Source: Macrostomum lignano (lineage: Eukaryota). Taken from it: a stretch of DNA of 64,000 nt. The notes beneath the pieces are model-generated. The model made no database searches, had not been told where the DNA came from, and was given only the letters and a program-made list of their open reading frames with translations. Below are positions 1 through 64,000 of this stretch, piece by piece (the first letter of the stretch is position 1; each line of letters starts with the position of its first letter). A program made the translations under genes and the position numbers. Location of the stretch: NCBI GenBank assembly GCA_002269645.1, contig NIVC01000374.1, positions 186,001 through 250,000 on the forward strand. Reading direction: 5' to 3'.

Positions 1-292
1 TTGGGGATACCCGTAGATCATTGGGGATTCCCGTAGATCAATGGGAAATTCCGTAGATCATAGGGAAATCTCGTAGATCATAGGGAAATCTCGTAGATCA
101 TTGGGGAATTCCTTAAATCATTGGGGAATCCCGTAGATCATTGGGGAATCCCGTAGATCATTGGGGAATCCCGTAGATCATTGGGGAATCCCGTAGATCA
201 TAGGGGAATCCCGTAGATCGATGGGGAATCCTGTAGATCATTAGGGAATCCCGTAGATCATTGAGGAATCATTGATGTCATTGGGGAATCCC
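1..292. repeat. 20-bp minisatellite (TCCCGTAGATCATTGGGGAA)n in the intron upstream of the PTB-like exon
   Basis: Direct tandem copies visible at 20-nt period. Confidence 0.95.
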
Positions 293-389
293 TGATGTCG
301 TCTGGGAATATGGTAGAGCATTGTATAGAATCCTTGATGGCGAATAACTAGCCGACTGAGAAGCTTATTTTCTTCTTCCACCTTTCCAG

Positions 390-2308
<1,919 letters not shown>

Positions 2309-2434
2309 AGAAATCGAATGGCTCCCGATCTTCCCATTGCTCGACTCTAATTATGTTTGCGGACTTACCTACAGTAAAATATGTAAACAGTCTGTATCTG
2401 TAAACACATGATGCAGTCATGAGTTTGTGGTCGA

Positions 2435-3945
2435 TCAGTGACCTACTGAAGGTCCTGAAGGATATCAGTGACTTGCTGAAGGTCTAAGGATATCAGTGAC
2501 CTAATGAAGGTTTCTGAAGGATATCAGTGACCTAATAAAGGTTTCTGAAGGATATCAGTGACCTAATTAAGGTTTCTGAAGGATATCAGTGACCTAATGA
2601 AGGGTTCTGAAGGATATCAGTGACCTAATGAAGGGTTCTGAAGGATATCAGTGACCTAATGAAGGTTTCTGAAGGATATCAGTGACGTAATTAAGGTTTC
2701 TGAAGGATATCAGTGACCTAATGAAGGTTTCTGAAGGATATCAGTGACCTAATTAAGGTTTCTGAAGGATATCAGTGACCTAATGAAGGTTTCTGAAGGA
2801 TATCAGTGACCTAATGAAGGTTTCTGAAGGATATCAGTGACCTAATGAAGGTTTCTGAAGGATATCAGTGACCTAATGAAGGTTTTTGAAGGATATCAGT
2901 GACCTAATTAAGGTTTCTGAAGGATATCAGTGACGTAATTAAGGTTTCTGAAGGATATCAGTGACCTAATGAAGGTTTCTGAAGGATATCAGTGACCTAA
3001 TGAAGGTTTTTGAAGGATATCAGTGACCTAATGAAGGTTTCTGAAGGATATCAGTGACCTAATGAAGGTTTCTGAAGGATATCAGTGACCTAATGAAGGT
3101 TTCTGAAGGATATCAGTGACCTAATGAAGGTTTCTGAAGGATATCAGTGACCTAATGAAGGTTTCTGAAGGATATCAGTGACCTAATGAAGGTTTCTGAA
3201 GGATATCAGTGACCTAATGAAGGTTTCTGAAGGATATCAGTGACCTAATGAAGGTTTCTGAAGGATATCAGTGACCTAATGAAGGTTTCTGAAGGATATC
3301 AGTGACCTAATGAAGGTTTCTGAAGGATATCAGTGACGTAATTAAGGTTTCTGAAGGATATCAGTGACCTAATGAAGGTTTCTGAAGGATATCAGTGACC
3401 TAATGAAGGTTTTTGAAGGATATCAGTGACCTAATGAAGGTTTCTGAAGGATATCAGTGACGTAATTAAGGTTTCTGAAGGATATCAGTGACCTAATGAA
3501 GGTTTCTGAAGGATATCAGTGACCTAATGAAGGTTTCTGAAGGATATCAGTGACCTAATGAAGGTTTCTGAAGGATATCAGTGACCTAATGAAGGTTTCT
3601 GAAGGATATCAGTGACCTAATGAAGGTTTCTGAAGGATATCAGTGACCTAATGAAGGTTTCTGAAGGATATCAGTGACCTAATGAAGGTTTCTGAAGGAT
3701 ATCAGTGACCTAATGAAGGTTTCTGAAGGATATCAGTGACCTAATGAAGGTTTCTGAAGGATATCAGTGACCTAATGAAGGTTTCTGAAAAATATCAGTG
3801 ACCTAATGAAGGTTTTTGAAGGATATCAGTGACGTAATGAAGGTTTCTGAAGGATATCCATGACCTACTGAAGGTCCTGAAGGATATCAGTGACTTGCTG
3901 AAGGTCCAAGGATATCAGTGACCTATTGAAGGTCATAAAGGTCCT
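2435..3945. repeat. 31-bp minisatellite (GATATCAGTGACCTAATGAAGGTTTCTGAAG)n
   Basis: Homogeneous tandem array with 31-nt period and degenerate ends. Confidence 0.95.
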
Positions 3946-4699
3946 GAATTGAATTAAAGGTCCTGAAAGGTCCTGAATTGGATACAACCATTTCGAAAGC
4001 TGTTGCGAGATTGCTAATTATTACCATTACAAATGTACAATACTTTCAATGCACTTTAAGTTTTACCTACAACCAATGCGTAAAGTTTTTTGATTAACCA
4101 TAAATTGAATATTTGGCCTACAATAAGTATTATTGTTTGATTTAATAAAAAAACTGAATCTGCATTAAGGCTCCTACTTAAAGTAGGTAGAATGTCATTT
4201 CAATAAAAAAATCGTTGAATTTCTAACCTCAGTTGGTTGGTAACTGTTCACAAGAACTCTGTCACTATTTATTTAAATTATTAATACTTAAACAAAAATG
4301 TTTACAAACATCTTATAGTAAATTTGATTGCATGAAATGGAGGGCCGAATTCGTTGAAAGAAGAAAGTGATTGTCAAAAAGCCATATAAATCGAATGACT
4401 GGTTCGTCTAGAGCAAAATAGGAATGCATTAAAGCTCTGTTTATGATCTGAAATATACGCAAAAAGTTTATAAAAGGCGCAAAATGTTTTTGTTACAATA
4501 GTTTAGTTAATTAAGTCTAGGAGCGTAAAATTTATCGGATAAATCTTTTTAAGGCAATAAAACTTGGTTGATTGTTAAAATGGACTCTGTTTGTCAACGA
4601 AAATATCGATCAGTCAATTGTAAATATGATAGGGTGTGACGTACTTTAAAATAGGAGAGGGATTAGGGTCATAGACGTGATAGACTGACTGCTTGGGCT

Positions 4700-4985
4700 G
4701 AGGGTTGATAAGGGGAGTGAGTGTACATTGTCGGGGAAGGTGCTTGGGCTGGGGGTTGAAATGGGGAGTGAGTGTACAATGTCGGGGAAGGAGCTTGGGC
4801 TGGGGGTTGAAATGGGGAGTGAGTGTACATTGTCGGGGAAGGAGCTTGGGCTGGGGGTTGAAATGGGGAGTGAGTGTACATTGTCGGGGAAGGAGCTTGG
4901 GCTGGGGGTTGAAATGGGGAGTGAGTGTACATTGTCGGGGAAGGAGTTTGGGCTGGGGTTGAAACGAGGATTGAGTGTACATTGT
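4700..4985. repeat. 48-bp G-rich minisatellite
   Basis: About 6 copies of GAGTGAGTGTACATTGTCGGGGAAGGAGCTTGGGCTGGGGGTTGAAATGGG-type unit. Confidence 0.9.
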
Positions 4986-5463
4986 TAGCTGTGTAGGCTG
5001 ACGGTTGGCCTAAAATTTACGCGAACTAAAATTTCGAAATATAACTCAGAACAAGCAACACTAATAACAAATAAGTCATGCTAACAGTGTACTTTATAAA
5101 ATGAGCAATTGTTGTGCGAAAACTAATTACAAAGCACGTAGTTTGAAATGAATTTTGAAGATTGCAAAGAACTATTCCCGAAAAAGCAAAAATATCAAAT
5201 ATGCTGAATATAAAACAATCAAGAAATATTTATACCCACAACTTTGTCAAGAATTACATATATGCTCATCTTCTGTGACTCTGTGCCGTACTACTTTAAG
5301 TACAATTAAAACAAGCAATGCCCAGAAATCAGTTATTTAAGATGAACTCGGAATATATGCAATGTAGGTATGACACGATTCGAAACGTAATTTTGTCGTT
5401 TGTTCAACTAATATCCAATTCAAATTTACGCCAAAAAACCAGACACGACCGATAGACAATTTC

Positions 5464-5894
5464 CACAGATACCAAAAATAGCTAGATGGGCCACTCAGGC
5501 ATATACTTAGTAAAAAAGCTTTCTACTGTCAGTTCAGTAGCAAAGAAAAGTACATAAGCTATTTTATAAGAATAAAGGCAGCTGAAATTACTGATAAGCT
5601 TGCGGGCGTCTTGCTAATTGGTTCAGCAATAATGTACATTAGCCAGCCCACTGAAATATACATTGCCGATATAGGCTGGAATTCCGAGAAGGGCAATAAA
5701 AATTGGGGTGGGGTGGGGGGTAGTGTGGAAAGGCGCGGTTGGAGGGTTTAAGCTGGGGGGGGGGTAGCCTACTTATAAATGAACATTGGCTTTAAAAATA
5801 CATTAAAATGCTTCTGTTTAACTTAGCTACTGAACTGAAAGTAGTTTACACGCAAATGTGCTGAGTGGCCCATCTAGTTATTTTAGTATCTGTG
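5464..5894. mobile_element. Non-autonomous TIR DNA transposon (MITE family A, copy 1); CACAG...CTGTG termini, 8-bp TSD
   Basis: Left end CACAGATACCAAAAATAGCTAGATGGGCCACTCAG versus reverse complement of right end CACAGATACTAAAATAACTAGATGGGCCACTCAG. Flanking direct repeat ACAATTTC (5456-5463) / ACAATTTG (5895-5902). Confidence 0.8.
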
Positions 5895-5937
5895 ACAATT
5901 TGAGTTTCATTCTTCAAACCCACTATTTAAATAATCG

Positions 5938-8900
5938 TCAGGCCTTTCTAAAATCGCCGGTAACCAAGGTGACCGAACCGCTTGATCGCAAATTCTCGTC
6001 GTTACTACCGTATTGCGTGTAGGTGGCCGTTGCAACGTCGCTATCTCGCATCAGGGTGCGCTGATAGGCTCTGTCATACCAACGGGACAGGGGCAGAAAT
6101 AGCAGCAGAAATGCTGTAGCAACGCCGGCAAGCAGAAAGCAGAAGTACTCCAGATGGCCAGTGTTGATGTCCTCTGGTAGCCAGGGATCTGAGAGTGTGG
6201 GGAATCACCAAGAAGATTTGAAGTAAATACTAGCTAGCTTAAATTCTTTGAATAGCATTTTTCTGCGAGATCCTGGTCTAACAGGTGAGATTACGGTATA
6301 ACAGGCGAGATTCTGGTCTAACAGGTGAGATTACGGTATAACAGGTGAGATTCTGGTCTAACAGGTGAGATTACGGTATAACAGGTGAGATTCTGGTCTA
6401 ACAGGTGAGATTACAGTATAACAGGTGAGATCCTGGTCTAACAGGTGAGATTACGGTATAACAGGTGAGATTCTGGTCTAACAGGTGAGATTACGGTATA
6501 ACAGGTGAGATTCTGGTCTAACATGTGAGATTACGGTATAACAGGTGAGATTACGGTATAACAGGTGAGATTCTGGTCTAACAGGTGAGATTACGGTATA
6601 ACAGGTGAGATTCTGGTCTAACAGGTGAGATTAAGGTATAACAGGTGAGATCCTGGTCTAACAGGTGAGATTACGGTATAACAGGTGAGATTCTGGTCTA
6701 ACAGGTGAGATTACGGTATAACAGGTGAGATTCTGGTCTAACAGGTGAGATTACAGTATAACAGGTGAGATCCTGGTCTAACAGGTGAGATTACGGTATA
6801 ACAGGTGAGATTCTGGTCTAACAGGTGAGATTACGGTATAACAGGTGAGATTCTGGTCTAACATGTGAGATTACGGTATAACAGGTGAGATTACGGTATA
6901 ACAGGTGAGATTCTGGTCTAACAGGTGAGATTACGGTATAACAGGTGAGATTCTGGTCTAACAGGTGAGATTAAGGTATAACAGGTGAGATCCTGGTCTA
7001 ACAGGTGAGATTACGGTATAACAGGTGAGATTCTGGTCTAACAGGTGAGATTACGGTATAACAGGTGAGATTCTGGTCTAACAGGTGAGATTCTAGTCTT
7101 ACAGCTGAGATCCTGGTCTAACAGGTGAGATTATGGTCTAACCAGTGAGATCTTGGTCTAACAGGTGAGATTATGGTCTAACCGGTGAGATCCTGGTCTA
7201 ATAGATGAGGTCCTAATCTAACAGGTGAGATCCTGGTCTAATAGATGAGGTCCTAATCTAACAGGTAAGATCCTGGTCTAACAGGTGAGATCCTGGTCGA
7301 ACAGGTGAGATCCCGGTTTAACAGGTGAGACATCTATCTAACAGGTGAAACCTCACCAGCGGTGGTCGCTGCACCAACAATGGCTACCAGCAATGAGCCA
7401 AGATAAGAGCCCAGCCCGTTCATAGCCAAGTAGACGCCCATGGTGACGGACTTGAGCTGGTCCGGGCAGTTGTTGTACACCAGCTCCATGCCGGTGCTGG
7501 CAGCGAACACTTCTCCGGTGCCAATCAGGAAAAACTGCGGAATCTGTTGGAATGCGGGAATGGCAGACTGTCACACTGGGAATGACAGAATGTCACAATG
7601 GGAATGACAGACTGTCACACTGGGAATGACAGAATGTCACACTGGGAATGACAGACTGTCTCACTGGGAATGACAGAATGTCACAATGGGAATGACAGAC
7701 TATCACACTGGGAATGACAGACTGTCACACTGGGAATGACAGACTGTCACACTGGGAATGGCAGACTGTCACACTGGGAATGGCAGACTGTCACACTGGG
7801 AATGGCAGACTGTCACACTGGGAATGGCAGACTGTCACACTGGGAATGAATGAGGAGCATTGCAGACTAGTTCACAAACCTGCAGCAGGATATTCAAGTT
7901 CGAAGCATTATAAGTCCTTCCAGACAGTTCCTGCTCGAATCCGCCCGAACGATTCAGTTCGGATTTCCGCTGGATCTCCAAGAAACCGGCAATCACCACA
8001 GACACGATGGCCAGAGCAAAGCCCAGGCCGATTCGTTTCAATAGAGAAATCTTGGTTACAGCCGCAAAGCGACGAATCAGTGGGAAGATGACCAGATCCA
8101 GCAGGGGAGTCACCAGGATGATGGCTAAAGAGTTGAACAAAGACAGCGAGGCGGCTGGTAAACGAAACGTGCCGATGCTGAGGTCCATGCGCTCCGCCTG
8201 CAGCAGATAGGTGCTTTGCATCTGCGAGGGGAGTGCGGGGATCGCTTGATTGGTTCAACTTAGGAGGAGCTGATTGGAGGTAAAGGGCGGTTTCCACTCT
8301 ATAGACACACAGAGGAACAGATTGAGGGAAAGGGCGGTTTCCACTCTATAGACACACAGAGGAACAGATTGAGGGAAAGGGTGGTTTCCACTCTATAGAC
8401 ACAACAGAGGAACAGATTGAGGGAAAGGGCGGTTTCCATTCTATAGACACACAGAGGAACAGATTGAGGGAAAGGGCGGTTTCCATTCTATAGACACACA
8501 GAGGAACAGATTGAGGGAAAGGGTGGTTTCCACTCTATAGACACAGAGGAACAGATTGAGGGAAAGGGCAGTTTCCATTCTATAGACACAGAGGTACAGA
8601 TTGAGGGAAAGGGCAGTTTCCATTCTATAGACACAGAGGTACAGATTGAGGGAAAGGGCGGTTTCCATTCTATAGACACACAGAGGAACAGATTGAGGGA
8701 AAGGGCGGTTTCCATTCTATAGACACACAGAGGAACAGATTGAGGGAAAGGGTGGTTTCCACTCTATAGACACAGAGGAACAGATTGAGGGAAAGGGCAG
8801 TTTCCATTCTATAGACACAGAGGTACAGATTGAGGGAAAGGGCAGTTTCCATTCTATAGACACAGAGGTACAGATTGAGGGAAAGGGCGGTTTCCATTCT

Positions 8901-11900
8901 ATAGACACAACAGAGGTACAGATTGAGGGAAAGGGCAGTTTCCATTCTATAGACACAGAGGTACAGATTGAGGGAAAGGGCAGTTTCCATTCTATAGACA
9001 CAGAGGTACAGATTGAGGGAAAGGGCGGTTTCCACTCTATAGACACAGAGGTACAGATTGAGGGAAAGGGCAGTTTCCATTCTATAGACACAACAGAGGA
9101 ACAGATTGAGGGAAAGGGCAGTTTCCATTCTATAGACACAGAGGTACAGATTGAGGGAAAGGGCGGTTTCCACTCTATAGACACAACAGAGGAACAGATT
9201 GAGGGAAAGGGCAGTTTCCATTCTATAGACACAACAGAGGAACAGATTGAGGGAAAGGGCGGTTTCCACTCTATAGACACAACAGAGGAACAGATTGAGG
9301 GAAAGGGCGGTTTCCATTCTATAGACACAGAGGAACAGATTGAGGGAAAGGGTGGTTTCCCCTCTCTAGGCACAAAGGTACAGATTTGTACACGGTTAAA
9401 AAAAGCGACCTACCTGGTTATAGATGCACCAGAACCCAATGAAAGGCAGCATCAGCGGTATCAATATCAGCACCTGTTTGGTACCACGAACCACGTCCTC
9501 CGGATAGCGACCGCCATTAGAAATCTGAGCATAGTCTAGCCAAGACGGCAGGGAGTAGATACTGTTTGACTGGCTGGAGATGGCGTTACCCATCACCTTG
9601 AACAGTTGACCCAACGGGGAACCCGACGGCTTGGCCTCGTGAGTCATACAGGGCCTTGGCAACAGGAGCAAACTGATTGCCAATAGAATAGAAACAGCCG
9701 GTATCAGGTAGCCGGCAAAGAAGCTGACCTCCTGCTGAATGTAGGCAACAAAGGCGAAGGCTAAACCCGAGCCAATGTTGATGAACCAGTAGAACCAGGT
9801 GAAGAAGCGTTGAATTTCGCGTTGGCCCAAGTCTGCAACCTGATTGAGAGGTAATGGTGAGTCAGACGGTGCCAGAATAAGAGTCAGATGGCGCCAAAGT
9901 TGGTGAGTCAGGTGGCGCCAAAATGAGCGATTTAGAGGGCGTCAAAATTAATGAGTCAGGTGGCAACAAAATGGGTGAGTCAGGTGCATAATGCCAAAAT
10001 TGGTGAGTCAGGTGGCGCTAAAATGAGTGACTCATATGGCGCCAAAATTAGTGAGTCAGGTAGCACCAAAATGGGTGAGTCAGGTGGCGCCAAAATGGGT
10101 GAGTCAGATGGCGCCAAAATGGGTGAGTCAGGTAGCGCCAAAATGGGTGGGTCAAGTGGTGCCAAAATGGGTGAGTCAGATGGTGCCAAAATTAGTGAGT
10201 CAGGTGCATAGTGTCAAAATGGTTGAGTCAGGTAGCGCCAAAATGGGTGAGTCAGATGGCGCCAAAATGGGTGAGCCAGGTGCATAGTGTCAAAATGGGT
10301 GAGTCAGATGGTGCCAAAATGGTTGAGTCAGATGGTGCCAAAATTAGTGAGTCAGGTGCATAGTGTCAAAATGGTTGAGTCAGGTAGCGCCAAAATGGGT
10401 GAGTCAGATGGCGCCAAAATGGGTGAGTCAGGTAGCGCCAAAATGGGTGAGTCAGGTGGCGTCAAAATGGGTGAGTCAGGCGGCGCCAAAATGGGAGTCA
10501 GGTGGCGCCAAAAAGATGATTTGTAATTTTAATTTTGCAAATAATTTTGTCTTGTTTTTTCTTACCTGAAAGGCGCCAAACGTGCTGACATTGGATTTAA
10601 TGCCGCCTGTGCCGCAGGCTATGAGCACCAAGCCGGTGATGTAGAAAGCGCGAGCTGCTGTCTGAGGATTTTTGGTTGAGTTGTCAAATTAATTGTCAGG
10701 ATTATTAGACTCGGATTAGGCGCTGGAGATCGCCTGATCACACCTATAATAGTGTAAATTTTATAGCTAGATAAATAAGTTAGCTTCTAACTGGTTCAGT
10801 GAGGTAAATTTTTGGTGGTGATTAAACGCAAATAAGTAAATTTAAAGGGCGATTGCACCCCAATTAGGTAAATTCAAAGGGAGATTGCACCCCAATTAGG
10901 TAAATTCAAAGGGAGATTGCACCCTAATTAAGTAAATTTAAAGGGAGATTGCACCCTAATTAAGTAAATTTAAAGGGCGATTGCACCCCAATTAGGTAAA
11001 TTTAAAGGGCGATTGCACCTTAATTAGGTAAATTTAAAGGGCGATTGCACCCTAATTAAGTAAATTTAAAGGGCGATTGCACCTTAATTAAGTAAATTTA
11101 AAGGGCGATTGCACCTTAATTAGGTAAATTTAAAGGGCGATTGCACCCTAATTAAGTAAATTTAAAGGGCGATTGCACCCTAATTAAGTAAATTTAAAGG
11201 GCGATTGCACCCCAATTAGGTAAATTTAAAGGGCGATTGCACCTTAATTAGGTAAATTTAAAGGGCGATTGCACCCTAATTAAGTAAATTTAAAGGGCGA
11301 TTGCACCTTAATTAAGTAAATTTAAAGGGCGATTGCACCTTAATTAGGTAAATTTAAAGGGCGATTGCACCCTAATTAAGTAAATTTAAAGGGAGATTGC
11401 ACCCTAATTAAGTAAATTTAAAGGGCGATTGCACCCCAATTAGGTAAATTTAAAGGGCGATTGCACCTTAATTAGGTAAATTTAAAGGGCGATTGCACCC
11501 TAATTAAGTAAATTTAAAGGGCGATTGCACCTTAATTAAGTAAATTTAAAGGGCGATTGCACCTTAATTAGGTAAATTTAAAGGGCGATTGCACCCTAAT
11601 TAAGTAAATTTAAAGGGCGATTGCACCTTAATTAGGTAAATTTAAAGGGTGATTGCACCTCAATTAGGTAAATTTAAAGGACGATTGCATCTTAATTAGG
11701 TAAATTCAAAGGGAGATTGCACCACAATTAGGTTAATTTAAAGGACGATTGCATCTTAATTAGGTAAATTCAAAGGGAGATTGCACCACAATTAGGTAAA
11801 TTTAAAGGGTGATTGCACCCCAATTAGGTAAATTTAAAGGGCGATTGCACCCCAATTAGGTAAATTTAAAGGGCGATTGCACCTTAATTAGGTAAATTCA

Positions 11901-13074
11901 AAGGGAGATTGCACCTCAATTAGGTAAATTTAAAGGACGATTGCATCTTAATTAGGTAAATTCAAAGGGAGATTGCACCACAATTAGGTTAATTTAAAGG
12001 ACGATTGCATCTTAATTAGGTAAATTCAAAGGGAGATTGCACCACAATTAGGTAAATTTAAAGGGCGATTGCACCCTAATTAAGTAAATTTAAAGGGCGA
12101 TTGCACCCCAATTAAGTAAATTTAAAGGGCGATTGCACTCCAATTAAGTAAATTTAAAGGGCGATTGCACCTCAATTAGGTAAATTTAAAGGGCTATTGC
12201 ACCCTAATTAAGTAAATTTAAAGGGCGATTGCACCCCAATTAGGTAAATTTAAAGGGCGATTGCACCCCAATTAGGTAAATTTAAAGGGCGATTGCACCC
12301 CAATTAGGTAAATTTAAAGGGCGATTGCACCTTAATTAGGTAAATTTAAAGGGCGATTGCACCCTAATTAAGTAAATTTAAAGGGCGATTGCACCCCAAT
12401 TAAGTAAATTTAAAGGGCGATTGCACCTCAATTAGGTAAATTTAAAGGGCGATTGCACCTCAATTAGGTAAACTGCACCTAGATTAAAGCTTAATTCCAA
12501 TGCAAACATCTCTGTCTCACCGATATTAAACTATCCCGTCCCCCGCCCATTGAAATCGGGGATCAATACCTGATCAAGCTGCACCCCGAGCTGCTCATAG
12601 TCAAAGGCTACAGTAGGCAGCAGTGCGCAGCCAACGGCATAAATAAGGCCAGACAAGTACAAAGTGTTGTACCGACCGATCACAGAGTCGGCCAGCCAGC
12701 CTCCAAACATCGGAGTAAAGTACACTGTGCCCGAGAATACCAGAGTCCCAGTTAGTGCCGAGTTCGAATCGAAGCCCAAATGATTTTGTAGGAAAATGAG
12801 CAGATTAGCTATGATCGAATAATAAGTGAGCCGTTCGCATAATTCGCAGAACAGAATGCAGACAACAGCAATGCGAGAGGCTCTTGGCGTTTGCACTTGC
12901 TGGCCATCTTGAAGGAAATCGTTTTTTTTTATTATTATTTTTTATATCGTTTTTAAAGTGGACATTTACTAGAAAATATCGAGAAAGTACTGAAATATTA
13001 GAAATATAAAATTCACCTCTTCCATGAATTTGTAGGAGCGGCTTCAATTGGTCTTCCTCATCATAGCTTGCCAT
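5938..13074 (-). CDS. SLC15A4: SLC15A4-like (PHT/POT family) proton-coupled peptide/histidine transporter, 7 coding exons
   Basis: complement(join(5938-6188,7357-7543,7880-8221,9414-9839,10566-10661,12570-12907,13017-13074)); all junctions are GT-AG and phase-consistent. POT motifs: ELCERLTYY (ExxER), GGWLADSVIGRY, GTGGIKSNVSTFGAFQ, RFFTWFYWFINIG, IPQFFLIGTGEVF, INTGHLEYF. An N-terminal acidic dileucine-like motif DEEDQLKPLL is present. Confidence 0.9.
6266..7350. repeat. 20/40-bp minisatellite (ACAGGTGAGATTCTGGTCTA/ACAGGTGAGATTACGGTATA) in SLC15 intron 6
   Basis: Two alternating 20-mers; variant units recur at 340-bp spacing. Confidence 0.95.
7555..7845. repeat. 23-bp minisatellite (GGGAATGACAGACTGTCACACTG-type) in SLC15 intron 5
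   Basis: Tandem copies visible. Confidence 0.9.
8270..9375. repeat. 47-49-bp minisatellite in SLC15 intron 4
   Basis: Tandem units of GATTGAGGGAAAGGGCGGTTTCCATTCTATAGACACAGAGGAACA-type. Confidence 0.95.
9850..10515. repeat. ~24-bp minisatellite (AAAATGGGTGAGTCAGGTGGCGCC)n in SLC15 intron 3
   Basis: Tandem copies visible. Confidence 0.9.
10845..12475. repeat. 32-bp minisatellite (AATTAGGTAAATTTAAAGGGCGATTGCACCCC)n in SLC15 intron 2
   Basis: Tandem array with 32-nt period. Confidence 0.95.
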
Positions 13075-14165
13075 TGGCTAGTAAACAGCACAGAATTCAA
13101 TCTGAAGAAGTATATTTAAAAAGGTGATTTTTAAACCTGAAATGCATTAAATTCATTTTAATTAGAAAGTTTGCTTGAATAAAAAGGCCTAATAAATAAT
13201 AATAACGGTTAAATAATGCACGCATTCAGTGAACTTAAAACTCTCCACTTAGTACAATTTTTCCAATTTTTCAAATTTTGGAAAGAAAAAAGTTCCATGG
13301 TATAAATGATTGACTAGATAACTTAAGTTTTGGATTTAAATTGTATAAACAACTTTTTATTAGATAAAGAAATATTTTTCCAATACAACACTAACATCCC
13401 ACATGTAAGTAAAAATGTCCATCAAGCATCTATTTAGGCGTTAGCAACATTCTTGAGTTCTAGAATCTGTCTTGCCTAAAAATTGCAAGTTGGAATAATG
13501 TTGACGAAATAAGTTTGAAAGTTAAAATGTAAAGTACTAAAGATATCAACAACATAGATTCGAAATCAAAACAAGGTTGAAGGTTCTATCATTCAATATT
13601 TTAAGCTATTTAACATATTTGTCAAAAATCTAAGCGTTCTATACTATACCATTTCTGCAAAAACATCACCCAAAATATGACCCAGAAAATATCATTCCGA
13701 ATGATCAAGTTAAAATATCAGGACGAAGCGTGACTAAATAAAACAAAAAAGCAAAATGAATGAAGTGGTAGATGGCTGAAATATTTAAAATAAACATTTA
13801 GCGGTAAAAAGTCTGCACAATTTATTCAATGCTTTTGATTTTTCCTAACGTTTGGTACTGTGCAGAAATCCGATTGAATTACATCTTCGAAATGGATCTA
13901 AATAAACAAAAGAAACTTTTAATAAAAGTATTTATTTAGAGCTTAAGCATTGGTTAAATTTTATGGGCTGAATATAATACAGCTATTTAAAAGCGTTAAA
14001 TTGACGTTTCTTTAACAGTTTCCAGGATGCATAACAATTGTACATTTTAACTTAGCTTTGGCATTGTGCTTTTTAATCCCAGCTATTTTAACAATTGTTG
14101 GGAAAAATTCACAAAGTATTAAAAATCGAGCGTTCTTACGAGTAGTAGCTACTCATAATCCGAAA

Positions 14166-24074
<9,909 letters not shown>

Positions 24075-25208
24075 TGTGCCGATAAAAGTTATCTCTCAGC
24101 TAATTATTTTTTATGATCTCTCAGCTTAATTTCAAATTACAAATATAGACAAACTGATCAAACTGAACGGCGCTAATTTAAAATTCTAATTTGCTAACCG
24201 CAGTAAAACAAAACAGAATTGCACGTTGCGATTACAATTTCTTGCTGATAATAAATTCAGTTAATAATTCTTTTTGCAGGACGTTTATCAATTTACTTGT
24301 AAAGCTTCTCTTGTTTGTTTTAATTTTTTCTTCTACAACGGCAGAAAGTTTGTTTAACTAAGAGTATAAGCTTTTCACAAAATGAAAATTCTAAAAATTA
24401 GCAAGTAGCATGCACTGTATTTTACTTGTACTTTTTATTTGAAAAGCAAATGTATTTTATATTATTTCAAGCATTTACTAATAAAAGAACACCACACAAT
24501 CTTCTAAATTTCTCAAATCTTTAACAGAATTTTGAATAAGATAATCTCTATGAATTTGTTTTACTAATTTAGATCTATAGATTGTTCAATACATTCTTAC
24601 CAGCTGGTTTAAATCTTACAAGTATATAAACATCATTGTTATTAGCTATTTTAGCAGAGTTTTTCTTTCTATTTTTTGTCAACGGCAGTGCCGAATTCTA
24701 AGAAATACACAATTTAAATTTATTACGTATGTGTATACAATAAATGCTTGGAAATTAAACTGTCTCGCTATTTTTAAACAATCAGAAACATTTTATTTTT
24801 TAAGATGAGAGTTAGTTTTCTTATTATTTTGCTCCACTGCCGATATGCCAATCGAGATTTCGTAGTGGCCTCTTATAATTCGCTGGCTTTAGTGATTAAT
24901 CTCTCAAGCACACAAGATACGTACGCAGGGAGCAGCTCACACAAGGTGTACAGCAACAAGCCCTGACTTGCTTTGTCACCTGTGGAACCACCGTGCCTTA
25001 AGGCTTTGACACGTGTACCGTCATGTTCATGAAAATCAGTTAAGCTAGGTTCAAATCAATCACATATCTAGATACAATGAATAGAGAAAACTCATTTTTA
25101 CTGCAGTAATAAACTTGGTTTACTGAATGTCTTTTTTAAATTAAACCTTAAAGGCATAGCCGCCCAACAGCGATCCATAGCACAGCGCCGCAGGCAGGGC
25201 ACCCGAAT

Positions 25209-25968
25209 GGGGGCCCATCACAAGCTCGAAAAGTCACATCGTCGAAAAGCATCCACCATCACAAGCTCGAAAAGTCACATCGTCGAAAAGCATCCACCAT
25301 CACAAGCTCGAAAAGTCACAAGCTCGAAAAGTCACATCGTCGAAAAGCATCCACCATCACAAGCTCGAAAAGTCACAAGCTCGAAAAGTCACATCGTCGA
25401 AAAGCATCCACCATCACAAGCTCGAAAAGTCACTTCGTCGAAAACTGACTTAGCAACCACCATCACAATCTCGAAAAATCACATCGTCGAAAAGTTTAGC
25501 AACCACCATCACAAGCTCGAAGTCACAAGCTCGAAAAATCACATCGTCGAAAAGTTTAGCAACCACCACCACAAGCTCGAAAAGTCACATCGTCGAAAAA
25601 GTAGGGTTAGGGTTCAGGGTTAGGTTAGGGGTTAGGGTTAGTGCTTGTGCCTTAGGGTAGGGTTCAGGGTTAGGTTAGGGGTTAGGGTTAGTGCTTGCGC
25701 CTTAGGGTAGGGTTCAGGGTTAGGTTAGGGGTTAGTGCTTGTTTGTGCCTTAGGTTAGGGTTAGAGTTAGAGATGGTGGTTGGTAAATCAGTTTTTGACG
25801 ATGTGACTTTTTGAGCTTGTGATGGACATGGTTGCTAAACTTTTCGACGATGTGACTTTTCGAGCTTGTGATGGTGGTTGCTAAATAAGTTTTCGATGTG
25901 ACTTTTCGAGCTTATGATGGAGCCCTGCTTTCGACGATGTGATTTTCCGAGCTTATGATGGCGACCCC
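25209..25968. mobile_element. Foldback/MITE-like element: modular inverted arms flanking a telomere-like (TTAGGG-variant) core
   Basis: Left arm of tandem CCATCACAAGCTCGAAAAGTCACATCGTCGAAAA modules (25209-25600), right arm of reverse-complement modules (25790-25968), core AGGGTTAGGGTTCAGGGTTAGG (25602-25770). Confidence 0.7.
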
Positions 25969-26069
25969 ACAAGAGTAGAGACAATGCCTATAAAGTGCAG
26001 TAATTAAACAAGTCAGCAAGTAGGTAAGTAACAACAACAAACAACAAAATAATTCTCCCGCCAGCCACT

Positions 26070-26208
26070 CAGTGGAATGGAAAAGTCAGAGAGCGCGTCT
26101 CTGGGCCATATGGCCCTCCAAAAGTCACACCCCGGCCCTGCTTGGCATCAAGTAAATAAGCAAGAAAGTAAGTCAGTAACCAAGTAAGGTCTCTTGTATA
26201 GCCAATAG
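26070..26208 (+). mobile_element. Possible 5'-truncated 3' end of an RTE-like LINE
   Basis: Short open stretch (EWKSQRARLWAIWPS...) followed by a degenerate (TAAG)n-like tail AAGTAAATAAGCAAGAAAGTAAGTCAGTAACCAAGTAAG. Confidence 0.25.
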
Positions 26209-26318
26209 TGCATGCTATAATCGCAATTATGGGTAGGCTGCCTGGGTTGAAACGCGATTGAAACGCTCTACATTTGTCCGCCGTCACTGTCTATGGTTGA
26301 AGCATATTTCAATTATAT

Positions 26319-26963
26319 TCAATTCATATCACTTATAGCCACTGTATATTTCACTGCCAACAAACACAAGACCAAACACAACAGGAATGAAACACGAAGT
26401 AAACGAAATAATTCAGTAAATAACGCTTGGAAGCTCAAAATGATGTGGCTGGAGAGTTCATCAATAGTTACCTCAATTCGCACGTTCCTTGTCTCCAGCA
26501 CGTACCGATGAATAGACGCCCTGAAGCACACCAGACTTTGGACAGCGTATGGCTTGCCTTCCTGAGTCCTCAGTGACACAAACCACAGCCGCATATAGGC
26601 ACAAAGATAGCGGATCGGCATTGTTTCGATGTTGTCCGGCAGTTTCTGGTCCACCAGATATTTTTTGAAGCGCTTCACATTGAGAGCGGTTTGATCCGTG
26701 GTCGATTTGCGTTTGGCAGCCTCTTCGACGTCTTGCACAGCAGCTTCCTCTTCTTCCGTCAGTTCCCGCAGAAGCTCGGCATTATTCAGAATGCTTGGAT
26801 TGGACAATTCTGCGTCAATCAACTCCTGCTGTCTTACGGTCACACCGGTCCACTGACTAACTTCTTCACCAGGATCACGATGTCCAAGTTGCTGCAGAAA
26901 CTCAATCTCATTCATTTCTAAACCGCTAATATCTTCCTCTAGTATTGATTCCCAGTGAAACAT
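26319..26963 (-). mobile_element. Truncated Crypton-like (DUF3504/ZMYM-KCTD1-QRICH1-related) tyrosine recombinase ORF; N-terminal part only
   Basis: KSTTDQTALNVKRFKKYL...IETMPIRYLCAYMRLWFVSLRTQEGKPYAVQSLVCFRASIHRYV matches the Crypton core-binding region pattern (ST..T......F..YL...IE.MP...L..YL..F...R..DG..Y...SL...RA.I.RY). No catalytic R-H-R-Y region follows. Confidence 0.7.
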
Positions 26964-27684
26964 GGCTAATTCCGAACCTTAAAGCTGTTTAAATCTTATT
27001 TTCTCTCCCACCCACCAAGAGAAGAATGCTTCAAACTCTATTTGGGTTTCAACCATAGACAGTCTCCGCGGACTGCGAAACCGCCACGAAGCATATAGCT
27101 AAACCTTTTTCAACCATAGACAGTTTCTGTGGACGTGAAACCGCGTTGTGCATCCGCGCTTCAGCCTACCCATAACACTAATATGGACTACTAATACGCG
27201 CCTCGGCGTTTCAGTTCACTTCAGTCCTCAACAGCCAGTCTATATTAATATATTCTATATAAAGCAGCTTGATAACTTGAAAGGGCTAGACATTTTCAGC
27301 CAAGTGTATAAGGATGATAAAATTTGCCATTATCCAATCCGGTGAATTCAGACTTCAGAGTAGATAATAGTTCATTTGTCATGGCTGACTGTAGTAAATA
27401 TTAACGTATAAATAGGTTTCTAAAAGCAGGGTTACGACTTATTCTAATTACTAATCCGTGCTGCTGGACTGTAGGGTTGGTCACAAATCATAAAAAAAGC
27501 TGGATTCTTTCGGAGCTACAGTATAACACTGCCCGTGAAATACGTGGAATAAAAGTACAAAATCTTTTTTTACACAATTTTCTCGGCGTTTTATCAGTAA
27601 GGAACGGAGGCTGGGTAACAGTGAGTCATATCCTGCCACAGTCGCCGCAGCACGATCAGCGCAGAAGTCGTGAAGACACTACGT

Positions 27685-28050
27685 GAAGTGGGGTATTAGA
27701 CACAGAGTGAAGTGGGTATTAGACACTGAGTGAAGTGGGGTATTAGACACTGAGTGAAGTGAGGTATTAGACACTGAGTGAAGTGGGGTATTAGACACTG
27801 AGTGAAGTGAGGTATTAGACACTGAGTGAAGTGGGTGTATTAGACACTGAGTGAAGTGAGGTATTAGACACTGAGTGAAGTGGGTGTATTAGACACTGAG
27901 TGAAGTGGGTATTAGACACTGACGTGAAGTGGTGTATTAGACACTGAGTGAAGTGGGGTATTAGACACTGAGTGAAGTGGGGTATTAGACACTGAGTGAA
28001 GTGGGGTATTAGACACTGAGTGAAGTGAGGTACACTGAGACAGGTGGAGT
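27685..28050. repeat. ~24-bp minisatellite (GTGAAGTGGGGTATTAGACACTGA)n
   Basis: Tandem copies visible. Confidence 0.9.
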
Positions 28051-28929
28051 GGGAAATCAGACACGGAGTGAAGAGTAAAATTACAGTGAATGAGGAATAA
28101 AAAAACTAACACGCCTGTTAAGTAAAGCAATGCAGAGGAAGGGAAGGGAAGTCAAGCGTACAAAACAGGTACAATAATTTTTGCCTGGCACACCAAACGA
28201 GGCTGGATTTAAGTTCTAGCAACCTGGCATAGTGAACCTGACATTTCGGAAAACCCGGATGCTTAGAAAAACAGCACTTAGAATTAAAGAATCAGAAGAC
28301 TGCAAGCTAAGAAATAAAAGTATTTGTTATTTTTTGTAGAGACTTAAAGTACACCCAGTACTTTAAAAACAAGTTAAAAAATGAGTGAAAAGAGCACAAC
28401 AGTCTCCTTTGAAAGAGGTACTAAAGTACATCTTGTAAAGGCCGCACAATTTAGTAGAAGAAATTATAGCGATTACTTAATATATACCGCATGTTGTGTA
28501 TATTTAGGCATTTACTCTATAACGAACATGTTTTTTGAAGAATAAAAGTTTTTTAAGATTTAGCAAATACTTTAAAGCTGTACTTTATATGACAAAGGTT
28601 TTTTTAAGAACTGTTTCCCAAGATACATTTCTAAGCAAACTTTTTATTTTAATAACTCACTGAAAGACTCCAAATAAAAGCAAATTTTGGTGTTGATTTT
28701 CCAATTATAAGATTATGTATATACAGAAAAATGTGAAAAAAAGCAAATGTATATCAAGTAATAAGGCATTAACTTCATACTTACATAATATAAATATCAT
28801 AGTTACTTTTGTCATAAATACTCGTACATAAGCTTTAAACAAAATCGAATAAACATGTCAAATGTATAAACCTTCATACGATTTTTATTAGCTAACGGGC
28901 CTACAAGGCATGGAGATGTTAACTCTCTC

Positions 28930-29310
28930 CCGGATGTCTATTGGCTGACGGGTCATTGAAACACTATCCCTCTTCTCGATTCCTATTGGCTGACGGACCA
29001 TTAAAACTGTATTTCTCCCCTTGATTCCTATTGGTTAACGGGTTATTGAAACACTACCCCTCTCCTCGATTTCTATTGTCTGACGGTTCATTGAAACAGT
29101 ATCCCTCATCTCGATTCCTATTGGCTGATGGACCATTTAAACACAATCCCTCTCTTCGATTCCTATTGGCTGATGGATCATTAAAACACAATCCGTCTCC
29201 TCGATTCCGATTGGCTGACGGGTCATTAAAACAGTATCCCACTCCTCGATTCCTATTGGCTGACGGGTCATTAAAACACTATCCCTTTCCTCGATGCCTA
29301 TTGGTCGAGC
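28930..29310. repeat. 42-bp minisatellite (CCTATTGGCTGACGGGTCATTAAAACAGTATCCCTCTCCTCGATT-type)
   Basis: About 8 diverged tandem copies. Confidence 0.85.
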
Positions 29311-29418
29311 TGACATACCCTCTTTTTTCTCGGTTCTGATTTGGTTAAATCATAATTATTAGAGCAGACACAAATGAAAAACTTAATATCTTACTGGTTT
29401 CTTATCAGTCTGCATCTG

Positions 29419-29985
29419 TTACTTCCTACAAGCATAGCGACGAATATATTCGCTAACTTTAAGCTTGAACGCCTGCGGATTGCACCTATACTGATCGGCT
29501 GCTTCGGCGTTCAATGCGTCGTGAAAATCACACAGATCGGTGAACAAAGATTCCAAGCCAAGTACGACATCTTTTAGCGTTCTAGTCGGATACCAGCCGA
29601 AATCATCAATGGAGTTCAGGCGCAATAGAGACAGGCAGACTTCGCCTTGTTCGCTCACATTGGGATGCCAAACCCGGGTCTGACAGGTGACCTCAGGCGG
29701 GGCCAGATTATAAGCCTCGGGCACTCGGACTATGAATTTGAAATGCCCACCAGCCCACAGGCCCTCGGCAGGCGATATTGTGAGTACAAACTCCGATAGT
29801 ACACTAGGGTTAGGCAAATGAAGAGTTGTACGCTGTTGAGTGAGCACTTCTTGCAGTTCGGACATCTCTTTTAGTAGTAGTCGATCGCGAGATGTAGAAA
29901 TCGTTCTGGTGCGACCGCCGCCGCCGCCGCCGCCCCCAGCTGATTCAGCGGCTGCAGCGGCTTGCTGTTGCTTTAGTTTGAACAT
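29419..29985 (-). CDS. UBE2F: NEDD8-conjugating enzyme UBE2F, intronless CDS
   Basis: UBC fold with HPNVSEQGEVCLSLLR (active-site Cys), UBE2F-type insert LNSIDDFGWYPTRTLKDVVLGLESLFTDL and N-terminal MFKLK E1-docking peptide. Confidence 0.9.
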   Translation of the reverse strand: MFKLKQQQAAAAAESAGGGGGGGGRTRTISTSRDRLLLKEMSELQEVLTQQRTTLHLPNPSVLSEFVLTISPAEGLWAGGHFKFIVRVPEAYNLAPPEVTCQTRVWHPNVSEQGEVCLSLLRLNSIDDFGWYPTRTLKDVVLGLESLFTDLCDFHDALNAEAADQYRCNPQAFKLKVSEYIRRYACRK

Positions 29986-30169
29986 GTGGACGCATGCAAA
30001 ATGGGGATGGAAACGATTGCAAGTTGGGAGCTATTATAAAAGGCAAAATTTATAAGGAATCTGAAATGTCCGCATAAAATACAATGGGTAGTATCCCAGG
30101 GGGTAGGATAACCTGTTGGTGGGAAATATGGAAAGTGAAGCAGTAGGATAGGAAGACGGGATGAGGGTA

Positions 30170-31560
30170 GAAAAACCAGAGGGAAAAAATGGTGTGAGAA
30201 AACTGGGGTAGGAATACAGTGGGGGTAGGAATACAGTGGGGGTAGGAATAGTGGGGTAGGAATACAGTGGGGCTAGGAATAGTGGGGTAGGAAAACAGAT
30301 GGGGGTAGGAATACAGTGGGGTAGGAATACAGTGGGGGTAGGAATACAGTGGGGTAGGAATACAGTGGGGTAGGAAAACAGTTGGGGTAGGAATAGTGGG
30401 GTAGGAAAACAGTGGGGGTAGGAATACAGTTGGGGTAGGAATAGTGGGGTAGGAAAACAGTGGGGGTAGGAATACAGTGGGGGTAGGAATACAGTGGGGT
30501 AGGAATACAGTGGGGGTAGGAATACAGTTGGGGTAGGAATAGTGGGGTAGGAAAACAGTGGGGGTAGGAAAACAGTGGGGTAAGGAATACAGTGGGGGTA
30601 GGAATACAGTGGGGTAGGAATACAGTGGGGGTAGGAATACAGTGGGGTAGGAATACAGTGGGGCTAGGAATAGTGGGGTAGGAAAACAGTGGGGGTAGGA
30701 ATACAGTGGGGTAGGAATACAGTGGGGTAGGAAAACAGTGGGGGTAGGAATACAGTGGGGTAGGAATACAGTGGGGGTAGGAAAACAGTGGGGGTAGGAA
30801 TACAGTGGGGTAGGAATACAGTGGGGTAGGAAAACAGTGGGGTAGGAATACAGTGGGGGTAGGAATACAGTGGGGTAGGAATACAGTGGGGGTAGGAATA
30901 CAGTTGGGGTAGGAATACTGGGGTAGGAAAACAGTGGGGTAGGAATACAGTGGGGTAGGAATACAGTGGGGGTAGGAATACAGTGGGGTAGGAATACAGT
31001 GGGGGTAGGAATACAGTTGGGGTAGGAATACAGTGGGGCTAGGAATAGTGGGGTAGGAAAACAGTGGGGGTAGGAATACAGTGGGGTAGGAATACAGTGG
31101 GGGTAGGAAAACAGTGGGGGTAGGAATACAGTGGGGTAGGAAAACAGTGGGGGTAGGAATACAGTGGGGTAGGAATACAGTGGGGCTAGGAATAGTGGGG
31201 TAGGAATACAGTGGGGCTAGGAATAGTGGGGTAGGAAAACAGTGGGGGTAGGAATACAGTGGGGTAGGAATACAGTGGGGGTAGGAAAACAGTGGGGGTA
31301 GGAATACAGTGGGGTAGGAATACAGTGGGGGTAGGAAAACAGTGGGGTAGGAATACAGTGGGGCTAGGAAAACAGTGGGGGTAGGAATACAGTGGGGTAG
31401 GAAAACAGTGGGGGTAGGAATACAGTGGGGCTAGGAAAACAGTGGGGGTAGGAAAACAGTGGGGTAGGAATACAGTGGGGTAGGAATACAGTGGGGTAGG
31501 AATACAGTGGAGGTAGGAAAACAGTGGGGTAGGAATACAGTGGGGGTAGGAAAACAGTGT
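30170..31560. repeat. G-run minisatellite (GGGGGTAGGAATACAGT)n
   Basis: G4-5 runs every 14-17 nt over 1.4 kb. Confidence 0.95.
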
Positions 31561-32329
31561 TTATGTTAACAAGTTGGTAGAGAAACAAACGGAGGTAAGG
31601 GGTCTAGGTGACAGCTTTAAGGCCCTAGAAGATAAATTGAAATAAGTTGAACTCATTAGCTAGTTAAGATAGTATACAAATTCTATTAATCACATCGCTT
31701 TATTTATTTTTAATCAACACCAAACGGACAAATATTGCATCAATCAAAAATGTTATAAAACTCGTAGCAATCACATTATACCTAAAATAACGAAAAAATC
31801 TGATTTTAACTGACAAAATTTAGTTTTTAAATATCAAAGGAAATAACCTATTTTCCAACCACAGACTCTCAGAAAAAAGAAACAAATCAAAACGATAGAA
31901 TCTAGACAACACTTGATTATAATATCACTCTTTGTTTGGTCCGAGTAAAATTTTTTTGCATGAACAAATACGAGTCTCATTAGACATTTTTCATACGCAA
32001 GCTAGTAAAACGAACTTTACTACAGTGACTAGTGGAATAAATATCAAATATATTGCATATGTAAAAGTGCGTACCAGTTTCAACTGTACAGAAAAGGCTG
32101 ACATGAGAAAATAAATATATCAAGTGCTTTGTGACACAAAAAATCGAAGCTGCAGTTGGATTTACTAATGAAAAATCATTTATAGTCATTACAGACACAA
32201 ATTTATAAAATATTAATTGCATCGAAGAAAGTATAATATAACTTTTACATGTACTATTAAAAGCGAAATTTGTAAGTTCGCTTTGAGTGACTGAACATAT
32301 TTAAAAAGGGTATTTATTATAGAGAGGGT

Positions 32330-32620
32330 GGGTCGAGGCCCGAATTAGTGAGGGGTTGGTCTAGAGTGATTGTACATTGGGGGAGAGACTATCAGTAAGG
32401 GGGTTGGTAGAGTGAATGTACATTGGGGAGAGACTATCAGTAGGGGGTTGGTCTAGAGTGAATGTACATTGGGGGAGAGACTACCAGTAAGGGGGTTGGC
32501 CTAGATTGAATCTACATTGGGGTCCGGTAGAGACTGTCAGTGAGGGGTTGGCCTAGAGTGAATGTAATTTGAGGAGGGATCGGACCGTCAGTGAGGGGGT
32601 TGGTCGGGAGTGAATTTTTT
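32330..32620. repeat. ~50-bp G-rich minisatellite
   Basis: Units of TAGAGTGAATGTACATTGGGGAGAGACTATCAGTAAGGGGGTTGG-type. Confidence 0.8.
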
Positions 32621-33738
32621 ACTTTGATTGGAAGAGCGACTGTCAGTGATGAACTGATGAGCTGGGGGTAAAAGTAGACGAGATTTAAAAAATCTAGATA
32701 AAGACAAAAACTGTAATGAAAGTACATGTGAACCTAAAACTTAATTATTTATTGTTGCAGAGAAGTAACACAAATAGCTAGAAACAGTTTCAATCAAGGA
32801 TATACGCTCGTATAAATAGACTAAACCCTGAAGAGTGCTCAACGGAAAATTTTCGAATTGCACAGAGAGATAAGAATGTACAGAGATATTTTATTAATTA
32901 AGTACTAATACTATTAAACTACTGAATATAACACAGATCAAAGGCATAATAAAAAAGCAGTTGCGAGATTCAAAGTAAAAAATAAGACAATTTTTTAATC
33001 GTACATTGATTGCAGAATAGGATCTCAAAGTCTAGCTTTCTAAGCTAATTAAATAAATAAACGTAGTTTTATACGAACTGATTGTTCGTATACGGTGAAG
33101 CATACATGCATCTTAATCAGACAGAATTGATTGACAAAATTCTCAGGCTCTATTGCAGATAGCGATTTCAGAGGCAAGGAGCATAAGCTCATAATTAAAA
33201 ATACAAATCACAATTTATTGTTCAGAGAAAATAGCTCAATGACGAATTGACGACTCTTTGCTAACCAAATAGAATCGGTATATATAATTATATATAAATG
33301 ATGCTGCCACATATTTTTTTATTATTTGCTTGAATATTGGCCGCCTTGGTACACAAACAATCAATGCTAATTAGTTAATTATAATTAGAGCAAGTTAGAG
33401 CCAGTAGAACAGCAGGTAGACAGTCAAACTGATCAGTAGAACCAGAGCAGATATTGACGGCAGCTCTTGCCACTGAAATTTTACAAAGAAAATTTCGATA
33501 ATTAATTATAGCAACATAGTTTCTATATAGTTAAGCCATGGATTTTCCCACACGGGGGTCATCTGACCCTATTGACCTCCCTGGGCTTGCAATTGTTCCA
33601 TGAGCGTTCCGCTGACGCAAAAAAATTCGCGAAAAATGATTACATAATAAAACAATTTTAATTGCGTAATATTTTTCCTCACTGGGTAAAAATACTTATA
33701 AAATTCTATAGTGCGCTACTTGTTAGTAGCTTCAGTAG

Positions 33739-34041
33739 GAATAATAATAACAAGATAAAAATAACTGATTACACCTGCAACCGGAAGCTCAGCCGTAGCT
33801 ATTAGACGGCGCATCTGAAGGCTGCGTACGGCTGTTCAGTCCAAGGACTGGGGGGGGGGTCGCCACACACCCTCAGGTACCCCAGTTAATGCTGGCACCC
33901 ATTTTACAGCTGGGTGAACTGAAGCAATGCAGAGTTAAAGTATCTTGCTCAAGGACACTAATTGTTCCGAGTGAGTCGAGAATCGAACCCCCGACCTTCA
34001 AGACGTGAGCCGGACGCTCTAACCACTAGACTACAACCACC
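33739..34041 (-). mobile_element. tRNA-derived SINE with a CORE-like central domain and (TTA)n tail
   Basis: Minus strand: A-box TAGTCTAGTGGTTAGAGC, B-box GGTTCGATTC, then GTGTCCTTGAGCAAGATACTTTAACTCTGCATTGCTTCAGTTCACCCAGCTGTAAAATGGG, which resembles the MIR/CORE domain. 3' tail TTATTATTATT. Confidence 0.8.
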
Positions 34042-34044
34042 GTA

Positions 34045-37000
34045 TCAAATTAATTCACTCAGTATAAAATTAGAACAATGCAACTCTGCACCTACCAACA
34101 TCACGGCAATCTGCTGGCGCCAATCAAATCCGATGGTAGAAGAGCTTCGATCGATACCACAACTTTGCGACGCAGTCGCTTTATTCGACATGAGCAACGA
34201 TTCGTCAAGCCATCGCGCCTGCTGTCGCATCTCCTCTAATAGTTGCTGGGCGCTTTCCCCAAGCTCGGCGCCGCTAGCCAAGTACCGACGCTGTTCGGCA
34301 TCCAGCCGGCTGATCAGCTCCGACACTCGGCGCTCGGTTGCTAGCAAAGATTCTGACAAACGGCGATCTTCATCTGCTTCCAAGTCTTCGACGTCATCGT
34401 CGTCGTATTCACGGCCGCGGCGGTCGAACTCAACAGCGTCGCCGTCATCTGATATCGTCGCTTGTCGATGCTGCTGTCGATAATGATGTCGCCGAATGAC
34501 CCGACGCAATGTCTGGCCATCGTCGACGATGTCGAAAGCGGCGGCGTCGGCGGTATCGGCAGTTTCGTTGGCGGTCGCGAGTTCTTCAACTGGCCGACAG
34601 GCGCCAGATGCAGATCCGTTGCTAACGGCGTCCAAACAGATGCCTGTTTTATCCAGCACATAGTCTAGCAGCTCCTCTACCAGGCTGATTTGCACTCCTA
34701 CGGCTAAGGTGTCGATTGTGGCCGGTGTCCGGCCGACTATGTTAGCAACAAGATCGTTGTTGTCCGTGTCTTCGCTGTGCTCAAGCTGAGACTGCTGCTG
34801 AGCATCGGCCGCTGCAGTTGAGGATCCTGACAGCATGCCAGCGATTTGGTCGCATCTGGGAAAATTATTTTGTTTAATTTTGAGATACTCGTATTAGCGT
34901 ATTCTAGGAAATATAATTGGACTGTACTTTTAAGTCAGGAAAGGGAGTTTGAGCCTCATTTTCAGAGAGCAGGATTAAAGGTCGACTAACGGCTAATGGC
35001 GATCAAATGATTCTAAGAAACAGGGAATATAGAGGGCGATTCTAAGAAATTTGGGGTGGGGCTTAAAAACAACTCTAGGATTCTGAGAAATATACGATAC
35101 TTCTAAGAATTAGGGGTTGAAAGAGGTCTTAAAAATGGGATTAAACAACGATTCTAAAAAGTTTGATTAAACAACGCTTTTAAAAATGGGCATTACAGGG
35201 TGATTTAAAGAAGTTTAAAGATTCTAAGAAAATGGGAATTACAGAACGATTCTAAGAAAATGGGGGTTACAGAACGATTCTAAGAAAATGGGTACAGAAC
35301 GATTCTAAGAAAATGGGAACTACAGAACGATTCTAAGAAAATGGGGGTTACAGAACAATTCTAAGAAAATGGAGATTACAGAACGATTCTAAGAAAATGA
35401 GGATTACAGAACGATTCTAAGAAAATGGGGATTGCAAAGCGATTCTAAGAAAACGGGGATTACAGAACGATTCTAAGAAAATGGGGAGTATAGAATGATT
35501 CTAAGAAAACGGGGATTACAGAACGATTCTAAGAAAATGGGGAGTATAGAATGATTCTAAGAAAACGGGGATTACATAACGATTCCAAGAAAATAAAACT
35601 ACAGAACAATTCTAAGAAAATGGAGATTACAGAACGATTATAAGAAAATGAGAATTACAGAACGATTCTAAGAAAATGGGGATTGCAAAACGATTCTAAG
35701 AAAACGGGGATTACAGAACGATTCTATGAAAATGGGGAGTACAGAATGATTCTAAGAAAATTGGGGATTACAAAGCGATTCTAAGAAAATAAAAACTACA
35801 GAACAATTCTAAGAAAATGGGGATTACAAAAGATTCTAAGAAAATGGAGATTACAGAACGATTCTAAGAAAATGAGGATTACAGAACGATTCTAAGAAAA
35901 TGGGGATTGCAAAACGATTCTAAGAAAACGGGGATTACAAAACGATTCTAAGAAAATAAAAACTACCGAACAATTCTAAGAAAATAGGGATTAAAGAAGA
36001 TTCTAAGAAAATAGGAGTTACAGAATGATTCTAAGAAAATAGAGATTGCAGAACGATTCTAAGAAAGGGAAATTAAATGACGGAATTTAGGCCCAGAGAA
36101 CTTACCTGGCTAACAGATGCTGGCACTCCCGCCCGCCCAGCTCCAATTGAGCCTCTAAATCGGTCAGCCGGCCAATGATAGCCTCCCGTTCGGCCAGGCC
36201 CCTGTCTAGCTCGGCCAGCCAGGCCTCCGCCGCGGCGTTGGAAATCTCAGCTAAATCAACGCCACCCAGACAGCCGTCTCCAACGTCGCCGACAATGCCA
36301 GCTTCTCGAGCGTCGGTGGCAAGCGATTTCAGCCTGGCAACCGCTTGACCATCGGCCGACAATCGACGCCAGGACAATCTTAGCGCCGGCTCATGGTAAA
36401 CAGATGGGCACAGCTCCTGACCCTGCTGTTGCTGCCTACGCCTTAGACAGGCCAATTTCAAATCTAACAGCCGTTCCCTCTGCATTGCCCGCTCTAGACA
36501 GCGGGCCAACAGTTCAGTCCTGCCTACTCCACTATCATCGACTGCGTCATCTGTGTCGTCAACATCGGCAGAGCTGCTTTGCCGTTGTCGGACTCTGGTT
36601 CGACTTCTACTAGGCGCAGTTTCACCATCGGGATGTCGAAGCTCCAGTCGAGCTCTGATACAGTCAAATACAGGTTTGTCGCGGCATTTCACAGGTACGC
36701 CGAATTGAACTGCATCGCCTGTGAGTATCTGAGTAGGACGGTTCCGATCTAACCTGATGCCATTCACAAATGTGCCATTGCTGCTTCTAGTGTCCGTCAG
36801 CAGGAAAGTTCCATCTGTAGTGTAAGCCAGCACTGCATGGCAACGGCTCAGCACTTTGCAATCGAACAGGGCATTATCCTTGGCTGGCCTGAGCTGGCCG
36901 CTAGCCCGGCCAATTCGAACTACGGCAGCTGAAGTTGATGATGAAGCCGTCGAGGAGGCTGGCAGCCTAGGCACCGGGACAAAACGGTCCGAAAATGGAT

Positions 37001-37082
37001 GAGATTCAGCGATTGCTGTCAGACAGACAATAGCAGCTGACTGTTTAATCATTGATTGACAATCCGATTCATCATTGTGCAT
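34045..37082 (-). CDS. SLMAP: SLMAP-like FHA-domain/coiled-coil protein, 2 exons
   Basis: complement(join(34045-34855,36106-37082 or 37052)); donor AG|GTAAG at 36105 and acceptor CCCAG at 34856 give a phase-2 in-frame junction. FHA motifs SHPFSDR, VRIGRA...DNALFDCKVLSRCHA...DTRSSNGTFVNG are characteristic of SLMAP. Confidence 0.8.
35220..36068. repeat. ~28-bp minisatellite (GATTCTAAGAAAATGGGGATTACAGAAC)n in the SLMAP-like intron
   Basis: Tandem copies visible. Confidence 0.9.
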
Positions 37083-37736
37083 GCTGACTGGCCGGAATGA
37101 CAGCCCACTGGCCAAGGCGACAGCAGCAGTTTGTGATTGAAGCAGCCTGCTGCCCGCTGGAGCATAATTGGCATAATAAGCATAATAATTCCTAGTAATT
37201 AGTAGAGCTGCCAAAACCTCTACTTGACATGACTGTGAATTACAAAAAAACAACAAAATCTTAATAGTGGCACGATTTGTTTAACTAGATATAGATAGAT
37301 TTCTATACAACTGTCTTATCTGCTATAATCATTTAAATAAACAATCTTAATTTAGTATGGAAAAAGTTTTAAAGTCCTATCTGACATACACTTGTACATG
37401 ATTTTCCATAATTTAGACTATAGCTATGCAATTTGATGACTAAATATATCTTATATATCACACAATTTAAAAAATAAACTTTTAAATTATGTTTTAAAAC
37501 TATGAATTCCCTTAGCAAGATTCTAAAAACAAATATATGTAAAAAGTAGATTTATATGAATGCATATAAATGTGTATATTATATAAATTGTCTACCTATA
37601 ATATTTTAATGATCACTAAATAATTGTTGCAAAACAGAATAAAACTTTTATGCACATATAGTAGAGGTTAGATAAGACCAATTTTTCATGATTTACATCT
37701 CGTAAGATTCCAAATTTTTGCTAGGATCCTAAAATA

Positions 37737-38699
37737 CGAGGGGTGTCCAAAAAGTAGTGATACTTTTAACTCTAGCTCTTATTCTATACCTTCCTGTGAT
37801 TTAAAATTTTATGAATTGATAGCAGCAAATCTCTTCTACAGACTGCTTTTTGAATTTTTAAAATTGATACCAGAGAACAAAAGTTATACCCACGAAAGTA
37901 GCAGTACCTGCACCACAGAGTTACACAAATTATAGGCTGAGCTTCACGAGATCCATGCCGAGGAAGCTTCGATGAATTGTTGATTTTGTCTTGTCCAACC
38001 TGTCAGCGATCTCTCTAATGGTCAAGAAGATCCAGAATGGAGTCCACTAGTACATCAGGTCGATGAATGTATGGCCGCCCCGTCCAATGCTGATCTGCCA
38101 AGTCAGTCCTTCCCTCACTAAACTGCTCCATCCATCGATAAACTGTCATTTTGCTGACCGCAGAGGATCCGTGCGCAGAGCAAAGTTTTGCGTGAATTGC
38201 TGAGGCACCATGGCCAGCGCCCCAAAGAGTGAAGATGGTACTTTGCTGAGCAACAACTGAGTGCACATTCATGTGTGTTGTCGAGTATGGGCAATGAAAT
38301 CATGAATGAATCGCAAAATGCAAGCTCCTCTGTTTGCTTTATTTAATGCTTTTTTTTCTGCGCCTGATCCCGTCCATAGATAAATTTCAGTCAGTCACAG
38401 TGAGCATCATTTTGCAATTGGGGTTTGGTATTGCTTAAACAAGACATTTATCGATGCCTTCTTAATGAATGAGTGCAGAAGTCGACTATTATAAATTTCG
38501 ATATAATTTGTGTAACTCTATGGTACTGGTGCTGTTACTTTCGTGGGTATAACTTTTGTTCTCTAGTATCAATTTTAAAAATTTAAAAAGCAGTCTGTAA
38601 AAGAGATTTTCCGCTATCAGTTCATAAAATTTTAAATCACAGGAAGGTATAGAATGAGAGCTACGGTTAAAAGTATCACTACTTTTTGGACACCCCTCG
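37737..38699 (-). mobile_element. Internally deleted mariner-like element, 963 bp, ~198-bp TIRs, TA TSD
   Basis: TA|CGAGGGGTGTCCAAAAAGTAGTG ... CACTACTTTTTGGACACCCCTCG|TA; TIRs at 37737-37934 and 38502-38699. The interior encodes a frameshifted transposase N-terminus (ASAIHAKL...VSKMTVYRWMEQFSEGRTDL...GRP; then TIREIADRL...STIHR) with no catalytic domain. Confidence 0.92.
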
Positions 38700-38881
38700 T
38701 ATTTTAGATTATAGGAGTGGTATTACAATTACAAAGATCAAAGATACAAATGCTTGCTAGGATCCAAAGATTTCAGAATTGAGATCTGATTCTATGGTGT
38801 TTATGCTACATGATATGCATTTTGACTATTTTCTATGTGCACACTCCCCTTGTCTAACTCACTGCATGTCTGTCTAGTTGC

Positions 38882-38883
<2 letters not shown>

Positions 38884-38970
<87 letters not shown>
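38884..38970. repeat. (CT)n microsatellite
   Basis: Direct observation. Confidence 0.95.
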
Positions 38971-39129
38971 TTTCTTGCTTCTCTCTAAATACAAAGCTTA
39001 GGGGCATACTTACCAACTAATTTACTAAATATATATGCCTCCCACTATGTGGCAACCTCTTTTTAGGATATCTCATTGCAAGCCAATCTTTGCCTTCCAA
39101 ATTACTACATATATAATGGCAACAATTTC

Positions 39130-39316
39130 TACATTAGGAGACATAATTATCTTTGTGAACATTGATATTGACATATATCTAGAGAGACTTCAACATTACT
39201 TCATCTGCAAAGAGATAAAGGATGAAGCTAAGATGACTAAGATGACAACAATTGGCAAGGAAGCTTATACAGTACTACACAAACTGTTTAATCCCAACAA
39301 GATTGGGAGTTACTAG
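39130..39316 (+). mobile_element. Degenerate Ty3/gypsy gag N-terminal fragment
   Basis: YLERLQHYFICKEIKD...TTIGKEAYTVLHKLFNP resembles the gypsy gag motif Y.ERL.QYF.AN.I....LLT.IG...Y.LL..L..P; no LTRs or pol seen. Confidence 0.5.
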
Positions 39317-41624
39317 AAAAATGCATTTTAGGAAAATGTAGTTATTTGAATTTTTCTGTCCAAATAGTATGTTAGAGAATGTTACGAGTTTCTACTTTTT
39401 ATAGAATTTTTTCGAATTTTTACTTTTGTGCCTTTTTTTTAAGTTTTTACTTTTTATTCTTTTTTTCTTCATGATCTTAGCTAGTAGGATTATCTTTTGC
39501 AAAATCCAATATCTCAAGCGCACTTTTGCATATATTAAGAATTAGCAATTTTGTCTGAAATTCTATGACACATTTTTTCCGGATTTTTTAATGCAAAATC
39601 ACATTTTTTCGCACAATTGTATAACGCGTTGTGATTTTTCTGCAAGAATTCCATCCAGGACAGCACAGGACTGTGGCTCATATACTAAATCATGGTAGGC
39701 ATATACCAAAATGAAATTTAGTTTTTTAAATCTATACTAACATAATTTTTAAAAAATTATGCCAAGCATAAAGTTGCTTATATAGCCTACCAAATTTTTT
39801 TAGAGAATCATTAACTGATAAGTGATAACTAGGGCCTATGGCTAATATAGTAGCCATGTTTGTTTTGGCACTTTTTCATGTGTAAAAATGATTAGTTACA
39901 TGATTTTCATATTTAATATTTAAACTATTCAATTCAATATTTCAATATCCAATTCTACATTGCTCTAAAACAATGGTTTAACAGGTAGCATAAGATGGCA
40001 TCTAGAGAATGAATACCCTATGCAATTCAAAGAGCTGCTCCAACTTGAAAGAAAGCACCAAGCTACGCTTATAAATGCTAGAAAAACTGATTCCAAAATA
40101 TTAAAAGGCAAAAATGCCTGCCTATTAAAGCAAACCAAGTTGCCAAGTTTTCTTAAGGCTAGGCCTCCAAGACTCAGAAGCCAGACTTTCACCCATAGGC
40201 CATAGGTCCAAAGACGAAAGAGCTTGACAAATTAATTATTGAATGGATTGCTCTTGACAGCTAGTCATGGGCTGCTGTTGAAGAAGCTGGGTTCTTGAGA
40301 CGAATGTTTGCTGTCTGCCCTGAATGCTGCATTAAAATAGAGAAGTTTTACTTACCTAATGCACACTTAAATCTTGATGCATACCGAATGCATGCAGCAT
40401 ACTGAACTAAGTTACCTCCAGCTCCATCTCCATGCACATTTGCCCATCTATATTGTTAAATATTATACATAATTATTACTACTTATGTATTTGTCTACTT
40501 GACCGAATGTCCACAAACTGAAAAGATCAGAAAAAAATACTTCTGTCAGTACCTCTTAAATGACAAGCAAGTACACAAGTTAGGATATGCTACAAATGAA
40601 AAAAGAGTCAGAAAAGAGCTCACTGGTGTAGCTAAAATATATGAAGTCATGAATAGCTAAAACAGTTATGCAAACTGAAACAGACATATCAGCAGTGTAA
40701 TAAATCCGCTTTTCTTTTCTTTTGTTTATTCATTTACTGTCTTTTTAATTTCCTATTTAATTAGCATAATTTAATTAATATTTAATTAGTTTCCTATCTA
40801 ATACCTATTTAAATCGTCGCTATTCGTTTAACGTAAATTTCTTTCGAAGTTCGTTTTTGTTCATTTTTTGTTCGTTTTTCACGCTTTGAAATATTGCGCG
40901 CTTGCAAAATACTATATCTTTTTACAAAAAACGCTCTTTCAAATACCTTAATAATTTTACAAATATCGTAACTCACATCGTAACTCGTGTAAAAATTTAA
41001 CCTTTTGAACAAATTTAACCTTTTGAACTTAATCGTAATTAAACAACTAATGCTAAAATAACTTAAATACACAGAAATATACTGGCCAAACAGGCTTCTT
41101 GCCTGAGCCAACTTACTACTACTACTACTACAGCAAGCTGATTTTGTGAGTGACCATATACTATTTTTTCGATACAATCTTTGTTTCTTTAGGTTTTTTC
41201 GTAACGTGAAACCTTAATAAGCTTATATACAATAGGCAGCAGATAACTTCGCGGTCCAAAGAATTATTTCATATAAACGTCCAAACTGAATTAGCGCTTT
41301 TTTGACAAAATACTTACTATCACAGATGAAATAATCACCTGTTTTCTTAAAGATCAATGCTGATAAATAATAAATCACAAGGATATGTGCAGAATTTGTA
41401 TTTTATTTTTTGTTTTAAATGGTAAGCTCTTGTACACAACAATAAACAAAATTCTGTAAAATTCAACTTTTACTCATTGAGAAATTTTGCTTATCCTTGC
41501 AATTTAGCGTCAAATCGAGACGTCGTCTAGTCGAGGAGATTTTTTAATAAAAAGTTGCACTCAAAAAATTGTAGTGGTAATTATTACTCTCTTTCAGCAT
41601 ATGCGTTTAACCATACTATAAATT

Positions 41625-44600
41625 ATGGCTGAGTTCAAAGGACTTTCTGTTTCGTTTGCCGTTAAACAGAAACAAGATGTTCAGAAGCAGCTTTTTTGGC
41701 CCAATTTAAAGGTAGGTAAGACTATGCTTCCACAGACAGTATAGCTGCTTTAACTAATGAACAATATCCAGTCCTTGCCTGCTTTTGCGTCGAAATTTCC
41801 ATTAAAAAGCCATCCTGACTAAGGTGAATTATTTAATAATTCAGTAACATTGTCATAGTAAGTTATAGACAAAAATTGATAGCTATCCGCACTGCAGTAT
41901 CGTTTGTTAAACTCACTGTATGCACATTTTTTAGCTAGGCCTATTGACATTAACTTTCCAAAAATGAATATTTTTATTGGGCCTATGCCAACATTTTAGA
42001 AGTGTATTGGCATTACAATTTTAACCATTAATGACAGAACAACACAATTAAAAATTTACAACAAAATAACAGAGTAGCAACTGGAGGCTAAATTTGTTTG
42101 TTTATTGTCAGTTCTGTGTCTCTAATCCAATAATGGTTAAGTAACATGCTTGGGCGCAACCTTGGGATTCACCCGGCCGTTTCTATTGGCAACACACGCA
42201 TGTAAGTTGCTATTGGCTGAGAACAGTCATGTGACTACTGTTCTGTCCAATAGCGACTTACATGCGTGTGTTGCCAATAGAAATGGCCAAGTGAATCCCA
42301 AAGTTGCGCATGTATGTTAAGTAAAGTCAGAGTTGTTAATAGTCTAATAAATAGTCTAGGTAAAAGCTACAGAGTTCATAACTAATTTTGGGCATAGATA
42401 CATTTTTTGCCAGTGCATAAATTCAAAATTGCATAATTGTTGATAGGCCTAGTCATTAAAATTAAGTTTCATGTCAAAACGTATATGTCCAATACCCATC
42501 TAACCTGTCCAAATTGAAATAATGGCCAACAGTTAGTTGCAAAATTGAAAATGCAAAAAATGAAAAATTGGAAAAAGAAAGAAAAGCAAAGAAAAAAGAG
42601 AGAAGAAAAAAGAGAGAAAAAGGAGAGAAAAGAGAAAAAGGCAAGAAAAGTCATATACAATGTGAAAATTAAGTTGCAATTGGGGGAACTAAGTTGTAAT
42701 CGAGAGGAACTTAGTCACAAATCTGGACAAAACTAAGTTGCACCAGTCAGGTTAAATTTTGAGATTAGGCAAATGTGTCAAAAGCTAAAAATATGTCACT
42801 GACACTGTAAGTATGCCGGCTATGCATATAATGAGTTTAACAAACAATTCTGTAAGATAGCCAAAGTGACATTTGGTTTCATCTTAGCTAGCTCAGTTGA
42901 TTTTGATAATTCAATTTTGTAAAAAAATACAAAACACTCAGTGCATTAAAAAAGTCATTTATAAAAAGGCAGTTGTTATTGTTACAGTAGGACTAACTAG
43001 GGCCTATACAAATATTAATAACAAAACTTTTATTTTTATAGTCACTGTATATATAAAAAGCTAAATAGCTATTTTTATAATCATAGAGAATAATTTTTTT
43101 CAATAGCAATGACTATTCATCTGGTATCGGATGAATAATATAACTATTATTTGTCTGGTACCAGATAAATAACAGTGATAAGTAGCAGCTGAGCTACATG
43201 AATTTATATATGCCACTCTGTGCATCCTATATACTAAAAATGAGTTGTTTGTTTGTACGCAATCGATTAGAGAAAAAATGGCTGGACTGATTTTCTTCGA
43301 ACTTGCACTGTTCGATCAGAAATTTTCCTGGGACGGTACATGCATCTTGGCTAAGAAATTGCTCCATGTTAAAGCGATTAAATATTCGAAAAACATGCTT
43401 TTTTGCAAAGGTCAAGCAAACTTTTCGACTTGAAATGCATTGTAAGAATGCTAGAGAAAAAACTGACTGGTTGAATTCTGATTCTGAAATAGATTACATC
43501 ATAACTGAATTGTAACTCCGACTTGAATTGCGTCACAGTATTGAAAATGCAGTGTGGAAGCGTAGCACTGCAGACTTGATTTAGATTGCGCAACAATATT
43601 GTTAACTGATACTGACTGACTGAGAAATTGATTATGTAATAACTGCCTCGTGTGATTTACTCTATGCTTGGAGTTTTGAAACTTATAATTATAAGTGCTG
43701 AATTCATGTTATCAAAATGATGAGAGCTAGCCTAGAGGTAAACAGACTGAACTGCTAAATGCAGAAACGATGGTTCAAATTTTTAGAGAGTAGAGTTTTT
43801 TTAATTAAAGCTTTTTAACGCCAAAAAAACTAAAAAAATCATAAAAGCGTCATGTAAAAAATCATAGAAGCGTCATGTAAAAAATCGTGGAAGTGTCATG
43901 TAAAAAATCGTGGAAGCATCATGTAAAAAGCATAGAAGCGTCATGTAAAAAATCATAGAAGCGTCATGTAAACAATCATAGAAGCATCATGTAAACAATC
44001 ATAGAAGCGTCATGTAAACAATCATAGAAGCGTCATATAAAAAATCGTAGAAGCGTCATGAAAAAATCATTAAAGCGTCATGTAAAAATCATAGAAGAGT
44101 CATGTAAAAAATCATAGAAGCATCGTGTAAACAATCATAGAAGCGTCATGTAAAAAATCGTAAGAGCGTAATATAAAAATCATAGAAGCGTCATTTAAAA
44201 AATCATAGAGGCGTCATATAAAAATCAAAAAAACGTCATTTAAAAAATCATAGAAGCGTCATGTAAGCAATCATAGAAGCGTCATGTAAACAATCATAGA
44301 AGCGTCATGTAAAAAATCATAGAAGCGTCATGTAAACAATCATGGAAGCGTCATGTAAACAATCATAGAAGCGTAATGTAAAAATCATAGTAGCGTCATG
44401 TAAAAAATCATAGAAGCGTCATGTAAAAAGCATAGAAGCGTCATGTAAACAATCATAGAAGCGTCATGTAAACAATCATAGAAGCGTCATGTAAAAATCA
44501 TAGAGGTGTCATGTAAAAATCATTGAAGCGTCCTGTAGAAATCGTAGAAGCGTCATGAAATAATCATAGAAGCGTCATGTAAAAAATCAAAGAAGCGTCA

Positions 44601-47600
44601 TGTAAAAAATCATAGAAGCGTCATGTAAAAAATCATAGAAGCATCGTGTAAACAATCATAGAAGCGTCATGTAAAAAATCATAGAAGCGTCATGTAAAAA
44701 ATCATAGAAGCGTCATATAAACAATCATAGAAGCGTCATGTAAACAATCATAGAAGCGTCATGTAAAAATTCATAGAAGCGTCATGTAAACAATCATGGA
44801 AGCGTCATGTAAACAATCATAGAAGAGTCATGTAAAAAATCATAGAAGCGTCATGTAAAAAGCATAGAAGCGTCATCTAAAACATCATAAAAGCGTCATG
44901 TAAAAAATCGTAGAAGCTTCATTTAAAAAATCATAGAAGCATCATATAAACAATCATAGAAGCGTCATGTAAACAATCATAGAAGCGCCATGTAAACAAT
45001 CATAGAAGCGTCATGTAAACAATCATAGAAGCGTCATATAAAAATCATAGAAGCGTCACTTAAAAAATCATAGAAGCGTCATGTAAACAATCATAGAAGC
45101 GTCATGTAAACAATCATAGAAGCGTCATGTAAAAAATCATAGAAGCGTCATGTAAACAATCATGAAAGCGTCATGTAAAAAATTATAGAAGCGTCATGCA
45201 AACAATCATAGAAGCGTCATGTAAACAATCATAGAAGCTTCATGTAAAAAATCATAGAAGCGTCATGTAAAAAATCATAGAAGCGTCATCTAAAACATCA
45301 TAAAAGTGTCATGTAAAAAATCGTAGAAGCGTCATTTAAAAAATCATAGAAGCGTCATATAAACAATCATAGAAGCGTCATGTAAACAATCATAGAAGCG
45401 CCATGTAAACAATCATAGAAGCGTCATGTAAACAATCATAGAAGCGTCATATAAAAATCATAGAAGCGTCATTTAAAAAATCATAGAAGCGTCATGTAAA
45501 CAATCATAGAAGCGTCATGTAAACAATCATAGAAGCGTCATGTAAAAAATCATAGAAGCGTCATGTAAACAATCATAGAAGCTTCATGTAAAAAATCATA
45601 GAAGCGTCATGTAAAAAATCATAGAAGCGTCATCTAAAACATCATAAAAGTGTCATGTAAAAAATCGTAGAAGCGTCATTTAAAAAATCATAGAAGCGTC
45701 ATATAAACAATCATAGAAGCGTCATGTAAACAATCATAGAAGCGCCATGTAAACAATCATAGAAGCGTCATGTAAACAATCATAGAAGCGTCATATAAAA
45801 ATCATAGAAGCGTCATTTAAAAAATCATAGAAGCGTCATGTAAACAATCATAGAAGCGTCATGTAAACAATCATAGAAGCGTCATGTAAAAAATCATAGA
45901 AGCGTCATGTAAACAATCATGGAAGCGTCATGTAAAAAATTATAGAAGCGTCATGCAAACAATCATAGAAGCGTCATGTAAACAATCATAGAAGCTTCAT
46001 GTAAAAAATCATAGAAGCGTCATGTAAAAAATCATAGAAGCGTCATCTAAAACATCATAAAAGTGTCATGTAAAAAATCGTAGAAGCGTCATTTAAAAAA
46101 TCATAGAAGCGTCATATAAACAATCATAGAAGCATCATGTAAACAATCATAGAAGCGCCATGTAAACAATCATAGAAGCGTCATGTAAACAATCATAGAA
46201 GCGTCATATAAAAATCATAGAAGCGTCATTTAAAAAATCATAGAAGCGTCATGTAAACAATCATAGAAGCGTCATGTAAACAATCATAGAAGCGTCATGT
46301 AAAAAATCATAGAAGCGTCATGTAAACAATCATGGAAGCGTCATGTAAAAATCATAGAAGAGTCATGTAAAAAATCATAGAAGAGTCATGTAAACAATCA
46401 TAGAAGCGTCATGTAAAAAATCGTAAGAGCGTAATATAAAAATCATAGAAGCGTCATTTAAAAAATCATAGAGGCGTCATATAAAAATCAAAAAACGTCA
46501 TTTAAAAAATCATAGAAGCGTCATGTAAACAATCATAGAAGCGTCATGTAAACAATCATAGAAGCGTCATGTAAAAAATCATAGAAGCGTCATGTAAACA
46601 ATCATAGAAGTGTCATGTAAAAAATCATAGAAGCGTCATGTAAATATCATAGAAGCGTCATGTAAAAATCATAGAAGCGTCATGTAAAAAATCATAGAAG
46701 CGTCATGTAAAAAATCATAGAAGCATCGTGTAAACAATCATAGAAGCGTCATGTAAAAAATCATAGAAGCGTCATGTAAAAAATCATAGAAGCGTCATCT
46801 AAAACATCATAAAAGCGTCATGTAAAAAATCGTAGAAGCGTCATTTAAAAAATCATAGAAGCGTCATATAAACAATCATAGAAGCGCCATGTAAACAATC
46901 ATAGAAGCGCCATATAAAAATCATAGAAGCATCGTGTAAACAATCATAGAAGCGTCATGTAAAAAATTGTAAGAGCGTAATATAAAAATCATAGAAGCGT
47001 CATTTAAAAAATCATAGAAGCGTCATGTAAACAATCATAGAAGCGTCATGTAAACAATCATAGAAGCGTCATGTTAAAAATCATAGAAGCGTCATGTAAA
47101 AAATCATAGAAGCGTCATGTAAACAATCATAGAAGCGTCATTTTAAAAATCATAGAAGTGTCATGTTAAAAATCATATAAGCGTCATGTAAACAATCATC
47201 AAAGCGTCATCTAAAAATCATAGAAGCGTCATGTAAAAAATCATAGAATCGTCATGAAAAAATCATAGAAGCGTCATTTAAAAACTAATGAAAGTGTCAT
47301 TTAAAAAATTAAGAAGCATCATAGTAGAATAAAAGAAGCGTCATATCAGACATGAAAGGTGTCATGGAAAAATTAAATGCAGCTATAATGCTGTGCTGGG
47401 GAGAAAAACTGAGACGTCAAGGCTCTCAGAGAATAACTGAGATTATGGGGGGGGGGTTTCTGAGATGTCAAAGCAAAAGTCAGAAGCTAATTCAAAGTTC
47501 ATGTACTTTACTCAATTTTTTTTATTGCATTCTTTGTTGGCTCGCCACGGGAGGCGCTGATATAAGAAGAGTCATGTAAAAAATAAAAGTAGCACTATGT

Positions 47601-50600
47601 ATACATAAAAGAAAAGTCATGTCGAAGTTAAAAGATTCATTTGGGAATTGCTACGATGTCAAAGCTAGGTGGAAATCGTTATAGTGCTGTGATTCTTAAA
47701 GAAGGAATCACTAAAATGTCAAGGCTTAGGGGAGAAGAATTGCTGAGATTTCAAGGCTTTAGGTTGGGTTAAAGTTAGGTTTAGGTCAGGTGTGGGTTGA
47801 GGGTTATATTTTATCAAGTTTCAAGGTTAGCAGGGGATTTTTCAGATTTCAAGGTTTATGGGCGCCATCGCTGACATGTTAAGGCTTACGGGGGGAATAG
47901 CTGAGATGTCAAGGCTCACGGGGGTATAAATGAGATTTCAAGGCTAAAGTCAGAAGCCACATGTAGTTTATTGAAAACTTTTTATTACATTATTTGATGC
48001 CTCCTCAGGGGAGGGATCGCTGATTAAAAAAGCGTAATGTAAAAAATAAAAGAAGCTTCATGTCGAAGTTAAGATATTCATTTGGGAATCCCTACGATGT
48101 CGAGGCTTGCAGGGAATCGCTATAATGCTGTAGTAGTGCTATAATGACTCTTAAAGAGAATTACTGAAATTTCAATGCTTTAGGGTTAGGTTAGGGTTAG
48201 GGTTAGAAGGTTGACAGATATTTTTAGATTTCCAAGGCTTATTGGGGGCATGGCTGAGATGTCAAGGGGGGAAGTTGATATGTTAAAGCTTGTGGGGGGG
48301 AATTACTGACATGTCAAGGCTTACAAGGTTTGATAGGAGATTTTTTAAGATTTCAAGGATACATGTAGCTTATTAAAAAAACGTGTATTGCATTTCTTTG
48401 GCTCCCCAACGGGGGGCGTAGATTGCTAGTCTTTTCTAACAAAGTATATTAGTATGATGTTAGTGTCTTCCTAATGATCAGTCAGTACTGAGTTCGAATC
48501 TGTAGTGATTACTCCATACTTTTTATTGTAACAACTCCAAGTGTTATTGTAATAACTCCAAGTATTTACTTTGGCATTTGTGTTATATAGCAGCAAATGT
48601 CATTATTAATTTTGATTGTGCTATGACTACTATTTACTATGAAACCAAAACATATCAATATGTATAGAACAAAATATAATAAAGGAAAAAATTATACAAA
48701 ACTTTTGGTATTTCGCCTATGCCCAAGTATTTTTTTGCTTTAAGTTCTAGAATTTCTAAGACATAGCACTTATCTAATCATACAAATATTTTTGGTTCTA
48801 GCCTAAAAGTGAACTATATACTACTTCTTTGAGTATTCCTTGTATTTTACAAGTTTTTATTATATATCCATATCCGTACTGTGCCAGACAAATAACTTCA
48901 CTATTATTTATCTGGTACCAAATGAATAATAGTGAAGTTATTCATCCAATACCAGATGAATAGTCACTGCCTTTTTAAATACATTATTAATTAACATTAA
49001 CAATTACATAAGTAAGATTAAACTTAAAGCTAGATAAAATTGCTTATAAGAATCCTTATACCATAGTCTGGATCATGTTGGGTGCAAGAGAAAAAATGCA
49101 AAAAACTACTAACAGTGGTGATGCTAATCTTAATTTGGTAATCTCTTTTGCTATTACTTAGAATTTGATTACAAATAATGTCAACAAATATTGTATTTAA
49201 ATTAATTTTTTTTCAAAAACAAAAACATTGATTGAGAAAGTCCTAAATATATGAACTTGGAAATTAATAAACATTTTGAATGTCTTCAAATAATAGCACA
49301 ATAAGTGTACAAAATGCTAATGCCAAACTAAAAACTTATTCTTGTGTTGAAAATTCTTGTATCTTTAACCTGCCCCTGCATTGTTCTGACTTTGTGCCTC
49401 TGACATAAGTCCTAAATTCCAAATATAGTACATCACAGTTCTGTTGAATTCCATCATTTTAGATCAACCATCAGATAATTTAATTAATTACAAGTTTGAT
49501 AAATTGGCATCAATTTCAAAAAACAGGGTGTCAAGTTGTTATTGCAGGGCCAAATCCAGGAATACAGAAATGAAAGTCAGGATACCATGTCATCTGTAAA
49601 TCACAAAAACCTAACTGATAGCAATATATAATTTATTAGAAAATTTTTTTTATGATTTTGTTTCATTTCTTGAACCTCTTAGTTATGAAATTTCAAAGTA
49701 GCTATACCTTGTGGATAGCTATAACTGCCTTAGTTTATCATATAAAAAGCTGATACTTAGCTTAAACTTGAGTTTTTTTCCTTTTTGTTTAATATCTTAA
49801 AACCTTTAGAAAGTTTAGTAAATAGCAATGCCAAAATGCCTAAATAAAAGGCCTAAGTAGGATTTAGAATTAGAATTAATTTATTGCACATATCAAGGAG
49901 CTTTTTGTTTTACTATAATTATAGCTATGGCAGTTAAAAATACAAATTCTTAATGATTAGGAAGAAGTCATCAGTGTGCCTGACTACTAAATCTATGATG
50001 CAAAAAGTCATTGAAGCATTAATCAGCATTGAAATTTCAACTTCAAATTATAATCTATATTATTATCACTACACTGCATGCACATATACTGATATTATGT
50101 CATATACATAAGTTGCAATTGCAAAAAGTGAATGGAATTAGACTTTACAAATAAATATAACTCTGCTTATTGACAGATACTTCCAAATTTTACAGTTGTT
50201 TCCCTAATTATATTTTATTACCTGTAGAATGGCCCATTCAACAAGCTTGAAGATCCAGTCTGCTGTGTCAAGTACTGCCAATCTGTGCCAAATTTCGCCG
50301 TTGCCAGTGGATTTCAGGTGTGTAATGTGTGACAATTGATATGCACTCATAGAAGAGTTGACATCCTAATAGTTATAAAATTATTGATACAGCACCTGGT
50401 TTGTTTTTTATATGGGTTTTAAATTAAATGGCATTCAGTTTAGAAAAAAGCTGCATAACAAAATGAAAGTTGATGTGTCATTACACATGGTATGCTATGG
50501 CAAAAAACCCATAGTAGTAGCAGTAGTGGAAGCAGCTCTAGTAGTAGTATAAGCAGTAGTAGTAGTATAAGCAGTAGTAGTATACGGTAGTATACGCAGT

Positions 50601-53278
50601 AGTAGTATAAGCAGTAGTAGTATAAGCAGTAGTAGTATAAGCAGTAGTAGTAGTATAAGCAGTAGTAGTAGTATAAGCAGTAGTAGTAGTAGGAGTAGTA
50701 ATAGTAGAAGCTGCAGCAGTAGGGTATGAGTAACTGGTAAAGTAGCCTACTGTTCCTACTTCTAAGTAGTATTGCAAAAAAGCAACCCCCATTTTATTCA
50801 AGGTTGAAATTCGCGACCCATCGGCCAACAATGCCGTGGTAAAGAATTTTCATAGATTCAAATCGCCAGTTCGCTCCATCGCTTATCGCGGCTTAGGCAG
50901 CGGATTAATCGCTGTTGGCGAGACCAATGGTCACCTGTCTGTGCACAGTGTTGCTATGCGGACCGAACTGCGTCATATGACTGCTCATACGGCCGCCGTA
51001 ACGGGCCTCGCTTTTCTAGCTGGCGTTGTTGGCGGCGGCTCGACTCTGTCCGCTGCGCCAAAGCTGGCCTCTTGCGCCGAAGATGGTCGCTGCCTACTGT
51101 GGGACGTGTCCGATCCTCAGGTGAGCTAATTAATGCTCAGATTCATATATAACATAGATATATACATAGATAGCCTGGATAGATAACACAGACGGTTGTG
51201 ATAAGATAATGTAGACAGGTAGATTTAGGTAGACAAGTCAGTAGATAAGGTAGACAAGTCAGGTAGATATGGTAGACAAGTCAGGTAGATAATTCAGACA
51301 GGTAGATAATGCAGAAAAGTAGAAATGGTATTAGGTAGATGAGGTAGTCAAGTCTGGTAGATAATGCAGACAGGTTGTCACAGGTAGGTAGGTAGCCAGG
51401 TAGATAAGGTAGTCAAGTCTGGTAGATAATGCAGACAGGTTGTCACAGGTAGGTAGGTAGCCAGGTAGATAAGGTAGGCCTATACATATGCAAAAAAATC
51501 GATGCAACACATGCATATATTAGTCAACGTAAATTAAAAGACAGACGAATTTATATTTCAGGGCCAACCGCTCATGGAATTCGATCTGTCATCGGCATCG
51601 AGCTCCACTTCCGTGTCCGCTCCACCTGCCGACGCCACCGCAGCAGCGATGGACAAAGCAACCGCGTTAGACGCCAGCCAGACAGACTGCAACCTGCTAG
51701 CCTGCGGCATGATCAACGGTCGGGCCTATCTATTAGATTCTAGGCAGCCTAGGCCAGCCCTAGTTCTGTCTCACGAGCACCCCGTCACCTGTGTTAGACT
51801 GGCCCCCGGCGACAATGCGCTGTACGTAGCTGGCGACTGTTGGGTGCGGGCGCTGTCGCTGCATCAAGGCGGCCGGCAGATTGCCGCTTATAGGCGGCAT
51901 CACAAACACGTCACTGATCTGGCTGTTGGACGGGGCGCTCTGCTCTCCTGCGGCTTGGATGGGCTTGTCAAGGTAAAGATCCTCAGTTGCTTGGCCTCCC
52001 ATATCCTCAGTTGCTTGGCCTCCCATATCCTCAGTTGCTTGACCTTCCAGATCCTCAGTTGCTTGACCTTCCAGATCCACAGTTGCTTGACCTTCCAGAT
52101 CCACAGTTGCTTGACCTTCCAGATCCACAGTTGCTTGACCTTCCAGATCCTCAGTTGCTTGACCTTCCAGATCCTCAGTTGCTGGGCCAGCCTCCCAGAT
52201 CCTCAGTTGCTGAGCCAGCCTCCCAGAGTGTTAGTTGCTGGACCAGCCTCCCAGAGTGTCAGTTGCTGGGCCAGCCTCCCAGAGTGTTAGTTGCTGGACC
52301 AGCCTCCCAGAGTGTCAGTTGCTGGGCCAGCCTCCCAGAGTGTTAGTTGCTGGGCCAGCCTCCCAGATCCCAAATAAAGTATCAACATGTAGATATTGTG
52401 CATCCAACACGACGTCCACCCTGCCACCGCAGGTAACTGATCTGCTGACCTATGAAGAGGTTCAAAAATACGAATACCCGAACTGCGGTCTGCTCAGCAT
52501 GGCGCTCTCGCCCGGCGAGGCCGACTGTCTGGTCTTGGGCACGAACGATCGCTGGCTGTTAACTCGGCGTTACGAATCGCCGGCCGCAGCCGCCGAGGCC
52601 GCGGAGGCGGCGAAGTCGATGTCGGCCGCGATGAAAGATCCCTATTTGAAAGCGGTGAAGGCTTATCAGGTGGGAGCTAAACATCAGTAACTAATTAGCT
52701 GACGAGGCTACTTTGGTTCGTTCAAATTTACTCCCGCCGTCTACCTAACCTCCCAGGTAATGCCAGCCCGACCAGAAGACGTGGTCGCCCCGGGCCCGGG
52801 TAGATCTCGCCGGCCTCGTCAGCAGCTGGATCAGTTGGATCGATTATTGAAAAAATTTCGTCACTCCGACGCTTTAAGTCACGTGATATCCAAAGGCCAG
52901 CTCAAGCGTAAGCCTCAACAAGCGGCCGCAGCAATGCGAGAACTGGCTAGACGAGGCGCCCTGGCCACCGCTCTGGCTGGTAGGCCCGATGTCCACGTTG
53001 CCGCCCTGTTGAAATTTGTACTTCACAGTCTGGGCAACCAGGACATGGCCGAGGACGCCCTGCCACTGGCTAGCGATCTAATTGAAATCTACGCCGCGCC
53101 TAGGGAGCTCCGGGCTCGACCAGGAATTCGACCGCTGTTTGAACGCCTTCGAGCACTTTTAGCTAGGGAAATCGAATTGGGGAAACAGTCGGCTATGTGT
53201 CTGGGACGGGTTGGCCTGCTGCTTGATACGTCTGCTGCTGCTGGGGGCCTGGCTGGCTCCGGGGGTGCCGCTCTGTGA
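41625..53278 (+). CDS. UTP15: U3 snoRNA-associated protein 15 (WD40 plus C-terminal UTP15 domain), 6 coding exons
   Basis: join(41625-41711,50228-50317,50803-51120,51562-51972,52433-52669,52757-53278); all phase 0 and GT-AG. Motifs MAEFK...QLFWPNLK, KNFHRFK, HEHPV, RHHKHVT...LLSCGLDGLVK, LDRLLKKFRHSDAL, MRELARRGALATALAGR match UTP15. Confidence 0.9.
42145..42316. mobile_element. 172-bp hairpin MITE with 8-bp TSD (TTAAGTAA)
   Basis: Near-complete palindrome (GCGCAACCTTGGGATTCAC...TTTCTATTGGCAACACACGCATGTAAGT / reverse complement). TTAAGTAA at 42137-42144 and 42317-42324; CA...TG ends. Confidence 0.85.
43850..47340. repeat. 3.5-kb ~22-bp minisatellite (AATCATAGAAGCGTCATGTAAA[A/C])n in UTP15 intron 1
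   Basis: Long tandem array with repeated higher-order variant blocks. Confidence 0.95.
47400..48420. repeat. Diverged ~470-bp tandem duplication of a dispersed repeat with TTAGGG-like patches
   Basis: The block AAAGTCAGAAGC...TCATGTCGAAGTTAA...TTCATTTGGGAAT...CTACGATGTC occurs twice (~47476 and ~47947); GGTTAGGGTTAGGGTTAG at 48188-48206. Confidence 0.65.
50510..50712. repeat. (AGT)-rich low-complexity repeat in UTP15 intron 2
   Basis: Direct observation. Confidence 0.85.
51976..52370. repeat. 21/42-bp minisatellite in UTP15 intron 4
   Basis: GATCCTCAGTTGCTTGACCTTCCA-type units grading into GGCCAGCCTCCCAGAGTGTCAGTTGCTG-type units. Confidence 0.9.
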
Positions 53279-53294
53279 TTGGCTTGAGCTTAAT

Positions 53295-53465
53295 TCCCTC
53301 TGATCCTACTGTAGGTTGCCGCTGCCCCCTCTGATCCTATTGTAGGTTGCCGCTGCCCTCTCTGATTCTATTGTAGGTTACCGCTGCCCCCTCTGATCCT
53401 ACTGTAGGTTGCCGCTGCCCTCTCTGATCATACTGTAGGTTGCCGCTGCCCTCTCTGATCCTATT
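53295..53465. repeat. ~35-bp tandem repeat immediately 3' of the UTP15 stop
   Basis: CCCTCTGATCCTACTGTAGGTTGCCGCTG repeated about 5 times. Confidence 0.85.
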
Positions 53466-54105
53466 GTTGTAAGTTATATTTAAAAAACCGACTATTTAAA
53501 GATTTAGCGTTTCTTAAAAGCATTTAGCTGATTCTTCTGTCTAATGCTGCGCAGTAGTTATTGAATTCAGGGCAGTTAAGCTAATCGTGTGCTAACTCAA
53601 CTAAATGTTAAGCATTTGCTTGGCAAGATCTTTTGTACAAAAATATAAAAGCACCCATTTGTTCCTCGGCGATTTTGTTGATGAAGTTGCCACTTTTCTT
53701 GTTGTTTTCCGGAGTCAAATACTAAAAAACTACTCTTGTTAGTAGTTTGAGCGAGCATTTTAGCCAAAAATTTACTCATGGAAAAAAGTCTAGGTGTTTT
53801 CTTGAAGTTTAGAAGAACTTTACAAATTTCTTATTTCCATTACTAAGTCACTTTTCTTAATGTCAAGGTACAAATTTTTCTACATTTCAGAATCAAGCAC
53901 ACAAAAGTACAAAGAAACAAACACACTGGAGAAAATGTTTGTCGAATAAAGACTTGGCGTTTGCCTATGCTAAAATAATTGTAAATAATAATTGCGCTTC
54001 TCTTCCCCTCGGAACTCGGTCTTGCTCCATCAAAACAATCTCTCCGTCTCGAAACGGGCAAACACAAGTGTCTTATAAGCAAAAAAGAATCGAAGCATTG
54101 AGATT

Positions 54106-57100
54106 ATGAGCAGCAGTAGCAATCAGCAGCAGCCTGTATTGACAGCCAGTCAGTTATTAAAGCGTCCATCAGTGTTGGTTCAGCCAACCTCGATGTCTGT
54201 TACCTCAACAGCAGCAGCTTCAAAGTCATCTGCTTCGGCTAATTTCGTTACTACTGGCAAGCGGCTCCGGCTGCATCGTCTTGGCGATGCTGCGGCTGAC
54301 TCGCCTCCTCCTGTTGTTGAATCATCGCCTGGCGCGTCAATCATCCAGCATCAGCAGCAGCAGCTTCATCATACTGTTGATAATAACGGCGGCAATGTAG
54401 GCGATGATCATCAGGGAGTCTTGCCAGCCGAAATCATTGTCGGCAATCATAATTCTACCGACGATAATAGCGTCAAAGATGATGAGCATGAAGACGACGT
54501 TCTTGCCGATGTGCTTGGAGTTGCTAGGCAGCAGCGCAGTGGTGGCGGCCGCAGTCGTCGGTCAGTTGTTGAAAACAACGGCCAGGACGTTCTGCTAACC
54601 AACGCTTCGTCGTCTACAACGGCCAAGAACGGCGCCGTTGTTAAAAGCCTGCCATCGAATCCTAGGCGGACTGTCACCGTGCGACTCGCTAGACCGTCGG
54701 CTACTTCGCCAACAACCACAGTGGTCGTATCGCCGACATCAGCAGCAGCGACTTCGATCAGCATTGGCGGCCAGATGGACGACGATGTCATTGTCGACGA
54801 TGAGGTTCTTGACGATGACAATGAAGATGTTGATGACGAAGATGCCATCGTTGGCCAACTGTTGTCGGCTGCAGCCGCTTCCACAGCTTCATCCTTATCG
54901 CCGACATCGTCTACTTGGACTCCGACAGCGTCGAATTCTTCGGCGACAAATTCTTCAACTGTTTGCTGCTCGGTGTGCGGCACCAATCGTCGAGTTAATT
55001 TGCACTACGGCGTGCACGCCTGCGAAAGTTGTCGGAATTTTTTCAAACGAGCTCTGGCTAATAATCAGCAATCGTCTGTGTCGGACGTCGGCGGCTCGTT
55101 GTCGCCTCCGACGCGTCTAGTCTGCGTACGCGGCGGCAATCAGTGCGACGTGACGCCGAATAATCGGTCGGATTGTAAAGCCTGTCGATTGCGCAAGTGC
55201 CTGGCTGTTGGCATGAGCCGAGAGTCGTGCAAACTGGGCCGTAGACCGCTGGCTGCTCAGACGGAGACAACAGTAGCCGTAGGCGATGATTCGCTTAATA
55301 GGGCCAGGGCGCTGTCGGATTTGCAGCTGCAGGAGGCCTTGCAACAGGCTAGGGCTGAGGACAGAGTGAGTTTTTAGCTTCTAAATATGAAAGAGCGTAG
55401 CTAATAGCTGTCTAATAAAATGCATTCGACTTTAAAACATTGCGCGATAATTAGGACTACAGGGAATAAAAAGATTAAAAGACAATCGGGTGGCAGATTT
55501 GGGGACTGATAGTAAATAAGGTGGCTGAGCTGGAAGACTAAGGGAGAGGCGGATGTTGGAAACTAGGGAACCATGGGAGAGGCGGATGTTGGAAACTAAG
55601 GGACTATGGGAGAGGCTGATGTTGGAAACTAAAGGACCATGGGAGAGGCTGATGTTGGAAACTAAGGGACCATGGGAGAGGCTGATGTTGGAAACTAAAG
55701 GACCATGGGAGAGGCTGATGTTGGAAACTAAGGGACCATGGGAGAGGCTGATGTTGGAAACTAAGGGACCATGGGAGAGGCTGATGTTGGAAACTAAGGG
55801 ACCATGGGAGAGGCTGATGTTGGAAACCAAGGGACCATGGGAGAGAGTTTTAGTTCAAAAAGTATTCATTCATATGCTGTAAATATAATTACCATTCAAC
55901 CCAACACTCAGGTCCTTCACCGTCGAGTAGTACTCAAGACGTCGCCGCATCAGCCAGCCAGTGCCAGCAGTTTCGCTGTTCCATCGTCAAGCAGCGCTTC
56001 AACTGTTGGTTTAGCATCTCCGCCAGCCATTGAGATCATCCGCGATCTGACAACGCAGCAGCCTGCAGCCTCTAGCGAAGAGTTTCAACAGTTGAAATCG
56101 TCTCTCATTGATCAGTGCCAGCAATTGGCTGGCGGAAATCGAACACGCGACTCGATTGGTCAGCTGATTCGCCAATTGTCACCGGCTGTGTTGCGATCAG
56201 TTGAACAGCGAAACCTGGCTGGTCGGGCCCAGTTCTGCGCCCAGCTAATTCGAGTTTCGGGAAATCTATCAGGTAACAAGCAGCAGCAACAACAGCAACA
56301 ACAACAGCAACAAGATGCATCCGTTGTTGTCGCCTCCGAGGTTGTTCGCGAAGAGGTTGTCCGTAATGAATCCGACACAGATTCTGATGTTGAACAGGCG
56401 TCTTATGGTCAGCGTCAGCAGCAGCAGCAGCAGCAGAACCAGAAACAACCTCAGTTGCCATCTGCCACAAAGATTAAGCTTGCTCCCCAAGGTACTCAGC
56501 AGCCTCAATCTGCATCAACTCCAGCTGTGACAGCCAGTCGGTCTCAAACTCGAACTCAACTAACTCGCCAGTGTCACTCAATAGCCGACGAGGACTTTAA
56601 AATCCTACCAGTTCAACGAGAGTACTGCCGCGATTTGCTAAGCGAAATGATTCAACAATTGGAAGATCCCGTGTTGGACTCGGTGCTTCGAAGGCGTCAG
56701 GCCAGAGATAGACTCTGTCGCGAATTAGTGAAGATCTCCTTGGAGATTATGGCATCCGGGCGGACGGCTAGGAATCTTGTACCGTTTGGCTATTCGCCAA
56801 CGTCCATTGTTGAACAGTTGCAATTGTACTTTAAAATCGTATTCGGCCCGGACATGCTGCAGGAGATTGTGCAATCGTCGCAGGACTTGAAAAACACTCC
56901 ACCTCAGATGGACTCGACCGAGAATTTTCGCGATTATTTGTGGAATCTGTACGTGTTCCGAATGAACTTTATCCTGTCCAAGGTGTGCGATTTTGCTATT
57001 AAATTTGGAGAATTTCAATCATTGTCAACCGCGGATCGCTGCCAGATTGTGTTGAACTGTTTCAAAGCTGCCGCCATTCTGATCCACTCCCAATTTTGGG

Positions 57101-57866
57101 TGGTGTCGCCTGCCTGCTACCTGCTAGTGCAAGATCGCAGTCTCAGTCTGGCCGATATGAAGGCTCATTTCTTGTACGGCGAAGAGTTTGTCAGGCTGTC
57201 GTTCGAGTTCACTAAGGATCTGGTTGAGCTCCGGCTCAAAGAGGAAGAATTCGTCATCTTTCTCACTTTGGTTATCTTCTTCTTTGGTGAGCGAGGCTTT
57301 GTCTGTTGCTTGCTTTTTTTAACTGACCGTCTGAGGACTAAAAACTATCTTAGATTCTATTTAGCCGTCTATATTCTATCCTATAGATTCTATCCACCCC
57401 TGTTTATCTATCACATCAACTTTGCACAATTTTACATTTATTATAGTAGATAGAAGAAAGGTTTACTTATTCGTTACTATCAGTAGACTAGCATGAGAAT
57501 ATGCTAGCTTAAATGTGTTATTCATTGCACCCCTACCACACAGACACAGGCAGCAGCCTATCACCGCCGGACCTATCCGGCCGGGGCATTCTAACCAACA
57601 TGCGCAGGCAGCTGTTCTCAAAACTCGAACGAGTTGTTGGCCAGCAGCGTCGCTACCTTCGCGTACTGCAACTTTGGCGCTCATTGAAAAAGCTAGTCAC
57701 CGAGGAGGACAAATGCGTCGGCAATTCGGCTAGTAAAATAGTTGATAAGTGTTTGCAGCACTATAATAGCGGCTCGGATAATGCCAATGCGATTCGACTG
57801 TATCCGGATCTGTTTTTAACTAAACAGACACATCTAGTGCAGATCTGGCTGTCTGGCAAGAAGTGA
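54106..57866 (+). CDS. Divergent nuclear hormone receptor (C4 zinc-finger DBD plus LBD), 3 exons, with a possible alternative 4th exon at 58161-58338
   Basis: join(54106-55365,55912-57286,57544-57866); phases 0 and 1 are consistent. DBD CSVCG...HYGVHACESCRNFFKR...CVRGGNQC...RSDCKACRLRKCLAVGM plus SRESCKLGRRP extension. LBD signature VCDFAIKFGEFQSLSTADRCQIV; LRLKEEEFVIFLTLVIFFFD. Confidence 0.88.
55548..55845. repeat. 33-bp minisatellite in nuclear-receptor intron 1
   Basis: (GGGAGAGGCTGATGTTGGAAACTAAGGGACCAT)n, about 9 copies. Confidence 0.95.
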
Positions 57867-57947
57867 AAGTTTAAATCGACGAGCCTCGAGACTGTAATCT
57901 AAGCAACGTTGTTATTAACTGCTCTCATCATAAACATAACCACAGAT

Positions 57948-58478
57948 CAGTGGTGTGATTCAGGCGCGAATTCGCGCCAGGCGCGAAAATGGCGCGAATG
58001 CGCGAATCCTGGGGGTCTGGCGCGAAATTTTGTGGAACCATGGGCGCGAAAATTGCATTCTTATTTTCTGCTTTTTACACTTATTCTCTTGTCAGACAGT
58101 ATGAAATACAAGAATGTCATAGCTTAGGAGATTAATCTAACAAACTGAGTTCAATCTCAGGCGTCAGCAGCAGAATGTGCAGAAGAAGAAGCAGAAGGAG
58201 GCAGAGAAGCTAGCTGAGCTCGTCTTAAAGCGCAAGGCTGCTGAGCTGCTGTCAACGTCGTCAATCACCAGCACGAGCAGTCGTCTGCCTGCAGACATCG
58301 CCAACAAGAAGTTCAGGGGGGACACGGCTGTGACTTAAGAGACATGCTAATTGGTAGCCAGACGCATCTTCAAAAGTGTCATCAATTGACTTATTTGGCT
58401 GTCAGTAGAATATTATTGGCATGGCGCGAAAATTTTCAGTCGGCGCGAAATTTGGCAAACTTTCCAATCACACCACTG
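57948..58478. mobile_element. 531-bp hAT-like non-autonomous element with perfect 13-bp TIR and 8-bp TSD
   Basis: TIR CAGTGGTGTGATT (57948-57960) / AATCACACCACTG (58466-58478). TSD CCACAGAT at 57940-57947 and 58479-58486. Clustered subterminal GGCGCGAA motifs at both ends. Confidence 0.9.
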
Positions 58479-58479
58479 C

Positions 58480-59112
58480 CACAGATCCTAAAATAACTGG
58501 TTCGGCCTCTGAGGCATATAATGCTTAGTAAACAGTTATCTACATTCAGTTCAGTAAAAATGAAGAATAAAATGAAGAAAAAAGGCAGTTAAATGGCTTG
58601 ATAGACGTGAATAAACAACTTGCTATTTAGCTTCAGTCATAATATACATTTAGCCACGGCCATTGAGAATGTACATTATAGTTTTAGGCGGGAACACAGA
58701 GGAAGGCAATCAAAATTGGGGGGTAGAGATTCTGTACGCCACCGGAGGGGTTTAGCTAGGCGGGGCACTGAAATGTACAGTAGATAACGGTTTTGGGCTG
58801 AAACAGTGAAGGCAATAAAAATTGGGCGGGGGGTAGAGATTTTGGGTGGAACGATGCGACCGAAGGGGTACAGTTGTGGGTGGGAGTGGGAGCACTAAAA
58901 ATGTACATAGCAGTAGCTTTGGCCAGGAACCGAGGAAGGCGATAAAAATTTGGGGGGAATAGGGGCGGGGGTAGAGTTTTTGTGTGGAACGACGCGGCGG
59001 GGGTAAGAGAACCATAATAAAGTGTATTTGAATAAATGCTTTTCTATTGTACTGAAAGTAGCTTACGCGCACATGTGCCGAGTGGCTAAATCTAGTTGTT
59101 TTCATGTCTCTG
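58480..59112. mobile_element. MITE family A, copy 2 (true start 57941; interrupted by the hAT-like element)
   Basis: Left end CACAGATCCTAAAATAACTGG...GAGGCATATA...CTTAGTAAA...TCAGTTCAGTA, the internal segment and right end ACTGAAAGTAGCTTACGCGCACATGTGCCGAGTGGC...ATCTAGTT are all homologous to 5464-5894. Confidence 0.75.
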
Positions 59113-59504
59113 GGGATTCTCTGCCTACTACAATAGTCAACTCGCGATCTTAAATAAATATCATTCTTATTATTTGTTACTTGTAGGCTTCTAAACCGTG
59201 CTTTATCTTTTTGTAAAGCAAAATCAATTGTTTCGTAGTCTTGTTTTTGGCGTTATAATGTTAAAATATCCACTTATTGTTTATTGTTGTTTAACTATTT
59301 AATAAATTTTTGTTCAAGTGTGACAATTCTTTAAACTAAATTTATATTTGGTGACTGTAATTTACTGCTAATACATGCACTACTGTTTATATCACTTATG
59401 ATGATTTTTTCTGTTTATAATGCTTTTCTCCAGCCTTAGTAGAAAGTCTTAATATTTTGTTTAATAAAGTATAGCATTGCGGATTCCTATTCATTGCAGG
59501 GATG

Positions 59505-59630
59505 TTAATAGCTGAGTTAACTCAAATTGTAGCTAAGTCTACTGAATTGTAGCTGAGTCAAATAAAACGATAGCTGAGTCTACTCAAGCGATAGCTGAGT
59601 CTACTCAAACGATAGCTAAGTCTACTCAAT
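59505..59630. repeat. 22-bp short tandem array (ATAGCTGAGTCTACTCAA-type)
   Basis: Direct observation. Confidence 0.8.
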
Positions 59631-60269
59631 AACAATTTGATCTATTGTTTTTCTGTTTAAGCAAACATCTGCCCTGCACCGTGTGCACTGTATTGAAAAA
59701 TCATATAATATTCCCTGTGCAGTGTCTGTGCACAACTATATATTCACTTTCATTATTAGTTCGCTCTTTTGTTTCATTATGTATATAAACTATCTAACTA
59801 TAATAAATCTAAAACTAAATAGTTTACGACAGGCCTTACAAAAAATACTGTTTAAAGTTTCTGTCCGCCTCGTTCTCTAATATGCTAACTAATTTTCATT
59901 GTTGTGTTTGAGTAGCTTACAAATGGATTTTATTGTCAGTATACAATTCATTAACTACTGCTTTATATTTTATTATTATTGCTATTAGTTGTACTAATTG
60001 CTTTATAATGGTTGGCATATGAAAATTCATGTTTCATCCGTTTTTGCAGCTATTAACTATTAAATAATAATAATTTGTTATATATACTGATTGTATTGTT
60101 TTCTATTTGTAGTTTACTCGGTATTGCGTGCATATTGTTGATTAGTGACCCATTGATCTCTCTTAGGCCAACTCGCTGGGGAACTTTAAATTCATTTTAA
60201 TTTAGTCTGGTTATTTTGTTTTGAATCATTTAGCCACAATAACTAGTTACATTTAATGATTTTATAGCT

Positions 60270-60910
60270 TAATCTGGTAGCCTAATTAGATTAAATCTGG
60301 AAACTTAATTAGGTTGAGTCTGGTAGCCCAATTAGGTTAAATCTAATAGTCTAATTAGGCTAAATCTAGTAGTCTAATTAGGGTAAATCTAATAGTCTAA
60401 TTAAGTTATATCTAGTAGTCTAATTAGGTTAAATCTAATAGTCTAATTAGGTTAAATCTAATAGTCTAATTAGGGTAAATCTAATAGTCTATTTAAGTTA
60501 TATCTAGTAGTCTAATTAGGTTAAATCTAATAGTCTAATTAGGTTAAATCTAATAGTCTAATTAGGGTAAATCTAATAGTCTAATTAGGTTAAATCTAAT
60601 AGTCTAATTAGGGTAAATCTAATAGTCTAATTAGGTTAAATCTAATAGTCTAATTAAGTTATATCTAGTAGTCTAATTAGGTTAAATCTAATAGTCTAAT
60701 TAGGTTAAATCTAATAGTCTAATTAAGTTATATCTAGTAGTCTAATTAGGTTAAATCTAATAGTCTAATTAGGTTAAATCTAATAGTCTAATTAAGTTAT
60801 ATCTAGTAGTCTAATTAGGTTAAATCTAATAGTCTAATTAGGTTAAATCTAATAGTCTAATTAGGTTAAATCTAATAGTCTAATTAAGTTATATCTAGTA
60901 GTCTAATTGG
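60270..60910. repeat. ~22-bp AT-rich minisatellite (TAGTCTAATTAGGTTAAATCTAA-type)
   Basis: Tandem copies visible. Confidence 0.9.
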
Positions 60911-61193
60911 GTTCATTCGGATAACCCAGCAGGGTTGGCTTTCAGTATATATTGTTGCATATGTAAAACTATCATTAATAATTAATAAATTTTTCATTAA
61001 AATCATCATTACCAATAAATAAGAACATACTTTAAAAAACTTTGCCTAGAATATTTAGAGTTTGCAATTGTAAAACCGTTTATTCTTCTGATTTTGTGTT
61101 TTTTTAAAACGCAAAAATGTAGAAATAAACATTAAATTCTTTAAATAGTAGCAAACGTGCTCCGCTTCTTCGTTGCCCCTTTCGCCTGAAATA

Positions 61194-61800
61194 TCTCTAC
61201 ATATAAAAATCAAAACTCTGTGTGTGTGTGTGTCTGTCTGTGTGTGGACAATTTTGATCGCTATGGACTCCCAAACCGCTCAACCAAATGACACCAAACT
61301 TTACACCCACCCTAAACTTACTACGGAGAATGTCTTAGGCTACCTTAAAATTCCCTAAATTTGAGTCTTCCTACCTAAAAGTGCAAAAAACTGCTCAAAA
61401 TGCGCGATTTTTTCACTTAATCCTCCATAGCGCCGCTCCACTTCTACCGATTCTCTTCAAATTTGACACAGATAATCTTTAACTATTTTGGCACAATCAT
61501 GTAAAATTTCGAGTCTCAAAGTTAATTCTGAGCGGTGCTGTGCACTTTTAAAATTAGGCTGTTTTTTTCAGCGTAGCAACCACCCCAACCTCCGCCCGCC
61601 TGCCTCTCTTTCCCGATACCGATCTGGGCCCAGATGTGTAAAAGGGTTTCAAAATTGACTAACTTTCAGCTGCCATAAGTTTGCTCCACGTAAAGCGATT
61701 GACTTCAAACCTGACAAAATTCTTCATTGACCCATTCTCTGTCTAAATGTAAAGTTTCAACTTTGTAACTCGACCGAAAAAGAAACTGTAAGCATGTGAA
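61194..61800 (+). mobile_element. Probable 5' part of a non-autonomous Helitron-like element
   Basis: A|TCTCTACATATAAAA start followed by a (TG/TCTG)n patch and ...CCAAACTTTACAC / TTCAAATTTGACAC / AAAGTTTCAAC motifs typical of small invertebrate Helitrons; 3' CTAG end not found. Confidence 0.4.
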
Positions 61801-62389
61801 GTTTGTCTGCTTTTTCTGTTGTTTGTGGCGCTCAACTCACTCATTCCCGCAGTCCAGACGAAGGGTCAGGCGATAGGGCTCAATGTACATAGCGAATGTA
61901 CAGTGTTTTGGAATAACTTTTTAATAGCCTTCTCTGTACCCCGCGAGTGGAAAGGCGTGGAGAGGAGACAGTTTAGCGAGAGATTCAAACTACTGTCCTC
62001 TGTATAGACAAGTCTGCAGCAGTTAAACAAGGATGGCAAATCAAGGCGATGTGGGATGGTTTGTAAAAATATCGAAAAATTGATGAATAACAGATTACAA
62101 TGCAATCCTACTAAATTAGTTACACCATGAAATTTTTAACATTAGGATTCGCATAAGGTACTTTAAAATTTAAATGGCCTCCTAAGAAATGCGTATTTCC
62201 ATGGTTGTTAGACTGCTGCAGACTGTGGTGGTGGAGCTGGAGATATACAAATTTCTCTCAGGGCTGCTAATTGACCAGAAAGATGACGTTATTAAAGCAT
62301 GAGAAATGATAACAACCATGATAGTACTACGTCCCACAAACTGGCTTTCGAAGCAGGGATCGGCAGATCGGCAGCTACGGGCCATATGA

Positions 62390-63830
62390 GAGTGAAAAGG
62401 AAAAGGAATAGACTATTAGAAAGGGAGGAGGGGCGAGAGGGGATAAAAGAAAAGATAGAAGATAACAGGAAAGACGTACGAGGAGGTTGAGGAGAGAGCA
62501 GAGAATATGGGACGAAGAAGCGAGAGGAGGGGAGAGAGAAGGGAGAGGAAATAGTAGAGGTGAGAAGATGGAGAGAGAAGAGGGGAGAGATGAGACAGAG
62601 GATCGATGAGAGAGGAGAGTAGAGAAGAGTGAGAGGAGAGAACAAAGAGGAGATGAGAGTATCGAGAGGGGGGATTAGAAAGGATAGAGGGGAGGAGATA
62701 AAAGGGGAGAGACGAGTGAGAAGAGAGAAGATAGAGATGAGAGAGAGAGAGTTGAGAAAGAAGAGAGGACAAAGGAGAGATGATAGAGTAAAGGGAAGAG
62801 GAGGAGAGAGGAAAGAGATGAGATTGTAGAGATGAGTGAGATGAAAGGAAATATGAGAGAGTAGAGTAGAGATGAGAGATGAAGGAAGAGAGAGCAGAGT
62901 GCGGAGAGACGAGAAAAGAGAATAGAGGGGAGAGAGTATAGAAGAGGGAAGAGAAGAGAGGAGTAAGGAAAGAGAGGAGTCAGAAGAGGGGAAAGAGAAG
63001 AGTACACAGTAGAGAGGAGAGTAGAGATGACAGAAGAGAGAGGGAAATGAGAGAGCAAAGATGAGAGTAAACAGACGATATAAGAGAGGAGAGAGGAGAG
63101 TGAGAGAGAAGAGAGAAGACAAGAGAGGGAGAGAGTATAGAAGAGAGAAGAGAAGAGACGAGAAGAAAGAAGAAAGGATCGAGTCCTCCTGAGTCAAAAA
63201 GGGGAAAGAGAGGAGTACAAGGGGAGAGAGGTGAGAGAACATATGAGAGTAAAGATGACAGATAAGAGAGGGGAGATGAGAGCAGAAACGAGAGTGAACA
63301 GACGAGAGATGGGGGAATAGAGAGAAAAGAGGAGAGATGAGAAGTGAGTGAGGAGAGAGGAGGGGAAGGGAGAGAATCGAGAGGACAGGGGAAATTGGTG
63401 AAAAGGACGAGGGAGGAGAGGAAAGAGGGGAGAGAAGAGAGAGAAGAGAGATAGGATAGGAGAGAGCAGAGAGATGAGAGGAGAGAGTGGACAGAGGAGA
63501 GGAAAGAGTTGAGAGAAGAGAGGAAAAAGGAGAGAGTAGAGATAAGGAAAGTGTTGAGAGAGGGTAGAGTAAGGAGTGAGAAGAGAGGTGAGGGAAGAGA
63601 GAGTAGAGAGCAGAGAGAAATGAGAAAAGATAAAACAGGAGAAAGGAGATATGAGAGACCAGAGACCAGAGCGAAGAGAGAAGAGAGAGAAAAGAATAGA
63701 GTGGAGAGGGAAGAGATGAGAGAAGAGACGAGAGAAGAGACGAGAGAGGAGAGAAGAAAGAAGAGATAAGAGGGGAGAAAAAGAAGAGACGAGAGAGAAG
63801 ATAGGAAACAGAAAAGAAGATGGAAGTTTC
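62390..63830. repeat. 1.4-kb polypurine (GA-rich) low-complexity tract
   Basis: Almost only G and A on the plus strand. Confidence 0.95.
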
Positions 63831-64000
63831 AAAGGATGCAAAGGACATAGGGAGAGGCAGAGGTACGTAAAGGCCAGAGTTTGCCTGACATTCTGCGCAG
63901 CACCCCAGCCAACCATATCAATGTTTGCCTCAAATCCTAATTTTACATGAATGTGCACTACTTTATGTTTAACTCTATCCTAACTATTAACAAGGGAACA

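Follow-up and report, generated by a model that had tools for sequence, protein, structure and literature searches.

A 531-bp transposable element lies 81 nt beyond the stop codon (TGA, 57864-57866) of a divergent nuclear receptor gene in the flatworm Macrostomum lignano (assembly Mlig_3_7). It spans positions 57948-58478 of the window, that is, the whole 64-kb stretch analysed here (NIVC01000374.1:186001-250000), to which all coordinates refer (Table 1). The element is judged to be an ordinary hAT-like insertion. It is probably a non-autonomous hAT element without a transposase, carried as a passenger in the 3' UTR of the receptor, and its interior open stretch is unlikely to be spliced to the receptor.

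Table 1. Coordinates of the element, its internal features and the neighbouring receptor gene
Feature	Position	Strand	Remarks
Nuclear receptor gene, divergent	54106-57866	+	zf-C4 DBD and LBD
Receptor exon 1	54106-55365	+	zf-C4 DBD, P-box CESCRNFFKR
Receptor exon 2	55912-57286	+	LBD
Optional intron of receptor	56159-56584	+	in frame
Receptor exon 3	57550 (or 57544)-57866	+	
Left TSD copy, CCACAGAT	57940-57947	.	8 bp; identical to 58479-58486; directly adjoins TIR
Left TIR, CAGTGGTGTGATT	57948-57960	+	13 bp; 100% complementary to right TIR; first bases CAGTG
5' subterminal cluster	57963-58050	.	six GGCGCGAA(A/T) motifs and one TGCGCGAA variant
AT-rich, intron-like stretch	58061-58160	+	GC 0.31; ends in CTAAC (58137-58141) and TCTCAG (58155-58160)
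GC-rich open stretch	58161-58338	+	GC 0.55; G, 58 codons RQQQNVQKKKQKEAEKLAELVLKRKAAELLSTSSITSTSSRLPADIANKKFRGDTAVT and TAA
3' subterminal GGCGCGAA pair	58423-58430 and 58442-58449	+	two motifs
Right TIR, AATCACACCACTG on + strand	58466-58478	-	exact reverse complement of left TIR
Right TSD copy, CCACAGAT	58479-58486	.	perfect match to left TSD copy
First two AATAAA past receptor stop	58566-58571 and 58610-58615	+	80 and 124 nt beyond right TSD

Termini and classification of the element

The transposon signature of the element is far above chance: the window has a single perfect TIR (11 bp or longer) that adjoins a perfect 8-bp TSD, and none of 100 composition-preserving shuffles has one. The preliminary description of this locus had placed a 531-bp element with 13-bp TIRs and a perfect 8-bp TSD 81 bp past the stop, and all of these coordinates were verified. 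Further copies were sought by TIR search and blastn and none are present in the 64-kb window. A pattern comprising the TIR and GGCGCGAA had no matches in metagenome, prokaryote-genome and viral contigs, a result that says little as these collections are without flatworm genomes. A second TIR and TSD candidate, at 43164-48912, was dropped: its 'TSD', TGGTACCA, forms the palindromic centre of an inverted repeat of ~35 bp. Scans of the window with Rfam and for tRNAs gave no matches.

Elements of the hAT superfamily typically have an 8-bp TSD and the terminal motif 5'-YARNG (PMC3014272). Both traits fit here, as the TSD is 8 bp long and the 13-bp TIR starts with CAGTG, and it is from the TSD length and these five terminal bases that we infer a non-autonomous member of the hAT superfamily. 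The hAT target consensus, derived from Ac, hobo and Hermes, is nTnnnnAn. Unlike this consensus, CCACAGAT fits at one of two positions only, with the A at position 7 in place and a C at position 2. No remnant of a transposase was detected in the element, with neither the 58-aa peptide of the interior nor a 72-aa ORF across the 5' end matching a Pfam family at E <= 1, and no transposase is present near the element within the window.

At 531 bp, the element falls within the size range of MITEs, which are shorter than ~800 bp and have TIRs and a TSD but no transposase coding. Its longest open stretch does not exceed those of its shuffles. MITEs are expected to occur in a genome as many homogeneous copies; the 64 kb covered here contain a single copy. 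Structurally, the earlier designation as a hAT-like MITE is supported by the 8-bp TSD, the 13-bp YARNG TIR, the subterminal repeats, the small size and the lack of a transposase. Non-autonomous hAT elements and hAT MITEs include maize Ds1 and Ds2, Drosophila 'mar' and the vertebrate MER1/Charlie-type MITEs. Shared with these are the 8-bp TSD, a short YARNG TIR and clusters of subterminal repeats at both ends. In addition, the element is, like them, a few hundred bp long, lacks a transposase and sits within or beside a gene.

Within the window, the subterminal repeats are confined to the element, with eight copies of GGCGCGAA, where 0.79 would be expected, and 8/8 located in the subterminal regions. 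The 5' cluster also includes a 16-bp perfect palindrome, GGCGCGAATTCGCGCC, at 57963-57978. In Ac/Ds, the transposase binds to AAACGG repeats (PMC3260210). The GGCGCGAA clusters at the two ends parallel these and are, by analogy, putative transposase-binding repeats, although the unit here is a CpG-rich octamer, unlike AAACGG. On the reading that we consider likely, a MITE-like or Ds-like element was inserted by cut-and-paste transposition, with CCACAGAT as its target, 81 bp past the receptor stop. It would be mobilised in trans by the hAT transposase of an autonomous element with shared termini, recognising the 13-bp TIRs and, presumably, the GGCGCGAA repeats; hAT transposases have a BED finger, an RNase-H-like DDE core and a hATC dimerisation domain.

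The receptor gene and its 3' region

The host gene is a divergent, lineage-specific nuclear receptor. Its DBD matches PF00105 with 59.6 bits (E = 4e-16), and its LBD, using exon 2 alone, matches PF00104 with 22.7 bits, slightly below the cut-off of 23.5. When the DBD was used in a search of representative proteins, 4061 matches of the nuclear receptor type were obtained, and the closest relative outside the species is 44% identical, with the similarity confined to the DBD. M. lignano has 61 nuclear receptors, 17 of which have atypical P-boxes (Wu & LoVerde 2021, PMC8363021). The host gene resembles the divergent receptors of that set in combining a zf-C4 DBD and an atypical P-box (CESCRNFFKR) with a weakly scoring LBD.

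The only database protein for the receptor is UniProt A0A1I8GFI5, which is near-identical to it (100% identical in the representative search with the DBD) and has the same exon junctions and C-terminus. This protein, the sole member of its 90%-identity cluster and without citation in the searchable literature, ends in ...SGKK as the receptor does. For the putative C-terminal AF-2 helix (H12) at HLVQIWL, a single-sequence AlphaFold model shows residues 328-335 of 339 (THLVQIWL) as helical; at a pLDDT of 40, this model is untrustworthy. The receptor most likely ends in ...HLVQIWLSGKK, as annotated.

Past the stop codon, no AATAAA occurs on the + strand between 57866 and 58566, and those at 58566 and 58610 probably serve the receptor mRNA as poly(A) signals. 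As the first AATAAA lies past the element, the element is probably inside the receptor 3' UTR, to judge from the AATAAA positions alone. There, with the first canonical poly(A) signals just beyond it, the element is most likely transcribed passively.

Composition and origin of the interior

Between the subterminal repeats, the GC content changes from 0.31 to 0.55 to 0.39, and the first of these steps falls exactly at an AG. The preliminary description had listed a CTAAC at 58137-58141, a TCTCAG ending at 58160 and a frame open to 58338, and these coordinates were likewise confirmed. The frame reads RQQQNV...DTAVT, is closed by the TAA at 58336-58338 and is open from 58141, giving 65 codons. 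It contains no in-frame ATG and was rejected as an independent gene for this reason. Its length is as expected by chance, since 79% of shuffled versions of the element contain a stretch that stays open for 65 codons or more.

The open stretch resembles coding sequence in its composition. GC3 is 0.72, and GC3 exceeds GC2 by 0.31, a difference as large as this being seen in 0.6% of non-coding windows. By codon log-odds, the open frame scores +11.6, and each of the remaining five frames has a negative score. Of the 11.6 units, 10.1 are due to the first 20 codons, which form a degenerate AAG/CAG run, and the last 38 codons contribute +1.6, about nil; a GC3 of ~0.71 was nonetheless counted by hand in these non-repetitive codons. 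The claim that the element carries a spliceable coding exon is therefore weakly supported: in its favour are the GC3 excess and the abrupt change in GC where the AG lies, and against it are an ORF length within chance, a codon-usage signal owed mostly to the AAG/CAG run and the lack of any homologue or domain. This relic-exon signal is soft, and the odds are about even between the relic of a terminal exon and filler DNA with a chance ORF for this ~180-nt GC-rich stretch.

Searches with the peptide (58 or 59 aa) were negative throughout. There were no candidates in a 5.8-billion-protein index, searched with a tool of uncertain sensitivity, no homologue in the JGI metagenome contigs, only noise in the PDB (E about 5) and no Pfam match at E <= 1, the hAT C-terminal dimerisation domain included. 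The interior also has no donor-gene match within the window. The negatives from the protein index are weak, because the same tool returned nothing for the receptor LBD and thus missed the 100%-identical A0A1I8GFI5, which the representative search with the DBD had found.

What, then, is the interior? The reading that we would put just short of an even chance is non-coding filler with a chance open frame, whose periodicity comes from the degenerate AAG/CAG trinucleotide run. Such a frame agrees with the shuffles, with the concentration of the codon signal in the first 20 codons and with the absence of homologues from Pfam, the protein index, the metagenome contigs and the PDB. It accounts less well for the GC3 that persists in the last 38 codons, for a GC step located exactly at the AG and for a GC3-GC2 asymmetry that is rare in non-coding DNA.

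If the interior is instead a relic exon, we infer that it would derive from a captured host gene or from the parent element's own gene. The first of these, which we regard as unlikely, is a Pack-type or filler hAT, in which the interior (~58061-58420) was copied from the 3' part of a host gene, from the final stretch of an intron through the last coding exon into the 3' UTR. The order of AT-rich, intron-like DNA, AG, GC-rich frame with high GC3, stop and AT-rich DNA is consistent with this, as are the missing in-frame ATG, expected of an exon other than the first, and a peptide without the hAT dimerisation domain. There is precedent in Ac/Ds, but the same paper describes the capture of genes by hAT elements as a rare event (PMC3260210). 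In having an interior that resembles the 3' end of a gene between its termini, the element is like Pack-MULEs and the maize hAT cases Ds2-22 and Ds-l4-354 (PMC3260210); unlike these, it has no donor gene in the window, the protein index, the metagenome contigs or the PDB, and the coding signal is weak, being about nil over the last 38 codons. Membership in the Pack type is not established for these two reasons, and the 'captured host exon' of the preliminary description was left without a donor in these searches.

The second source would be an internal deletion in an autonomous parent hAT that spared the 3' part of its own gene, from the end of the last intron through the last exon into the 3' UTR, as in the deletion type of Ds, Ds-del (PMC3260210). 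Here, the stop is located 140 bp from the 3' end, which is typical for the end of a transposase gene, and the layout of the interior is equally exon-like. Non-autonomous hAT elements arise most commonly as deletion derivatives. The transposases of hAT elements normally end in or just after the C-terminal dimerisation domain, however, and the peptide matches neither that domain nor any other Pfam family at E <= 1. The peptide is therefore unlike the end of a hAT transposase, and no transposase relative was found in the protein index. Consequently, the suggestion that the element keeps a transposase last exon is unsupported, and an internal deletion is likewise an unlikely origin.

Splicing onto the receptor and significance of the insertion

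It had also been proposed that the element provides the receptor with a new in-frame C-terminus. In this scheme, a fraction of receptor pre-mRNAs would be spliced from the GT at 57863 to the AG at 58159-58160, and the stop would be replaced by a transposon-borne tail of 59 residues following the last LBD helix. The arithmetic is true: the GT at 57863-57864 splits AA/G, and the 57862-to-58161 join is in frame. This match in phase is without weight, because it is shared by 5/6 GTs in the ~90 nt around the end of the coding sequence. The proposed donor, GAA/GTGAAA, lacks G-1 and G+5, unlike the three donors used by the receptor (A/GTGAGT, G/GTGAGC and G/GTCAGC). The acceptor is better, with a CTAAC 18 nt upstream of TCTCAG/G, and equals the quality of receptor acceptors such as caacccaacactcag/G. 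Also in favour are the probable location of the element in a transcribed 3' UTR and a coding-like frame that is open until the TAA.

Acceptors of this kind are common. The window has 85 cases of a YAG that is preceded by CTRAY at a distance of 13-40 nt and followed by 58 or more open codons, 14 of them with an exact CTAAC, and the density of such sets is about 0.66 per kb per strand; chance can account for a splice and ORF signature of this kind. Furthermore, A0A1I8GFI5 stops at SGKK, no isoform bearing the peptide is in its cluster, and the peptide has no match in the protein index. Of the proposal, then, the reading frame held, and the phase by chance, the weak donor and the annotated end count against the rest. 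Exonisation of the element onto the receptor is unlikely, and we give it only a slight chance.

Exonised transposable elements are known as alternative terminal exons from Alu and MIR in mammals, and classic exonisation concerns intronic elements located between two existing exons. Like Alu and MIR, the element is in a transcribed region (probably) and has an AG acceptor, a branch-point-like motif and an open frame. Unlike these, it would require a weak donor that overlaps a stop codon, and its splicing is hypothetical. Very improbable is a hAT MITE family with a ready-made terminal-exon cassette, made of branch point, acceptor, 59-codon frame and stop. If true, such a MITE would give host genes a new C-terminus upon landing in a transcribed 3' region or an intron, and here a K/E-rich helical tail and an S/T-rich tail would be added past the putative AF-2 helix of a divergent nuclear receptor.

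As it stands, the finding is a routine annotation of a gene with a non-autonomous hAT-type element in its 3' region. If junction reads or copies with a conserved ORF existed, it would be a DNA transposon that supplies a terminal exon in a flatworm. The M. lignano genome is repeat-rich, and 3% of it is DNA transposons. The perfect TIRs and TSDs indicate that the insertion is probably recent, and its presence or absence may be a useful marker for distinguishing the duplicated chromosome copies in this species. For the receptor, the insertion placed eight CpG-rich motifs in what is probably its 3' UTR. For the family, the termini CAGTGGTGTGATT together with the GGCGCGAA repeats provide a handle for finding its other members and the transposase.

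A hAT-like element beyond the receptor stop codon

The 531-bp element (57948-58478) begins 81 bp after the stop codon of the receptor gene and is bounded by perfect terminal inverted repeats (TIRs) and a perfect flanking duplication. A search of the window for perfect TIRs 11 bp or longer that adjoin a perfect 8-bp duplication gave the element as its single case, and 100 composition-preserving shuffles gave no such case. All eight copies of the octamer GGCGCGAA in the 64 kb (0.79 expected) fall within the element; six are located no more than about 100 bp from its left end, and the other two no more than 60 bp from its right end. Also present in the element is a perfect palindrome of 16 bp, GGCGCGAATTCGCGCC (57963-57978). 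The reverse complement of the element's subterminal repeat GGCGCGAAA is TTTCGCGCC, within which lies the E2F-type site TTTSGCGC; eight CpG-rich, E2F-like motifs are brought beside the receptor gene by the element.

Features of the receptor gene and of the element downstream (window coordinates)
Feature	Position	Description
Receptor exon 1	54106-55365	zf-C4 DBD, PF00105 E = 4e-16; atypical P-box CESCRNFFKR
Receptor exon 2	55912-57286	LBD, PF00104 22.7 bits
Receptor exon 3	57550 (or 57544) to 57866	C-terminus
Direct repeat CCACAGAT	57940-57947 and 58479-58486	perfect, 8 bp, flanking the element
Left TIR CAGTGGTGTGATT	57948-57960	perfect, 13 bp
Subterminal repeat clusters	57963-58050 and 58423-58449	
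Right TIR, reverse complement of CAGTGGTGTGATT	58466-58478	perfect, 13 bp

The structural hallmarks of hAT families are an 8-bp target-site duplication (TSD) and YARNG termini (PMC3014272), and the terminus of the element, CAGTG, matches YARNG. As in Ac/Ds, which carries AAACGG transposase-binding hexamers (PMC3260210), a short subterminal repeat is clustered at both ends. A Pfam search of the element's ORFs found no transposase domain. The TSD, the YARNG terminus, the subterminal clusters and the absence of a transposase domain make its classification as a non-autonomous, hAT-like element well supported at the level of structure. Of the earlier description as a "hAT-like MITE", the first part holds on this structure, while the MITE label in its strict sense requires copy number. 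A fairly recent insertion would fit the perfect TIRs and TSDs, with a loose bound set by the 21 positions compared.

The receptor gene and its neighbourhood

Judged by sequence, the host gene is a nuclear receptor, its ORF closed by AAG TGA at 57861-57866. With the DBD as query, a full HMMER search returned UniProt A0A1I8GFI5, an 841-residue M. lignano "Nuclear receptor domain-containing protein", which is identical to the window protein across the query and shares its C-terminus, ...HLVQIWLSGKK. Three residues differ elsewhere (compared by eye), so the database protein comes from an allele or a duplicate in another assembly. The second-best match is only 44% identical, which agrees with the 17 "divergent" nuclear receptors reported for M. 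lignano (PMC8363021). The segment HLVQIWL may be helix-12-like, as previously described; the single-sequence AlphaFold model that contains it has a pLDDT of 40, too low to be trusted.

The UniProt model has both receptor introns of the window and one more, in-frame, at 56159-56584. This interval of exon 2, an open frame in the window, spans 426 nt (142 codons) of poly-Q hinge with GT-AG ends (TTG/GTCAGC ... caatag/CC), and represents either an optional, exitron-like intron or an artefact of gene prediction. The last exon can begin at either of two tandem acceptors, 57543 and 57549, which lie 6 nt apart (acAG/acacAG/G), are both in frame and give ...FFFDTGSS... or ...FFFGSS.... Of these acceptors, it is the distal that appears in the UniProt model. 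The upstream neighbour of the receptor is UTP15, and the window also carries a single-exon UBE2F-type E2 with a database protein match at 100% identity, encoded on contig NIVC01000374.1 (GCA_002269645.1).

Repeats and other features of the window

More than half of the Mlig_3_7 assembly of M. lignano (NIVC00000000; PMC5730564) is repeats, with tandem repeats at 13%, DNA transposons at 3.05% and blocks duplicated at 95% identity or more totalling 180 Mb. The 80 tandem-repeat rows reported by TRF in the 64 kb agree with this repeat-rich character. Minisatellites with 17-50-bp units crowd introns and gene flanks (55542-55845, 51977-52367 and many others), including a 33-bp unit repeated nine times in receptor intron 1 and 24- and 28-bp arrays within UTP15; several generate long spurious ORFs. 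An inverted pair of about 35 bp, CTATTATT..TGGTACCAGATAAATAA.AGTGA, at 43144-43198 and 48878-48932 (5.7 kb apart), encloses a tandem array at 43833-47344 (23 bp, 154 copies) and may mark the ends of a larger element; the pair first scored as TIR plus TSD, a reading that was rejected. At 25207-25921, a TTAGGG-like interstitial array (25602-25770) lies between 41-60-bp repeat arrays (25215-25589 and 25772-25921) that seem oppositely oriented, as judged by TRF consensus units only; if this orientation holds, the arrangement is head-to-head around telomere-like repeats.

The database locus L001 matches window 19419-39991 exactly in reverse complement, which places the window at NIVC01000374.1:186001-250000. 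Two of its recorded products have non-ATG starts on the minus strand, at L001 10001 (window 29991) and 2838 (window 37154). They read VHMFKL... and, as judged from the DNA, GQQAAS..., the second starting two bases past a CAG. They look like 5'-partial ORFs of transcripts that start at trans-splice acceptor sites, in agreement with the pervasive SL trans-splicing reported in M. lignano.

The open frame and the receptor transcript

The signals in the preliminary description lie exactly where it placed them: CTAAC at 58137-58141, TCTCAG ending at 58160, TAA at 58336-58338 and the GT at 57863. The frame between acceptor and stop, 58161-58338, has about an even chance of being the relic of a terminal exon. 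GC content changes exactly at the AG, from 0.31 (58061-58160) to 0.55 within the frame, and is 0.39 past the stop. By codon position, it is 0.53, 0.41 and 0.72, and so large an excess of third over second position is found in 0.6% of non-coding windows. On a codon log-odds score trained on 2,698 codons from exons of the window, the frame reaches +11.6, inside the range for true coding windows (8.6 +/- 6.8), and the other five frames are negative. However, the first 20 codons, which form a degenerate CAG/AAG run, contribute 10.1 of these units, and the last 38 score +1.6; the frame has no in-frame ATG, and open stretches of 65 codons or more arise in 79% of shuffles of the element. No Pfam family matches the peptide, which therefore lacks a hAT dimerisation domain, and neither PDB nor metagenome contigs gave a relative. 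The 5.8-billion-protein index gave no candidates by word search, a tool whose negatives are unreliable for this window: a 340-aa LBD query returned nothing, though the 100%-identical A0A1I8GFI5 is in the same collection. A relic could come from the parent element's own gene or from a captured host fragment, neither being favoured; such capture by hAT elements is described as rare (PMC3260210).

That the frame serves as an alternative receptor C-terminus has a low prior. The element acceptor is about as good as those of the receptor gene itself, caacccaacactcag/G and ccacacagacacag/G. The proposed donor, GAA/GTGAAA, lacks G-1 and the G+5 of all three receptor donors (AGA/GTGAGT, TTG/GTGAGC, TTG/GTCAGC) and falls roughly 3.5-4.5 bits under the first two on a generic metazoan donor matrix. 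Sets of branch point, acceptor and ORF are frequent (85 sites in the window, 0.66 per kb per strand), and the sole database protein for the receptor, the only member of its own cluster, terminates at SGKK. The in-frame argument carries no weight because, of six GTs lying in the last ~90 nt around the stop, five share the phase (prior 1/3 per GT). A "spliceable coding exon" is thus possible, with soft support from composition and splice signals no better than chance.

On the + strand, no AATAAA precedes 58566 after the receptor stop. The first two, at 58566 and 58610, are 80 and 124 nt beyond the right TSD, and minus the element they would sit about 160 and 205 nt past the stop. Because these first hexamers come after the element, we infer that it lies within the receptor 3' UTR and would be transcribed along with the receptor.
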